From NCBI GenBank assembly GCA_965226495.1, contig OZ245365.1:6048001-6112000 (forward strand): a DNA stretch of 64,000 bases. The letters run 5' to 3'. Position 1 is the first letter of the stretch, and every line of letters begins with the position of its first letter. This document shows, in pieces, positions 1 to 64,000 of the stretch. A program made the position numbers and the translations under genes. Source of the stretch: Candidatus Marinacidobacterales bacterium (lineage in GTDB: Bacteria > Acidobacteriota > Vicinamibacteria > Marinacidobacterales > DATDRI01). The notes beneath the pieces are model-generated. The model saw only the letters and a list, made by a program, of their open reading frames with translations, did not search any database and had not been told where the DNA came from.

Positions 1-2082
1 TTGCACCGGCTGGCCACTTCCGTCGGAAGGCACCGAGAAGATATTCCACCCACTCTCGCGATCCGAAGAAAAGGTCACCTGCTTTCCGTCGGGTGTCCAA
101 ATGGGAATGCTGTCGTTCCCTTGCTCGAACGAGAGCCGGGTCATCGTTTCCCGAGCGATCTCCAAGACCCAAATGTCGATGCTTTGAGCATCTACCGCGG
201 TGAGGGCGAGTCGTTTACCGTCGGGCGATAGCCGAGGTTCCACGACGGTCTTAGATTCTTCCAGCAGTGGACGAGACACTCCCTGCCGGTCCACCATCAT
301 CAATGTAACTTCGGGCGCCAAGGCGGCGGCCCCTCCCTCCCCGTAAACCAGCGCGCCATCGTGGGAGATCCCGAACTGGTTTGGCTGCACTTCTTCGACC
401 ATGGGAACCGGTGCTCCGGTCACCTCGAGCCGATCCAGGTCGAAGGGCACGGCGAGCAGCTGACTCCCTTGTGAGTAGACGAGGTGACCGGTGGGAGCAT
501 ACCGGCCACCGCCGGCCCCTTCGATGAGAGTGTGTATCTCACCGGTCTCCCGGTCGAGCGCCGCGACGTTCGCGGAGGCATTAGTAATGACCGTGAACAC
601 CACCGCCTTGCCTCCCGGCACTACGTCCGGATGGCGGTGGGATGTCTCACCCTTCTCCTTGTCGAGCTCGGTTAGGGGTTCCGGCGTACCGCCCCCGGTC
701 GGGATCATCGATAGACCCAGCCCCTCCGCCGTCGTCGTTCCGAAAACGATGACGGCGTCCTCGCCCCAACTGCCCCCTCGCAGGGTCGGACAGTCGCACA
801 GCGTGACCGGCAGTCCACCGCTGATCGATACTCTCTGCAGCTTGCCGTCCGCCCAGAACCCGACCCACTGCCCATCCGAGGAAAAGAAAGGCTGAATCGC
901 GTTCTCCGTGCCCTGAATCCGTGTCGGCGCAACCTGATCCATCCGGCGGAGATAGAGGTGTTGACCATCCTGACCGAACGAGACGTACGCGATGTGGGAG
1001 CTATCGGGAGAGAGAGCGATGCGAGTGGGAATCCATCGTTCGTTGATTGGGAAATCAATTTCAAAACGCGTGACGGGCCTAGGTGCGGGTGGCGTGCTGA
1101 AGAGAGCCCAGCCTAGGATGGCGGCCGCGGTAATACCCACAACGAAGCTCACCGCGCTCCAGAGGATCCGCTCGCGGCCGAGACCACGAGCCGCTCCGAC
1201 CGCTGCTTGCGGGCCGGCCTCGGCGATCCATTCGAGCTCGCGCGCCACGTCACCGGCGCTCTGCCAGCGTTGGTCGGGATCTTTCGCCAAACATCTGCGG
1301 ATCACATGTTCTAGCGCGACCGGGGAAAGTGGGGTCACTGCAGAAACAGGTTCCGGATTCGCCGACATGATGGCCGAGATCAAACTCGCTTGGCTCTTGC
1401 CCTCGAACGCTTTCTTGCCGGTCACCATTTCGTAGATGACGGCCCCGAGCGCAAAGATGTCGGTTCGAGCGTCGATCTCTCCGCCTTCCAGTTGCTCGGG
1501 AGCCATGTACTGGAAGGTTCCGAGGATCGTTCCCGCCGCGGTCAACGATCTATGCTCGGTGGGCAAGGCGGAAAGCGTCGACAGCTCCGGAGTCGGTGCG
1601 GTGGAGCCCGCGAGCTTGGCCAAGCCGAAGTCCAGAAGCTTCGCCCCGGTCTTGCTGAGCATGATATTGCCGGGCTTCAAATCGCGGTGCACTACGCCGG
1701 CGCGGTGCGCCTTTTCCAGGGCGTCGGCGATCTCGGTCGCGTAAGTCAGCGCTTCATCGAAAGGAAGGGCCCCCTTCTTCAAACGATCGGCTAGGGACTC
1801 GCCTTCGATGTGCTCCATGACCAGGAAGTCGGTCTTGCCTTCTCGGCCAATGTCGTGGAGCGTGCAGATATGAGGGTGATTGAGACTCGAGACCGCGCGG
1901 GCTTCGCGCTCGAACCGTTCTCGCAGCTCGGAACTGCCGGAGAGATGCGACGAAAGCACCTTGATCGCAACGCTGCGATCGAGTCGCGTGTCCTTGGCCT
2001 TATAGACCTCGCCCATCCCCCCCGCTCCGAGGGGGGACAAAATCTCGTAAGGTCCGAGCCGATCTCCAGCGCTAAGAGCCAT
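1..2082 (-). CDS. Ser/Thr protein kinase with TM helix and PD40/TolB-like beta-propeller (3' end runs off window)
   Basis: Manual translation from ATG 2082: MALSAGDRLGPYEILSPLGAGGMGEVYKAKDTRLDRSVAIKVL, HRDLKPGN, DFGLA, later SPDG repeats (PRLSPDGKRLA). Not in ORF track because no stop is reached. Confidence 0.93.
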   Translation of the reverse strand, partial: MALSAGDRLGPYEILSPLGAGGMGEVYKAKDTRLDRSVAIKVLSSHLSGSSELRERFEREARAVSSLNHPHICTLHDIGREGKTDFLVMEHIEGESLADRLKKGALPFDEALTYATEIADALEKAHRAGVVHRDLKPGNIMLSKTGAKLLDFGLAKLAGSTAPTPELSTLSALPTEHRSLTAAGTILGTFQYMAPEQLEGGEIDARTDIFALGAVIYEMVTGKKAFEGKSQASLISAIMSANPEPVSAVTPLSPVALEHVIRRCLAKDPDQRWQSAGDVARELEWIAEAGPQAAVGAARGLGRERILWSAVSFVVGITAAAILGWALFSTPPAPRPVTRFEIDFPINERWIPTRIALSPDSSHIAYVSFGQDGQHLYLRRMDQVAPTRIQGTENAIQPFFSSDGQWVGFWADGKLQRVSISGGLPVTLCDCPTLRGGSWGEDAVIVFGTTTAEGLGLSMIPTGGGTPEPLTELDKEKGETSHRHPDVVPGGKAVVFTVITNASANVAALDRETGEIHTLIEGAGGGRYAPTGHLVYSQGSQLLAVPFDLDRLEVTGAPVPMVEEVQPNQFGISHDGALVYGEGGAAALAPEVTLMMVDRQGVSRPLLEESKTVVEPRLSPDGKRLALTAVDAQSIDIWVLEIARETMTRLSFEQGNDSIPIWTPDGKQVTFSSDRESGWNIFSVPSDGSGQPVQ

Positions 2083-2084
2083 GG

Positions 2085-2120
2085 CCCCTCACCCAATCCC
2101 TCTCCCCAAAGGGGAGAGGG
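2085..2120 (+). repeat. Palindromic REP-like element CCCCTCACCC-AAT-CCCTCTCCCC-AAA-GGGGAGAGGG
   Basis: 10-bp perfect stem; same family at 34627, 36250 and about 36892. Confidence 0.8.
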
Positions 2121-2248
2121 ATAGATCGAGTGACGAGGCGAGTGCACACGAGAGCCTCGTCAAACCAAGAATAGTCGTACCAGGATCAAGGGCCATAAGC
2201 AGCAAAACGATAGCGCTTTACCCGTTGAAAAGTCAACGAGAGGGACGG

Positions 2249-4099
2249 TTAGAAACCCATGGCGGATGTCTCGCGTCGCACATCACCGGCGGCGACGAGA
2301 ACTCCGGTCACGGGATCCCGATAGGTGACCGTCGGGGCGCAAGCCAGCCAGTTCCACCGGCCCCACGACTGCACGTCGTGTCCGCGGCTTCGCAATACCT
2401 CGGCGGTGTAGTCGGGGATTCGACTCTCCAGCTTGATAACCCCTGGATTCTCGTTCTTGTCGGTCCCGGTCGCAGGAAAGTTGTAGCTACCGAAGCGAGG
2501 TTGATCGAGGGCTTGTTCCGGTGACATGTCCCAGACCACGACGTTCAAGAACACTTGTAAGAGAGACTGCACCTGCTGATCCCCGCCGGGAGTGGAAAGT
2601 CCCATGAACGGCTTCCCATCCTTCATTATTAGTAAGGGAGAGTTGGTGTTGCGGGGCCGTTTTCTCGGTGCCACGACGTTTGCGAGCTCGGGGTCGAGAT
2701 CGAATTGGCCCATGCGGTTGCTGAGGCCAAAGCCCCAGCCGGGGACCATCGGCGTCATCATGTGGCCGTCGCTCTCGGTCATGGAGAAGACGTTCCCCTC
2801 GCCATCCATCACGTTCAAGGAAGAGGTGTCGAGAACCAGCGTCGATTCACCGGCTACTCCCGCGAAGCTCCGTGCCAAGTCGGTCGCCTGGCCCTCCATC
2901 GATTCGGGATCGCCCCATGGGGGCATGTCCTTGAAAGCCTTTCCCATGTCGATGAGCTTTGCCCTCTCCCGCCCGTAGGCCTTCGAGTAGAGGGCGGTGG
3001 GTGTGTCGTTGAAGTCAGGGTCCCCCACGTACTTGTAGCTATCGGCCATCGCCAGGTTGATGACTTGAGAAAGGACGTGAATGTAGTCGGCGGTGTTGTA
3101 ACCGAGAGACTCGAGGTCGAAGGCCTCTAGCATGTTCAGCATCAAGATGAGCCGCGGCCCTTGAGACCAGCCGTCACAAGCGTACACGTCGTAGCCCATG
3201 AACGTCGTGTGGAGGGGAGCCATCCACTTGCCTTCGTATCCGGCGAGATCCTGGTAAGTCAAAATGCCGTCGTTCTCCGTGTAAAACTTCGCTGCGGCGC
3301 GCGCCGCGTCACCTTTATAGAAAGCATCTCTCGCCGCACGAATCCCGGTCGACCGATCTCCTCCTCGGGCGAGCACTTTCTTTTCGGCCTCGATCATCAA
3401 TCTCATGACGCGGCCGAGGTCGCGGTTCACCATCAGATCGCCTAAACGCTCGTTGCCGACGCCACGCGGAAACCAAAACTTCACGTTGTAAGGGTATTTG
3501 CGGAGATCTTCTCCCATCCACGTGAGCATCCATTTCTGCATCTTGTAGAGGTGGTACCCCTCCTCGGCGATCGTGAGCGCGGGCTCGACCGCCTCGGTAA
3601 AGCTGATGGTCCCAAACCGGTCGAGTGCCGCGAGCCAGACATCGACGTCGGCGGGAATGAGTGCGGTATTGAAATTGTTTTTCCCGACCTCCTGGAAATA
3701 CTCGAGCGTTGCCTTCGCCGGGGCGGTGCCGGCTCCCACCCTGGTGATCACAGCGTTTTCGGAGGCGCTATAGAGAACGAGAGGGGCGACTCCGTTCCAG
3801 CCGGCGAAGCCCATTTTGGTGACCTTGAGGGCCATCGCCGCGGTCACCCCGGCATCGAAGGCGTTCCCGCCCGATCGAAGTGCTTCGATACCGGCCAGTG
3901 TCGCCAGGTAGTGTCCAGTTGCCAAGACACCGTTGCTCCCCATGACCCGAGGTCGCATCGACTCGAAGTTATTTCCATCGTAGACGTGTCCATAGCTCTC
4001 GAACGGTGACACGTGATCCATGATCGTTCGGTCGTTCGATTGAGAAGCGAGGATCGATGCGACTCCAAGGAAGACAAAGACCGGTAAAATTCGTTTCAT
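2249..4099 (-). CDS. ggt: Gamma-glutamyltransferase family protein, exported
   Basis: GGNAFDA, Thr nucleophile context DTSSLNV, TPGGDQQ; signal peptide MKRILPVFVFLG; AGGAG RBS before ATG 4099. Confidence 0.9.
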   Translation of the reverse strand: MKRILPVFVFLGVASILASQSNDRTIMDHVSPFESYGHVYDGNNFESMRPRVMGSNGVLATGHYLATLAGIEALRSGGNAFDAGVTAAMALKVTKMGFAGWNGVAPLVLYSASENAVITRVGAGTAPAKATLEYFQEVGKNNFNTALIPADVDVWLAALDRFGTISFTEAVEPALTIAEEGYHLYKMQKWMLTWMGEDLRKYPYNVKFWFPRGVGNERLGDLMVNRDLGRVMRLMIEAEKKVLARGGDRSTGIRAARDAFYKGDAARAAAKFYTENDGILTYQDLAGYEGKWMAPLHTTFMGYDVYACDGWSQGPRLILMLNMLEAFDLESLGYNTADYIHVLSQVINLAMADSYKYVGDPDFNDTPTALYSKAYGRERAKLIDMGKAFKDMPPWGDPESMEGQATDLARSFAGVAGESTLVLDTSSLNVMDGEGNVFSMTESDGHMMTPMVPGWGFGLSNRMGQFDLDPELANVVAPRKRPRNTNSPLLIMKDGKPFMGLSTPGGDQQVQSLLQVFLNVVVWDMSPEQALDQPRFGSYNFPATGTDKNENPGVIKLESRIPDYTAEVLRSRGHDVQSWGRWNWLACAPTVTYRDPVTGVLVAAGDVRRETSAMGF

Positions 4100-4109
4100 G
4101 TGTTTCTCC

Positions 4110-5984
4110 TTAGGAACCCAGGCGGAACTTCTGACGGAACCGCATCTGTACGCGAACCTTGGCACCGTCTTTTTCCGCGGGCTCGTATCGCCATTCGGTG
4201 ATGGCATCGAGCACGGCCTTGTCCAGAACCGGGCTCGCAGATTCGACGATGCGGATGTCGATGGGGATGCCCTCCTCGGTCACAATAAACTCGGCCACGA
4301 CGCGGCCCTGCTGTCTCATCTTGCGCGCCATCGGTGGATACGATGGAGGACTACCGGAGATTCTCTTCGGCGCCTTGTCGTCCGGCCCGAGCGTAACGAG
4401 CCCGGTTGGGGTCGGGGGTGGCTCGGCGTCGGGGGCTTCTTTCTCCGGGGCCGTCACCGATTCCTTGCGCGGTGGTTTAGCCGCCGCGACCTTGGGTGCC
4501 GGTGCCGTGTGACGCCGCCGCAATCTTGCCTCGACGTTCAGGCTCTCTCCTGCTCCCGCGGAGACGATGGAGCGCCAAGGATCGTAACCACTTCTTTCCA
4601 CGAGAATTTCGTGTTGGCCCGGCTTGAGCGTCCATTCTTCGATGGGCGCGTTACCGATCACTTCACCGTCGATCGAGACTTGTGCTCCTTCTGGTTGGGA
4701 TTCGAGGAAGAGCGCTACGTCGGCCGGCGACATCGCGAATACGAGGTTCTCTTCGCCGGGGATGGTGATGATCGATTCAACGGGAAGGAACCCTTCCATG
4801 GCGATCCGCACATCGTGTTCACCCGCTTCGAGCTCCGGAAGTTTCAAGGGCGCCGTGCCGGCGAGACTGCCTCCTACCCAAACCTCCGCTCCCAACGGGT
4901 AGGTCTCGATCCGAGGCGCGTAGGAGCCGGAAAAGAGAAACGTCATGACCGCCCAACCGATTGCGAGGGCGCCTATCATGGCGACGGCTCCTATCGTCCG
5001 TTTCCGCCGGTCTCGCGGTCCCTGACGCCTGCGGGTGGTGCTCGATGTCGATTCCGCCCCGCATGCTTCGCCCAGATTGTCGAGAGCCAGTGTCTCCTCG
5101 ACTTGGCTCACGTCAGGAGCCACCGGCGTCTTCTTGGCCTCGGCCGGTGTCGAGACAATCGGAATCTGGAACTGGTCGAACTGCTTCAGATTAAGAGCGG
5201 ACACAAATTCCGGGAAACTCGTGAATCGTTCTGACGGCTTCTTCGCCAGCGCGCAACGGAAGATATCCTCGTACTCGCGAGGGAGCTCGGCTTTCAGCTC
5301 GTGCGGTGGGATCGGGGGAGCATGAACGACCTTATAGAGAACGGTCGTAATGCTGTCACCGGGAAATGGCTTCTTCCCGGTCAGCATCTCGTACGTAACG
5401 ACCGATAGCGAGTACAAATCCACCTGCGCGTTAGCCTTCCCGTGCTCGATCTGCTCTGGAGCCATGTATGACGGCGAACCGAGGAATTGCCCCACCGACG
5501 TCATCACCGTGGACTCCAAATGAACGAGGCCGAAGTCCATGATCGTTGGGCTTCCGTCCTCGAGAATCATGATGTTCGCCGGTTTGACGTCTCGGTGGAA
5601 GATCCCAAGCTCGTGCGCGTACTGGAGAGCGTCGGCGATGGGTGAAACCACCTCCATGGTCTCGTCCAGGGACAGGGAGCCGCGCTCGGCAAGGAGTGCC
5701 AAGAGGCTTTTGCCCTCTAGATACTCCATCACGAAGAAGTTCTCACCGACGTCGAAGATGGTCACGATGTTGGGATGGGAGAGCTGGCCGACTGCGCGTG
5801 ACTCGCGCTGGAAACGTTTTTGGTACTCGCCGGTTTCGTCTTGTGCGAGGACGTCGGCCTTGATGGCTTTGACCGCGACGACCCTGCCAACGAGCGGGTC
5901 ACGCGCCTTGTAGACGGTGCCCATAGCTCCCTGGCCTATTTCACCGAGGATCTCGTAGCGACCGAACGTCTTCTTCTTGGGCAT
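4110..5984 (-). CDS. Ser/Thr kinase - TM - 2x PEGA - TonB C-terminal domain fusion
   Basis: GQGAMG, HRDVKPAN, DFG, YMAPE; PEGA-like ESQPEGAQVSIDG; Pro-rich linker; TonB_C-like YPPMARKMRQQGRV...WRYEPA. Confidence 0.88.
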   Translation of the reverse strand: MPKKKTFGRYEILGEIGQGAMGTVYKARDPLVGRVVAVKAIKADVLAQDETGEYQKRFQRESRAVGQLSHPNIVTIFDVGENFFVMEYLEGKSLLALLAERGSLSLDETMEVVSPIADALQYAHELGIFHRDVKPANIMILEDGSPTIMDFGLVHLESTVMTSVGQFLGSPSYMAPEQIEHGKANAQVDLYSLSVVTYEMLTGKKPFPGDSITTVLYKVVHAPPIPPHELKAELPREYEDIFRCALAKKPSERFTSFPEFVSALNLKQFDQFQIPIVSTPAEAKKTPVAPDVSQVEETLALDNLGEACGAESTSSTTRRRQGPRDRRKRTIGAVAMIGALAIGWAVMTFLFSGSYAPRIETYPLGAEVWVGGSLAGTAPLKLPELEAGEHDVRIAMEGFLPVESIITIPGEENLVFAMSPADVALFLESQPEGAQVSIDGEVIGNAPIEEWTLKPGQHEILVERSGYDPWRSIVSAGAGESLNVEARLRRRHTAPAPKVAAAKPPRKESVTAPEKEAPDAEPPPTPTGLVTLGPDDKAPKRISGSPPSYPPMARKMRQQGRVVAEFIVTEEGIPIDIRIVESASPVLDKAVLDAITEWRYEPAEKDGAKVRVQMRFRQKFRLGS

Positions 5985-6118
5985 GGCGAGATTGTTGTTG
6001 CGGTGAGTGAAAGGTGGTTGGTGGCCCTAGGCTCACCCCCGGCACGCCGAAAAGAATACACCCAGCGCCCCCGGCCTTGCAAGCCCACCGTGATATCTTC
6101 GGGCCGGGAGAGTGGAAA

Positions 6119-7606
6119 ATGAAGAACTTCCTAGCTTTTCTCGTGCTAGCGAGCGTCTTAGCCATCGGTCCAGGCGGCGCCCAGGAATTGCACGATCTTC
6201 AAGGGCCTCCGTATCGACCGACGAAGCCCATCGCCATCGTGGGAGGGCTGCTCATCGATGGTAACGGCGGGGCGCCGCAGCATGACCAGGCTATTCTCAT
6301 CGTCGGCGAGCGCATTGATTGGATCGGCCCCATGGAGGAGATCCAGTTCCCGAAGGGGGCCGAAGTCATCGATGCAAAAGGCATGACCATCATGCCCGGT
6401 CTCATCAACGGGAACGCCTATATCCAACTGCGGGCCATTTACCCTGCCCCGGCCGCCGATCTCACCCTCGAGGAGTTCCAGGCTCGTTGGGAGGAGACCT
6501 GGTCCACTTGGAAAAAGCGCGCCTTCACCTGGCTGATGCGAGGAGTGACCGGTATCCGGAACACCAGCGGCCCCTTAAGTAAGGTGCGGGCGTGGAAGCA
6601 CGCCATCGAGAGGGGAGAGGTCGCCGGGCCTCGCGTCTACTTGGGCGGGACTCTTATTTTCAGCGAGCCTCACTTCAAGTTCTGGACGCGGAACACGCCG
6701 GACCCCGCCGCGGTCGAGTGGATGCGAAACGATTTCGCCTTCACCGTCATTAGTGACGTGGACAAGGATACCGACGCCCTCGTGGCAGAGGACATCGATT
6801 ATTGGAAGTTCTATTTCTCCAACGAGACCTGGGACGGCAAGAACGACTTCTCGGACGAAGAAGTGAAGGCCATCATCGACAAAGCGCACAAGAATGGGAT
6901 TCGCATCGACGCCCACTGTGGGGTTCACATGCGCCGGGCCGTCGAGCTGGGGGTCGACACCGTGCAGCATCCCTTTTCGAGCCGGGGGCTCGTCGAAGGG
7001 GACATCATCGACAATTTTGCAAGTAAAGGTGTCTTCGCATCGACTTGTCTCGCCCACGGCCTGATCCAATCAGAGTTCGCCGCCGACCCGCATCAGTTGA
7101 ACGAGACTCTGTACTCCACGTCCCTCACCGATGACGAGTATCGAACTCTGGTCCGCTACCGAGATCGGATGATCTGGAACAGGAATCATCCCGACGAGCC
7201 GGCGCTACTCATCGGCGACCCACAGCCGTTTGCGAATCGGGGCCGGCGCACGTTTCGTCAACAGCAGGAAGGCATGCAGATGGCGAAGGAGAACATGCGG
7301 CGGTTCATCAAGGCAGGAGTCAAGTTCTTCATGGCTACCGACACCGGCGCTTTCTTGAACTTCCAGCAGCAAAACCCCGACGTTCTCGAGATGCGATCGA
7401 TGGTCGAGCTTGGCATGACACCGATGCAGGCGATACTTTCGGCAACTCGCAACGGTGCCGAAGCGCTGGGCGTACTCGATGAAGTGGGAACGGTGGAGGT
7501 GGGCAAGCTCGCGGATGTGATCGTGGTGCCCGGCAACCCGCTTCTCGACATGAACGTGATGAAGCGGGTCTACGTGACGATTAAGGGCGGAGTTCGGTAT
7601 AAGTAA
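6119..7606 (+). CDS. Amidohydrolase family protein, exported, atypical metal site
   Basis: IDAKGMTIMPGLI, ATDTG, GTVEVGKLAD; signal peptide from ATG 6119. Confidence 0.85.
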   Translation: MKNFLAFLVLASVLAIGPGGAQELHDLQGPPYRPTKPIAIVGGLLIDGNGGAPQHDQAILIVGERIDWIGPMEEIQFPKGAEVIDAKGMTIMPGLINGNAYIQLRAIYPAPAADLTLEEFQARWEETWSTWKKRAFTWLMRGVTGIRNTSGPLSKVRAWKHAIERGEVAGPRVYLGGTLIFSEPHFKFWTRNTPDPAAVEWMRNDFAFTVISDVDKDTDALVAEDIDYWKFYFSNETWDGKNDFSDEEVKAIIDKAHKNGIRIDAHCGVHMRRAVELGVDTVQHPFSSRGLVEGDIIDNFASKGVFASTCLAHGLIQSEFAADPHQLNETLYSTSLTDDEYRTLVRYRDRMIWNRNHPDEPALLIGDPQPFANRGRRTFRQQQEGMQMAKENMRRFIKAGVKFFMATDTGAFLNFQQQNPDVLEMRSMVELGMTPMQAILSATRNGAEALGVLDEVGTVEVGKLADVIVVPGNPLLDMNVMKRVYVTIKGGVRYK

Positions 7607-7608
7607 TG

Positions 7609-7872
7609 CTACACCAGGCCGCGATAGACGTCTTTCCGGTGACGAATGCGAAGCACGAAGACGACGAGCCTCTCTTTTTCGATGGAGTAAACGATCCGAT
7701 ACTCGCCGACGCGAAACCGGTACAGGCCTTTGTAGGGCCCGGACAGTGGCTTGCCCTGGAACGGAGCCACAGCGAGGATGTTCTCCGCGACGTCGAGTGC
7801 TCGGGCCCGGAGCGATTTAGGTAATGACTTCAGATCCTTGGCGACGCTCTTCGCATACTCGACTCTAAACAC
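7609..7872 (-). CDS. relE: Type II toxin, RelE/ParE family
   Basis: 87 aa, LYRFRVGEYRIVY...IRHRKDVY; overlaps antitoxin stop. Confidence 0.9.
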   Translation of the reverse strand: MFRVEYAKSVAKDLKSLPKSLRARALDVAENILAVAPFQGKPLSGPYKGLYRFRVGEYRIVYSIEKERLVVFVLRIRHRKDVYRGLV

Positions 7873-8077
7873 CGAGCTTCTTTCTCATCTCGGAAGGACT
7901 CAATCGCTCCTCGTGAAGTCTCTCCTTCGCGATTTGAAAGTCTTCCAGCTCTTCGAGATACGCTTCGATGGCTTTCGAGACGAGCCAGGATCGATTTCGC
8001 TCCGTCTCCTTTGCCAGCGCGTCCAGCCGCTCCAATAGGTCCTCGCTCACGGTGGCGCTGATGTTCTTCTTGCTCAT
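7865..8077 (-). CDS. Ribbon-helix-helix antitoxin (CopG/RelB-like)
   Basis: ISATVSEDLLERLDALAKETERNRSWLVSKAIEAYL; upstream of RelE. Confidence 0.88.
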   Translation of the reverse strand: MSKKNISATVSEDLLERLDALAKETERNRSWLVSKAIEAYLEELEDFQIAKERLHEERLSPSEMRKKLGV

Positions 8078-8109
8078 CTTTCCATCCGGCTATTACCGAC
8101 TAACATGAG

Positions 8110-8124
8110 TATTATAACATAATA
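8110..8124 (-). promoter_or_regulatory. Extended -10 (TGnTATAAT) of the TA operon, overlapped by inverted repeat TATTAT-N3-ATAATA (likely RHH operator)
   Basis: Minus strand reads TATTATGTTATAATA about 35 bp upstream of the antitoxin ATG. Confidence 0.7.
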
Positions 8125-8167
8125 GGGGGGAAGATTGAAGACACAGCAAGCCGTCTTTCCTCTCCCT

Positions 8168-9845
8168 CTATGTCCCTGTTGTCGCGCGGCGCCCTCGACC
8201 GGGGCGCCGGTCAGCGAGTCTGCGGCCGGCATAGGCTGCGACTTCGGCGAGCTGTTCCAACGGCTGCTCCAGTCGGGGATCCTGAAAGCTGCGAAGCACG
8301 ACTTCCTTCGCGAAGAGGAGTGCTAGATAGCGGAGCTTGAGAGCCGGGCGCTCGGCGATGGCTTGATAGTCTCGATGTCCGCTGTTGACCTCCCAGCGGC
8401 CCTCGAAAAAGCGAGAGCGCCACGGGGGCACCGGGATGATCGACCAGCTCGGGCTCGGGAATCCCCTCGTCGGACGGCCTTCCCGACAACTCCTCCACAA
8501 CCTCGACGGCTACGATCACACCTGCCTCGCGGCCGCCCGCACGTGCTCGCACCGAAAGGCGCCCTTCACCCGGCTCGTCGTCGGCGGTCAAGACCACCTG
8601 TTCGGCGGCAGGTCGACGTCAGTGAGCGTGCCGACGGGACCGGAGAGCTCCCAGAAAAACTCCACGCCGGTTGGAATCACACGGTCTTCGGCGTCCGTGC
8701 CCTGAGCCCGCACGCGTTTCGTCGCACGACACTCGATCAGAACGCGGGACGGGATGACGCGAACGGCTGCCAGGGGACCGGGAGGGAAGAGCTCGGCGAC
8801 CGGCGTCGAGCTCTCGCCGGTCGATGGCTCGTGAGCGGCCAATCCAGGCGGTGCCTCCGTTCCTGCTTGGTCCGCCTTTTCGTCGCCCCCCGTGCCAGCG
8901 CCACCTTCTTCATCTTGTTCCGAGCGAACGGGAAGCATGGAGTAGCGAGGGCGCTGGCGGTAGAAGACCTTCCGCAACCAAAGTGCCGGTCGTGTATAGG
9001 GCGACTCCTCGCGGCTCTGGGCTATTTCTTTCCTCTACGGTGAGATAGATCTCCAAACGGATGGGAGGGTAACCGTCTACCGGCAGCGGTCCGAGTCCTG
9101 CCAGACGTTCGCCGAGGAAGCGAGGCGGTTCGACGGTGATAGACTTTCGGGCGCGACTGCGCGCCATCCGGTCGTCCACGACTAGATCAACGTCTCGTGC
9201 CAGTAGCTGCCCGCGTAGCTCGGAGGCTAGGTAGTCCGACGCCCGCCGAGCAACCAAGCTGCTCATCGCCTCTCGGTGAAGCCCCACCACCACCACTTCC
9301 GTCGAGCGCTCCTCGAAAGTCAATTTGCCCCTCAGCGGCTCAATAACGTACTCGGGCCGGTCCCGGTACAGGATCAAGCGATGGGGTTTGTGACCGCCGA
9401 AGTAACTGCGTATCTCGAGCATCTCACCCAAGCTCCAAAAACCTAGAAGTCCGATGCCATACTGCCCCTGGGTCATGAGCTCGAGTCGTTGCTGCGGAGA
9501 CAGGGATTGCTTTCGACTGTGGCCGATGTGGGTGGCGATGTACCGCAGGGCATCGGGACGGTCCATCTCGGGAATGACGCCCTCCCCGTCGTCGAGAATC
9601 TTGAGACAAGGCACGCCCTTCTCGCGCAGGCGCGTGACACGAATCGAGCGAGCCCCGGCGTCCAGGCTATTCTGGACGAGCTCGGCGAGCGCCTTTCTGG
9701 GATCGGGTTGGCTGAGCGCTAGCCAGCGGATGAGCTCAAAGGGGTCGTGGACTCGGACGCGCCCCTTCTCGACGTCTCGTCCAGTTTTGGCGCGACGTCT
9801 GCAACGTCGGCGTGGTGATTTCGGAAGGTCTTCGGAAGAGAGCAA
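8168..9845 (-). pseudogene. GHKL (HATPase_c/MORC-like) ATP-binding protein broken by three frame changes
   Basis: ELVQNSLDA, DDGEG, GQYGIG motifs; coding sense continues across ORFs 8910-9845, 8588-8977, 8211-8597, 8168-8500. Confidence 0.75.
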
Positions 9846-9861
9846 ATATCGTCTTAATATC

Positions 9862-10080
9862 GGTAGCCAGCGATTACTAGCTCCGGGCGATCCCTGGACG
9901 ACTCATCGTGGCGCGGCGCGCATCTTTTTCGACTGCCGTCGGAAGGGGATAACCGTACGAAGCTCTATCGATTGCCTTATCGCACAGCTGGCGCTCGAGC
10001 ATGACGCTACGCTGCTTCACGATGATGACGACTTCGAGCGGATCCGAAAGGTGAGGCGGTTGACGACGCAACGGAATTAG
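9862..10080 (+). pseudogene. C-terminal half of a VapC/PIN toxin
   Basis: AARIFFDCRRKGITVRSSIDCLIAQLALEHDATLLHDDDDFERI; no start codon or N-terminal PIN motif. Confidence 0.75.
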
Positions 10081-10094
10081 TCGCACATTCACTA

Positions 10095-11627
10095 TCAGAT
10101 TGGCGGCGGCTGCCACCCTCCCAACTCTTTCTCCAAGAACTGGGCGCTGGCCAGCACGGTATCCTCCCGCCAGGGACGACCCACAATCTGGATTCCGATG
10201 GGCAAGCCCTCTGGCGAAGTCCCGCCGCGAACGACCGCGGCGGGCCAACCCGTGACGTTGAACACCGAGGTATAAGTATCCGGCACGAAACCGTCGACTG
10301 AGAGGGACTTCACCACCATTTCATCCAATGCACCCTGAGCGAAGGCGGGAAACGGAGCGACCGGGCAGACGATCAGGTCGTAGTGCTCCATGAATCGCAA
10401 CATCTCGCCTCGAAACTTCTGGCGTGCGATGAGCTTTTCGTTGGCATCGCGAAGCGATAATTTGGAGTTCCGCGCGCCGTCGTAAATTCGTTGGATCGGA
10501 TTCGAGAGTTGTTTGGTGCCCGCTTTCCCGATGGAGCGGGCGAGCGACGCGCCCCCGTCCGAGTACCCGCTCAGGTCACGCAATCGGTCGAGCGCCTCTG
10601 GTCGACGCTCTTCGACTTTCACGCCCATCTCCGAGAGTGCTTCGACGGCGCGCGTGACCGTGGCTTTCGTCTCCGGCGTTGGGGGAAAAGAGGACAGCAC
10701 ACCATCTTCCGTGTAATAAGCCGCGCGCAATTGTCGTAGATCGATGGCCGCCGGGTCGCGAAGGGGCATGGGGACCACGTCGGGATCGTGCCCATCCGCA
10801 CCCGAAATGATGGGTAACGCGAGGATCAAGTCCTCGACGTATCTGGCAATGGGTCCAATGGTGGTTGCGTGGGAGGCCAGCCCAGCATCGAACGAGATAA
10901 AGTGTCCGGTTCGGGGTACCCGACCGTTAGTGGGTTTCAGTCCGGCAACGCCGCAGAAATGAGACGGCCATCGAATGCTACCGCCGGTGTCGCTTCCTAA
11001 ATCTAGCGGTGAACCGGCAGCGGCCACGATCGCTGCGGCGCCCCCACTACTTCCACCCGGGCTACGAGAAAGGTCGTACGGATTGCTGGTCTGACCGTAC
11101 ACCAGGTTGTCGGTATCACCCCAGTGAGTAAACTCGGGAGTGTTGGTCTTCCCCAACAAAATGGCTCCGGCGTCCCTCATGCGCGCCACTACTGTGGCGT
11201 CGGACGGCGGGATATAGTTCCTTCTTCCCAAAGTGCCGGCCGTACTGATCACCCCCGCGGTGTCTAGCGAATCCTTCAACGTCATCGGCACGCCATGCAG
11301 CGGGCCCCTTATCGCTCCACGCGCTAAATCGGCGTCAGCTTGTCGTGCTTCCTCCAGAGCGCGGTCAGACACGAGCTGTACCACCGCGTTCAGTTTAGCG
11401 TTGACCTCTTCAATGCGATCCAGGTACGCCCGGACGACCTCGATCGAAGAGACTCGTTTCGCCCGGATCGCCTTGGCCAACGACGAGGCGGAGGAATGGA
11501 TTAAGGGGTCACGAAGGGAAACGGGAGACCAGGCCGGGGCCAGAGGTAAGGCGGCGGCACTTCCGAGAAGAGAGAGCATCTCTCGCCGGGAGAGAGTGTT
11601 TTCTTCAAACAAGTCTATATTCCCCAA
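10095..11627 (-). CDS. Amidase signature family protein with Tat-like leader
   Basis: [27 protein letters not shown]; SRREML. Confidence 0.93.
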   Translation of the reverse strand: MGNIDLFEENTLSRREMLSLLGSAAALPLAPAWSPVSLRDPLIHSSASSLAKAIRAKRVSSIEVVRAYLDRIEEVNAKLNAVVQLVSDRALEEARQADADLARGAIRGPLHGVPMTLKDSLDTAGVISTAGTLGRRNYIPPSDATVVARMRDAGAILLGKTNTPEFTHWGDTDNLVYGQTSNPYDLSRSPGGSSGGAAAIVAAAGSPLDLGSDTGGSIRWPSHFCGVAGLKPTNGRVPRTGHFISFDAGLASHATTIGPIARYVEDLILALPIISGADGHDPDVVPMPLRDPAAIDLRQLRAAYYTEDGVLSSFPPTPETKATVTRAVEALSEMGVKVEERRPEALDRLRDLSGYSDGGASLARSIGKAGTKQLSNPIQRIYDGARNSKLSLRDANEKLIARQKFRGEMLRFMEHYDLIVCPVAPFPAFAQGALDEMVVKSLSVDGFVPDTYTSVFNVTGWPAAVVRGGTSPEGLPIGIQIVGRPWREDTVLASAQFLEKELGGWQPPPI

Positions 11628-12349
11628 GCCCCGCTCACCTGAACGTTCGCCCCATTGATGTAGCGCGCGTCGTCGGATAGAAGGTAGCGTACCAAACCCA
11701 CTATATCTTGAGTGTCACCGATGTATCCAGCCGGAATCTTCTTGGCCATGGACTCGAGCTCCTCGGGCGGCGCACTGCCGGAGTCGATGAATCCGGGTGA
11801 GATAGCGTTGACGGTAATGCCGTGCGGCGCGAGCAGGCGCGCCAACGACCGAGTGAAGATGAGCACGCCGACTTTCGAGATGTAGTGCGCGGTCAAGTGG
11901 GGCTGCGCCAAGAGTCGGTCGGCGTTGGCCATGCTGAAACTGATGATCCGTCCCCACTTGCGCTCTTTCATGCCCGGGGCGACAGCGCGACCAAGATAAA
12001 ACAGGGGGTGCAGGTTGTTATCGAACATCGAGTGCCAGTCGTCGATGCTCACTTCCAATAGATTCTTTCGCTGATACGGGCCCGCACCGTTGATGAGCGC
12101 GTCGATGCGACCCCATTTTTGCTCAACCTGGCGCACGATGCCTTCGGCGGCAGCAGGATCGGACACATCGCACTGCTCCGCTAGCCCACGGCCTCCGTTC
12201 TCTTCGATTTGCGCCTTGGTCTCGTCCGCTTCCTTTGCACTGGTCCTGTAGCAAATCGCGACCGACCACCCTTGCGTTGCCAGGTCCAAGGCGACTGCTC
12301 TTGCGATGCCGCGCGCCCCACCCGTGATCAATGCGACTCGCTCGCTCAT
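11615..12349 (-). CDS. SDR family oxidoreductase
   Basis: TGGARGIA, YISK catalytic motif, NAISPG. Confidence 0.92.
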   Translation of the reverse strand: MSERVALITGGARGIARAVALDLATQGWSVAICYRTSAKEADETKAQIEENGGRGLAEQCDVSDPAAAEGIVRQVEQKWGRIDALINGAGPYQRKNLLEVSIDDWHSMFDNNLHPLFYLGRAVAPGMKERKWGRIISFSMANADRLLAQPHLTAHYISKVGVLIFTRSLARLLAPHGITVNAISPGFIDSGSAPPEELESMAKKIPAGYIGDTQDIVGLVRYLLSDDARYINGANVQVSGAWGI

Positions 12350-12404
12350 GGCCGAAGTTTAACACCGCGACGTCGCCTTGCGCGCGGTGGGGTGAGGCGT
12401 CACA

Positions 12405-15400
12405 ATGTGCCCTCCTGTGGGCGAAAAGCGGCGGTTCTCCAAGGTCATGGCGGCCAATCGCGGGGAGATCGCCATTCGAATCTTCCGCGCGTGTACGGAG
12501 CTGGGGATCAGAACGCTCGCCATTTACGCTCACGCCGACCAGCTCTCCATCCATCGCTACAAAGCGGACGAGGCATTTCCCGTCGGCTCGCCCGACGAGC
12601 CAGTGGGAGCGTACCTGGATCAGGAGGCCATTCTCGATATTGCGCTCGCCCATGAGGTGGACGCGATCCATCCTGGATATGGTTTCTTGGCGGAGAATGC
12701 AGAGTTCGCCCGCCGATGTGCCGATGCCGGCGTCGTTTTCATTGGACCGCGGCCGGAAGTCCTCGAGGCTTTCGGTAGCAAGACGTCGGCACGCCAACTC
12801 GCGGTGGAGGCGGGAGTCCCGGTGGTGCCGGGAACCGAAGAGCCCATCACCTCGACCGAGCAGGTTCGCGGCTTTGCTTCTGAACACGGCTACCCCATCC
12901 TCATCAAGGCTTCTTTCGGTGGCGGTGGCCGTGGCATGCGCATCGTACGCTCGGACGAAGAGGTGGATCAGGGTTTCGAGCAGGCGCGCAGCGAGGCGAA
13001 GGCCGCGTTCGGTCGCGAGGACGTGTACTGCGAGAAGCTTCTCGAGCAGGTGAAACATATCGAGATACAGCTCCTGGCCGACGAGCACGGCCAGTGCATC
13101 CACTTGTTCGAACGCGATTGTTCTGTCCAGCGCCGCCACCAGAAAGTCGTCGAGTTCGCGCCCGCGATTTCCATTGGCGACCAGGTGCGCTCGGAGCTCT
13201 ACCAGGCGGCGCTTCGCATCGCCACCACCGCGGGCTACAACAATGCGGGCACGGTCGAATTCCTGGTCGACGACCAAGGCTACTACTTCATCGAGGTCAA
13301 TCCACGGATCCAGGTCGAGCACACCGTGACCGAGTGCATCACCGGGCGCGACCTCGTTCAAGCGCAGATCCGAGTCGCCGAAGGCTTTCGACTACGAGAC
13401 CCCGAGATCGGGATCTCGAGTCAGGCTGCCATCACGAAGAACGGCTGCGCGGTGCAATGCCGGATCACCGCGGAGGATCCGCAGGCGGAGTTTGCGCCGA
13501 GTACCGGGAAGATCCGCGCCTATCGTGCCGCGGAAGGTTTTGGTATTCGGCTAGATGACGGGACCGCCGGAGCGGGCACCGTCATTTCGAGCTACTACGA
13601 CAGCCTCATCGTCAAGGTGACCGCCACCGCTCTCGACTTCAAAGGCGCGCGTGCCAAGTTGCTGCGTTCTCTTCGCGAATTTCGGATTCGAGGCGTCAAG
13701 ACCAACATGCGGTTCTTGGAAAACGTGATCTCTCACGCTCGATTCGTAACTGGAGACATCGACACCCGTTTCATCGATGAAACACCGGAGCTCTTCGAGT
13801 TCCCACCGGGGCGTGACCGGGGCACGAAGCTCCTGAGAGCACTCGCGGACGCGGTCGTGAATGGACCGCCAGGGGGGAAGGGTCCGTTGAAACGACCGAC
13901 ACCTCTCTTGCTCCCGCAGGTGCCGGCGCTCGGACGCGACCCGTTGCGGAAGGAGCCCGAGGACGGAGAGGCAATGGCTGTCTTTCGAGACAAGGGTCCG
14001 GAAGGATTGGCGAGCTGGCTCCGCGAAGAATCGCGCCTCTGGATCACCGACACCACGTTTCGAGACGCGCACCAGTCGCTCCTATCGACACGAGTTCGCA
14101 CCGCAGATATGGAAGCCATCGCGCCGGTTACCGCCCGCATCGCGAGCAATCTCTTCAGCGTCGAGATGTGGGGAGGGGCGACCTTCGATGTCGCCTATCG
14201 TTTCCTGAACGAAGACCCTTGGGAGCGGCTGAGCCGTTTGCGAGCGGCGATGCCCAACATTCTCTTCCAAATGCTGCTCCGGGGCGCGAACGCCGTCGGT
14301 TACACGAATTATCCCGATAACGTTATCCGACGCTTCGTTGGCTGTGCCGCCGAGGCGGGGATCGATATTTTCCGCATCTTCGATGCCCTCAACTGGGTCC
14401 CGAACATGACGCTCGCCATCGAAGAGGTCGCGAAAGCGGGCAAGGTAGCCGAAGCCGCTATCTGTTACACCGGTGACATCTCCGACCCGAGTCGAAAGAA
14501 ATACGATCTTGACTACTACGTCGGCCTCGCCAAGGAGCTTACCAAGCGCGGGGCACACATTCTCGCCATCAAAGACATGGCGGGACTCCTCAAACCCGCG
14601 GCGGCGCGCCAGCTCATCCCCGCCCTTCGCGAGGAGACCGGGCTACCCGTCCATCTCCACACCCACGATACGAGTGGCAACGGTGTCGCGACCTATCTCA
14701 TGGCGAGCGAAGCCGGTGTCGATGCCATCGATTGCGCCCTCGCGAGCATGTCGGGACTCACCAGCCAGCCGTCCTTGAACGCCGTTTGCGCTGCCCTCGC
14801 CACCAATGAGAGGCGGCCGACTCTCGATCTGGAAGCGATGAATCGACTCGACCTCTATTGGGAACGGGTCCGTAACCTCTACGAAAGCTTCGAGTCTGGC
14901 CTGAAAGCTAGCACCGCCGAGGTCTACGAGCACGAGATTCCAGGTGGCCAGTACTCGAACTTGCTTCGACGCGCCGACCAGCTCGGTTTGGGGGAGCGTT
15001 GGGGGGAGCTCAAAGAGAAGTACCGGGAAGTCAATCTCCTCCTCGGCGACATTATTAAGGTAACGCCGACGTCCAAGGTCGTGGCCGACTTCGCGATGTT
15101 TCTGGTTCAGAACGAGCTGACCGCCGAAGAAGCCATATCCCAGGCCAGCCGCTTGGATTTTCCTCAATCCGTGGTGGACTTCCTCGCTGGGGGCCTTGGC
15201 CAGCCCTATGGCGGGTTCCCGGAACGCGTGCAGAAAGCGATCTTGAAGGGGCGCCCGGCCATCACGGATCGCGTCGGCGAGCACTTGGAGCCCCACGATT
15301 TCGATGCCGCGAAGACGCGACTACAAGAGCGGCTGGGGCGTGAGCCTAGCGAGAAAGCGCTATTGAGCGATGCGCTCTACCCGGACGTGTTCGAAGACTA

Positions 15401-15884
15401 CCTCAAGCACAACGACAGGTTTGGCGATCCGTCCATTCTTCCGACTCCGGCGTTCCTTTACGGGCTGCAAGTGGGTGAAGAGGTCAGCGTGGACATCGAG
15501 CGGGGGAAGACCTTGATCGTCAAGCTCGTTGCGATCGGAGGCTCGACCGCCGACGGGCGCCGCATGGTGTACTTCGAGCTCAACGGTCAGCCCCGTGAAG
15601 TCGTTGTACGCGACTTGAGCGTTGCGATCTCCGAAGAGGTCGCGCTGATGGCCGATCCCTCGGATCCGCTCGACGTCGGTGCCAGCATGACTGGTAAGGT
15701 GCTTCGGATTCTTTGCAAGGTAGGCGATGCGGTCGAGCGCGGTGATGGTTTGCTGGTCCTCGAAGCCATGAAGATGGAAACGTCGGTCACCGCCCCCACC
15801 GGGGGCATCGTCGAACGCATCGATGTGGAGATCGGTGAGGATACGAAAGCCGGTCAGAGGGTAGCCCGGCTGCGCGACATTTAG
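12405..15884 (+). CDS. pyc: Pyruvate carboxylase
   Basis: ANRGEIA biotin carboxylase, RDAHQS and HLHTHDT carboxyltransferase, EAMKM biotinyl site; 1159 aa. Confidence 0.97.
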   Translation: MCPPVGEKRRFSKVMAANRGEIAIRIFRACTELGIRTLAIYAHADQLSIHRYKADEAFPVGSPDEPVGAYLDQEAILDIALAHEVDAIHPGYGFLAENAEFARRCADAGVVFIGPRPEVLEAFGSKTSARQLAVEAGVPVVPGTEEPITSTEQVRGFASEHGYPILIKASFGGGGRGMRIVRSDEEVDQGFEQARSEAKAAFGREDVYCEKLLEQVKHIEIQLLADEHGQCIHLFERDCSVQRRHQKVVEFAPAISIGDQVRSELYQAALRIATTAGYNNAGTVEFLVDDQGYYFIEVNPRIQVEHTVTECITGRDLVQAQIRVAEGFRLRDPEIGISSQAAITKNGCAVQCRITAEDPQAEFAPSTGKIRAYRAAEGFGIRLDDGTAGAGTVISSYYDSLIVKVTATALDFKGARAKLLRSLREFRIRGVKTNMRFLENVISHARFVTGDIDTRFIDETPELFEFPPGRDRGTKLLRALADAVVNGPPGGKGPLKRPTPLLLPQVPALGRDPLRKEPEDGEAMAVFRDKGPEGLASWLREESRLWITDTTFRDAHQSLLSTRVRTADMEAIAPVTARIASNLFSVEMWGGATFDVAYRFLNEDPWERLSRLRAAMPNILFQMLLRGANAVGYTNYPDNVIRRFVGCAAEAGIDIFRIFDALNWVPNMTLAIEEVAKAGKVAEAAICYTGDISDPSRKKYDLDYYVGLAKELTKRGAHILAIKDMAGLLKPAAARQLIPALREETGLPVHLHTHDTSGNGVATYLMASEAGVDAIDCALASMSGLTSQPSLNAVCAALATNERRPTLDLEAMNRLDLYWERVRNLYESFESGLKASTAEVYEHEIPGGQYSNLLRRADQLGLGERWGELKEKYREVNLLLGDIIKVTPTSKVVADFAMFLVQNELTAEEAISQASRLDFPQSVVDFLAGGLGQPYGGFPERVQKAILKGRPAITDRVGEHLEPHDFDAAKTRLQERLGREPSEKALLSDALYPDVFEDYLKHNDRFGDPSILPTPAFLYGLQVGEEVSVDIERGKTLIVKLVAIGGSTADGRRMVYFELNGQPREVVVRDLSVAISEEVALMADPSDPLDVGASMTGKVLRILCKVGDAVERGDGLLVLEAMKMETSVTAPTGGIVERIDVEIGEDTKAGQRVARLRDI

Positions 15885-15920
15885 TGTGCCTCAATGCGCG
15901 CTCACTCCTCCATGAGTGAC

Positions 15921-16205
15921 GCGGGGCCCCACCCCCACGCCTCATGCTTCGCCGGCAGGCGACTCCGCATGGGCTCATGGCTGCGTTCGCGCGTTTCGCG
16001 CCTCGCTCGTCGGGCACGGCCGTGGGGCCCCACCCCCTCGGCTCGTCCCTTCGCCGACAAGCGGCTGCGGGACGGCTGACGGCTCCGCTCGGCTTCCCGT
16101 TGTCGGCCCACTCGGGCCGGGCTCGCTTCTTTATCACTGCGGCGGGGCCCCACCCCCACCGCCATCCCTTCGCCGGCGCGCGGCTTCGGGACAGCTGATG
16201 GCTCC
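15921..16205. repeat. Three tandem imperfect units with core GGGGCCCCACCCCC (REP-like cluster between convergent genes)
   Basis: Cores at 15923, 16024, 16144, each followed by CTTCGCCG; units 2 and 3 also share CGGGAC-GCTGA-GGCTCC. Confidence 0.8.
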
Positions 16206-16246
16206 TCGCGCAGGGTGCCGCGAATCTCTTGAGCACCCTGCCAAGA

Positions 16247-17668
16247 CTATCTTCTGTAGTCGAGCGGCGGTTTCCGATCGCCTACCAACGGCTCGTACTT
16301 GAAATCGGGCCCCTGAGCTTCTCGAAGCTCCTCCTTGGCCTTGTCCACGATCGCCGGATCTTCAAAGAGATCGACTGCGGTCATCGCTAACGTCTTCGCC
16401 GCGACGGCCATCCCTTTGAGGCCGATGCTCGTACCGCCCGAGGCGACGGCCTGCCAGCTGTGGGACGGTGTCCCCGGTACCCATGTCGCGGCATAGAACT
16501 GCGCATACGGTACGACCCAGCTGACGTCCGCGACGTCTGAAGAGCCGGACACCATCGACGGCTTCCAGGGCAGAACTTCTGCCTGGGAGCCGATGGGTTT
16601 GGGCTTGGCAAGAGTCGTCTGGACCTTTTCGGCGAAGGCAGCTTCTTCCTTCGTATAGATCACTCCCGCAAAGGCGCGCAGGTTCTTGTCGAGGAGTCGG
16701 TGTACGGTTTCGTTCGGGTTCACCGCGTAGATGCCATGGATGATCTCGTATTCCATTCTCGTTCCCGTACCAAGGGCAGCTCCTTCGGCAGCCTTGTGAA
16801 CTCTTTCCCAAATCCCCCGCAAAGCTTCTACATCTGGGTGACGTGTGTAGTAATAGACCTCGGCGAAATCGGGCACCACATTGGGAGCCTCGCCTCCGCG
16901 AGTGATGATGTAGTGAATGCGGGCCGTCGAGTCGACGTGCTCCCGCATCAGATTGACCATGTAGTTCAGGGACTCGACGGCATCGAGGGCCGACCGCCCT
17001 TGTTCGGGAGCGCCCGCGGCGTGCGCCGAGCGGCCATGGAATCGGAACTTGGTGGAGATGTTGGCGAGCGAGGTGACCGGGCTCGCGTCGTTGCGATCGC
17101 CGGCGTGCCAGGCGATGGACACGTCGACGTCTTCGAAGAGTCTTTCTCGAACCATGTAGACCTTGCCGGCTCCACCTTCTTCCGCCGGTGTGCCGTAGAG
17201 GCGGATGGTTCCGCTAGTGCCAGACTTCTCTAGCCACTCTTTAACTGCGATAGCCGCCGCGGTCGAAGCGGTACCGAATAGATGATGTCCACACGCGTGC
17301 CCCGCCGTGCCCCCGGCTTCCTTCCGCTCGGTCGTCACTTGCTGCGATAGACCAGGCAAGGCGTCGTACTCGGCCAGGATCGCGATCACCGGTTTGCCTT
17401 CACCCCAGCTCGCGATAAAGGCGGTCGGCATGCCGGCGACGCCCGCCTGCACATCGAAGCCGGCCGCCTGCAGCTTGGATTGGAGAAGCGCGGAAGATAG
17501 ATCCTCTTGGTAGCCGACTTCTGCGAACCCCCAAATATCCATTGCGACTTTCGAGAAGTCTTCCTGGCGTTGGTCGAGGAAGCGGATGACTTGATCCTTG
17601 GCGTCCTCGGCCCCGGCGGTTCCGGAGAGGACGATCGTCAAGACGGTAACTATTGTTCTGGTTGTCAT
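16247..17668 (-). CDS. M20 amidohydrolase (AbgB-like), exported
   Basis: EYDALPG, GHACGHHL, GTPAEEGG, GSSDV, HSWQ; signal peptide. Confidence 0.9.
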   Translation of the reverse strand: MTTRTIVTVLTIVLSGTAGAEDAKDQVIRFLDQRQEDFSKVAMDIWGFAEVGYQEDLSSALLQSKLQAAGFDVQAGVAGMPTAFIASWGEGKPVIAILAEYDALPGLSQQVTTERKEAGGTAGHACGHHLFGTASTAAAIAVKEWLEKSGTSGTIRLYGTPAEEGGAGKVYMVRERLFEDVDVSIAWHAGDRNDASPVTSLANISTKFRFHGRSAHAAGAPEQGRSALDAVESLNYMVNLMREHVDSTARIHYIITRGGEAPNVVPDFAEVYYYTRHPDVEALRGIWERVHKAAEGAALGTGTRMEYEIIHGIYAVNPNETVHRLLDKNLRAFAGVIYTKEEAAFAEKVQTTLAKPKPIGSQAEVLPWKPSMVSGSSDVADVSWVVPYAQFYAATWVPGTPSHSWQAVASGGTSIGLKGMAVAAKTLAMTAVDLFEDPAIVDKAKEELREAQGPDFKYEPLVGDRKPPLDYRR

Positions 17669-18969
17669 TTCTGTCTCCTAGAATAAACGTGCCAGAGAAG
17701 CCCGACGCTGAGTAGAGCGAGTCCCGATAGCCACACCGACCGGTCCACCCAAAAAGCAAGAAAGAGGCAGGAGACAAGACCGCCCCAAGCGAATGCTCGC
17801 GGGTAGAGGCGCTCACTGGGTGGAAGTGCCAGCGCGGCGACATTCGTGATCGCGTAATACACCAGAACCGTGAAGGCGCTGAAAGACCAAGTCGTTTTGA
17901 CATCCCCGATGGTGACGAGACCGGTGATGATGAGACCGACCACAGCCACCGCGACGTAGGGCGTCGTTCGAGACTCGTTCAGGGTGGCGACCGCTTGCGG
18001 CAGGTCTCCCCGACGTCCCATTGCAAGGAGAACGCGTGAGAGGCCGAGAATGAGATTGAGAAGCACGCCGAGCATGGCGGTCATGGCGCCGATGGCGACG
18101 AGGAGAGGTACGCCCGGCACTCGGAAACTTTCGGCAACGATCTCGAGGGGTGCCGCTTCGCCGATCGTCGCGTTGGCGAGCGCCTCGGGACCCTGGGCAC
18201 CCACGGCAACGATCCCGACCGCCATATAGAGCGATGCCGACAACACGAGTGTCATGACGATGGCACGAGGGATGGTGCGACGGGGGTCGCGCACTTCCTC
18301 TCCGAGCGTCGCGATGCGTCCATATCCGGTGAAGGCTACGAACATCAGAGCGGAAGCCTCGAGAAACCCCGGCCACCCACCCGAAGTGGTTTGAGGAAAA
18401 AATGGCAGGAGATTCGCAGTTCCGATTCGCAGCAGATGGACGATCCCGACGAGCACGAAGAGACCGAGCGCAAACCACGTCAGCGAGACAATGAGAATGT
18501 TCGTCCAGTTCGCGCGCCGGATTCCCGTGAAAACGATCGCAGTCAAGACGAGCGTCGTCACTGCCGCGACGAGAACGAGCGACCCGCCGGCCTCCGCCCC
18601 GAGTGCGTGAAGAAGATAGCCCGAAAAACCGAGGGCCGCGGTCGCGGCAGATGCCGACTTGGCGCAAAGAAACATCCACCCCGCGGAAAATCCGAGCCAA
18701 GGCTTGAGGAAGTGATAACCGTACTCGTACGTACCGCCACTGACCGGATGGCTGGCCGCCAACTGAGCACTCGAAAGGGCGTTGCAGGTTGCGACCATAG
18801 CGGCCAAAGGGATCGCGAGAATGACGGAGGCGCCGCTCACACCGGCGGCAATGCCGATACTGACGAAGACTCCGGTGCCCACGATGGAGCCGAGCCCCAT
18901 CATCACCGCCGAAACGACCCCGAGCTCTCGAGGTAGCTGTCCGGACTTCGTGTCTGCCATCTCGGCTGC
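17665..18969 (-). CDS. APC family amino acid permease (start uncertain, 18960-18996)
   Basis: GSIVGTGVF, FVAFTGYG, about 12 TM segments. Confidence 0.88.
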   Translation of the reverse strand, partial: AAEMADTKSGQLPRELGVVSAVMMGLGSIVGTGVFVSIGIAAGVSGASVILAIPLAAMVATCNALSSAQLAASHPVSGGTYEYGYHFLKPWLGFSAGWMFLCAKSASAATAALGFSGYLLHALGAEAGGSLVLVAAVTTLVLTAIVFTGIRRANWTNILIVSLTWFALGLFVLVGIVHLLRIGTANLLPFFPQTTSGGWPGFLEASALMFVAFTGYGRIATLGEEVRDPRRTIPRAIVMTLVLSASLYMAVGIVAVGAQGPEALANATIGEAAPLEIVAESFRVPGVPLLVAIGAMTAMLGVLLNLILGLSRVLLAMGRRGDLPQAVATLNESRTTPYVAVAVVGLIITGLVTIGDVKTTWSFSAFTVLVYYAITNVAALALPPSERLYPRAFAWGGLVSCLFLAFWVDRSVWLSGLALLSVGLLWHVYSRRQK

Positions 18970-19059
18970 CATCTCGTCTGGCCGATACTTCAACAAACGT
19001 TTTGCATCCGCAAGTGCTTCGCTTGAGAAATAGAAGGATGAATGGTAGACGAGGGGGCC

Positions 19060-21027
19060 ATGAGCGCCAAACCAGGCCTGCCGCCCGAAGCGTACGAAGA
19101 AATTCCGGGCGATCAGTATCCGCCATACGTTCCCCCGAGCCAGTCACCACCCGAGTTCACGTTCCGATCGTTGGTTCTCGGTGCTCTCTTCGGAATTCTC
19201 TTCGGTGCCGCGAATACGTACCTGGGACTTCGGGTCGGACTTACCATCTCGACGTCGATCCCAGTGGCGGTGATGACGGTGCTCGCGTTCGCCGTGCTTC
19301 CAAAGAGGGCCGACGGGCAGACGAGCATCCTCGAAGCCAATATGAGCCAGACCATCGGCTCCGCGTCGTCCTCTCTAGCTTCGGGGCTCATCTTTACCAT
19401 TCCGGCGCTTTTCTTATGGGGGATCGTGCCGAGTCTTCCCAAGATGACGGTGATCGCCCTCGCCGGTGGTCTTCTGGGCGTGCTCTTCATGGTGCCGTTG
19501 CGCCGGTACCTGATACGTGGCGAGCACGGCAAGCTCCCGTACCCTGAAGGAACCGCTTGCGGAGAGGTGTTGGTGGCGAGCGAGATCGGTGGTGCGAAGG
19601 CGAGAGAAGTATTTCTCGGTCTCGGCGTGGGCGCTGTCTATCGTCTACTGCAGGGGGCCTTGAAACTGTGGCACGGGGAGCTTTCGGTGAGGCTGCCGTT
19701 TCTCCCGAAGGCCGAAGTCGCCCTCGAAACATCTCCTGCGCTTCTCGGCGTCGGTTACATTCTCGGCCCGCGTATCGCCAACGTGATGGTGGGAGGGTCG
19801 TTGCTCTCTTGGGTCATCTTGATACCAGCGATCGCCTGGGTCGGAAACGATTGGACAACGCCTCTCTACCCCGAGTCGGAAGCACTCGTACGCGACATGT
19901 CGCCGTCAACGCTTTGGACTCGTTACATTCGTTACATTGGCGCGGGGGCGGTGGCTATGGGTGGCATCATTACTTTGGTACGCGCCGTACCCACGATGGT
20001 GTCGGCTTTCAAACTGGGTTTCGAACAACTTCGCCGGCGCGTATCGCCGACGACCGCCGATGATACGGAACGTACGGACCGCGACTTACCGATGAAGTGG
20101 GTCATTCTCGGAGTCACGATTGTGGTTCTCTTTATGGCGCTAGTTCCGCACGTTCTCGGGTTTCTCGAGAGTGCAGGATTGCGGCTCGTCGCCGCAGCGT
20201 TGGTGGCGGTCTTTGCGTTCTTCTTCGTAACGGTCTCGTCACGGATCGTCGGTTTGGTCGGCGTGACCAGCAACCCGACTTCCGGAATGACCATTGCGAC
20301 GCTTCTCGGAACGAGCGGACTCTTTCTCGCTTTCGGGTGGACCGATTTGCAAGGCCAGGCGGCGGCCCTCACCGTAGGTGCTGTAGTTGCGATCGCCGCT
20401 TCGATCGCCGGCGACACCAGCCAAGATCTCAAAACGGGATTTCTGCTGGGTGCCACACCCGCTCGCCAGCAAAAAGGCGAGCTCATTGGCGTTCTCACTT
20501 CGGCTTTTTTTGTGGCACTCACTTTGACGGTGCTGTCCGAAGCCTATGGTTTTGGCACGCGTGAGCTTCCCGCGCCCCAAGCCAACATGATGATGATCGT
20601 CATCGAGGGTGTCTTGGGTCAAGATCTTCCCTGGCTCTTGGTGGGCATCGGTGCTGTCATTTCCATTTTGGCTGAGCTCGCCGGCCTCCCGTCACTCGCG
20701 TTTGCCGTGGGTATCTACTTGCCGCTGGCTACCATGTCGCCGGTGTTCGTGGGCGGGCTCCTTCGTTGGATGTCGGAGAAAAGAGCGCGTGATGAGGACG
20801 ATCGGCGGGAGCGAAGAGAACGCGGCATCTTGTTCGGCTCCGGCCTAGTAGGCGGCGAGGGGTTGTTGGGCGTGGGCATTGCAGCCTACGCCGTCTTGAC
20901 TACTAGCGCACCAGCCGGCATCGGAGGCGATTGGGCCGGAGCACTCGCTCCGTGGGTGCCCATCCTGCCGTTTGGCTTCCTGGTGTGGATGCTTTGGCGA
21001 GCCGCCCAAGCTCGTTCGAGCCAATAA
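19060..21027 (+). CDS. OPT family oligopeptide transporter
   Basis: YLGLRVGLTISTSIP, YPEGTAC, SNPTSGM, QDLKTG, APQA. Confidence 0.93.
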   Translation: MSAKPGLPPEAYEEIPGDQYPPYVPPSQSPPEFTFRSLVLGALFGILFGAANTYLGLRVGLTISTSIPVAVMTVLAFAVLPKRADGQTSILEANMSQTIGSASSSLASGLIFTIPALFLWGIVPSLPKMTVIALAGGLLGVLFMVPLRRYLIRGEHGKLPYPEGTACGEVLVASEIGGAKAREVFLGLGVGAVYRLLQGALKLWHGELSVRLPFLPKAEVALETSPALLGVGYILGPRIANVMVGGSLLSWVILIPAIAWVGNDWTTPLYPESEALVRDMSPSTLWTRYIRYIGAGAVAMGGIITLVRAVPTMVSAFKLGFEQLRRRVSPTTADDTERTDRDLPMKWVILGVTIVVLFMALVPHVLGFLESAGLRLVAAALVAVFAFFFVTVSSRIVGLVGVTSNPTSGMTIATLLGTSGLFLAFGWTDLQGQAAALTVGAVVAIAASIAGDTSQDLKTGFLLGATPARQQKGELIGVLTSAFFVALTLTVLSEAYGFGTRELPAPQANMMMIVIEGVLGQDLPWLLVGIGAVISILAELAGLPSLAFAVGIYLPLATMSPVFVGGLLRWMSEKRARDEDDRRERRERGILFGSGLVGGEGLLGVGIAAYAVLTTSAPAGIGGDWAGALAPWVPILPFGFLVWMLWRAAQARSSQ

Positions 21028-21055
21028 GGAGGGGGATAGGGGTTGCCGAATAAAG

Positions 21056-21071
21056 TGGCTACAATGGCTAC
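21056..21071 (+). promoter_or_regulatory. TGGCTAC-AA-TGGCTAC direct repeat overlapping a TACAAT -10; probable antitoxin operator
   Basis: Lies just upstream of the AGGAG RBS of the Phd gene. Confidence 0.55.
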
Positions 21072-21084
21072 CTAGGAGATAGAG

Positions 21085-21366
21085 ATGAGCACGGTCGGGA
21101 TTAGAGAGCTGAAGAACCGTCTGACCGAATACCTTCGCCGAACGAAGAAGGGTGAAGAAGTCATCGTCACAGAGCGGGGGAAACCGATTGCGGTCATCCA
21201 ACCGATAGAGTCTGTCCAACAACTCCAAAGTCTGGAAGCGAAGTTAGCGAAGCTGGCAGCATTGGGGATCGTTACGCTTCCTGTCAGGAAGCCACGGAAG
21301 AAAATCCGCCTCGTGACCGCTTCGGGAACACCTGTGTCCGAAACAATTCTTACCGAGCGACGATGA
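21085..21366 (+). CDS. Phd/YefM family antitoxin
   Basis: TVGIRELKNRLTEYLRRTKKGEEVIVTERGKPIA. Confidence 0.9.
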   Translation: MSTVGIRELKNRLTEYLRRTKKGEEVIVTERGKPIAVIQPIESVQQLQSLEAKLAKLAALGIVTLPVRKPRKKIRLVTASGTPVSETILTERR

Positions 21367-21380
21367 TCTACCTCGATTAG
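21363..21380 (+). pseudogene. 5-codon vapC stub MIYLD*
   Basis: ATGA overlap with antitoxin stop; ATG ATC TAC CTC GAT TAG matches the usual PIN toxin start. Confidence 0.65.
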
Positions 21381-21383
21381 CGT

Positions 21384-22478
21384 ATGAAAATAAGGAGCGT
21401 CAAAGCCATTGGACTCGAATGCCCTATCGAGGGCTGGTTTCTCCCTACCCGGACCTATGTGCTGGTCGAGATCACGACCGACGAAGGCATCACCGGCATC
21501 GGTCAGTGCGGGACAGTGGGCCATCCCGAGATCGCGAGAATCATCGACAAGCGGATGGCGCCGCTTCTGGTCGGCGAAGACCCGTTCGACCGGCCTCGCA
21601 TCTGGGCCAAGCTCTGGGACGATCCGAGAGTCGTTCTTTCCTGGGGGCACAAAGGTGCCGAAGCCTACGCGCTGAGCGGTATCGATATCGCGCTCTGGGA
21701 TATCGAAGGGAAAGCCTGTGGCCAGCCGATCCATAAACTGCTCGGCGCTTCCCGCAGCAAGATCCGCGCCTACTCGAGTCACGGCGACCCGGACAAAGTC
21801 GAAGAGTACAAGAGCCGGGGGTTCACCGCCTACAAGTTCGGAGAATGGCATGGCGAGCCCGGCGACTTGAAGCAGATCGATCGCATGGTTGCGAAGCTGA
21901 GGCGGGCCATCGGAGACGAGGCTGCCCTCTTGTTCGACGGTTTCCAACGATACGATCTAGCCAAGGCGGTAAAAGTCGCCAGAGTGTTGGAAGAGTACGA
22001 TGCGTTCTTCTTCGAAGAGCCCGTCCTGTCATACGACTTCGACAGTATGGCGGCGCTCGCAAGTCGGACCACCGTTCCTCTCGCGGCCGGTGAGCATCAG
22101 TTTACGGTTCGCGAGGCTTCCGATCTGATCCTCAAGGCGGGGATTCAGTACGTCCAACCCGAGATCACAAACTGCGGCGGCATCACCGAAGCGATGAAGA
22201 TCGCCGCCGTTGCTGAGTCGCGTGGTGTGAAGCTCTGTCCCCACTGCGGGGACAGCCCGGTGGATGTGGCGTCGATGCTGCAGGTTGTGGGTGCCGCCCC
22301 CAACGCCATCTTCGGCGAATGGCAGGCGGCCCTCGATTACCCCATGCGATGGGAGCTTCTCAAGGAACCCATCAAAGTAACCGCGGATGGTTTCATCGAG
22401 ATACCCACCGGGCCAGGGTTGGGCATCGAGCTCGATCCGAAAGCCGTCGAGAAATACCGCTGGGATTACTGGGCGTAA
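21384..22478 (+). CDS. Mandelate racemase/muconate lactonizing enzyme family protein
   Basis: SGIDIALWDI, FEEP, AAGEH, PTGPGLGIE. Confidence 0.92.
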   Translation: MKIRSVKAIGLECPIEGWFLPTRTYVLVEITTDEGITGIGQCGTVGHPEIARIIDKRMAPLLVGEDPFDRPRIWAKLWDDPRVVLSWGHKGAEAYALSGIDIALWDIEGKACGQPIHKLLGASRSKIRAYSSHGDPDKVEEYKSRGFTAYKFGEWHGEPGDLKQIDRMVAKLRRAIGDEAALLFDGFQRYDLAKAVKVARVLEEYDAFFFEEPVLSYDFDSMAALASRTTVPLAAGEHQFTVREASDLILKAGIQYVQPEITNCGGITEAMKIAAVAESRGVKLCPHCGDSPVDVASMLQVVGAAPNAIFGEWQAALDYPMRWELLKEPIKVTADGFIEIPTGPGLGIELDPKAVEKYRWDYWA

Positions 22479-22534
22479 TCAGTTCGTCGGAACGAGCTGC
22501 TTTATCTTCGAACCAGCTGAGAGATAGCAACTTG

Positions 22535-24372
22535 GGACGTGAGAAAAATTCGGATTGCGGGGAGATGGGGATGGTTGGTCCACAGTTCTGACGATCACGG
22601 CGATCGGGCCGGCATCCCGCGGATTCACGCCGTTATCGGCGCTGGAGTTTCGATGATGCCTTCTGACACGCTGAAACTCGCCCGGCTGCGTGTGCACAAT
22701 CGCCGGTCGGGTGGCGCTCACGCCGGCACGGGCTCCGATACCAAGTTCGGCCTCCATCGGAGGCGAATCCACTGCTGGATATCGTAGGTGAGGGCGGCCC
22801 AGAGAGATTCGGTGCGCACTTTGGCGATTCCGCGCACGCTAAACTGCCGCAGGCCGAACTTGGCTTTGATCCAAAGATTCGGAAACTCGGCCACCTGCGA
22901 GCGTGTCTTATAGATGGCCTTGGCTTCGTCGGTCTGCATCTTCTGCCGGAATGCGGCTATCTCCGGCAAGGGTTCGAGCCTTTCGATCGACCGACCGCTC
23001 GACGCGCGAGGACAGCAGAACTCCTTGACCGAGCACGTGTCGCAATCTTTCGCCGAGGCCTTGTATCGATAGCGCATCATGCCATCGCGTTCGAACTTTG
23101 CGTCGTAGCGTAAACGCTTGCCCTGCGGGCATACGTACGTGTTGCTCGCCTCATCGTGCACAAAGCTCGATGCTTCGAAAGCCGAAATAATGCCGTAGCG
23201 CTGATAGGACTTGCGCCGATTGGCCTCTGCCGACTTGCCCCGGGGCTCAGGGCCGACGAGGTCGATGCCGCGCTTCGCCATCTCCACGATGTTGTGGCTA
23301 CTGATGTAGCCCCCATCTACGACCACCTGATCGGGCGTGCGCTGCAGCGTCTGTTCGATCCGTTCCATCGCCGGCGTCAGCTGCTGATAATCGCTGCCGG
23401 CCTGCGTGGCATCGATGTCGACAATCAAGCCGTGCGCGGCATCCGTTAAGATCTGGACGTTGTAGCTGGGCGCGGAACCGCCCTCGGCTTGCTTCATCAC
23501 CCGCGCGTCGGGGTCGGTCGTGCTCACGCGCTCCATGCGGCTTTTCGCCGCTTTCAGCTTGTCGAATTCCTTCAACGCTGATTCTAGCCGCTGGCGTCTC
23601 TCACGCTTGGCGCGTTGCTGCGCTGCCTGCATCTGCCGGCTCGATTCCTCCTCCGTCTGTGCCTCGAGGGCCTCGACCGCCTCACGCGCCTGCTCCAGAT
23701 ACGCCTCGACTCGAGGCTTACGGCGAAATCTATTCGACGATGCGTTCGCGCGCACCTTCGTCCCATCCTGCATGACCCGCTCGAGTGGGATCAATCCTTC
23801 CGCACTCAGCAGCCCTAACGTTTGCACAAACAACTCGTGCAAGGCGTCCGCATGCGCGACCCGAAAGTCCGACAGCGTGTGCGCACTGATGCCTTCCATC
23901 CCCGTCAGCCATTGATACCCCGGCTCATGCTCGCACAGTCGCTCAATCGCGCGGGCCGAACTCTCTCCCCGGCTGTAGCTGTAGACCCAAAGGCTCACCA
24001 GAAGCTGCGGGTCAAACGCAGGCCGGCCTGCGGCACCGGCGACCGAGCGGACCTGCTCCCTATAGCGACTAAGATCCAGCTGCCCCACGAACTCCCAGAT
24101 CGCACGCGCTGGGTGATCCCTGGGGATCAACCGCTCCACGTCGACCGTCCGCAGCAGCATCTGCGTGCGATCGACCACCTTCAACCGAGCCTCTCCCGCC
24201 CGCTCGCACTCATCGCCGTCACCACCATCGCCAGGCACGGGCAAGCCCGGCAACGACGCTTGCTTATCGCCCACGCTTACCCCACTTCCTCCTACGATTC
24301 GTCACGTATCCCATGACCGCAATCTTGCAACATAGCTGCAACGTGAGTAAAGCCCAATTTTTTCTCACGTCC
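22535..24372 (-). mobile_element. IS1182-family insertion sequence
   Basis: 14-bp terminal inverted repeats GGACGTGAGAAAAA (22535-22548 and 24359-24372) around the transposase. Confidence 0.85.
22718..24274 (-). CDS. IS1182 family transposase
   Basis: GRPAFDP, DGTKVRANAS, STTDPDAR, YNVQ, DGGY, CPQG...C..C. Confidence 0.93.
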   Translation of the reverse strand: MGDKQASLPGLPVPGDGGDGDECERAGEARLKVVDRTQMLLRTVDVERLIPRDHPARAIWEFVGQLDLSRYREQVRSVAGAAGRPAFDPQLLVSLWVYSYSRGESSARAIERLCEHEPGYQWLTGMEGISAHTLSDFRVAHADALHELFVQTLGLLSAEGLIPLERVMQDGTKVRANASSNRFRRKPRVEAYLEQAREAVEALEAQTEEESSRQMQAAQQRAKRERRQRLESALKEFDKLKAAKSRMERVSTTDPDARVMKQAEGGSAPSYNVQILTDAAHGLIVDIDATQAGSDYQQLTPAMERIEQTLQRTPDQVVVDGGYISSHNIVEMAKRGIDLVGPEPRGKSAEANRRKSYQRYGIISAFEASSFVHDEASNTYVCPQGKRLRYDAKFERDGMMRYRYKASAKDCDTCSVKEFCCPRASSGRSIERLEPLPEIAAFRQKMQTDEAKAIYKTRSQVAEFPNLWIKAKFGLRQFSVRGIAKVRTESLWAALTYDIQQWIRLRWRPNLVSEPVPA

Positions 24373-24414
24373 TCGGTCCGGAACGAGTAACGAAAAGTAA
24401 CAACTGTGCCGCGG

Positions 24415-25245
24415 CTATTTCCTTGCACGCGGGTTGAGCGCGTCGTTGAGCCCATCCCCCATAAGATTGATCGCCAGCACCGTCATCAATACTGCGAGCC
24501 CTGGAAAAGCCGCGATCCACCAGCCGCTCCGCAGATAAGCCTGAGCATTCCGAAGCATGTAACCCCAGCTCATGACGTTGGGATCTCCCAACCCTACGAA
24601 GCTCAGTGAGGCCTCGGCGAGTATCGCGTAGCCCACTTGCAGCGCCGCCACCGCCACCACCGGCGGTATGGCGTTGGGTAGTATTTCCTTGAACGCCAGG
24701 CGAAGATTCCCGGCCCCGCCGAGACGGGCAGCATCGACAAACTCCATCTCCTTCCACTTGAAGAACTCGGCGCGGAGTAGTCGCGCGATGGACGGCCAGG
24801 CGAGAAGTCCTATCACGAGGACCAGGTTCCGGATCTCGGCGCCGACGAAGGCCACCACCAGCACGGCTAGGAAAAAAGGGGGGATGGTCATGAAGATATC
24901 TGTGACTCTCATGATGAAACCGTCCACCCGGCCTCCGTAGAATCCTGCGATCGCACCGAGGAAGATGCCAATCGCCGCCGAGGTCAGGGCGGCGAATAGT
25001 CCGACCGCGATCGACGTCCGGGCTCCGTAGAGAATCCCGCTCATCACGTCCCGCCCCATGTTGTCGGTGCCCATGAGGTGCGCACCTTCGGGTGCGAGAA
25101 AGGGCTCGCCGCCGAGCTCGAACGGCTCGAACGGTGCCAGCACCGGCGCCAGAAGGGCGGCAACGATCAGCAGGAAGCCAATCGACAAGCCCGCCACCGC
25201 GGGGCGATTCGATCTGAACTCGCGCCAAGGCGATGTCTCGCTCAT
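24415..25245 (-). CDS. Peptide/nickel ABC permease (DppC/OppC-like)
   Basis: GTDNMGRD, EAA-like EFVDAARLGG, EASLSFVGLG; ATG overlaps upstream stop. Confidence 0.92.
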   Translation of the reverse strand: MSETSPWREFRSNRPAVAGLSIGFLLIVAALLAPVLAPFEPFELGGEPFLAPEGAHLMGTDNMGRDVMSGILYGARTSIAVGLFAALTSAAIGIFLGAIAGFYGGRVDGFIMRVTDIFMTIPPFFLAVLVVAFVGAEIRNLVLVIGLLAWPSIARLLRAEFFKWKEMEFVDAARLGGAGNLRLAFKEILPNAIPPVVAVAALQVGYAILAEASLSFVGLGDPNVMSWGYMLRNAQAYLRSGWWIAAFPGLAVLMTVLAINLMGDGLNDALNPRARK

Positions 25246-26216
25246 GGTGGTGTGATCCTCGGGTCCAGCCGGAAGTAGAGCAGGTCGGTGACGAGGTTGG
25301 TGATGATGACGGTCAGCGAGACGACGAGGAAGATCCCGCTGAGAAGCGCGTAGTCCCGCGACAGAACCGCATCCAACATCAAGCTTCCGATTCCCGGCCA
25401 GGCAAAGACGATCTCGATGAGAGCCGAGGCTGCGAACATGAAACCGATCTGGTGGCCGAAGAGCGTGACGATCGGGATGAGAGCGTTGCGGAGCCCGTGC
25501 CGTATCAGGAGCGCTCCCTCGGCGACCCCCTTGGATCGCGCCGCGGTGATGAAATCCAGGGAGAGCACGTCGATCATGCTGGACCGGGTGAGCCTCGAAA
25601 AAAGGGCCATCTGGTGGAAGCCCAGGGTGAGAGCGGGAAGCAGGAGATGGCTCAGCAGATCCCAAAGGTAGGCGAACCCCGTCGAGTCGGACCCGATGGT
25701 GGTCATACCCGACAGGGGAATCCCGCTTCCGGAAAAGACCAGGATTAGGATCATCCCGGTCCAAAACATGGGCTGCGAGTAGCCCACCAGCGAGATAACC
25801 GAGATCGCATTGTCCAAGGAGGAACGCGCCTTCTTGGCCGCAATGACCCCCAGCGTGATCCCGACAAAGGCGGCGAGAAAGAGCGCAGTGAACGTCAGCA
25901 GCAGCGTATTGGGCAGCCGGTCCAGAATGACGGCTAGGACCGGTTCCTGAAAGAACGTCGAAAACCCGAGATCGCCGACCAGGAGCTTTTTGATATAGAT
26001 GATGTACTGGGTGGCGAGCGGCTGGTCGAGACCGAACTCGGTCCGTATCTCTTGGTAGTACTCCTCGGTGATCGAGGTCCCCCCGATGAAGTAGACCGGA
26101 TCGCCAGGCGCGAGGCGGCAAAGGAGAAAAACCAGCGTCAAGACGACGAGGGTGACCGGAATGATCTGCAGCAGTCGCGCGGCCACGTAGCGGCCGAGTT
26201 TCGATCGAACCGGCAA
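25242..26216 (-). CDS. Peptide/nickel ABC permease (DppB/OppB-like)
   Basis: APGDP, GDLGFS, ARSKG, RHGLRNAL, LDPRI. Confidence 0.93.
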   Translation of the reverse strand: MPVRSKLGRYVAARLLQIIPVTLVVLTLVFLLCRLAPGDPVYFIGGTSITEEYYQEIRTEFGLDQPLATQYIIYIKKLLVGDLGFSTFFQEPVLAVILDRLPNTLLLTFTALFLAAFVGITLGVIAAKKARSSLDNAISVISLVGYSQPMFWTGMILILVFSGSGIPLSGMTTIGSDSTGFAYLWDLLSHLLLPALTLGFHQMALFSRLTRSSMIDVLSLDFITAARSKGVAEGALLIRHGLRNALIPIVTLFGHQIGFMFAASALIEIVFAWPGIGSLMLDAVLSRDYALLSGIFLVVSLTVIITNLVTDLLYFRLDPRITPP

Positions 26217-26250
26217 GGCCCGAGCATCTTACCAAAATTTATGGAATGCT

Positions 26251-27852
26251 ATGGAATCCATGGTTACGCGAATAACGCTTCTCGCTTTCGTCGCGGTGCT
26301 GGTGCCGTCTGGGATGTCGGCCCAGACAGTAGAAGCCGCGCCGGGGCGCGGTGGTGTGCTCAACATCGCTCTCAGCAGCCCCATTCAGTCTCTGACCGCC
26401 GCCACGACGCACCATCCGGATCTGATCGCCGCCGGTCCCATGTACGACGCGCTTCTGACGTACGACCGAAACCTCGAGCCCAAGCCTTGGCTCGCCAAAT
26501 CCTGGACGGTCTCGGAAGACGGGCGCACGTACACCTTTGAGCTGGAGCGAAACGTGACTTGGCACGACGGAGAGGCTTTTACCTCGGCCGATGTGAAGTT
26601 CACCATCGACGAGATCCTTCGCAAGTACCATCCTTCCGGAGCGGTCTTGTGGGCGAACGTCGACGCCATCGAGACTCCGGATCCGAATACCGTCGTCTTC
26701 CAGCTCGCTCGGCCGTCGGCGGTTTTCCTCAAGATCCTCGGACCCTACCACGCCAAGATCATGCCGAAACACATCTACGAGGGTAAGAGTTTCCTGAGGA
26801 ATCCCGCTAACCGTCGACCGGTCGGAACCGGCCCCTTCAAGTTCCGTGAACATCGCCGCGGGAGCTACCTCATCGTCGAGAAGAATCCCGACTACTGGAA
26901 GAAGGGTCTACCTTACTTAGACCGCATCGTTAGCAAGGTGGTTCCCAACGCCGCCGCCCGGATCGCGGCCCTCGAAAACGGTGAAGTCGATCTCATACCC
27001 ATCTACATGCCAGTCCACGAGATCCCGCGCGTCGAGAAGAACCCGAAGTTTGCGGTGACCGCGGGAGGTTATGAGGGAGGCGCCGGGGTCTGCATGCTGA
27101 AGCTCAATTTGCGACGAAAGCCTCTGAGCGACCTCAAGGTCCGCCAGGCTTTGAGCTATGCCCTCGACAAGGACTTGATTCACAAGCTTGCCGGTTACGG
27201 CTACGGACGTCGAACCGACGGATTCTTGCCTCGGGGCGTTGGCGATTGGTACAACGATAGCCAGGCGACCTACGAGCACGACATTGAAAAAGCCAACCAG
27301 CTTCTAGACGAAGCCGGTTCTCCGAGAGGCGCCGGGGGCATGCGCTTCAAGCTCCAGACCGAGCTCCCCGCCGGCCACCTCACCCACATACGAAATTGCG
27401 AGGTCGCGAAAGAGCAGCTCAAGAAGGTCGGCATCGACATGGTACTCAACCTGCGCGACGTCGGGAGTCATCTCGACATCGTTTACAGCAAATGGGATTT
27501 CGACATCGCGGTGGCCGGGCATGGAATTCAGTTTGATCCCGCCCTCGGAGGTGCGCGCTACCTGACCACCGAGCAGGCGGCAAAGGTCCCGTTCACCAAT
27601 GGCGGGGGTTACAGCAACCCACGTGTCGACGAGCTCTTTGCCCAGGTCAGAATTGAGACCGATACGGACACCCGCCGAGAGATGTTCTACGAGATCCAGA
27701 GGATTCTCGCGCAGGATATTCCGGTGATTTGGCTCTACGACTTTCCGAACCCTACGGCGTACAACCGCGATCTCCTCGGCATACCAATGGGCCCTTCGAG
27801 CTGGGGCGAGAATTACGCCACCGTGGGATGGAGAGCGGGCTCGCGGAAGTAG
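26251..27852 (+). CDS. ABC substrate-binding protein, family 5 (DppA-like)
   Basis: LAKSW, WHDGEAFTSADVKFT, PVGTGPF; signal peptide. Confidence 0.93.
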   Translation: MESMVTRITLLAFVAVLVPSGMSAQTVEAAPGRGGVLNIALSSPIQSLTAATTHHPDLIAAGPMYDALLTYDRNLEPKPWLAKSWTVSEDGRTYTFELERNVTWHDGEAFTSADVKFTIDEILRKYHPSGAVLWANVDAIETPDPNTVVFQLARPSAVFLKILGPYHAKIMPKHIYEGKSFLRNPANRRPVGTGPFKFREHRRGSYLIVEKNPDYWKKGLPYLDRIVSKVVPNAAARIAALENGEVDLIPIYMPVHEIPRVEKNPKFAVTAGGYEGGAGVCMLKLNLRRKPLSDLKVRQALSYALDKDLIHKLAGYGYGRRTDGFLPRGVGDWYNDSQATYEHDIEKANQLLDEAGSPRGAGGMRFKLQTELPAGHLTHIRNCEVAKEQLKKVGIDMVLNLRDVGSHLDIVYSKWDFDIAVAGHGIQFDPALGGARYLTTEQAAKVPFTNGGGYSNPRVDELFAQVRIETDTDTRREMFYEIQRILAQDIPVIWLYDFPNPTAYNRDLLGIPMGPSSWGENYATVGWRAGSRK

Positions 27853-27865
27853 CGCGTTGGGCTAG

Positions 27866-28513
27866 TTACTGGAGTGGGGCGCGGATCGCCTTGATGGCGA
27901 GCTTAGCGTCCCCTGCCATGTCGCCGGCCCACTGATCTTCCGCCTTCTTCTCGAGAGCGGGGATGAATACCGAACCCTTCGCTCCCTCCTCACGCATCCC
28001 GTTAATGACTGCCATTTCCAAAGAGTAGAGGACGAACCGGATCGCGTTTTCCTCGGTCGCCGCGAATGCCGCGGCCTGGATCTCTTCGCGCGTGGCGTTT
28101 TCGAATCCGCCGAAGACGAAATCCTTGATCGCAAACTTGTCGTAGTCTGTTAGTACGGTTTGCCCCGACACGAGATTCTTCACTTCGAGGTTGGCGTGTA
28201 CGATACCGGGATCGTAATCCCCGTCGCTCGTTTCTCGCGTTATTTCTCTCTCGAAGGTCAAATCGATCTCGACAACCGGTTTAGCCCCCTCTTTGACCGG
28301 GGAGAGGTAGTCCAGATAGGCCTCCCACAAGTTGGAGCCGTTGATGAACTGGGCGATTTCTTCTCGGTGCTCATACGGCGCGGCGAGTTTGCAACGCGGG
28401 TCGAGCTTCTTACTTGTGCAAGAAAGGGTTGGGAGAAGCCCAACCGTGAAGACCGTTAGAAGGCAGAGAAGCCGTGCTCGGTTAGGCTCGATCGGGCCGA
28501 TCGGGGTGGACAT
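27866..28513 (-). CDS. Hypothetical lipoprotein
   Basis: Hydrophobic stretch ending in lipobox-like TLSC; GGAG RBS before ATG 28513. Confidence 0.65.
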   Translation of the reverse strand: MSTPIGPIEPNRARLLCLLTVFTVGLLPTLSCTSKKLDPRCKLAAPYEHREEIAQFINGSNLWEAYLDYLSPVKEGAKPVVEIDLTFEREITRETSDGDYDPGIVHANLEVKNLVSGQTVLTDYDKFAIKDFVFGGFENATREEIQAAAFAATEENAIRFVLYSLEMAVINGMREEGAKGSVFIPALEKKAEDQWAGDMAGDAKLAIKAIRAPLQ

Positions 28514-28675
28514 CGGCGACCTCCTTGATTGCCGTCGAGCGGAAATAGCTCGGCGGACCGCCAAACGCATTGGTGTCAGATTGGAAATGGGGTTTCTACA
28601 AATAGTCTAACACGGCTCTGTATCGTGCTAAAGCACTAGGCAGGCCAGATGAGAATGTCTGCCTGGGGCGGTCGC

Positions 28676-30163
28676 TCAACCCAAATAGGCTAGATAGAAG
28701 CCGAGGACACCAAAAACAGTCAACGCCAGTCCCGAAATCACAAGGCCAGTCACGAGAAACGGCCCCATACGGAGGCCCTCGGGTAGGTGCAGCCGATTGC
28801 TTCCGAGCATCGCAAAACACCACATCCCGCACGTGAAGGTAGCGGAGATGATCGCAGCGGGGGTGACGACGGCGACGGGATCCAAGTTCCACCACAGAAG
28901 GGCCAATCCGACGACGCCGCAGACGACGCAGGTCCAGAGTCGGAAAACGCGCAGCGGCACGGTCTTCCACTTCGGGACCGCGACGGTGAGACACTCGTAG
29001 ACCGAACGGGAATAAAGCTCGTACCCACCGTACATCGTCCCGAAGAACGCGAAGAAGATCCCGGTCTTGTAGAGGAGTCCGAGAAGCCACTGGACGCCCG
29101 GGTGTTGGCTGTCCTTGACTAGAAACGCCTCCTGCTTCGTTATGAGTGCGCCGGCCTCGGGTACGATCTGGTTCGGATGGAGAATCGCCGCCCCCAGAGT
29201 CGCGAAAAACAGAGTGAAAATAATAATCGCGGCAAACGAAATCCCGACGTCGATCTTAGGCGCTCGCAGCCAAGAACGCCCGAGCGCCAAGTTGTCCCGA
29301 GACTCGTCGATACTACCCTGGAATCGATCGTGCGGAGCGACGGAGCGAGCCAGCAATCCCCAACCTTTCTCGCGCAAGGTGCCGAGGTAGCCGAAATAGT
29401 CCACCGTGCCACCACCGATGACGCCGAGGTAGACGATGACCTCGACCCACGGGTCCCGCGTCGCGAGTGTCGTCTTTTCTATGATCCATGGTTCGTAGTG
29501 GGGAATCGTCGGAATGAAAATGCCTTGGACCAACGCCAGAAGGTCCGGCCTGGATGCGACGACGGCGATGAACATTGAGAAGAGTAGCAATCCGACGACA
29601 AAGGTCTGAACCCTCTCCAGAAATCCATACGTTTGGTACAAAGTGAGGCCGATCGCGACGACGATGTAAAGAGTGCCCCAAATTCGCGCGAACGTATCGA
29701 ACGTCACCTTTGACTCGAATGCGGTCGCGGCGGAAATTGTCGCCGACTCCGGAGTGACGGCAATCCCGAATATCGAGTTCGTGAAATCGCCGAGCATTCT
29801 CGGTAATCCACCGCCGAGGAAGAGTGGCATGCAGATCAAAGTGAGGACGGTCATGACTGGAACGAACCAACCCCGGAGCCCCGGAAGCTGGGCCCAGCTC
29901 TCGAGGGGGTGCCTCCCGGTCAACGTGATAAACCGAGCACCGCTGTAGACCTGGACGAACTTGATGACGGCGCCTAGGACGAAGCACCACATCAGTGTGT
30001 ATCCGAAGATGGCACCGCCACGAGACGCGAAGATCGTTTCACCGTTGCCGATCGTCACCGACGCGATGATGGCGCCAGGTCCGAAAATCTTGAGTGTCCC
30101 GAGGAGGGAGCGATCACGAAGCTCGGTGGTGAGATCGGGGTACTTGGCGGGGGTGGCCGACAT
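28676..30163 (-). CDS. Nramp/MntH-related membrane transporter
   Basis: GPGAIIASVTIGNGE, GYTLMW; about 11-12 TM segments. Confidence 0.8.
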   Translation of the reverse strand: MSATPAKYPDLTTELRDRSLLGTLKIFGPGAIIASVTIGNGETIFASRGGAIFGYTLMWCFVLGAVIKFVQVYSGARFITLTGRHPLESWAQLPGLRGWFVPVMTVLTLICMPLFLGGGLPRMLGDFTNSIFGIAVTPESATISAATAFESKVTFDTFARIWGTLYIVVAIGLTLYQTYGFLERVQTFVVGLLLFSMFIAVVASRPDLLALVQGIFIPTIPHYEPWIIEKTTLATRDPWVEVIVYLGVIGGGTVDYFGYLGTLREKGWGLLARSVAPHDRFQGSIDESRDNLALGRSWLRAPKIDVGISFAAIIIFTLFFATLGAAILHPNQIVPEAGALITKQEAFLVKDSQHPGVQWLLGLLYKTGIFFAFFGTMYGGYELYSRSVYECLTVAVPKWKTVPLRVFRLWTCVVCGVVGLALLWWNLDPVAVVTPAAIISATFTCGMWCFAMLGSNRLHLPEGLRMGPFLVTGLVISGLALTVFGVLGFYLAYLG

Positions 30164-30186
30164 TTGATGGGCCGCGCGATTCAGGC

Positions 30187-31440
30187 CTAGTGGAATCCGC
30201 AGGCGTTGAGCACCGTGAGCGCATAAATCTTGGTTTGCTTCACCAGCTCATCGATCTCCAAGTACTCATTCGGTTTGTGAACCCTTCCAATGGAGCCCGA
30301 TCCATACGTGACGCCAGGAATCCCGCGGGTCAGAAAGGCCTCGAGCTCTCCCGTTCCTCCGATGGAAGAAAAACGGGCGTCGATGTCGATCGATTCCGCA
30401 GCGTTCCGGATCGCGGTTACGATGGGCTCGCCTTCACTAATTTCTATTGGCTGCCTACTGCTCAAGACATTGATGCTCCCGATACGGAAGTCCGGATCGG
30501 CCTCTTTGAGACCTTCGATCATTCTCTCGAGCTCATCCATGAATCTCTGGGTTGTGTAGGGCGCCGACACTCGAATCCCTAGGCCCACTTTGCAGGCTTT
30601 CGGTATGTCTCCGAATCTCTCGGCCAGGCCTTCGATGGCGCAGACGTTCAAGCTTTCTCGCCCCTGCACCGGACCTTCCTTGAGCTCGACTCGGTCCAAG
30701 GCCTCGATGAACTGCATCGCTTTCTTGATGGCATTGAGGCCGTGTCGATTCGCTACGTGACCCACTTCGCCCACGATCTCGAACTCGATTAAAAGCCTTC
30801 CGTTGAACGACCCACAGATGTTCTCGAGCCCGGAGGCCTCACCGTTAATGACTATCTCGGGCAGCGGATAGCCCGCCTCTTCGAAGCCTTGCTCCACGAG
30901 AAAGCTCATTCCTGGCCACTTGAGATGCTCGAGGCGCCCTTCGTCGTCCACCGAGGCAACGAGCATCAAGCTGCCTTTCAACCCGATTCCTAGATCTCGG
31001 ATCGCCTTGGCCACCAAAACTTGAGCCGCCATAGCGCATTTGGCGTCACACGTGCCTCTCCCCAAGACCTTCCCTTGTTCGATTTCGGCGCCGAAGGGGT
31101 CGAACCGCCACACGTTGGGGTCTCCCACACCGACCACATCCATGTGGGTGCCTATCATGAGGACCGGTTTCTTCTCCGTCCCTTCGATGAGCGCCACTAC
31201 GTTGGGTCGCGGATACTCGAGGCCCACCCTTTCGACCTTCTCCTTCGGCGCGGAAACGAGATCGGCGCGTACCCCGAGGGCATGGAATTCTTGCTTCATC
31301 CTCTGAGAAATCGCCGCGTAGTCGCCGTGGGGGAACACGCTGGGAATACGTACGAGCTCGCAGAAGAGGCTGACCAACTCGTCTTTATGCTGGTCTACGT
31401 ATTCGACGACCCTTTTTCGTGTCGCACCGTTTCCAGGCAT
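30187..31440 (-). CDS. M20 ArgE/DapE-like metallohydrolase, paralog a
   Basis: GTHMDVV, GRGTCDAK, VDDEG, HKPNEY. Confidence 0.88.
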   Translation of the reverse strand: MPGNGATRKRVVEYVDQHKDELVSLFCELVRIPSVFPHGDYAAISQRMKQEFHALGVRADLVSAPKEKVERVGLEYPRPNVVALIEGTEKKPVLMIGTHMDVVGVGDPNVWRFDPFGAEIEQGKVLGRGTCDAKCAMAAQVLVAKAIRDLGIGLKGSLMLVASVDDEGRLEHLKWPGMSFLVEQGFEEAGYPLPEIVINGEASGLENICGSFNGRLLIEFEIVGEVGHVANRHGLNAIKKAMQFIEALDRVELKEGPVQGRESLNVCAIEGLAERFGDIPKACKVGLGIRVSAPYTTQRFMDELERMIEGLKEADPDFRIGSINVLSSRQPIEISEGEPIVTAIRNAAESIDIDARFSSIGGTGELEAFLTRGIPGVTYGSGSIGRVHKPNEYLEIDELVKQTKIYALTVLNACGFH

Positions 31441-31551
31441 CTTTTGAACCTCGTGGCATCTTACCAGAACGACTGCGCGACCCGGAAAGCTTGCTTCGAG
31501 TACGGCTCTAGAGTACTTTGCCTGTGATAGAAACTTCTTCCGCCCTAGTGA

Positions 31552-32874
31552 ATGATGCAATCAGTTCCTTGGCTCGCCATCCTTTCCGTCGTCGGGACCA
31601 CCGCGATAGTCGCGGGTGAGGACTGGCCCGAGTTTCGCGGGAAGGGTCGGCTGGGAGTTTGGAACGAGGACGGCATCCTCGAGAGCTTCCCAGATCAGGG
31701 GCTCGACGTGATCTGGAGGACTCCCATCGGTAGCGGCTATTCCGGCCCGGCGGTTGCCGATGGACGGGTCTTCGTGACCGACTTCCGCCGCGTCGAACGC
31801 TTTCGTGGGTTCGAGCGGATTCTCTGCCTCGACGAGCAGAGCGGCGAGATCTTGTGGGAAAGAGAGTGGGAGGCCGACTACACCGGACTTCACGAGATCT
31901 TTGCCATCGGCCCCCGCGCCACCCCTACCGTCGACGGAACCCGCGTCTACGTCTTGGGAACTATGGGCAAGCTCGTGGTCCTGGACGTGGCATCGGGTCA
32001 CATCCTTTGGCAAAAGGATTTTGTCGAAGACTACGGGGCAACGATTCCGTTCTGGGGAATGGCGGGCGCACCGCTCGTCGACGGAGAAAGGGTCATCTGT
32101 GTGGTGGCGGGGGAGCCCGATGCCAAGGTGGTCGCCTTCGACAAACTGACCGGCAAGGAGATCTGGCGGGCGCTCTCATCGGACTGGGAGCCTGGCTACA
32201 GTCAGCCCACCATCGTCGAGATCGCCGACCAACGCCAGCTCATCATTTGGCATCCCCGAGCTATCAGCTCGCTCGATCCGGAAACCGGGGAGATCTACTG
32301 GGAGGAGCCTTTCAACGTTGAGATGGGAATGACTGTCTCCACACCGATAGTCGCGGGCCGGTATCTGTTCGTCTCCTCGTTCTTCGACGGTGCCCGCATG
32401 TTGAGGGTGAACGAAGACGATGCCGGCGTGACCGTGGTGTGGAGGAGCACCGGTGAGAGCGAGATCAACACCACCCGAGTTCACACGGTCATCAACACCG
32501 CGGTCATCGAAGACGGCTATCTTTACGGTATCGATGCCTACGGACAACTCCGCTGCCTCGATGCGAGAACGGGCGAGCGTCTCTGGGAGACCCTCGCGGT
32601 GACGATAGAAAAAGCGCGCCACGCCGCCGCACACTTCGTCCAGAACGGCGATCGCTACTTCATCAACAACGACCGGGGAGAGCTCATCATCGCTCGATTT
32701 CGGCCGGAAGGCTATGAAGAGGTAAGTCGTACTCAGCTCGTCAAGCCTACCTCCGCCACCACCGCCCGCCGAGAGCTCGGAGCCGTGGCCTGGTCCCATC
32801 CGGCCTACGCTAACCGACACATCTTTGCTCGCAACGACGAGGAGATCCTCAAGGCTTCTCTGGCCAAGGAATAG
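31552..32874 (+). CDS. PQQ-binding-like beta-propeller protein, exported
   Basis: EDWPEFRG, GYSGPAV, repeated GxxxW motifs, WSHPAYAN. Confidence 0.88.
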   Translation: MMQSVPWLAILSVVGTTAIVAGEDWPEFRGKGRLGVWNEDGILESFPDQGLDVIWRTPIGSGYSGPAVADGRVFVTDFRRVERFRGFERILCLDEQSGEILWEREWEADYTGLHEIFAIGPRATPTVDGTRVYVLGTMGKLVVLDVASGHILWQKDFVEDYGATIPFWGMAGAPLVDGERVICVVAGEPDAKVVAFDKLTGKEIWRALSSDWEPGYSQPTIVEIADQRQLIIWHPRAISSLDPETGEIYWEEPFNVEMGMTVSTPIVAGRYLFVSSFFDGARMLRVNEDDAGVTVVWRSTGESEINTTRVHTVINTAVIEDGYLYGIDAYGQLRCLDARTGERLWETLAVTIEKARHAAAHFVQNGDRYFINNDRGELIIARFRPEGYEEVSRTQLVKPTSATTARRELGAVAWSHPAYANRHIFARNDEEILKASLAKE

Positions 32875-32933
32875 CCGCAACGCGGTGGCGTTTCTTGCGG
32901 GGCTCGGCACAGGTCTGGTATCGTCGATTCATC

Positions 32934-33080
32934 ATGGCTGCCAAAGACGACAAAGCCATAGAGGCGGAGTATCGGGAAAAGAGACCTCTCTATGAACGAC
33001 TGTGCCGAGAGGTGGTCGTCAACCTCGAGGAACTCGTCAAAGTACTCCATCATGCCGAAGATTCCTCAATCCTCAGTTGA
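32934..33080 (+). pseudogene. Possible N-terminal remnant of a small alarmone synthetase (RelA/SpoT domain)
   Basis: MAAKDDKAIEAEYREKRPLYERLCREV resembles SAS N-terminal helices; abuts the HD gene. Confidence 0.3.
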
Positions 33081-33615
33081 CACCAATTCTCCGTCGCGCC
33101 TGGGCCGCGGCCTCATCAAAAGCGCGGTCTAACTTGGCATTGATGCCACGACACCCGGCCACCACCCGGACTGCAAATTCTACGTACTCCGCTTGCCTCT
33201 CCCGAGACCATCCAGCCGGTGGGCCCTTAGCAATATCGCGGACGTTACATATCTTGTCCGCGATCTCCAGTTGCTTGGCCGCATCGGACATCGTCGGCGC
33301 AGACGTAACCTGAAGTTCCTTTCGCGCGGCTTTAGGGAGTGATTTGTCGTCGGATACCTCTGCCACCAAACCTCGCACCTCCGACCCGAATCGCTCTTCC
33401 AACTCTTCGAAAGTGGTCTCGGTGTCTTCAACGGTGTCATGCAACAGTGCCGCGGCAAGCAAGGTGTGATCGGTCACACCCGCCTCCGAGGTTAGGACGT
33501 TGGCGACCGCGAGAGGATGATTGATGTACGGGGAGGCTTCCTCGTCCTTTCGGCGTTGATCGCGGTGTTTTCCTGCCGCGAAGGAAGCTGCTTCGAGTAC
33601 CGTGGCCAGGTTCAC
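33073..33615 (-). CDS. HD-domain small alarmone hydrolase (MESH1/SpoT-HD-like)
   Basis: HRDQRRK, PYINHP, LHDTVEDT, ADKICN. Confidence 0.9.
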   Translation of the reverse strand: MNLATVLEAASFAAGKHRDQRRKDEEASPYINHPLAVANVLTSEAGVTDHTLLAAALLHDTVEDTETTFEELEERFGSEVRGLVAEVSDDKSLPKAARKELQVTSAPTMSDAAKQLEIADKICNVRDIAKGPPAGWSRERQAEYVEFAVRVVAGCRGINAKLDRAFDEAAAQARRRIGVN

Positions 33616-33624
33616 AATGTCACT

Positions 33625-34668
33625 TTAACGTAAGAGTAGGGGCAGTACGCTACTTTCGAATGGAGCAACGACTGCCGTCCAGCACACAAACACGGCAATG
33701 ATGCCGAAAAGCGAGACTCGCGCCAGCGTCCGCCGCCGGCCGCTCTCGCCCCTCGCAAGATCCAACAGGAGGTCCCATGGGATCCAGAACGCATAGGTCA
33801 GAAAGAATGTACGGAAGGTCGCCCTCATCGTTACCGCGAATCCGATTTGCATGAAGAAGAGGCATGGGACAATCACGATCCGGGCCCGACGGCTGAAGAG
33901 CGCCAGCGGAGAGAGGAGCTCGAGAGCCAGGGCGCCGACGGACAGCACCTGCCCGAGCAAGACGTTTCCGGCTAGCCAGTGGGAAAGTGGGCCCAAATCA
34001 ATGACCTGCACGGTGAGGGAGAGGTTGTTCGACAGAAACCACTCGAGTCCGCCCAGACGAAGCTTCGCAATGCCACCGGCGAAGAAGACGGACACGAACA
34101 CCAGCTGCATCAGTCGCACCGGCCAGGAGTAGGTCCCCCGCGCCGCCTCTTCCGGAATTCGATGGTTGCGGCCTCGCCATCGTCTCACCAGGCTGTCGAC
34201 CGAGAACGCGTCTCCACAGCGAGACATCGCGAAGATGCCGAACATGATGAAGAAGTGGCCCTCCGCTGGCTCGACGAAACCGAAGGATTGACGCATTCCA
34301 AAAAGATAGAGTCCGCTGAGAAACGTGACGGCAAAGGCGGCCCGCGAAAAGAGGCCGATGAACCCGAGGGCCAGGGCAATGAAGAAAACGCGCTGGAGCA
34401 CTAGGACGAATGCGGGCGACGGTATATCGATTCCCAGTGCATGTATGAGCGGAACCGGCAACCAGAAAGCATCGGAGACGTTGAGCCAGTGCGAGAAATC
34501 CCAAGACAGATGGGACCACAAGAACAAGCCGGACACGAGAGCCCGGGTGAGCCCCAAATTCTCGGGTCCCCATGGTTCGAACCAGAGCTCGTTCCACCGT
34601 TTGACGAAGCGCTTTTCTCCGTTATTCCCTCTCCCTTTGGGAGAGGGTAGGGTGAGGGCTCGGCTCAT
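33625..34668 (-). CDS. HTTM-domain membrane protein, copy 1
   Basis: IGLFSR, SRCGDAFSVD, WPVRLMQ, FFAGGIAKL, ELLSP; multi-TM. Confidence 0.75.
   Translation of the reverse strand: MSRALTLPSPKGRGNNGEKRFVKRWNELWFEPWGPENLGLTRALVSGLFLWSHLSWDFSHWLNVSDAFWLPVPLIHALGIDIPSPAFVLVLQRVFFIALALGFIGLFSRAAFAVTFLSGLYLFGMRQSFGFVEPAEGHFFIMFGIFAMSRCGDAFSVDSLVRRWRGRNHRIPEEAARGTYSWPVRLMQLVFVSVFFAGGIAKLRLGGLEWFLSNNLSLTVQVIDLGPLSHWLAGNVLLGQVLSVGALALELLSPLALFSRRARIVIVPCLFFMQIGFAVTMRATFRTFFLTYAFWIPWDLLLDLARGESGRRRTLARVSLFGIIAVFVCWTAVVAPFESSVLPLLLR
34627..34658 (-). repeat. Palindromic REP-like element inside the HTTM copy 1 5' coding region
   Basis: CCCTCACCCTACCCTCTCCCAAAGGGAGAGGG. Confidence 0.8.
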
Positions 34669-35243
34669 CGCTCGAGTCCCGTATCGGACATGACCTCGAA
34701 AATGAGCTCACGGTGGGGGAGTGAAGGAGCACGCGTCATCGCATCAGTCAAGGAGAGGGTGGCAGGATTCGAGAAATCCCGCTTCATCAGGTAGAGCCTC
34801 ACTCCAACGAGAGAAGGTTCCCCGGGCGTTCGGTTCTGGTTGTATCGATTCTGGATGTCGAGCAAGGCCTTCCGTATCAAGCGCTCGTTGGCCTTAGCTC
34901 TCGCCCTGAGATCGGCGACTCCGTCCGCCGCCGGCCCTCCGGCGAACATGGAGCCCGTACGTCGATTCCCCAGCATCTTATTGAATGCCATCATCATCGA
35001 CACCGGGTACTGGGGTGTCACGTGTCTTGATTCTACGACGTGCTCTTCGCCTTCTCCGTCGACCCCGACTGGGAACAGAGCCAGATGTGCCGCCACGTCT
35101 CCCCTCGACCAGTAGGTGGACCACGACTGCACCGTGTGAGCAAACATCGGGTAGTTGTTGAAGGGCCAGGGCTTCGCGTCGAGGCCGATGGCGGTGATGA
35201 CCCCTGCCAGAACGATCAGGATGGTCGCGTTCGCTCGCCACAT
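34665..35243 (-). CDS. Membrane-anchored HTTM partner protein (WPFNNYPMF), copy 1
   Basis: N-terminal TM; conserved paralog at 36297; ATGA overlap with the HTTM gene. Confidence 0.8.
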   Translation of the reverse strand: MWRANATILIVLAGVITAIGLDAKPWPFNNYPMFAHTVQSWSTYWSRGDVAAHLALFPVGVDGEGEEHVVESRHVTPQYPVSMMMAFNKMLGNRRTGSMFAGGPAADGVADLRARAKANERLIRKALLDIQNRYNQNRTPGEPSLVGVRLYLMKRDFSNPATLSLTDAMTRAPSLPHRELIFEVMSDTGLER

Positions 35244-35271
35244 AGCTCGTTTATATCCTATCCGACAAGGT

Positions 35272-36300
35272 TTAACGCAACACCCAGGGAAGAACTGCCG
35301 TCCAGCCCACGAACGTGGCTAACAGGGCGGCGAGTGCAAGCCGTGCCAGGGTCCTTCGCCTCGACCGACTACCACGAGCCATATCGAGGAGACGATCCCA
35401 GGGAATCCAAAACGCGTAGGTCAGAAAGAACGTCTGGAAGAGCGCTCGCATCGTCACCGCGAAGCCTACCTGGAGGAGCAACAAGCACGGTACGATCACG
35501 ATGCGCGCGCGCCAACTGAAAAACGCGAGAACAGAAGCCAACTCGAGACCAACCGCCATGACGGCGAGGAGTTGACCGATGAGTACTTTCCCGGCGAGCC
35601 AGTGCGAGAGTGGCCCTAGGTCGATGACCTGCACGGCGAGCGCGAGGTTGTCGGAGAAGATCCAGTCGAGGCCGCCTAGCCGCATTTTCGCTACGCCACC
35701 CGCGAAGAACACCGACACGAAGAGCAACTGCATGAGGCGGACCGGCCAGGAGTAGCTTCCCCGCTTCACCTCCTCGGGAATGTGGTCGGGCCGGCCCCGC
35801 AGCCGACGGATCAGGTGGTCGAAGGAAAACGCATCGCCGCACCGCGACATGGCGAAGATCCCGAACATGAGGATGAAGTGCCCTTCCGCGGGCGCGATGG
35901 AGCCGAACGATTGGCGCATGCCGAAAACGTAGAGCCACGTGAAACACGAGATCGCGAAGGCGGTTCGCGTAAAGAGACCGACAAATCCGAGTGTCAACGA
36001 TATGAGGAAAATGCGCTGGATGAACTGCACGAAGGCCGCCGATGGAATGTCGAGTCCGAGCAGGCGGAAGAGAGGGATAGGCATCCAGAAAGCGTCGGAA
36101 ACCTCCGTCCAAACGGATAGATCCCAGGATAGATGAGACCAGAGAAAAAGGCCCGAAACCAGCGCTCTAGAGAGGCCCAGGTTTTCGGGTCCCCAGGGTT
36201 GGAACCATAGGTTGTTCCAGGCGTTAAAAAGGCGTTTTTCTCCGTTATTCCCTCTCCCTTTGGGAGAGGGTAGGGTGAGAGATTCGATCGCTCGAGTCAC
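35272..36300 (-). CDS. HTTM-domain membrane protein, copy 2
   Basis: Colinear paralog of 33625-34668 (FFAGGVAKM). Confidence 0.75.
   Translation of the reverse strand: MTRAIESLTLPSPKGRGNNGEKRLFNAWNNLWFQPWGPENLGLSRALVSGLFLWSHLSWDLSVWTEVSDAFWMPIPLFRLLGLDIPSAAFVQFIQRIFLISLTLGFVGLFTRTAFAISCFTWLYVFGMRQSFGSIAPAEGHFILMFGIFAMSRCGDAFSFDHLIRRLRGRPDHIPEEVKRGSYSWPVRLMQLLFVSVFFAGGVAKMRLGGLDWIFSDNLALAVQVIDLGPLSHWLAGKVLIGQLLAVMAVGLELASVLAFFSWRARIVIVPCLLLLQVGFAVTMRALFQTFFLTYAFWIPWDRLLDMARGSRSRRRTLARLALAALLATFVGWTAVLPWVLR
36250..36280 (-). repeat. Palindromic REP-like element inside the HTTM copy 2 5' coding region
   Basis: TCTCACCCTACCCTCTCCCAAAGGGAGAGGG. Confidence 0.8.
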
Positions 36301-36866
36301 GGAACGGGCATAACCTCGAAGATAAGCACGCGGTGCGGGAGTGTTGGCCCGCGCTCGACCGCATCACTCAAGGAGAGAGTCTCAGGTCTCGAGTAGTCGC
36401 GCTTCATGAGATAGAGCCTCATTCCGATCAGGGGAGGCTCGTCGCTCTGGCGACGCCGGTTGTATCGTTCCTTCAGGTCGAGCAACGCTTTGCGCAGGAC
36501 GGCCTTCTTCTTTATCGCCCTCGCTCGGAGGTCCGCCACTCCGGGTTCCGCCGGCGAGCCCGGAAATATGGATCCTTTCCAATTCCCCAGCATCTTGTTG
36601 AAGGACATCATGGTCGAGACCGTGTGGTGGGGTGACACGTGCCTCGCTTTCAGGACGTGCTCACGCTGGGGTTCTTCGCCATCGACCCCCAGGGGGATGA
36701 GGGCGAGGTGCGCGGCGACGTCCCCTCGCGCCCAGTAAACGGGCCACGACCGCACGGTGTGCGCAAACATTGGATAGTTGTTGAAGGGCCACGGCTTCGT
36801 GTCGAGGCCGATGGCGGTGATGACGCCTACGAGAACGAAGAGGATGGTCGCGTTCGCGCGCCACAT
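36297..36866 (-). CDS. Membrane-anchored HTTM partner protein, copy 2
   Basis: MWRANATIL...WPFNNYPMFAHTV shared with copy 1. Confidence 0.8.
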   Translation of the reverse strand: MWRANATILFVLVGVITAIGLDTKPWPFNNYPMFAHTVRSWPVYWARGDVAAHLALIPLGVDGEEPQREHVLKARHVSPHHTVSTMMSFNKMLGNWKGSIFPGSPAEPGVADLRARAIKKKAVLRKALLDLKERYNRRRQSDEPPLIGMRLYLMKRDYSRPETLSLSDAVERGPTLPHRVLIFEVMPVP

Positions 36867-36891
36867 GCTTGAAAAGCTCTTGTTCCCTTTT

Positions 36892-36917
36892 CCCTCTCCC
36901 CCCTGGGGGAGGGCAGG
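36892..36917 (-). repeat. Degenerate copy of the same palindromic element
   Basis: CCTGCCCTCCCCCAGGGGGGAGAGGG. Confidence 0.6.
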
Positions 36918-36969
36918 CGTCAACTAGATCTCGTGCCGCTATCCATTGCGTCAGACGCCGGGTGAGGGG

Positions 36970-38247
36970 TCAGCCTGATTCAAACCCACACACGTTCAGT
37001 GCAGCAATAGCATAGATCTTCGTCTGATTCACGAGCTCTTCGATCGTTAGGTACTCGTTCGGCTTGTGGACCCGCGAAATATGCCCCGGTCCATAGGTCA
37101 CACCGGGAATGCCTCGAGCGAGGAACGCCTGCAGCTCGCCTGCCCCGACAATCGAGCCGTACTCGGCGTCGACGCCCACAGCTTTCGCGGCGTCTTTGAT
37201 GGACGTTACCAAAGGCTCGTCTTCTTTGATCTCGAAGGTTTGCCTCTCGCTGAAGATCGTAACATTGCCGATTTTGAACTCAGGATCCGATTCCTGAAGC
37301 TCCTTGATAGTCCGGTCGATCTCACCTCGCATCCTCTCGGTCGAGTAGGGAGCGACCACGCGAATTTCGAGACCCACCTTGCACGCATTCGGTATGTCCC
37401 CAAAGCGCTTGGCCACGCCCTCCACCGCAACGACATTGAGGCTTTCTCTTCCTTGCCGCGGTCCGTCCTTGAGCTCGACTCCTTTCAAGGCCTCCATGAA
37501 CATCGCCGCCTTGTCGATGGCGTTGACGCCGTAGGGAGTAGCCGCGTGAGCCGTCTCGCCAACGATCTCGTACTCTAGGATGAGCCTGCCCTTGAAAGAG
37601 CCGCAGATATTTTCCAGTCCGGATGCTTCACCGTTGATGATCATATCCGGTAGGGGAAATCCTGCGTCCTCGAGACCTTGCTCTGCCAGGAACGTCATGC
37701 CGGGCCACTTGAGGTGATCGAAGCGCCCTTCATCGTCGACCGAGGACACCAGCATGAGACTGCCCTTGAGCCGGATCCCCAGGTCTCGGATGGCTTTCGC
37801 TGTGAACACCTGGGCCGCCATCGCCGACTTGGCGTCGCAGGTTCCTCGTCCCCAAACTCTCCCACCGTCAACAGTGCCTCCAAAGGGGTCGAATTGCCAG
37901 TCGTCGGGATCGTCGATATCGACGACGTCCATGTGGGTTCCCAACATCAAGACAGGGCCGTTGTTCGCACCGTCGATCATACCCACGACATTAGGTCGAG
38001 GATATTCGAGGCCCGCTTTTTCGACCTTGTCCCTGGGGGCGCAGATGAATTCGGTCCGGACCCCGGCGGCTTCGAGCTCCGTCTTCATCCGCTCCGAGAT
38101 GGCTTCGTACTCGCCTGGGGGGAAAACGCTGGGTAGGCGTACCAGATCGCAAAATAGGGACACCAGCGTGTCCCGGTGCTCATCGATATAGCTGCTGATG
38201 CCCTTGGCAGCCGCCGCGCCGTCCTGCTGCATACGGTATACCGTCAT
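36970..38247 (-). CDS. M20 ArgE/DapE-like metallohydrolase, paralog b (start uncertain, 38232-38289)
   Basis: GTHMDVV, GRGTCDAK, VDDEG, HKPNEY; colinear with 30187-31440. Confidence 0.88.
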   Translation of the reverse strand: MTVYRMQQDGAAAAKGISSYIDEHRDTLVSLFCDLVRLPSVFPPGEYEAISERMKTELEAAGVRTEFICAPRDKVEKAGLEYPRPNVVGMIDGANNGPVLMLGTHMDVVDIDDPDDWQFDPFGGTVDGGRVWGRGTCDAKSAMAAQVFTAKAIRDLGIRLKGSLMLVSSVDDEGRFDHLKWPGMTFLAEQGLEDAGFPLPDMIINGEASGLENICGSFKGRLILEYEIVGETAHAATPYGVNAIDKAAMFMEALKGVELKDGPRQGRESLNVVAVEGVAKRFGDIPNACKVGLEIRVVAPYSTERMRGEIDRTIKELQESDPEFKIGNVTIFSERQTFEIKEDEPLVTSIKDAAKAVGVDAEYGSIVGAGELQAFLARGIPGVTYGPGHISRVHKPNEYLTIEELVNQTKIYAIAALNVCGFESG

Positions 38248-38379
38248 GTGGCCCATTCTATCAGAAAGAAGTGTGCGGCGAGTTGTCAATTAGCGTCATG
38301 TGTGATTATAGATTTTCCGGACGACGCCTGGGTTTGCAGCATTGTTGTCCGGTTGATGCTGCGATAACATGCCTGACGC

Positions 38380-39198
38380 GTGAACAAGAGCTCTCCGCAC
38401 CCTCCCTATCGGGCCAGGCTCCACGAGGTGATCTTCGAGGCCGATACCCCAGCGGGAAAGGCCTTCGACGTCGCTCTCCTCGTCCTCATTGTGGCCAGTG
38501 TTCTCGCCGTGATGCTGGAGAGCGTGGCTTCCGTCCGCGAGCACTATGGGGCCGTGCTCCGAGGATTCGAGTGGCTGGTTACTATCCTCTTTACTATCGA
38601 GTACGCTCTGCGTCTCTACTCGGTGGGAAGGCCTCTTGCTTATGCGCGTAGCTTCTTCGGCGTTGTTGACCTTCTTACCATCCTGCCTTCGTACCTGAGC
38701 CTCGTCTTCACGGGTGCTCAGTCGCTCCTCGTCATTCGGGCTCTGCGACTCCTTCGGGTCTTTCGCGTACTCAAGCTAGTGAGGTTCGTGGGAGAGGCGT
38801 CACAGCTTCGAGAAGCGCTTCACGCCAGCGCTCGAAAGATCGCCATCTTCATCGGCGCGGTCCTGACCGTAGCCCTCATCGTCGGCGCCCTTATTTATCT
38901 CATCGAAGGGGAAGAGAGTGGCTTCACGAGCATCCCCCAGGGCATGTACTGGGCCATCGTGACGATGACGACCGTGGGTTATGGAGATGTCTCGCCGCAA
39001 ACGGTCTGGGGAAAGTTCCTCGCCACCGTCATCATGATCCTTGGCTACGGCATCATTGCTGTACCGACGGGAATCGTAAGCGTCGAGATGCACGCGGCTT
39101 CGAAGCAAACCATCAGTACCCAGGCTTGTCCGAGCTGTTCCAGCGAGGGACACGATGCGGACGCCACGTTTTGCAAGAACTGCGGCACGCGTTTGTAG
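38380..39198 (+). CDS. Voltage-gated-type potassium channel with C-terminal Zn ribbon
   Basis: S4 RALRLLRVFRVLK, TTVGYGD filter, CxxC...CxxC. Confidence 0.93.
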   Translation: MNKSSPHPPYRARLHEVIFEADTPAGKAFDVALLVLIVASVLAVMLESVASVREHYGAVLRGFEWLVTILFTIEYALRLYSVGRPLAYARSFFGVVDLLTILPSYLSLVFTGAQSLLVIRALRLLRVFRVLKLVRFVGEASQLREALHASARKIAIFIGAVLTVALIVGALIYLIEGEESGFTSIPQGMYWAIVTMTTVGYGDVSPQTVWGKFLATVIMILGYGIIAVPTGIVSVEMHAASKQTISTQACPSCSSEGHDADATFCKNCGTRL

Positions 39199-39288
39199 CC
39201 TTTATTCGGAAGGGGATCCCGCTCGCCTCGATACATCTGGTCGGGGTAAGGTGACCCTCTCTCGTTTCGGAAGCGGAGGACGCTCAAA

Positions 39289-40368
39289 ATGGCAAGCTCT
39301 GATTGGTCACGACGTGGTTTCTTGACGGCGGCTGGACTCCTCGGTGCTTCGCGCTTACTGGCCCCGTTGGCGAAGGGTGAGTCTTCGACGAAGCCGAGCC
39401 AGAGCCGGCGTCAGAAAATCATTCTCGATGTCGATACCGGTACCGACGACGCGGTGGCCCTCATGTTTGGTGCGCTTCATCCGGATCTCGAGCTCGTAGC
39501 GGCGACGACCGTGAACGGGAACGTGCCCGTCGAGTACTGTACCGAGAACTCTCTGCGCGTCTTCGACTACATCGGTGTGGACGTTCCGGTCTATGAGGGC
39601 ATGGCGACGCCCATCTTCCGCCCCGATTTCCCGGTGCCGCGTAAGGAACGGACGAGCAGCATGACGGGCGGGACCATCCATGGCGGACACTTGGAGCTTC
39701 CGCCTGCCAAGTCGAAACAGCAGTCGATGACCGCTGTCGATTTTCTGATTGAGACCTACTCGCGGCCCGAGTCCAAAGACATTATTTTGGTCCCGGTGGG
39801 ACCGCTTTCGAATGTCGCGATGGCGCTCAAACAGTCGCCGAGGATCGTGGAGAACATCCCAGAAATCGTCATCATGGGTGGTGCGCATGAGATCGGCAAC
39901 GTAACCGCATCCGCGGAGTTCAACGTCTGGGCGGATCCGGAGGCGGCTCGGGTCGTACTCAATAGCGGGATCAAGAATGTGACGATGGTGCCGCTGGATG
40001 CGACACACCGAGCGCTCGTTTCTCTGGGTGACTGCAAGAAGCTTCGGGCGCTAGGCACGCCGGCGGGGGAGGCCGCTGCTATCTTTACCGAGCGACGCGT
40101 TCGCGGATATCTCGAGTTCCAACCGTCGGGCCGGCCCGCGGCGCCGGTTCACGATGCGCTCGCGGTTGCTTCGATCGTCAATCCTTCTGTGATTTCAACG
40201 GTGCACGCTTACGTCGACGTCGAGACCCATGGCGAGCTGACGGTCGGCAAAACGGTCGTCGACACGCGCCCGCGAAGCGCCAAGAGTCCAAACGCATACG
40301 TTGCGCTCGATGCAGACGAGCCGCTATTCGTCAGGATGTTGCTAGAAACGATGGGGCGAACGGCATAG
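39289..40368 (+). CDS. Nucleoside hydrolase (IU-NH family) with Tat signal
   Basis: SRRGFL; DVDTGTDD, AEFN, PLD, VHD. Confidence 0.92.
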   Translation: MASSDWSRRGFLTAAGLLGASRLLAPLAKGESSTKPSQSRRQKIILDVDTGTDDAVALMFGALHPDLELVAATTVNGNVPVEYCTENSLRVFDYIGVDVPVYEGMATPIFRPDFPVPRKERTSSMTGGTIHGGHLELPPAKSKQQSMTAVDFLIETYSRPESKDIILVPVGPLSNVAMALKQSPRIVENIPEIVIMGGAHEIGNVTASAEFNVWADPEAARVVLNSGIKNVTMVPLDATHRALVSLGDCKKLRALGTPAGEAAAIFTERRVRGYLEFQPSGRPAAPVHDALAVASIVNPSVISTVHAYVDVETHGELTVGKTVVDTRPRSAKSPNAYVALDADEPLFVRMLLETMGRTA

Positions 40369-40444
40369 AACCGCTCGCTGACGGGGCCAGCAGAATTAGT
40401 GGGCATCGGCCAGCCCACCATCTGACGAACGTCGGAAGCACTTC

Positions 40445-40624
40445 CTAGCTTGCTCTTTCCTTGGGAAACAGGAACGTGCTCACCTGCTCGGAAACAAGGC
40501 TGCAAAGATCCAAAGCGTCCTGCATGTGACGGACGTCGGCCACGTGCTCTGGCCAAGCTCCAAGATCTTTTTCTTTGTTCTTATCGTCCACTTGCGCGAT
40601 ATGAATGCGAATTCTGTATTTCAT
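40445..40624 (-). CDS. Small hypothetical protein (59 aa)
   Basis: GGAGG RBS 6 nt before ATG 40624; MKYRIRIHIAQVDDK... Confidence 0.55.
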   Translation of the reverse strand: MKYRIRIHIAQVDDKNKEKDLGAWPEHVADVRHMQDALDLCSLVSEQVSTFLFPKERAS

Positions 40625-40809
40625 CGGGAACCTCCGAGTACGAAAAGCAGTAGGACATCGGGCGCCAATATAGCTACTCGCACAAGTCTTGGGAAGTGGT
40701 GGAATCCCCGCGGTAGGCTTGCCGGCCGCAGTCGTGCTTGCGCAACGCGTTATAATAGAAGCAGATCGACCAACTTTCAGCCAGCACAAACAGAAAAGGT
40801 GTCTCGAAA

Positions 40810-41034
40810 ATGCCTGGAACCACGCGAAAAAAGGCGAAGAAACAGAAGCAACCGTCCACGAAAACTCGATCTGTCCGTACCAAGCCGCAGCGAAAACCCG
40901 AGGTGGCACCACAGACTTCAGACCTCGAGGGCCGCATCCAAGAGCGTGCCTACCACATTTTTCTGAACCGGAATGGCGCGCCTGGAGAAGCACTCGGCGA
41001 CTGGCTGCAAGCGGAGCGGGAGCTCACCGGTTGA
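40810..41034 (+). CDS. DUF2934 domain protein
   Basis: IQERAYHIF...G...DWLQAEREL; TATAAT at 40751. Confidence 0.85.
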   Translation: MPGTTRKKAKKQKQPSTKTRSVRTKPQRKPEVAPQTSDLEGRIQERAYHIFLNRNGAPGEALGDWLQAERELTG

Positions 41035-41044
41035 AAGCTTGAAT

Positions 41045-42127
41045 ATGGTGGAGCGGCGATGGCTCACCGGGCTCGGCGCCATCGCCCTGCTCTGGACCGG
41101 CTGCACCTCACCCGAGGATCCACTGCGGCCGGGCCGTCCGCCGGGCGGCTCATTCGTTCTCGACCGTGCGGGCGTGGTCCATACCGAGTCTTTCGAACGA
41201 ATGAACCAGACTCTCGAGGCGCTTCTTCGGGAGACCGATATCGAGATCCTCGCGGTGTCGATGCCTTCGCTCGGAGGGCATCCGATCGGAAGCTTCACCG
41301 AGGAGCTCTTCGAGCGTTGGGAAGTCGGTGAGCGAACACGGGCGAACCGCGGTGTGCTCCTCGTGGTGGCTGCGGAGGAGGAGCGAGTACGGCTCGCGGT
41401 GAGCTATGACCTGGAGGATATTTTTACCGATACCTTTATCTCGGTCATCGAGCACGAGCAACTCGTGCCCTACTTCGAAAGCAACATGATCGGAGAAGGT
41501 GTCGAGGCGACGATGGAGCTTCTCGCCAGGCGCGCTTACGAAAAGATCCGTGGGCAGGCCTATGATCCTCTCGAGGCCCGGTCAGACGTAGGCCGTTATC
41601 GTGCCGGCGGCGCGGGTGTGGAAACAGAAGTCGATCTCGACAATTCCGAAGGGGGCTCACCTGCGGCAGCCGAACCGGTGGACGCCGCACTTGAAGACTA
41701 CTTCGGGCCGCAGCCGACGCCCGGCGAGGCGTGGGCGCGCTTTGTCGAAGTCAATCGCCGTCTCATTAAGGATACTTCTCTTGGACTCTACGACGAGGCC
41801 ACGCAGGTCCATTTGCAGAGGCGTCCCAACACGGATGCCGGCCAAAAGCATCTGGCCAACCTGTACGATGGCCACTCGCCTACGATCCGAGAGCAAGGGG
41901 ATCGTGCGGTGATCCTTTTTCTTGACGATCCTGATCGCCTTCGGGCTCCGTGGTTCTTCCATCGCGGTGTCGATGGCTGGCAGTTGGACGGTTCGGTTCT
42001 CCCCAACGTTATCGTCTACAACCACCGGAATCAGTGGCGCTTCAAGAGCCTTGACCACGCCTACATGTTTGCCTTCGACGACTACGTCTTTGATCCGCAC
42101 GGTTTTGCGACGCCACCAGGTAGGTAA
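41045..42127 (+). CDS. TPM-domain lipoprotein
   Basis: Lipobox WTGC; VLDRAGV, LFERWEVG, NRGVLLVVA. Confidence 0.8.
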   Translation: MVERRWLTGLGAIALLWTGCTSPEDPLRPGRPPGGSFVLDRAGVVHTESFERMNQTLEALLRETDIEILAVSMPSLGGHPIGSFTEELFERWEVGERTRANRGVLLVVAAEEERVRLAVSYDLEDIFTDTFISVIEHEQLVPYFESNMIGEGVEATMELLARRAYEKIRGQAYDPLEARSDVGRYRAGGAGVETEVDLDNSEGGSPAAAEPVDAALEDYFGPQPTPGEAWARFVEVNRRLIKDTSLGLYDEATQVHLQRRPNTDAGQKHLANLYDGHSPTIREQGDRAVILFLDDPDRLRAPWFFHRGVDGWQLDGSVLPNVIVYNHRNQWRFKSLDHAYMFAFDDYVFDPHGFATPPGR

Positions 42128-42182
42128 ACCCCTGCTCCGCGGCTCGACCAAATGGTACCATCCCTCCTAGAAGAGGAGCATC

Positions 42183-43156
42183 ATGATTGTCGACTGCGCC
42201 GTTTACAAGCAGGGGCGACGTCTGCCGGGGGGGTTCACACCGGAGGCGGCCCTCCGCGTGAGTCGGGACGAAGACGCTTTCGTTTGGATTGGGCTTCACG
42301 AGCCGACTCCCGAGGAGTTCGAAGTGGTGAGGCGCGAGTTCGATCTTCACGAGCTCGCGGTCGAAGACGCCATCAAGGCGCATCAGCGACCCAAGCTCGA
42401 AACCTACGACGACTCGGTGCTCCTCGTTTTGAAGCCGGCGCGCTACGTGGACACGGAGGAAGTGGTCGAGCTCGGCGAGATTCTGATCTTCCTCGGGCCC
42501 GGGTTCATCGTCGTCGTCCGACATGGGCAAACGACTGGGCTCCAGGAAGTGCGGCAGTCGATCGAGGCCCGGCCGGAGTTCCTTACCCTCGGTCCTAGCG
42601 CGGTCCTGCACGCCATCGTGGACCGGATCGTGGACGACTATTTTCCAGTAGTAAACGGTCTCGAGCTCGACATCGACCAGGTGGAAGAGGCTGTTTTTTT
42701 TCGGAGGAGCGGACCAATCCGGTTGAGCGTATCTACTACTTGAAGCGAGAGGTGCTCGAGTTCCGCCGTGCCACCGCTCCTCTTCTGAATCCGCTCAATC
42801 TTTTGGCGGTTCGTACGCTGCCTCAGGTGCATGACGATGTTCGGGAATACTTTCGGGACGTCTACGATCATTTGTTGCGGATCAACGAGCAGGTCGATGC
42901 CTACCGTGATCTGCTGACCAGCATCCTCGATGCCAACCTGACCCAAGTGAGCGTGCGGCAAAACGAGGACATGAGGCGGATTTCGGCTTGGGTGGCGATC
43001 GCGGTCGTACCGACGATGATTGCCGGGATCTACGGTATGAATTTCAAGAACATGCCGGAGCTCGAGACTCCGTTTGGCTATCCTGCGGTTTTGGGGTTTA
43101 TGGCCGCCGCGTGCGGGGCGCTCTACTTCTTTTTCAGAAGGCGGGGTTGGTTTTGA
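42183..43156 (+). pseudogene. corA: CorA Mg/Co transporter, frameshifted in a T8 run at 42694-42701 (possible sequencing error)
   Basis: LHELAVEDA, QRPKLE in frame 1; GIYGMNF, MPEL in frame 2. Confidence 0.88.
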
Positions 43157-43163
43157 TTCGGAT

Positions 43164-44584
43164 TTACGAAGAGCCTTGGTGATCACGAGCCGGGAACGGA
43201 GGCTCGGTGGAGCGCCGGGTTCCAACCCAGTAAAGAACTGCCCCCACCAGCAAGAAGGCTAGAAACCCACCGATAACCTTCGCTTCGAAGAGCCACACGC
43301 CAGCAGTGTTCTCCGGTGGCACGAGTGCCATCGCCATCGCGATTACCGTCGTCACGAGGCCGGCCACTCCGGCGAGTGTCGCGGCCGTGCGGCTCTTGAG
43401 AAAGTCGGACTTCTCCGCGTCGCGTCTGCTCCGTATCACGGCGTACGCGGCGAAGAGATAAACGTACGGAAGGAAGTAAACGAGGAGAGTAGTGTCGAGA
43501 AGAATGAGATACGCCTCTTGGACGGTGGTCCCCGCGAAGCTGATGACGACGAACAAGGCGGCGATGATGGCCTGGACGATGACAGCGACGTAAGGGGAGC
43601 CGTACTTGGGATGAACCCGACCCAAAGATGCCGGTAGGAAGCGGTCGATACCGGCGACGAACGGCATGCGGGCGGCGCCGGTAAACCATGCCATGAGGCC
43701 GCCGATCCCACCCAATGTGATGAGTAGCGCCAGCAGATTGGTCGTCCAGCTGACTCCCAACTTGTCCGCAACGGCCGCGATCCCTTGGAGGAATCCGGTA
43801 ATGATGTTGATGTCGGCACGGGGCAGCGCGACTAAGAGCGCGAAGGTTCCGAGAACATAAATTCCTGCAATCACGACGCGGAGATGACGGTCGCTCGGGG
43901 AATCGTTCGTTCGGGATCTTTCACTTCGCCGGCGAGCACCGCCGCCAGCTCGAGGCCGGCGAATCCGAAACAGATCGCTGCGAAGAACGACAGCTTGCCG
44001 AACGTCAGGATGTCGGCGAAGAAACTTTCCGCCGGCATCGGGTTCGCGGAACCGTAGCGGACCAGGGCAATAGCGCCGAAGAGGAGGAGAGCGCCCCCCG
44101 TCACCCAGGTGCCGATGCCACCCACATTGTGCACCCATCGACCCGATTGAAGACCGAAGACGTTGGCCAGGGTCACGATTAGGATGGCGAGCAAGGAGAA
44201 CGCCATAACATATGGCTTGCTCTCGCCAAGTTCCTGGTAACCGCTTCCGGCGATGAACACCGAGATGCCGGCCAGGTAAACGAGCAGGTTCGGGAAGTAG
44301 ACCAGATTATTGGTCCAGTAGCACCAGCCGGCCATGAAGCCATGAAAGTCTCCAAAGACGCTCCTGGTCCACGAGTACACCCCTCCCTCTTCAGGCATCC
44401 GCCTCGTGAGCTCCATGACCGCGACTGCCTGAGGTAGGAAGAAGAATGCGAGGGCCGCGACCCATAGGGTCATCGAAGTGTTGCCGCCGGCCGCCGCCAC
44501 GGAGATCCATCGGAAGCCCACGATGGCGGCGACGTTGAACAGGACGACGTCCCGTACGTCGAGGGTTTTTCGGAGCTCTGTCAT
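43164..44584 (-). pseudogene. APC family permease, single-base frameshift near 43878 (possible sequencing error)
   Basis: PEEGGVY, FAGLE in ORF 43871-44599; continues VVIAGIYVLG...HPKYGSP in ORF 43164-44138. Confidence 0.85.
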
Positions 44585-44741
44585 CCGGGATGGGATCACA
44601 GAGAAGAAACCGCGTGGGATGGGAGGCGACTGGTCTTGACGCTATGGGATGCGATAGCCACGTTCTCTCTGGCAAACATAGCACAGCTTGTCGCGCCTGG
44701 GATCCCCGTCAGGAAGGTGGTTTCGTATAATTGAACGTAGG

Positions 44742-45350
44742 ATGGCGGAAGAGCTTCCAGAGCGCATCGTCCGGTTCTTGAATCGCGGGCAATACCGTGC
44801 CGCGTTGCGTACAGCGGAAGAAGCCGTGCGCCGTGCGCCGGACAGGGCAGAGTGCCACTATGCGCTCGGCCAGGTGCTCACTCAGCTAGGCACGATCCCC
44901 GAGGCCGATCGCTCCTTCGCTTGTGCCGCAGAGCTCCAGCCGGCGAACTACTTCCTTCCATACCGTATGGAACGTTCAGAGTTCGAGGCGTTGGTGGAAG
45001 AAGTCTTGGCATCCCTTCCGACCGAGTTCGCATGCCATCTAGAGAATGTGGAGGTTGCGGTGGATGGAGCACCGGGTCGAGACCTTCTTCGAGAGGGAGG
45101 CATCGAGCACGACCTCCTCGGCTTGTATCAGGGTGAGATGATTCAGAATGATGAGTGGGGGCTTCCAGACCGCATCATCCTTTTTCAGAGAAACTTGGAG
45201 AACATCTCGCCGGATCGTGGGACGCTGGTCAGAGAAATCCAGGACACGGTGTTGCACGAGGTGGGCCACCACCTCGGGATGGAGGAGGACCAACTCGAGG
45301 AAATCGAAAACGACCCCGATGATCCCGATGAAGGGGAGTCAAACTTCTAA
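44742..45350 (+). CDS. TPR + zincin-like metallopeptidase (DUF1025-type)
   Basis: TPR HYALGQVL; LLGLYQG, PDRIILF, HEVGHHLG; TATAAT at 44726. Confidence 0.87.
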   Translation: MAEELPERIVRFLNRGQYRAALRTAEEAVRRAPDRAECHYALGQVLTQLGTIPEADRSFACAAELQPANYFLPYRMERSEFEALVEEVLASLPTEFACHLENVEVAVDGAPGRDLLREGGIEHDLLGLYQGEMIQNDEWGLPDRIILFQRNLENISPDRGTLVREIQDTVLHEVGHHLGMEEDQLEEIENDPDDPDEGESNF

Positions 45351-45351
45351 G

Positions 45352-45543
45352 CTATTCACCTCCCCATTGCTTCCAGGCGAGTGCGCCAACCATATAGACC
45401 CAGTACAGGATGATGGCTAGGGCGGTGGCGCGCACTATCTCCTTCAACTTTCCGCGGAGGTGGGCCTTGCGGCTCGCAGGCATCAGCCAGTAGACGAGGG
45501 CCGCGACTACAACCAGGATCAGGATGACGCGAATCCGGAACAT
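45352..45543 (-). CDS. Small two-TM membrane protein
   Basis: 63 aa with two hydrophobic helices; follows add in the same orientation. Confidence 0.6.
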   Translation of the reverse strand: MFRIRVILILVVVAALVYWLMPASRKAHLRGKLKEIVRATALAIILYWVYMVGALAWKQWGGE

Positions 45544-45558
45544 CGGAGAGGACGGAAA

Positions 45559-46572
45559 CTAGTGCTGGGTCAGAAAGGCATCGACTTCTTTGTGGAGCTC
45601 GTCCCTGCGGTTGGCATCGACGAACGCGGCGTCGATGGAGTTCCTCACCAAGCGCTCGATTTCGTCGCGTCCAAGGCTGAGCGCTTCTGCGACGGCGAGG
45701 AAATTGTCACCGATGTAGCCGCCGAAGTAAGACGGGTCGTCGGAGTTCACCGTGGCCCGGAGGCCAAGATCCAACAAATCCTTGAGGTTGTGATCCTCTA
45801 GCTTGTCGAAGACGCGGAGCTTCACGTTCGAGAGTGGACAGACAGTGAGGGGTATCTGATCCGCGCGCAGGCGCTCGACGAGCTCATCGTCTTCTACGGC
45901 ACGCACACCGTGATCGATCCGCTCGGCCCCCAAATTGTCGAGGGCCTGCCACACGTACTCCGATGGGCCTTCTTCCCCCGCATGGGCGACGACGCGAAAC
46001 CCTTCGACCCGCGCCCGGTTGAAGACGTCGGCGAATTTTACCGGGGGATTACCGACTTCGGCAGAGTCGAGACCCACGCCGATGATCTGGTCTTTGAAGT
46101 CGAGCGCTTGTTCGAGCGTCTCCATCGCCTCCTCGGCACTTAGATCGCGGAGGAAGCACATGATGAGCCCGCTCGAGATGCCGAACTGCGTTTTCGCATC
46201 GGCCAGGGCGCGCTGAATTCCGGTCACGATGGTTTCGAACGAAACGCCCTCGATCGTATGCGTTTGGGGGTCGAAGAAGATCTCTGTATGGCGGACATTC
46301 TGTTCGTGAACTCGTTCGAGGTATGCCCATGTGAGCTCGAAGAAGTCCCGTTCCTCGCGAAGCACCCGAGCGCCTTGGTAGTAGATGTCGAGAAAGGACT
46401 GAAGGTCGCTGAAATCGTATGCACCGCGCACCTCTTCGACCGATTTGTAGGGGAGCGGAATGTGGTTTCGTTGCTCGAGCTCGAACATGTGCTCCGGTTC
46501 GAGCGTACCTTCGATGTGGAGATGGAGCTCGACCTTGGGGATTTCGCGGATGAGGGAGACGAGCTCTTTCAT
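45559..46572 (-). CDS. add: Adenosine/adenine deaminase
   Basis: [32 protein letters not shown]. Confidence 0.93.
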
Positions 46573-46577
46573 TCGGC

Positions 46578-48086
46578 TCAAATACTCGGTGGTTGAAACC
46601 CGCCCAAGGCAGTCTCCAGATATTTTGCCACGGCGAGAGTGACATCCTCGCGTCCCGGGCGGCCGACGACCTGGACACCGATCGGCAGCCCTGCCGGGGA
46701 AGTGCCTCCGCGCACGACGGTGGCCGGCCATCCAGTCAGGTTGTAGATGAAGGTGTAGCTAAAACCGAGGAAAGACTCATCGGTGGTCATGGATCCGTGA
46801 ATGACCGCGACATCTGAATTGACCGGACATACGACGACATCGTAGTCTCCGAGAAAGGTAGTCAAGCGACTCCGAAAATCCCACCAACGCGTGACCAAGG
46901 CGTCGAGCTCCGCGGCCGGCAGGGGTGGAGTGCCCATGATGTCTTGCAGCGAATGTTCGGTCGTTCCATACATGTTGAGAAGCCTTCGGAAGGCCGCGCC
47001 GCCGTCCGCGAAGTAAAGGGCGAGGAAATCGTAACCCTGCTCGAGGGCAGGAGGACGGATCTCATCGACGGAGATTTGGCCGTCTGCGAGAGCCTTGGCC
47101 GCCGCGCGGACGACCTCGATGATCTCTGGGATGGGCGTAGCAATCCCGTTGTCGGTGTGGAAGGAGACCCGGAGTTTCTTGAGGTCGACATCCTTGGGAT
47201 CGCCGAAAGGCATCTCGATGATGCCTGGATCGATCCAGTCGGGCCCCGCGATGATGGGAAGAATCAACGACAGGTCATCGACGTAGCGGGCAAGGGGGCC
47301 GATCTGCTGAAGCGAGTCGAGCATTCCGCCAAAGGGATATATGTGTCCGGTACGGGGAACACGGCCGGCGCTCGGTTTAATGCCGGCGATGCCGTTCCAG
47401 TTGGCGGGAAGGCGAATGCTTCCGCCGTAGTCGCTTCCGATGTCGAAGGGCGAGCCCCCCGCGGCTACGATGGCGGCGGCACCACCGCTGCTTCCTCCAC
47501 TGGTCCTTTTGATGTCGTAGGGATTACTGGTGCGCCCATAGATGAGATTGTTGGTCTCGAAGGAAAGCGTCAACTCGGGCGTATTGGTTTTTCCGAGCAA
47601 GATCGCACCCGCTTCGCGTAGTCGCGCCACGACGGTCGCATCCTTTTTCGGGACGAACGCCGCGCGTCCCTTCGTGCCGCCAGTCGAGATGACACCCTCG
47701 GTATCGAAAGAATCCTTGATGGTCATCGGAACGCCATGTAGGGGACCCTTGAGCTCTCCTTTGGCCAGGGCGGCGTCCGCTTCACGAGCTTCCTTGAGCG
47801 CTCGGTCGGCCACCAGCTGCACGACGGCGTTGAGCTTGGGGTTCACTTCTTCGATGCGATCGAGATGGGCCTTCACGACTTCTTCCGATGAAACCCGTTT
47901 CGTTCGGATGGCGTCGGCGAGCGCTTCCGTGGACGAGTACGTGAGTGGGTGCGCAAGTTGCTTTGGCACCGCCGTGCCGGCCGGCGCCGGTGTGGAACAG
48001 CCGGCGAGACTCGAATAGGCAACGCCGCCGCCGAGAAGCGCCATCATCTCTCTTCGAGAGAGCCCGGTACTCGATTCCGTCATCAC
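46578..48086 (-). CDS. Amidase signature family protein with Tat-lipoprotein-like leader
   Basis: SRREMM...LAGC; [15 protein letters not shown]. Confidence 0.93.
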
Positions 48087-48163
48087 TTACCTCCGCGCGG
48101 TGAGGATAGTAGCGAGGTGTATGGAAAGCAACTCCGCTATACTCGTCGCCTAGGGAGGATCCG

Positions 48164-49600
48164 ATGAAGAAGTTAGGATTTTTGATAGCGGTTGGCGCTT
48201 TGGCCTTTGTGCCAGCGACGTTTCATGCCGCGCCCACCGTGTATCCCACCGGTACCACCATCTATAAACCAGATAAAGCGTGGAGTGGCTACACCATCTA
48301 CCAAACGGAGGCGTCGCCGGGAGCGGTCCTGATCGACATGAACGGCAACATCGTCCGCAACTGGGAGCACATCGTAGGCTTTCCGGTCACGATGCTCCCG
48401 GGTGGGTACATCATGGGCGGGACCGTCGATCGAGTTACGGGAAGGTACGTCCATCACCTCGGCTCGGACGATGTAATTCAGGAAGACTGGGACGGTAACG
48501 TCGTCTGGAGGTTCGGCCAGGCGGACGAGATCGAAGTCGAGGGCAAGACGTCGTGGTCGGCCAGGCAGAATCACGATTTCGTTAGAGAAGGAGCCCCGGT
48601 CGGCTATTACGTGCCAGGGATGACACCGCTCGTGGATCGAGGGAAGACGCTAATACTCAGCCAGAAAAGCGGCCGCTGGCCAGAGGTTACTCAGGACTAC
48701 TTGCCCCGGGCGGCCCGTATCATCGAAGTTACCTGGGAAGGCGAGATCCTCTGGGACTGGATGCCGGCGGAGCACTTCGAGGAGTTTGGGCATAGCGAGG
48801 CGGCTAAGAATACGATCATGCGCGGCTGCCAGAATCAGCATTGTGTATTCTTGAACGCCGCGGCTTACGTCGGCCCGAACAAATGGTACGACGCGGGGGA
48901 CGAGCGGTTTCATCCCGACAACATTATTACTGACGACCGCGGCACGATCCTCTTCATCATCTCGAAGGAGACCGGCAAGATCGTTTGGAAAGTCGGCCCA
49001 GAATACACGTCGACCCCGGAGCTTCGAGCCTTGGGATCGATCATCGGTCCTCATAACACGCACATGATCCCGAGGGGGCTTCCCGGTGCGGGTAACATTC
49101 TGGTCTTCGACAATGGCGGCGCCGCGGGGTTCGGTCCTCCCAACCCGGGATCCCCGACCGGTGAGTGGAACGCTCTCCGGGACCATTCCCGAGTACTCGA
49201 GATCAATCCGACGACGCTCGAGATCGTTTGGCAATACACCGCCCGGACAACGGGATTCGTCCCCGTGGCCGAGGACTCCAAGTTCTTCAGTCACTACGCC
49301 AGCGGGGCGCAGCGCCTTCCCAATGGGAACACGTTGATCGTGGAAACGAGTTACGGTCGAATTTTCGAGGTCACGCCGCAAAGCGAGATCGTCTGGGAGT
49401 TTTTGAGTCCGTTCAACCACAACGAGAAGGCTCCGGCCTGGGAGCCGGAGCGGCCGGAAGGAAAGCTCAGCACGAAAGCGTTCTCGAATTACATCTATCG
49501 TGCCTACCGACTTCCATATGATTGGGTGCCGCAGCTAGAGCGGCCGGTGGAAGAGGCGGTCATCCCGCCCGCAAACGGAGAGTTCCGGGTGAGTCCGTAG
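48164..49600 (+). CDS. Aryl-sulfate sulfotransferase family protein
   Basis: PTVYPTGTTIY, LIDMNG, NHD, GPHN, FDNG, QRLPNGNTLI. Confidence 0.85.
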   Translation: MKKLGFLIAVGALAFVPATFHAAPTVYPTGTTIYKPDKAWSGYTIYQTEASPGAVLIDMNGNIVRNWEHIVGFPVTMLPGGYIMGGTVDRVTGRYVHHLGSDDVIQEDWDGNVVWRFGQADEIEVEGKTSWSARQNHDFVREGAPVGYYVPGMTPLVDRGKTLILSQKSGRWPEVTQDYLPRAARIIEVTWEGEILWDWMPAEHFEEFGHSEAAKNTIMRGCQNQHCVFLNAAAYVGPNKWYDAGDERFHPDNIITDDRGTILFIISKETGKIVWKVGPEYTSTPELRALGSIIGPHNTHMIPRGLPGAGNILVFDNGGAAGFGPPNPGSPTGEWNALRDHSRVLEINPTTLEIVWQYTARTTGFVPVAEDSKFFSHYASGAQRLPNGNTLIVETSYGRIFEVTPQSEIVWEFLSPFNHNEKAPAWEPERPEGKLSTKAFSNYIYRAYRLPYDWVPQLERPVEEAVIPPANGEFRVSP

Positions 49601-49611
49601 GAGGCGTAGAC

Positions 49612-50283
49612 CTACTTCTTTCTCTTCCTTCTTCTGGTTGGCGGTCTTTCCATTACATGCGGGTTGTTCAGAGGCTCGTGGGGAATGATGGAATTCTCGT
49701 CGGCGTCGAAAATGATGCGGGCGCCGTCGGGCAGCGGATAGGACGATCCGGCTTGCCCACTCGGAACGACGCGTGCCTCGTCGAGCTCTACGGTGATGTG
49801 ATATCCAAGAACCCAGTACTTCAAATCCTCTAGTGACTGTGCAAAAAACTCTTCGGCCAGGTTCTGGAGTACCGGGCCTGACTTTCCCGAAATGCCGCTC
49901 AGTTGGCGAAAGGCCTGCAGTTTGTCCTCCCGATTCTCGGCTTTTCGTGCTTCCAGGAAAAGCTCGAGAGCTCGCTCGGTTACCGGGGGGCCGCTTCCGC
50001 TGATCTCACCGCCTTCGAAGCTGATCGTCTTGGCCGCACTTTCGTAGCTGATAGGGATGATGTCGGAAAGCGGGCGGATGGGTAGCTCGTATTGGTCCTC
50101 AGGAGGGGAACCCTCAAAGGTGAGCTGGGGGGCGGCCGTGAGAAGTCGTCCGAGTGCAACCTCCGATTCGCCGTCCAGCTGAATTGAAACCGGCTTGGGC
50201 CGCCATAGGTGGATGTCGATCTTCGCGTCTTCGTTCCAGTGCTCGAGGAAAAGCCCCGCGTAGAAATCGAGTGTAATGGCCAT
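49612..50283 (-). CDS. Hypothetical protein
   Basis: 223-aa ORF with GGAGG RBS; no family recognised. Confidence 0.65.
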   Translation of the reverse strand: MAITLDFYAGLFLEHWNEDAKIDIHLWRPKPVSIQLDGESEVALGRLLTAAPQLTFEGSPPEDQYELPIRPLSDIIPISYESAAKTISFEGGEISGSGPPVTERALELFLEARKAENREDKLQAFRQLSGISGKSGPVLQNLAEEFFAQSLEDLKYWVLGYHITVELDEARVVPSGQAGSSYPLPDGARIIFDADENSIIPHEPLNNPHVMERPPTRRRKRKK

Positions 50284-50596
50284 TGAACTTGGCCTCCCTC
50301 CATGGAGGCATATCGCTACGACGGGCCGGGTTGGGGAGCTTTTGGTGGCCTTAGAAGCAAAGGTCGTACCGACTGGTCAGACCTGCGAAGAGAGGGCCTA
50401 AGTAGCTCGGAGTCTGATGGTTGTGAAGACTCAACCGGGAACGAAGACGCGCGGCCCGGACTCGGGGTGTGGGTAAAGTCCAGCGGTCCTAGTTAACAGA
50501 ACGGATATATTTGGATTGACACGCGAGGCGAGACCATGGTTTTATCTGCCAGCCTTGCCTGAGGGGTCGGGGTTTCCCAAACAACAGGAGGTCAGA

Positions 50597-51013
50597 ATGA
50601 AACGGTTTATTGTGATTGGACTAGTGGCGGTCGTCGCCGGAGTTGCCCTGGTGTCTGCCAGCGGTGACGCGAAGGACGAACTCATCGGGCTCGACAAGAA
50701 GTGGGGCTCGGCGGCGATGAAGGCGGACAAGGCTACGCTCGAGGCCATCTATGCGGATGACGTGTTGGACGCGACCGCGGAGGGAGTTATCGGGAAGGCC
50801 GAGGCCGTCTCTGCTGCCGAAGTCGACGATGCGAACGCCACGTACGAGCCCACCGACTTCAAGGTGAACATGATTACCAAGGATGTGGCGGTGATGACCC
50901 ATAGCGTTGAGGGTTCCACCAGCCTCCACGTCTGGGCCAAACGGGACGGAAATTGGGTGGTGGTTGGAACGGCTGCCGTCCCCATGGCGGATAGCCCCAG
51001 CACCGATCGTTAG
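50597..51013 (+). CDS. NTF2-like (DUF4440) exported protein
   Basis: Signal peptide; YADD, HVWAKRDGNWVVV; AGGAGG RBS. Confidence 0.8.
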   Translation: MKRFIVIGLVAVVAGVALVSASGDAKDELIGLDKKWGSAAMKADKATLEAIYADDVLDATAEGVIGKAEAVSAAEVDDANATYEPTDFKVNMITKDVAVMTHSVEGSTSLHVWAKRDGNWVVVGTAAVPMADSPSTDR

Positions 51014-51067
51014 CTTTTCTTCCGAGGCAGGGACCGCAAGTTGTCCCTGCCTCGACGTGTTTTTGAT

Positions 51068-51436
51068 TCAGAATTCGAGCTCGATGACGGCTCGCTGTTC
51101 GTATCGGCCGGAGAACCGCGACAAGAAAAGAGCCAAGCGCATTTGCCATCCGTACTTGTCGACCATGACACGGATGCCACGATCCCGCTCCTCGCTATCC
51201 TCGATGACGCGCGCTTTCGCATCTACCCATTCGCCCTTCACGTTGCCTCGCATATCTGAAGGGGCCACGCGAGCGCGGCCATTGTTGCGAATGCGTTTCA
51301 CTTTTCCCGAAGTAATACTCGTGTAGACGTAGGTCTTGCCATCCCCGGTAGCGATCCAGACTGGGGTCTTCACTTCCTGGCCGTTCTTGCGGAAGGTAGC
51401 CATGCTTACGTAACGCTCGCGGCCCGCGTCGATCAT
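51068..51436 (-). CDS. PPOX-class (F420/FMN split-barrel) oxidoreductase
   Basis: YVSMATFRKNG, TPVW, SGKVKRIRNN. Confidence 0.85.
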   Translation of the reverse strand: MIDAGRERYVSMATFRKNGQEVKTPVWIATGDGKTYVYTSITSGKVKRIRNNGRARVAPSDMRGNVKGEWVDAKARVIEDSEERDRGIRVMVDKYGWQMRLALFLSRFSGRYEQRAVIELEF

Positions 51437-51960
51437 TGTCTGTTCCTTTCTGACTTCGCTCCGGCGTCGCCGCCTTCCATGCCCTGCTCGAACTCGTGGG
51501 GGTTCTCTCCCGTTCGCCAGCGCTTCACGAGGCGCTTTTCTCCTTCTGTTGCGAAGAACGCCGCGGTTTCGAGCTCGATCGAGAAAAGGCCAAAATCCAT
51601 CCCTTCCGGACTCCAACCGATCTTCTCGAAGAGGACTTCGCCGTAACGTTTCCGGATCTTGGGATCTTGGATATCGACAGCGCGACCGTGCGCCTTGAAC
51701 TCACCGTCGGTGGACATGCGGTCGGTGACGGTAGTGTGGATCGAGCAGCGTGGGTTGCGGCGTAGATCGAGGACCTTGAAAGAGAGCGGCATCATGCCGA
51801 GCTGGAGGTCGCTGTCTACGAAGACGAACTCGACCGGGCTGACGCGCGGCGAGCCGTCCTTGCGGAGGCTGCCCAGAATAAGAACCCCCGTCTTGTCGAG
51901 GAGTTCCTCTGCGGACTTTGCTATCTCCGGGGCCGCTTCTTTGAACTCTCCCCATTTCAT
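51433..51960 (-). CDS. Pyridoxamine 5'-phosphate oxidase family protein
   Basis: LRKDGSPRVSPVE, DLRRNPRCSIH. Confidence 0.82.
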   Translation of the reverse strand: MKWGEFKEAAPEIAKSAEELLDKTGVLILGSLRKDGSPRVSPVEFVFVDSDLQLGMMPLSFKVLDLRRNPRCSIHTTVTDRMSTDGEFKAHGRAVDIQDPKIRKRYGEVLFEKIGWSPEGMDFGLFSIELETAAFFATEGEKRLVKRWRTGENPHEFEQGMEGGDAGAKSERNRQ

Positions 51961-51973
51961 TAGCTTGCTCCCG

Positions 51974-52795
51974 TTAGGACTTCTTGATTCCGCGGCCGAT
52001 GACGAACTCGCCCGGCACATCATATGTTTTGCCGGTGCGGAAGGATTCGATAGAGGCCAAGTATTCCGAGTGTGCGTCATTGCGTGTTGGCTCGTCGAAG
52101 CGTGAGTAAGCGAGCGCCACGGGGCCACCTTCGAATGCGGCTCCACAGGCTGCTTCGGGGGATTCATAGTGAAGAATCGTGCTGATGCGATCGACCGCGA
52201 CGTCCGTGAAACCGGCAGTCTCGAACTTCCGTTGTAGGGTGTCGTTCGTGCCCATGAGAAAAAAGAGAGGACAAACTTCGGACGTGACGCGGTGGTCCAC
52301 AATGGGAAAAACCTCCGCCCAACCGCACCGGTCTCTCTGGCCCCATATCGCCACGGCGGCTCGACCTCCTGTCTTTAGGACACGGTGCATCTCCTGGACG
52401 GCTTTCGCTGTGTCCGGAACGTACATCAATCCGAGTGCGTTCAGGGTGACATCGAACCCACCGTCTTCGTATGTGAGCTGCTCGGCGTCCATGCGCTCGA
52501 ACATGACGTTTCCGATGCCACGTTTCTTGGCTTCCACCGATGCCGTTTCGACCATCGTCTCGGAAATATCGGTGCCGATGATCTCCCCGTCAGGACCGAT
52601 AGCTTCGGCAGCGGGGAAGGTGACCATCCCTGTGCCGCAAGAGTTGTCGAGGACGCGTTCGCCGGGTTGTAGCATCGCCATCTCGAGAAGCTTGGATTGC
52701 GCAGGTTCGAGCTGCTTCTGCCAGAACTTCTCGTAGTGGCCGGCCGCTTTATCCCAACCGTAGCGTTGTACGCGACGCTGTAGATTTGGATCCAT
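51974..52795 (-). CDS. Class I SAM methyltransferase (UbiE-like)
   Basis: VLDNSCGTG, DIS, MDAE, RVLKTGG. Confidence 0.9.
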   Translation of the reverse strand: MDPNLQRRVQRYGWDKAAGHYEKFWQKQLEPAQSKLLEMAMLQPGERVLDNSCGTGMVTFPAAEAIGPDGEIIGTDISETMVETASVEAKKRGIGNVMFERMDAEQLTYEDGGFDVTLNALGLMYVPDTAKAVQEMHRVLKTGGRAAVAIWGQRDRCGWAEVFPIVDHRVTSEVCPLFFLMGTNDTLQRKFETAGFTDVAVDRISTILHYESPEAACGAAFEGGPVALAYSRFDEPTRNDAHSEYLASIESFRTGKTYDVPGEFVIGRGIKKS

Positions 52796-52810
52796 CGTTG
52801 ATTAATTGGG

Positions 52811-53323
52811 CTAACGGACGATCTCGACCTTGCGCTCGAGATCGAGGGCACGGGCCCAGTTGTCGTAATAGGGACTATGTCGGTCGGCCATGTCGAGCAC
52901 CTTCATGACGTCTTCCTCGGGAGCGGTGCTCTCGAGTCTCACGACATAGCGGACCTTGTGGTAGCCAGGGGGTAACTCGTCGTGGCTGCCGAATCGGCCC
53001 CGTTCGTCGACGTCGGTGTGCACTTCGACTTCGATGTTGGACATGGGTACTTCGTATTTCGATGCCCAAAGAACATAGCCGATCGCCAGACATGCTCCGA
53101 AGGCGGCCCGCCCCAGGATGCCTGGAGTGGGGCCGGCGTCCTCGCCGCCCCCGGCCTTGGCCATGTCCGCGGTGAGCTTCCATGGGCCTTCCTCGATCTC
53201 ACATTTTAAGCCATCGACGAGTCGGGTTTTGGAGACCACTGTCCTTTGGCCGAGCGAAGGACGCACGTTGACCGCTTTCGCTTGCCGTTCGAAGGTTGTC
53301 TTGATGGTTTCTCGGTCTGCCAA
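52811..53323 (-). CDS. OsmC family protein
   Basis: GGEDAGPTPG, ACL, HSPY; GGAGG RBS before TTG. Confidence 0.85.
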   Translation of the reverse strand: MADRETIKTTFERQAKAVNVRPSLGQRTVVSKTRLVDGLKCEIEEGPWKLTADMAKAGGGEDAGPTPGILGRAAFGACLAIGYVLWASKYEVPMSNIEVEVHTDVDERGRFGSHDELPPGYHKVRYVVRLESTAPEEDVMKVLDMADRHSPYYDNWARALDLERKVEIVR

Positions 53324-53416
53324 ATTTCACCTCCAAGTGTGGGCGGCACATAAGATAACCTCAATGGCCGTCGGAGCGCCAGTCGCTCCGACTGTTTGCC
53401 GCTTTTCGGTCTTTTT

Positions 53417-53449
53417 GCCAGAATGGGGCCAGAATAGGGCCAGAATGGG
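53417..53449. promoter_or_regulatory. Three tandem 11-bp repeats GCCAGAATRGG (putative operator)
   Basis: GCCAGAATGGG GCCAGAATAGG GCCAGAATGGG in the divergent osmC/thiolase intergenic region. Confidence 0.65.
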
Positions 53450-53485
53450 ATCGCCCCGTTTGTTCCTGCCACAAGGAGAACTTTG

Positions 53486-54721
53486 ATGAAAGCCGCCTAT
53501 ATTATTGATGCCGTTCGCACTCCACGCGGAAGAGGGAAGCCCGGGAAGGGCGCACTGTCGGGAATTCACCCGCAAGAGCTTCTCGCGCAGGCGCTGGTAC
53601 AAATCGCCGCGCGGACGGAAATCGAGCCGAGCGAGGTCGAAGACGTCATAGTCGGCTGTGTTTCACAAGCTGGGGAGCAAGGCGCCAACGTGGCGCGGAA
53701 CGCCGTGCTCACCTCGGGTTGGCCGGTCGAGATTCCGGCGGTTTCTCTTAATCGTTTTTGCGCATCGGGTCTCCAGGCAGTGAATTTTGCCGCGATGGGT
53801 GTCGCGTCTGGCGCCCAGGATGTCGTCGTGGCGGGGGGTGTGGAGAGCATGTCGCGGGCGCCCATGGGATCGGATGGCGCTGGAGTGGACGGGAACAATC
53901 TCCGGCTCAGAGAGAAGCACTTTCAGGTTCCGCAAGGAATCAGCGCGGACCTGATCGCGTCGCGTGAGGGTTTCAGCCGCGAGGACGTGGACCGGTTCGC
54001 TCTCGAATCTCAGAAAAGGGCAGCTGCAGCGCAGAAGGATGGCCGCTTCGGCAAGAGTGTCTTCGCGGTGAAGGACCCGATGAGTGGCGAAGTGGTTTTG
54101 GAGGTCGATGAGCACCCTCGACCAGAGGCGACGCTAGAAGGTTTGGCGAGCCTCGATCCTGCTTTCGCCAAGCTGGGAAGCAAACCGGTTGGCCCGAACG
54201 GTGAGACCATGGACGAGATCGCTCTCGCCGTCTATCCCGAAGTGAAGACGATGAACCACGTGCATACAGCAGGTAACTCGAGCGGGATTGTGGACGGCGC
54301 GGGTGTGGTCTTGCTGGCGTCAGAGGATTACGTCAAGGCACATGGACTGAAACCGCGCGCAAAGATCCACGCTATCGCCGCGCTGGGCAGCGAGCCGATC
54401 ATCATGTTGACGGCACCTGCACCGACCTCCAAGAAGGCACTTGCCAAAGCTGGAATGAAGGCCTCCGATGTGGATCTGTGGGAGATCAACGAAGCCTTCG
54501 CCACCGTGCCGCTTCAGACTATCAAGGAGCTCGGCATCGATCACGAGCGCGTCAACGTGAACGGGGGTGCCATCGCTTTGGGGCACCCGCTAGGTGGCAC
54601 CGGCGCGATCTTGCTGGGCACCGCGCTCGACGAGCTCGAGCGGGCCAACCTCTCGACCGCCCTCGTGACGCTGTGTATCGGTGGTGGTCAGGGGGTCGCG
54701 ACGATTATCGAGCGAGTGTGA
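53486..54721 (+). CDS. Acetyl-CoA C-acyltransferase (thiolase)
   Basis: NRFCASG, NEAF, GHPLG, CIGGGQG. Confidence 0.95.
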
Positions 54722-54723
54722 AC

Positions 54724-55788
54724 TCACACACCGAGTTTTTGGGCGGCAAGCTTCGTCCCTTCCACTCGGGCTCGGATCTTTGCGAACGCCGTCTCCCGGG
54801 CGGTTGACATATCGTCGCCGAACGGAGAGAAACCGCAGTCGTCCGTCGTGCCGAGCCGCTCCAGTGGGATGAACTCGGCCGCTTCGAGAACGCGCTCCAT
54901 GACTTCCTCGGGGGCTTCGATCTCTGGGTTTATGGGATCGATCACGCCGACGAAGATCTTCTGACTGTCTCGGGAGTGCTCCTTGATGATGTCCAACACG
55001 CGCCGGCGATCGGGCTCACTGGCGAGCTGGATGTAGAAATTTCCTACGTCGAGCTCGAACAGGGTTGGTAGTAAGTCGGCGTAATCGACATCGGCGCTAT
55101 GGGTCGAGTCCTGATCGCCACCCGGGCAGGTATGAATTCCGATCCGTTGTCTCTCCTCAGGCGAGAAGCGCTCTGTCACTTGGGCGTTCAGGGCGATAAA
55201 GTTATTCATGACGCCCTTCGAGGGATCGAGCTTCACCGATAGTCTTCCCTCGGTGAAATCGATCTGAACTTTCTCGGCACCTTGGTCGAGACAACGACGA
55301 ATGTCCTTCTCGGCCTCTCCGACGAGGTCGTTCAAGAACTCAGCGCCCGAGTATCCTTTGATCCCGTCTTGCGGATAGAGAAGGCTCAAGGCAGAGGCGG
55401 AAATGACCGCTTGCTTCACCGGAACGTGAGCGTGCTTTTTAGCTTCTTCCAAATACCGATCGGCAAAGGTTTGATACCGGAAGGGGCCAGCGGTCAGCAG
55501 CGGGAGCTGACGCGTATGGCCGTCCTTGAAGGGAATCGTGACTCCGCCCGGCGCGAGGGTCTCGAGTCCGTGGATGGGGTAGGTCGCAAAACTCGGTTTC
55601 GTCTGCTCACCGTCGGTGATGATGGGGGAACCGGTGGCCTCGAACTGTTCGATGGTGTCGCGCACCGCCTGGTCGAAAAGGGCGTTTAGCTCCTCTTGCG
55701 AGATGCTTCCGGCGCCGAACGCCTGCATCCCTTCGATGAGAGCCTTTGGTCTTGGAATGCTGCCGATGGGCTCAGTCGGGATCGTCAT
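54724..55788 (-). CDS. Cobalamin-independent methionine synthase II family protein
   Basis: IGSIPRP, TDGEQ, HTC, DDCGF. Confidence 0.88.
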   Translation of the reverse strand: MTIPTEPIGSIPRPKALIEGMQAFGAGSISQEELNALFDQAVRDTIEQFEATGSPIITDGEQTKPSFATYPIHGLETLAPGGVTIPFKDGHTRQLPLLTAGPFRYQTFADRYLEEAKKHAHVPVKQAVISASALSLLYPQDGIKGYSGAEFLNDLVGEAEKDIRRCLDQGAEKVQIDFTEGRLSVKLDPSKGVMNNFIALNAQVTERFSPEERQRIGIHTCPGGDQDSTHSADVDYADLLPTLFELDVGNFYIQLASEPDRRRVLDIIKEHSRDSQKIFVGVIDPINPEIEAPEEVMERVLEAAEFIPLERLGTTDDCGFSPFGDDMSTARETAFAKIRARVEGTKLAAQKLGV

Positions 55789-55800
55789 TTTTAGAAACCT

Positions 55801-57162
55801 CTAGTAGACAACCAGCTCCAAGATTTCTAGGAGCCGTCTCACTCCCTGTTTCAACGACTCGACGGGCACGCGCTCGTCGTTTCCGTGGACGGTTTTGTCG
55901 AGCTCGGCTGGGACGATCGTGGGGTCGAAGCCGTAGCTCACGATGCCGAGGTCGCGAAAGAAGTGGCTGTCTGTGAATCCGGTGGAGACCATAGGGATGA
56001 CATCCGCCTCGGGATAGTGTTCCTCGACCACGGTTCGGATGGCGCGATAGAGCTCGGTGTCGGTCGTTGAGACGGCGGGTGTGAAACCCATGATTTTCTC
56101 GATCCGAATCTTGGGGTCGTTGACAATGGATTCGAGAAGCGCGATGAACTCGTCATGGTCTTGATCGGGCAACAAGCGGCAATCGATCTCGGCCGTCGCT
56201 TCCGGCGGAACGACATTGATCTTGTTGCTTCCTTCGAGCCGGGTGATGGTGCAGGTGTTTCGAGTGAGTGCGTGAAGGAATGGGTTATCGAGTTGGAGCT
56301 GGAGTAGAAATTCGGGATCCTTGATGGCTTGTCCGAGGCTGGCAAACTGCTGGCGGCGCTCTCCCTCTTGTTTTTCCGCCAGGCCTTCGAAGTAGATTTG
56401 AACCGATGGCACGATACGAGGTTGGAACTCGTAGTCATCGATTCTGGTGAGCGCTCCGAGGAGACGGCTGACCGATGAGGTGACGTGCGGGGTCGAGCCG
56501 TGGCTGGGTTCTCCCGAAGCTACAAGGCGAAGCCACAGCGGGACTTTCTGTGTGACCTCGACACCGAAGACGAGGCTATCGCCGTCGCGGCTTCCACCTC
56601 CTCCCTCGTTGAGAAGGAGCCCGACGTTTTCGAAGAGCTCGGATCGATTCTCGACCAGCCAACCGGCTCCGTAGAAGCCTCCGGCCTCCTCGTCCGCGGT
56701 GGCTACAAAGAGCACGTCGCGACGCAGCGGCTTTCCCGCCCGATGGAGGGCGAGAAAGGCCTGGAACTGCAACATGCCGGTGCTTTTCATGTCGAGAGCA
56801 CCGCGCCCATAGAGCTCGCCATTGCGAATCTCACCGGAGAGCGGGTCGGTGCTCCAGTAGTCTTCGTCTGCAGGGACGACGTCGGTGTGGTTCAGCAAAA
56901 CAAGCGTCGGCTCGCCGCCGCCCTTCAAACGAGCCCAGATGTTTCCTCGGCCGGGGGCGGACTCGGCGGTCTCGTAGGGAATCCCTTCGGCTTCGAGTAG
57001 CTTGGCGAAAAACTCAACTGCTCGCGATTCGTTGCCGGGCGGGTTGATCGTATCGACTCGGAGATACTCCTGAAGGCGAGAAACTGTCTCGTCTTCGAGC
57101 GATTGCGAGAACGCAAACGATGAGGAGAGTAGAAGCGCTAAAACCCACACGAACCTTTTCAC
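55801..57162 (-). CDS. M20/M25/M40 metallopeptidase, exported
   Basis: HTDVV, GRGALDMK, ADEE, NEGG, HGNDE; GTG start with signal peptide and GGGAG RBS. Confidence 0.9.
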   Translation of the reverse strand: MKRFVWVLALLLSSSFAFSQSLEDETVSRLQEYLRVDTINPPGNESRAVEFFAKLLEAEGIPYETAESAPGRGNIWARLKGGGEPTLVLLNHTDVVPADEDYWSTDPLSGEIRNGELYGRGALDMKSTGMLQFQAFLALHRAGKPLRRDVLFVATADEEAGGFYGAGWLVENRSELFENVGLLLNEGGGGSRDGDSLVFGVEVTQKVPLWLRLVASGEPSHGSTPHVTSSVSRLLGALTRIDDYEFQPRIVPSVQIYFEGLAEKQEGERRQQFASLGQAIKDPEFLLQLQLDNPFLHALTRNTCTITRLEGSNKINVVPPEATAEIDCRLLPDQDHDEFIALLESIVNDPKIRIEKIMGFTPAVSTTDTELYRAIRTVVEEHYPEADVIPMVSTGFTDSHFFRDLGIVSYGFDPTIVPAELDKTVHGNDERVPVESLKQGVRRLLEILELVVY

Positions 57163-57177
57163 AACCGTGCTCCCGGC

Positions 57178-57280
57178 TTCATCTCGTCGGGTAGGAACTT
57201 GAGCGCCACGTGGCGTCCCAAGGGGGGAATCCTCGGTTTCGTAGACGATTCCCATGCTTCCTCCGCCGATCAATTTCAGT
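57178..57280 (-). pseudogene. N-terminal remnant of a Ser/Thr kinase
   Basis: LIGGGSMGIVYETEDSPLG, then after a one-base shift RHVALKFLPDEM. Confidence 0.7.
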
Positions 57281-57354
57281 GGACCCTTCAAGGGTCGGTA
57301 TTATAGTCCATTGGAGCATTGCCCGATGGCAACGGGTCAGCCGCAGAGGACTCT

Positions 57355-57389
57355 GTCCGGACCGAGTAGCTTAAGGAATTACTTGAGGT
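57355..57389 (+). repeat. 35-bp direct repeat, copy 1
   Basis: GTCCGGACCGAGTAGCTTAAGGAATTACTTGAGGT; 34/35 identical to 61451-61485. Confidence 0.9.
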
Positions 57390-57395
57390 AACGAA

Positions 57396-59261
57396 TCACT
57401 CGGGGTAGTTGATCCGGCGCAGAAGGTCTCGGAACCGCGGGTCGGCGCGCAAGCTATCGAAGCTGGGATCGACTCTAGACAAGGTCACCAGGATTTCCCT
57501 CTGCTCGAGCGCCTTGTCGAGCCAATCGAAGGCACGATCCGCGTCGCCTAACGCTGCGTAAATCTGCGCCATGCTCGACGCTCCACCCCCCATCTCGCGT
57601 TGAGGTGGCCGCTCGATCAGCGCCGGGAGCAGCGCCTCGGCTTCGGCGCGTCGGCCCGTCATGGCGAGCCCCCAGGCCATTTGCGCTACATAGGGTGGTG
57701 AGTTTGATATTTCGAGTGCGTTGCGAAATTGTCCAATACCTTTGTCGTGCTGTCCCGAAAAGACGTAGGCCCGTCCAAGAAGCGAGTGGTTGTGGGGGCC
57801 CGCAGGGTTGAGTTCGAGAACTTGTTGCATTTGCGCTATGGCGTGTTCATATTCCCGAGCCATGATGTAGATCAGGACCAAGTTGGCTTTTAGCGGTAGA
57901 ACCAGCGGGTCGAGCTCCTCGGCTCGTCTGCCCATGGCAATGGCTTCGCCGTGGCGCCCGGCCGCGGATAGGTAGAGAGAATAACCGTGATACACATCGC
58001 CCGAGCTGGGGTTTAGCTCGATCGCCCGTTGGTAGTGCGTTTCAGCGTCCAACCAGTTCCAGTCGAGTTGATGGATCGTAAACGCTAGCGAGTAGTGAGC
58101 TTCGGCCACCGTGTCGTCAATCCTGAGTGCTTCGGCTGCGGTTGCTTTCGCCTTTGGGTAATACTCTGGGAAGCCCCACACGCCTAGCCAATGGTACGAG
58201 AACGCTAGACCAGCGTAGGCCGGCGCGAAAGCAGGCGCTTTGGCGATCGCTCTCTGGAAGTAGTCGAAGCTCTTTTGGTGCGATTGGACCCGCTGTTCCA
58301 CGTTCCGCTCGTGGATCGCCGCGTTGAAATAGAAAAGCGCCTTCAAGTAGGCTTGACTAGCCTCTGGGTCGATGGGCGCTGCGCGCGCCAAACGCGTCTC
58401 GTCCTGGGGTGTCAGGTTTACCCGAATCTCGTTCGCAATCGTGTGTGCCACGTCACTCTGCAATAACAGAACATCCCGCAAATCGCGCTCGTAATTCTCC
58501 GTCCAGAGGTGCTGCTCGGTGGACGCGTCGATGAGCTGCGCCGTGATCCGCACTCGATCCCCAACCCGTAGTGCTGAGCCCTGCACGATCGCGTCTACAC
58601 CGAGCTCCCGTGCTATTTCGGGCAAGGCTTTGTTCGAGCTCTTGTACCGCATAGCGGAAGTGCGGGAGATGACCTTCAGGCTACTTATCTTAGCGAGATC
58701 AGCGATGAGCAGGTCGGTCATCCCGTCCGCGAAGTATTCGTCCTCTGGATTGCCGGACGTATTCTGTAGGGGGAGGACGGCGATCGATCTAATCTGTTCC
58801 GAAGGAGCTTGACCCGCGAGCCGGTCTCGCAGGCCGCCTACGTTGAGCCCGATGACGATCGCGGCCGTCGCACAGAGCAAGACCGCGGTGGTTAGTACCG
58901 GGTTCCATCTTCTTCCTTCAGAGTGCGCTAAATGCTCGACGCCATCAACGACGCCGATGAACCGATAACCCCGGCGGGCCACCGTCTCGATATAGCGGGG
59001 CTTCTCGGCGGAATCACCGAGCGCCGTGCGGAGCTTTCCGATAGCGGTGTTGAGGCCCCTTTCGAAGTCTACAAACGTATCGTCGGGCCAAAGCCGCTTC
59101 GTGACCTCCTCGCGGCTGACCATTTCGCCGGGCTGTTCCAGGAGGATTTCCAGTATCTGAAAGGGCTTTTCCTGGAGCTTGACCTTGTGGCCGTGCTTGA
59201 GGAGCTCGCCGGCGCGCAGATCCACGTCGAAATCGTCGAATCGGAGAGTTCGGTTTGCCAC
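57396..59261 (-). CDS. OmpR/CadC-type winged-helix - TM - TolB_N-like - TPR regulator B
   Basis: wHTH ending IETVARRGYRF; TM; SIAVLPL, YFADGMTD; TPR repeats; GTG start at 59261. Confidence 0.9.
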   Translation of the reverse strand: MANRTLRFDDFDVDLRAGELLKHGHKVKLQEKPFQILEILLEQPGEMVSREEVTKRLWPDDTFVDFERGLNTAIGKLRTALGDSAEKPRYIETVARRGYRFIGVVDGVEHLAHSEGRRWNPVLTTAVLLCATAAIVIGLNVGGLRDRLAGQAPSEQIRSIAVLPLQNTSGNPEDEYFADGMTDLLIADLAKISSLKVISRTSAMRYKSSNKALPEIARELGVDAIVQGSALRVGDRVRITAQLIDASTEQHLWTENYERDLRDVLLLQSDVAHTIANEIRVNLTPQDETRLARAAPIDPEASQAYLKALFYFNAAIHERNVEQRVQSHQKSFDYFQRAIAKAPAFAPAYAGLAFSYHWLGVWGFPEYYPKAKATAAEALRIDDTVAEAHYSLAFTIHQLDWNWLDAETHYQRAIELNPSSGDVYHGYSLYLSAAGRHGEAIAMGRRAEELDPLVLPLKANLVLIYIMAREYEHAIAQMQQVLELNPAGPHNHSLLGRAYVFSGQHDKGIGQFRNALEISNSPPYVAQMAWGLAMTGRRAEAEALLPALIERPPQREMGGGASSMAQIYAALGDADRAFDWLDKALEQREILVTLSRVDPSFDSLRADPRFRDLLRRINYPE

Positions 59262-59266
59262 GTAGT

Positions 59267-61375
59267 TCAACTCGTCCCGGGATCGGAACGCGAATACTTC
59301 TTCACGAGCTGCTCGTAGCCGGGATGGTCGCGCAACGGATCCCACAATGGATCCAACTCAAGCCGGGCTACCGACATGATGTCTGACGGGATACTGAGCA
59401 GGGTGTCGAGCTCCTCCAAAGCAGCATCGTCATGTCCAAGCATCGTATAGATCAGCGCCAAGTCGCGCACGCGTGCGTGCCCGCGATCGGGATCGACCTC
59501 AACCGGGACTAAATTGACGGCCTCCTGACCCGCTGCCATGGCTTCCTTCGCGTGACCAAGGCCGGCATGAGCGATCCCGAGGGCACTGTGGATTCGCGGA
59601 TCCCTCGGCCGGTCGCGTAGCTCTGTTTCGAGAACCGCTAGTGCGTCTGCGTAGGCAGAGTCCGCCATGTCTTCCTCGCCAAGTAGTTCGTAAGTTTGAG
59701 CGGCGAGCAGCGCCTTAGGATAGAACCACGTCACCAGATTAAAGGCTTCCTGGGGGGCGGAGCTCACCTTGTCTAGGGCTTCCTCGAACTTTCTTTCGAA
59801 AAGCAGCTGCCGCCACCAGAGCGCCACAGCTACGTCCTGGCTTTGATCTGGAAGCGACGAGACGGCGTCCCGAGCTCTGTCTAAGTCACCCTTCAGCCAA
59901 CTGTTCATTGCGATGAAGATGTGTGTGACGGTCTCCTCGGGGGCGATCGTGAGAAGCAACTCGAGGTAGTGATCGGCCTCCGGGTAACGTCGGAGGCTGT
60001 ACAGTGTCCTTGCAATGTCGGCAGCCAAAGCCTCGTTTCGGGGGTCGAGCCCGTAGGCTTGCTTGAGTCCTGCCAGAGCTTCGTCGAAGTGACCCTGACG
60101 TTTCTTTACGTGAGCCACGAGCCGATAAACAACCGTGTTGTTGGGCAGGCCGTCCGCAGCTATCGTGACCTCCTCCATCGCGCGCGGATAATCACTGTAG
60201 CCCCAAAGGTAAAGGATCCCTTGTGCCCGGTGCGTCTCTGGAAGATCGGGGTCGATATCGAACGCGCGCGCCAACGCCTGTTCCGCGAGCTCGAGTCTTC
60301 CTGGTGAGGGATCGTGACGGTAGAACCAGGCGTGAGCGTTCGCCAGCTCGGCATAGGCTTTTGCAAAGCGGGGATCGAGTTCCACGGCCTTCTCTAGCCA
60401 CTCGATAGCAAGCCGGGCGTCCTCCACCGGAGGAACCCACATATGGGTCAGCCCGCGGACATAGGCCTGGTAGGCTTCCGGGTTATCCGTCGGATTCGTG
60501 TCGAGGGACTTCTGCTCCGCCGCCAGCAAGTTCACGCCGAGCTGATCGATTACCTTCCGCGCGATGTCCGTTTGCAGGCGGAAGATGTCATCCGTCGCTC
60601 CCTCGTATGGCTCCGACCAGATCTGGGTATCATCGGAAACCCGGATGAGTTGCGGCGTGACACGCACGTGACCCTCTCGCCAACGGACGGTGCCTCCCAG
60701 GATGTAGTGAACGTCAAGCTCTTCGCCGATCTGCTGAGTGCGCTTGTCCGTATTCTTGTACTTGATAGCGCTGTTTCGCGAGATCACGCCGATCGCTCTG
60801 ACGACCGCCAGGTGACTGGTGATCTCCTGGGTCATCCCTTCGGCGAAGTAATGATCTTCCGGTTGTCCCAGGTCTTCGAAGGGCAGGACTACGATCTTGG
60901 GACGCTCCGTCGTTTGAATCGGAGGAGAGGTGCGCCAGAGGAGTAGGTAGCCCGCGATCGCTGCAACGACTGCAGCAGCCACGACGGTAACGATGGCGGT
61001 CTTGCGGTTGGAGGATGGTCTGTCTATGGGACCAACCGACGGGTCGATGGAGCCGATGAACCGGTAACCCCGGCGGGCCACGGTCTCGATGTAGCGGGGC
61101 TTCTCGGCGGAATCCCCGAGCGCGGTGCGGAGCTTTCCTATGGCGGTGTTGAGACCTCTCTCGAAATCCACGAACGTGTCGTCCGGCCATAGCCGCTTGG
61201 TGAGCTCCTCCCGGTCGATCATGTGCCCGGGCCGTTCTAGGAGGATGGCTAGAATCTCAAACGGCTTTTCTTGAAGCTTGACTTTGCGTCCGCGCCGGTG
61301 GAGCTCGGCGGAGTGAAGGTCGACCTCGAAATCGCCGAAACGGAGGGTGTCCGAGGGCTCAACGCTAGGTTTCAT
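59267..61375 (-). CDS. OmpR/CadC-type winged-helix - TM - TolB_N-like - TPR regulator A
   Basis: Same architecture: IVVLPFE, YFAEGMT, TPRs, WDPLRDHP. Confidence 0.9.
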   Translation of the reverse strand: MKPSVEPSDTLRFGDFEVDLHSAELHRRGRKVKLQEKPFEILAILLERPGHMIDREELTKRLWPDDTFVDFERGLNTAIGKLRTALGDSAEKPRYIETVARRGYRFIGSIDPSVGPIDRPSSNRKTAIVTVVAAAVVAAIAGYLLLWRTSPPIQTTERPKIVVLPFEDLGQPEDHYFAEGMTQEITSHLAVVRAIGVISRNSAIKYKNTDKRTQQIGEELDVHYILGGTVRWREGHVRVTPQLIRVSDDTQIWSEPYEGATDDIFRLQTDIARKVIDQLGVNLLAAEQKSLDTNPTDNPEAYQAYVRGLTHMWVPPVEDARLAIEWLEKAVELDPRFAKAYAELANAHAWFYRHDPSPGRLELAEQALARAFDIDPDLPETHRAQGILYLWGYSDYPRAMEEVTIAADGLPNNTVVYRLVAHVKKRQGHFDEALAGLKQAYGLDPRNEALAADIARTLYSLRRYPEADHYLELLLTIAPEETVTHIFIAMNSWLKGDLDRARDAVSSLPDQSQDVAVALWWRQLLFERKFEEALDKVSSAPQEAFNLVTWFYPKALLAAQTYELLGEEDMADSAYADALAVLETELRDRPRDPRIHSALGIAHAGLGHAKEAMAAGQEAVNLVPVEVDPDRGHARVRDLALIYTMLGHDDAALEELDTLLSIPSDIMSVARLELDPLWDPLRDHPGYEQLVKKYSRSDPGTS

Positions 61376-61450
61376 GAGGCTGGCCGCCTGCTCGCGCTCA
61401 ATCTACACCCTGGGAGCCGTCGGCGTCGAGCCTATCCGCTGAACGAACTC

Positions 61451-61485
61451 GTCCGGACCGAGTCGCTTAAGGAATTACTTGAGGT
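61451..61485 (+). repeat. 35-bp direct repeat, copy 2
   Basis: GTCCGGACCGAGTCGCTTAAGGAATTACTTGAGGT. Confidence 0.9.
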
Positions 61486-61669
61486 CGACCGCCCTCGAGG
61501 CGGTTCGAAGATCTCAACTCCCGCTCATCCGATCAGCCCTCCAGAAACCACAGTCTCTTTATTTTTAGTCACTTAGAAGGTTATCCGCAGTTTAGCGACG
61601 GATCGCTCGCGGTCCATTTATGCCTGCCCGCCCCTGTCCCACATTGGCCTCAGTTCAAAGGAGGCGGTC

Positions 61670-62314
61670 ATGGACAGGAAATTCCGAGGGCGTGGACGGC
61701 AGCAGTTAGCAGTTATCTTACTAGTCGGTCTGGGCGTACTTGCGCAGGGTCAGGCCGCTCGAGCGGACGAGGAGCTTCAGCTCCGATTGGTGTGGGTCAA
61801 TGCGGCTACCGAATTCCCTTTGGCATTCGACCTAATGTCCGGAGAGGTGGATTTCATTTTCGCCGGCATGGAAATCGAGGTGGTGTGGAGTGACACGACT
61901 TCCGCCCTTCTCGACCAGGACATTCCGACGCTGAGGGTCGTCCTCACACCGACCGAACCTTCGACTTGGGGACTGGGAGAGGAGACGATGGGGGTGGCGC
62001 CGCGTGCCGGCGGGAACGGCGCATCGATCTACATCTTTCTGGGGAGCATTCTGCGAGTGCTGGGATTCGACCTAGACGGTGATCGGCGGATGAGTCCCGA
62101 GGACCGGCGGGCCATAGCACGCGCGGTCGCTAGGGTCGTAGCCCATGAAGTGATTCACGTTCTCGATGAACACCCGGGGCACGCTTCCCGAGGTATCGTC
62201 AGTCCGAAGCTGGACCGAGACTTCCTTAGTCAGCCAAAAGTGCAATTGTGGCCCGCGACAGCGCGGATGGTTCGCGCTGGGTTGCTTGCTTTATCTCAGA
62301 AACCGAGGACGTAG
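61670..62314 (+). CDS. Secreted protein with metzincin-like HExxHx6H motif
   Basis: Signal peptide ending ARA; AHEVIHVLDEHPGHASRGIV; GGAGG RBS. Confidence 0.75.
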   Translation: MDRKFRGRGRQQLAVILLVGLGVLAQGQAARADEELQLRLVWVNAATEFPLAFDLMSGEVDFIFAGMEIEVVWSDTTSALLDQDIPTLRVVLTPTEPSTWGLGEETMGVAPRAGGNGASIYIFLGSILRVLGFDLDGDRRMSPEDRRAIARAVARVVAHEVIHVLDEHPGHASRGIVSPKLDRDFLSQPKVQLWPATARMVRAGLLALSQKPRT

Positions 62315-63471
62315 TCGACGAACAGGCGATTCATCGTGGCCGCCTCACCGAGCTCGGGCTCGGTTCGGTACCACGTGAAGTTTAGAGATTGTCCCGCCGG
62401 CATGGCAACGCGGAAATCGACCCGGGTGCCGTTCAAATTGGATGCGCGGCTGGTGTCGGACTGGGTGTAAGCATAGAGAATGGCGTCGGGCTGCGAGTAG
62501 TAGTAGGTGAAGCGAATCGCGAGATCTCCAAAATTTCTTCCGCCTCCAACCGCGGCGCGAAAGAAAAAGCCGGTGTCGTTATCCGTTCCTGTTCCCTGGG
62601 CGCCGGTGCCGATCTCGGTACCGAGTTGGTTCTTGGCACCGGTGTTCTTGTAGTAGAAGAAACGAAAGGCCAAAGGCCAATCTTCAATCGATCCGTTGCG
62701 CCAGTCGGCGAAGGCGGTCAAAACGCGGAAATCGCTCACCAGCCGTCCCGACTCATCTAGCAAGTTGGTCACTCTGTTTCCCCCGAGCTCACCGGCGAGG
62801 GTCAGGTCCACAACGAGTTGAGGGTCGACGTAATAGTCGTAGCCCATACCAACCACAAGCGTGTCATGTTCTCCGATCTTGAATCGGGGGCGAACCTGAG
62901 CTCCGAGTAGCCAGGCGGCCTCTTCATCACCCTGCTCGAGAACGATCTGATAGACGCTCGCGCCAAGACGCTCTAGGATTCCCTCGTCTGCGCTTTCCAG
63001 CCTCAACCGCTGCATGAAGCCTTCCGTGGTCACGTCGCTGTCCCACTGCATATCCGAGACCACCCAATACCTGCGATGCTCGAATTTGCCGGCGACCACA
63101 TAGAAACTCTTGGCGAGTCGGAAGTCCGCGTAGACTTCGGCCAGCTTGAAGTCCTTTTTTCCGAGGCCTCCACCAAAGTCCTGATTGTCGGAGACGGGGT
63201 TTCTTGGATTGCCGCTCCGGAACTCGAATCCTGCGTCGAGGAAATCGTTGACGTCGGCTTCGACTCCAGCCCTCAATCGATATCGAAAGACGTCCTCGAA
63301 TTCCTCCCGCTTCCTCGCGTCATAGCGGAAACGCAAATCGGCGTAGAAGTCCATCTTCTCGTACCATTGCTTGGGTGGATCTTCAGGGGGGTCTTGAGGT
63401 TCTTGGGACTGGGCGAATAAAGAAGTGCCCAGAGTGAGCAGGGCGCAGGTGCACAAAAGAACTTTCTTCAC
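62296..63471 (-). CDS. Putative outer-membrane porin
   Basis: Signal peptide, DLRFRY/RYRLR beta-strands, C-terminal Phe. Confidence 0.75.
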   Translation of the reverse strand: MKKVLLCTCALLTLGTSLFAQSQEPQDPPEDPPKQWYEKMDFYADLRFRYDARKREEFEDVFRYRLRAGVEADVNDFLDAGFEFRSGNPRNPVSDNQDFGGGLGKKDFKLAEVYADFRLAKSFYVVAGKFEHRRYWVVSDMQWDSDVTTEGFMQRLRLESADEGILERLGASVYQIVLEQGDEEAAWLLGAQVRPRFKIGEHDTLVVGMGYDYYVDPQLVVDLTLAGELGGNRVTNLLDESGRLVSDFRVLTAFADWRNGSIEDWPLAFRFFYYKNTGAKNQLGTEIGTGAQGTGTDNDTGFFFRAAVGGGRNFGDLAIRFTYYYSQPDAILYAYTQSDTSRASNLNGTRVDFRVAMPAGQSLNFTWYRTEPELGEAATMNRLFVDYVLGF

Positions 63472-63568
63472 ATTCCTCTCTCTTGTTTGGATGGGCGGAT
63501 TTTCTCAAAGAGGCGCGTCAATGTGAAGCCCTTTTTTGGGAATCTTGATTCCTGACCGGAGTGGCACT

Positions 63569-64000
63569 ATGATGCGCCTCTCTATGGGCCAGCGTCCCCT
63601 CTCTTTCCCCCTAGTGGTAGGGGCCCTCGGCCTTTTCTCCGCCTGCGGGGGTGCGCCCGATGAGGTCAATGCACCGCCAGCCATCCGTTTGGTGGATGTC
63701 TTCCAAACGGCCGCCGTCGAGGGCGCGGCTTCCAATAGACCGGCTATCGCACCCACCGAGTGGCGCTTCGACAAGGGGCAGGGCCCAGACCTCTGGAAGT
63801 CCGGGCGGGGTGTCGCCGAGCTTACGGTGCGGGAGGGACGTCTCCGGGGAACCAGCACCAACGATTTTCCGATCGTCCACATAGAGCGAACAACCGAGCT
63901 CGACAACGTGGACCTCCTGCATAGCGTCGAGGTTCGGGTGCGGGTCTCCAAGGGAACCAATCTTTCGATGACTGTCATCGGCACGGAAGAGATCGATTTC
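63569..64000 (+). CDS. Lipoprotein, partial (N-terminus resembles acidobacterial sulfatase-family proteins)
   Basis: Manual translation MMRLSMG...LFSACGG...IRLVDVF...TEWRFD; open to window end; catalytic part not visible. Confidence 0.55.
   Translation, partial: MMRLSMGQRPLSFPLVVGALGLFSACGGAPDEVNAPPAIRLVDVFQTAAVEGAASNRPAIAPTEWRFDKGQGPDLWKSGRGVAELTVREGRLRGTSTNDFPIVHIERTTELDNVDLLHSVEVRVRVSKGTNLSMTVIGTEEIDF

Follow-up and report, generated by a model that had tools for sequence, protein, structure and literature searches.

The window, a 64,000-nt stretch of the genome of a Candidatus Marinacidobacterales bacterium, contains a locus whose layout suggests a sensor-and-protease circuit: two related membrane-anchored regulators (R1 and R2), a 35-nt DNA element on either side of them, and a divergent gene for an exported peptidase (Table 1). 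Our main reading, to which we give a probability of roughly 45%, is that the sensors regulate exported peptidase genes via the element. The peptidase is metallopeptidase-like, with a modeled metzincin fold and an invariant H-E-H-H signature. On the evidence of alignments, it represents a real and previously undescribed family that is missed by Pfam, by NCBIfam, and by sequence searches of the PDB. Across genomes, the link between this family and sensor genes is frequent, but it is not obligatory, nor is it specific to sensors that combine a winged helix with TPRs.

In our model, R2 and R1 would be co-transcribed one-component regulators in the style of ToxR or CadC, each with an OmpR-type winged helix in the cytoplasm, a single span across the membrane, and, in the periplasm, a sensing module made of a TolB-like part and TPRs. 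Their winged helices would recognize the 35-nt element through the half-sites CTTAAG and CTTGAG. One of these putative target sites separates the sensor operon from the divergent peptidase gene, another precedes an M20 peptidase gene, and the third precedes a distant lipoprotein operon. The regulators would mainly control a compact zinc endopeptidase of metzincin fold, which is exported and probably located in the periplasm. Together with the M20 exopeptidase and a porin encoded nearby, it may form a sensor-controlled module for the degradation of envelope peptides and proteins. The analysis itself establishes the domain layouts, the peptidase fold with its invariant zinc site, the conserved repeat, and an adjacency that is not random; DNA binding, the direction of control, the location of the peptidase, its substrate, and the signal are the parts of this model that we infer.

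Table 1. Features of the locus, with positions in the window.
Feature	Positions	Strand	Remarks
M20-family peptidase, candidate second target of the element	55801-57291	-	Pfam Peptidase_M20 (1.1e-31) and M20_dimer
35-nt element, copy 1	57355-57389		6 nt past the R1 stop, between R1 and the M20 gene; direct repeat D3
R1, sensor with winged helix, one membrane span, TolB-like module, and TPRs	57396-59345	-	Longest ORF, 649 aa
R2, paralogous sensor with winged helix, one membrane span, TolB-like module, and TPRs	59267-61375	-	702 aa
35-nt element, copy 2	61451-61485		Upstream of both R2 (start 76 nt away) and the peptidase gene (start 185 nt away)
Conserved blocks in the leader/promoter region of the peptidase gene	61574-61640	+	Three congeners share the invariant runs 61596-61606, 61612-61621, and 61629-61639
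Exported compact metzincin-fold zinc peptidase (predicted), 214 aa	61670-62314	+	HExxH-x7-H motif, AF2 model, family alignment
Putative outer-membrane porin	62296-63471	-	Pfam Porin_5 (1.3e-21)

The peptidase gene has an AGGAGG 6 nt upstream of its ATG, and the protein has a signal-peptide-like N terminus and no cysteine. It matches no family in Pfam (E ≤ 0.01) or NCBIfam, and a profile search of the PDB by sequence gave only chance-level matches (E ≥ 0.28). Pfam's Peptidase_M10 matched just 9 of 133 aligned relatives, weakly (best E = 0.0031), and did not match the window protein. The family itself is large, with 525 representative clusters. H159, E160, H163, and H171 are invariant across all 133 aligned relatives, which gives the family motif HExxH-x7-H; in the window protein, residues 159-171 read HEVIHVLDEHPGH. 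The spacer has 7 residues in 132 relatives and 6 in the other one, with no conserved Gly. A preliminary description of this DNA, made from the sequence alone, had proposed a metallopeptidase-like protein with a potential three-His zinc site. The first part agrees with both the model and the invariant residues. As to the second, there is indeed a third His, but the ligand is H171 (133/133) and not H168, which is present in just 9/133.

When built with the alignment, the AF2 model of the peptidase has a pLDDT of 88.4, versus 36 for a single-sequence prediction. The model's structural matches include ADAM-8 (Z = 12.5, rmsd 2.6 over 142 aligned residues), archaemetzincin (Z = 12.2), and adamalysin (Z = 12.1). 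The top Foldseek matches are metzincins of the same kinds, with archaemetzincin at E = 3.4e-4. The best 24 VIA rows (Z from 12.5 to 8.7) are ADAM/ADAMTS/adamalysin proteins, archaemetzincin, MMPs, snapalysin, and ulilysin, with the exception of 6o38_A, whose title names no protein. A metzincin catalytic domain comprises a five-stranded sheet, an active-site helix, and a C-terminal helix. The predicted fold is like that of the metzincins (archaemetzincin, snapalysin, adamalysin/ADAM, and the matrixins; Z of 12.5-8.9 over 129-152 residues), and as in these enzymes, HExxH lies on the active-site helix and is followed by a third His. Unlike the metzincin motif, HExxHxxGxxH/D, the family's HExxH-x7-H lacks the Gly. 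The window peptidase also differs from metzincins in having no propeptide, no cysteine switch, and no Cys at all, and in matching no Pfam model.

The window protein departs from its own family as well, at three near-invariant positions (D44N, P167E, and M177V), so its catalytic activity is not assured. Position 177 is Met in 108 of the 133 relatives, in the context G-L-M, where the window protein has Val; in sequence, this G-L-M, shortly after the third His, resembles the Met-turn of matrixins. Compared with the congeners, the dN/dS of the gene is about 0.2. We found no fused forms of the family among proteins of 535-2000 aa, which is weak evidence. Apparent long fusions in four genomes (open frames of 565-654 aa) were rejected: they are run-on frames of high GC content that precede an ordinary signal peptide.

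The preliminary description had also read R1 and R2 as two tandem genes for proteins with a winged helix, a membrane span, a TolB N-terminal part, and TPRs, and profile matches to Trans_reg_C and TPR families agree with this domain layout, as does a match of R1 to the N-terminal part of TolB that is below the whole-protein cut-off. In the ORF list of the window, the two genes are in tandem on the minus strand. Trans_reg_C (PF00486; cut-off of 26.2 bits) matches residues 52-129 of R1 (67.2 bits, E = 1.4e-18) and residues 29-106 of R2 (65.8 bits, E = 3.7e-18). Several TPR families from Pfam match both proteins, and TPR_END_plus from NCBIfam matches R1 (58.9 bits versus a cut-off of 32). In translations read by eye, each protein has a single hydrophobic stretch of about 22 residues, C-terminal to the winged helix. 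Residues 182-321 of R1 are similar to positions 19-158 of TIGR02800, which is the N-terminal part of TolB (E = 1.1e-10; 41 bits, where the cut-off of 343 is for the whole of TolB), and relatives of the sensors carry the JGI name "TolB-like protein." The CadC equivalog from NCBIfam (NF007540) covers only the winged helix and gives 60.8 bits for R2 and 47.6 bits for R1, versus a cut-off of 400.

R1 and R2 are about 36% identical overall. They have in common, both here and in the congener G302, the DNA-recognition stretch FVDFERGLNTAIGKLRTALGDSAEKPRY(I/V)ETVARRGYRFIG; since they read DNA through the same surface, though their sensing modules differ, the two should act on the same sites. Many Ser/Thr kinases have a periplasmic part that is 40-47% identical to that of R2. 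As read from the sequence, R1 likely starts at the TTG at 59270, which gives a protein of 624 aa; this start overlaps the R2 stop within TTGA, which suggests that the genes form one operon. We considered whether gene conversion had recently occurred between the winged helices of R1 and R2, but this was not supported: orthologs (0.81 and 0.85) are slightly closer than paralogs (0.76 and 0.80). A role in anti-phage defense was rejected because no PADLOC system matched among four proteins: R2 had only weak generic TPR matches (E = 1.2e-5) to the PADLOC models, and R1, the peptidase, and the porin had none.

Copies 1 and 2 of the 35-nt element are direct repeats that are identical at 34 of 35 positions and flank the sensor pair, 4,096 nt apart. 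The preliminary description had noted a shared operator-like element, with CTTAAG-N6-CTTGAG (61466-61483, within copy 2) read as tandem half-sites, which are spaced 12 bp apart. The element has held up, as a near-identical repeat that is conserved in a congener, but the tandem-hexamer reading is not special: eight hexamer pairs of this kind were seen, versus 5.4 ± 3.6 in shuffles, which is not unusual taken alone. Furthermore, two of the five copies of the element have CTTAAA as their first half-site, and the second half-site lacks one base in the congener G301. The core with 16 specified bases, GCTTAA-N4-TTACTTGAGG, has three exact copies in this 6.3-Mb genome, versus about 0.003 expected (by our own arithmetic). 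In G302 there are two exact copies, at orthologous places, even though the adjacent gene has diverged at synonymous sites (pS of 0.37-0.43, dS of 0.5-0.64). The comparison with the congener also shows that the core bases are kept and that the spacer of 4-6 nt is variable.

G302 retains the entire order of M20 gene, element, R1, R2, element, peptidase, and porin, and copy 2 is conserved in both G302 and G301. In G000 and G302 alike, the third copy precedes the same lipoprotein gene by 150-170 nt, and a promoter-like TTGCCT-18-TATTAT begins 26 nt after it; in G301, an inserted element now separates this site from the lipoprotein gene. No winged-helix gene lies within 50 kb of the third copy, so the element could belong to a different factor. 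Copy 1 is not followed by a plus-strand gene, so if it serves the M20 gene, it acts in the opposite orientation. (Since a signal-peptide-like stretch lies inside the M20 ORF, translation probably begins downstream of the start of the longest ORF.) A promoter scan found no sigma-70-like promoter in 61200-61800.

In this genome, all four copies of the peptidase family are 224-295 bp from a match to a winged-helix or Ser/Thr-kinase domain. As a background, which was measured in this genome only, a 650-bp segment chosen at random falls within 400 bp of such a match 3.8% of the time, so that four adjacent copies would arise by chance with p of about 2e-6. In other genomes, a sensor gene is the neighbor at 13 of 42 loci as judged by Pfam on called ORFs, or at 18 of 42 if tblastn is added. 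This rate of 31-43% compares with a background of about 4-6%, although that background comes from this genome and related loci are not independent. The other 24 of the 42 loci have no sensor neighbor by Pfam and tblastn, and the four copies in this genome have partners of varying type and orientation. Partner types include a winged helix with a PD40 propeller, a Ser/Thr kinase with PD40 or TPRs, a winged helix with both kinase and PD40, and a pair of ECF sigma factor and kinase. The expectation that homologs would consistently adjoin genes for winged-helix TPR proteins was borne out in part: adjacency to sensors is common here and elsewhere, but most loci elsewhere lack it and the partners are of several kinds. 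Taking the 4/4 copies here with the 13-18/42 elsewhere, the link is frequent but not obligatory.

CadC and ToxR are membrane-anchored regulators with OmpR-type winged helices. Together with the co-component systems ToxR/ToxS and VtrA/VtrC, as far as the available text on these describes them, they have the same layout as the window locus: a winged helix at the cytoplasmic N terminus, a single membrane span, a part that senses in the periplasm, and an adjacent gene for a small exported protein. In VtrA/VtrC and ToxR/ToxS, the adjacent partner has a lipocalin-like periplasmic fold (available text of bioRxiv 10.1101/2022.04.08.487670). Compared with the partners outlined there, the window neighbor is predicted to fold as a metzincin instead, and its gene is divergent rather than overlapping. 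The outer part of R1 and R2, a TolB-like module with a long TPR array, is not the periplasmic domain of ToxR, VtrA, or CadC. CssRS-HtrA/HtrB and Cpx-DegP are two-component systems in which a sensor in the envelope turns on a nearby gene for an exported serine protease. The regulatory logic that we propose for the window locus would be similar, except that the regulator is a one-component membrane protein and the enzyme resembles the zinc-dependent metzincins.

Pairs of ECF sigma factors and Ser/Thr kinases (the ECF43 type) are described in the available text of PMC7826278; the term "metalloprotease" is absent from its main text. One paralog in this genome (4550757-4551818 of the genome) and three loci elsewhere (L055, L057, and L077) similarly adjoin a PF07638 ECF sigma factor and a kinase, whereas the window locus has no sigma factor. 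A limited literature search found no description of the peptidase family or of its pairing with sensors, and no studied example of membrane sensors with TolB-like/TPR or PD40 parts. Such sensors number dozens per genome in Acidobacteriota. The locus offers a testable handle on them, with a short conserved DNA element in three copies, two sensors with one DNA-reading surface, and candidate targets. The peptidase family, which is newly defined, brings a clear active-site signature and a confident model.

Regulation through the element competes with the view that there is no dedicated link at all. The peptidase would then be a general exported nutritional enzyme, its neighbors would reflect the abundance of sensor genes (about 100 kinase and 10 long winged-helix genes in this genome, with 96 Pkinase and 16 Trans_reg_C matches), and the element would belong to another regulator. 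This would fit the distance of the third copy from winged-helix genes, the retention of peptidase and element without the sensor pair in G301, and the lack of sensors at most loci elsewhere. Many of those loci are among peptidase and amino-acid genes instead (M17, M19, S15, S9, S8, C69, and M81 peptidases, DAO, RidA, and an alanine symporter), a theme that also speaks for the degradation module of our main reading, and one sub-group has a fixed context of M17, DUF3810, peptidase, and DAO in 5 of 20 loci. However, chance does not readily account for the adjacency of all four copies in this genome or for the excess over background elsewhere, and two copies of the element bracket exactly the sensor pair in two genomes. 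We consider the absence of a link to be unlikely. That exact bracketing could also mean that the repeats are not operators but scars from the arrival or duplication of the sensor cassette, such as recombination or insertion boundaries. In G301, homology to the window stops about 20 nt beyond the element, the cassette is absent, and there is a transposase nearby. Yet the third copy, which three genomes conserve, precedes an unrelated lipoprotein gene; in G302, with a dS of about 0.6, the two flanking copies are nevertheless still at orthologous places, with the core kept and the spacer free; and according to the ORF list and Pfam, the cassette contains no integrase or transposase. Scars are a very unlikely explanation.

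The metzincin might instead be a working part of the signaling: in the periplasm, it could cut the outer domain of the sensor, as a sheddase or site-1 protease, or it could produce or degrade the sensed peptide. Peptidase and sensor would then be a two-gene module with a swappable cytoplasmic output (winged helix, Ser/Thr kinase, or ECF sigma factor with kinase). The same small family recurs beside sensors with differing outputs and outer domains, and several of the pairs are co-directional with short gaps of 27-174 nt, as one operon would show. In G301, the loss of the sensor pair is accompanied by a shortened peptidase gene (187 aa). ToxR, TcpP, and CadC are under proteolytic control. The sheddases ADAM10 and ADAM17 are among the nearest solved folds (Z of 10.6-10.7), but likeness to ADAMs reflects the ancestry of the fold and not a role in shedding. 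Also, the partners have no outer domain in common: we rejected the TolB-like module as a shared docking domain, since the profile of the R2 module matches just 3 of 14 partner proteins, each of them a TPR type. With 24 of 42 loci lacking a sensor neighbor and, as weaker evidence, no fused forms, we doubt this explanation. A broader version would be a modular "protease plus sensor" cassette of Acidobacteriota, in which a dedicated periplasmic mini-metzincin (HExxH-x7-H) cleaves the outer domain of the sensor or generates the peptide that it senses; the output would be a winged helix, a Ser/Thr kinase, or an ECF sigma factor with a kinase, and the locus in the window would be a variant with two sensors and a 35-nt operator of its own. 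This is speculative and probably not correct. If it were true, the cassette would parallel, in bacteria, the shedding of ectodomains by ADAM-type enzymes, and if the protease acts on the sensors, then one-component, kinase, and ECF signaling would be wired to envelope proteolysis in a new way.

Two other parts of the locus are worth describing. The leader of the peptidase gene has a consensus hairpin that is weak and has almost no covariation in three sequences, and no Rfam family matched 57100-62400 at E ≤ 1. The porin gene is convergent with the peptidase gene, overlaps its end by 19 nt, and adjoins the peptidase ortholog in both congeners.

Taken together, the evidence best fits a sensor-to-target circuit: two ToxR/CadC-style regulators, encoded by the paired genes R1 and R2, would act through a common 35-nt element on genes for exported peptidases, and also on themselves. 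The parts of this circuit rest on solid sequence and structure evidence; the wiring is circumstantial.

Features of the window that are discussed here
Feature	Position	Strand	Remarks
M20 peptidase gene	55801-57291	minus	flanks sensor pair
Element, copy 1	57355-57389		6 nt past R1 stop, upstream of M20 gene
R1	57396-59345 (longest ORF)	minus	649 aa; tandem with R2
R2	59267-61375	minus	702 aa; tandem with R1
Element, copy 2	61451-61485		between divergent R2 and small protein genes
Small protein gene	61670-62314	plus	214 aa
Porin_5 protein gene	62296-63471	minus	flanks small protein gene

R1 and R2 both match Trans_reg_C (above the cutoff) and several TPR families in Pfam, as well as a TPR end-of-group domain in NCBIfam; by eye, the winged helix in each translation is followed by a single hydrophobic segment of some 22 residues. 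Residues 182-321 of R1 are similar to the N-terminal part of TolB (NCBIfam, E = 1.1e-10). Because a TTG at 59270 overlaps the stop codon of R2 as TTGA, and because the N terminus of R1 from this TTG has the same length as that of R2, the two genes are probably one operon. Overall identity between the proteins is 36%, but the DNA-recognition parts are identical, and this stretch is also kept in both orthologs from a congener (G302). Recent conversion is not supported as the cause: when R1, R2, and the G302 genes were compared, the orthologs were slightly closer in DNA identity (0.81 and 0.85) than the paralogs (0.76 and 0.80), which argues for selection. The conserved identity suggests that the two sensors, whose outer parts differ, should read the same DNA. 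In G302, the R1 ortholog (L070 1829-4609) is broken into three ORFs (186, 369, and 235 aa), whereas that of R2 is uninterrupted.

The outer part of R2 is most similar to that of several hundred Ser/Thr kinases: among 8000 candidates scored, 748 proteins had E ≤ 1e-10. The best relatives are 40-47% identical and mostly contain Pkinase, and some are labelled Acidobacteriota or Planctomycetota by their sources. This distribution suggests that the sensing module is a widespread, exchangeable unit; a literature search for a studied example of this type found none. The window encodes two more Ser/Thr kinase domains (1261-2049 and 5220-5957; genome positions 6049261-6050049 and 6053220-6053957), which are among 96 kinase-domain matches in the 6.3-Mb source genome.

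The preliminary description proposed an operator-like element with CTTAAG-N6-CTTGAG. Such a hexamer pair is not unusual by itself, but it lies within a genuine 35-nt direct repeat (34/35 identical) with a rare core, GCTTAA-N4-TTACTTGAGG. By our own arithmetic, about 0.003 occurrences of the core are expected, versus exactly three in the source genome; G302 has two, in orthologous places. Across the five copies compared, the core is kept and the spacer varies. In G302, there are deletions of 22 nt after copy 2 and 27 nt before copy 1. Synonymous sites of the gene adjoining the element differ at 37-43%. As CTTAAG is palindromic, either direct or inverted repeats can be read from the half-sites. 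In the source genome and G302, the third copy precedes a lipoprotein gene by 150-170 nt, and a promoter-like site begins 26 nt past this copy. Its exact core (G000:C1:2796023-2796042 in the source genome; L108 5024-5043) is ahead of genes for the 361-aa lipoprotein and a secreted protein of 543 aa. In another congener (G301), two inserted ORFs (513 and 257 aa) separate this site from the lipoprotein gene.

The small protein has a good ribosome-binding site and, by eye, a signal-peptide-like N terminus (a basic stretch, a 13-residue hydrophobic core, and A-R-A). It belongs to no family in Pfam or NCBIfam, and a sequence profile search of the PDB found nothing. An exhaustive search identified 525 representative clusters at E ≤ 0.001, 203 of them with E ≤ 1e-10. 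Within HEVIHVLDEHPGH (residues 159-171), H159, E160, H163, and H171 are invariant in the family alignment (133 of the best 150), and the second and third histidines are separated by 7 residues in 132 of these 133 relatives. The third histidine counted previously was possibly H168, which just 9 of the 133 have. Matches of members to zincin families are weak only (Peptidase_M10, 9/133; eCIS_core, 6/133; SprT-like, 6/133). A language-model atlas returned solely "hypothetical protein" clusters, mostly from Acidobacteriota, and the nearest named clusters were Peptidase_M10/reprolysin. The AlphaFold2 model, built with an alignment, had a pLDDT of 88.4 and a pTM of 0.82. Its top Foldseek matches were archaemetzincin (E = 3.4e-4) and ADAM33; a search independent of Foldseek found ADAM-8 (Z = 12.5, rmsd 2.6, 142 aligned), archaemetzincin (Z = 12.2), and adamalysin (Z = 12.1), followed by ADAM10/17, ADAMTS, MMPs, snapalysin, and ulilysin. 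The invariant residues, the lack of a family match, and the model with its fold matches point to a compact zinc peptidase with a metzincin fold, from a family so far undescribed, which bears out the earlier suggestion of a metallopeptidase-like HExxH protein. It resembles metzincins in fold but not in motif, as the classical HExxHxxGxxH is not kept. At three positions that hardly vary in the family, the window protein has a different residue (D44N, P167E, and M177V). Versus two congeners, dN/dS is about 0.19-0.21, so the gene is under purifying selection.

We then considered the synteny check suggested in the preliminary description. The source genome has four family copies, each with a winged-helix or kinase domain match 224-295 bp away. 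Of random 650-bp segments, 3.8% fall within 400 bp of such a match; for all four copies, p ~ 2e-6, if they are independent, which may not be fully so. The expected wHTH-TPR partner was found for the window copy (twice) and one other; the remaining partners are winged helix plus PD40 and kinase plus PD40, the latter with a divergent ECF sigma factor and a kinase plus TPR protein. In G302, the ortholog of the peptidase is 81% identical and the full gene order is kept. In G301 (77% identical), the peptidase, the porin, and the element are retained and the sensor pair is absent; the peptidase (L071 6998-7588) ends early, at 187 aa, without the C-terminal helix. G301 is the sole congener with these two features, and it has a transposase gene 1.4 kb from the peptidase.

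More broadly, in a sample spanning the phylum, 34 of 301 genomes have family matches, as do 25 of 41 relatives. We fetched 40 regions with 42 family loci: 20 regions were taken from the better full-length matches of the phylum-wide sample, on long contigs, and 20 are from the 48 non-own matches among relatives (short-contig matches, a divergent two-piece subgroup, and the unpublished genome G307 were left out). Two of the 42 loci are inverted duplicates on the same contig, two matches are kinase fragments, and several loci are orthologous to own copies; with these caveats, a sensor or ECF sigma neighbor was found for 13 loci (7/22 plus 6/20) using Pfam on called ORFs (Trans_reg_C, Pkinase, or PF07638), for 15 using ORF-independent tblastn (match within 1100 bp), and for 18 if three loci with a sensor gene abutting by its far end are added. 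The association thus holds for all four own copies and 13-18 loci elsewhere, but not for the other 24. Peptidase or amino-acid genes occur at many of these; 5 of 20 loci have a common M17 - DUF3810 - peptidase - DAO context. This subgroup (L072, L075, L078, L083, and L086), with an M17 aminopeptidase and a DAO-type oxidoreductase, has no sensor gene.

The peptidase may instead be a docked partner of the sensor, as this small family is found repeatedly beside sensors of various types, often in one operon. However, comparing the partner proteins revealed no outer domain common to all of them, and the peptidase theme is also present at sensor-less loci; because of these two observations, we favor a regulated output. 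The layout is like that of CadC and of the ToxR/ToxS and VtrA/VtrC co-component systems (10.1101/2022.04.08.487670), but the defining features of these systems (the type of outer domain and the lipocalin-like partner) are not found here. Kinase-associated ECF groups are known (PMC7826278), and the ECF sigma/kinase contexts of the family match them; "metalloprotease" does not occur in the main text of that paper.

Proteins of the divergent subgroup (263-320 aa; for example, G205:C104:11437-12069) align to the family profile over two separate segments (positions 8-131 and 157-220), which would fit an insertion ahead of the active-site helix; such proteins are frequent in families f14 and f32. 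In several members elsewhere, a frameshift divides the gene into two overlapping reading frames (L040 17131-17795, L051 6926-7635, and L053 6989-7644), which could be decay or assembly error. On contig C8 of G130, a peptidase-kinase-ParA-type locus is present twice as an inverted duplication (L040 7031-7840 and L041 6530-7338), with a frameshift in one peptidase copy. Just upstream of the peptidase start, 61574-61640 contains three blocks of 10-11 nt that are invariant in three congeners; a candidate hairpin there (CGACGG...CTGTCC) has almost no covariation, and an Rfam search of this segment gave no match. Finally, the AT-rich GGTATTATAGTC at 57280-57307 is conserved in G302 and is promoter-like both ways, with TGGACC-16-TATAGT on the plus strand and, on the minus strand, a TATAAT that faces the M20 gene.
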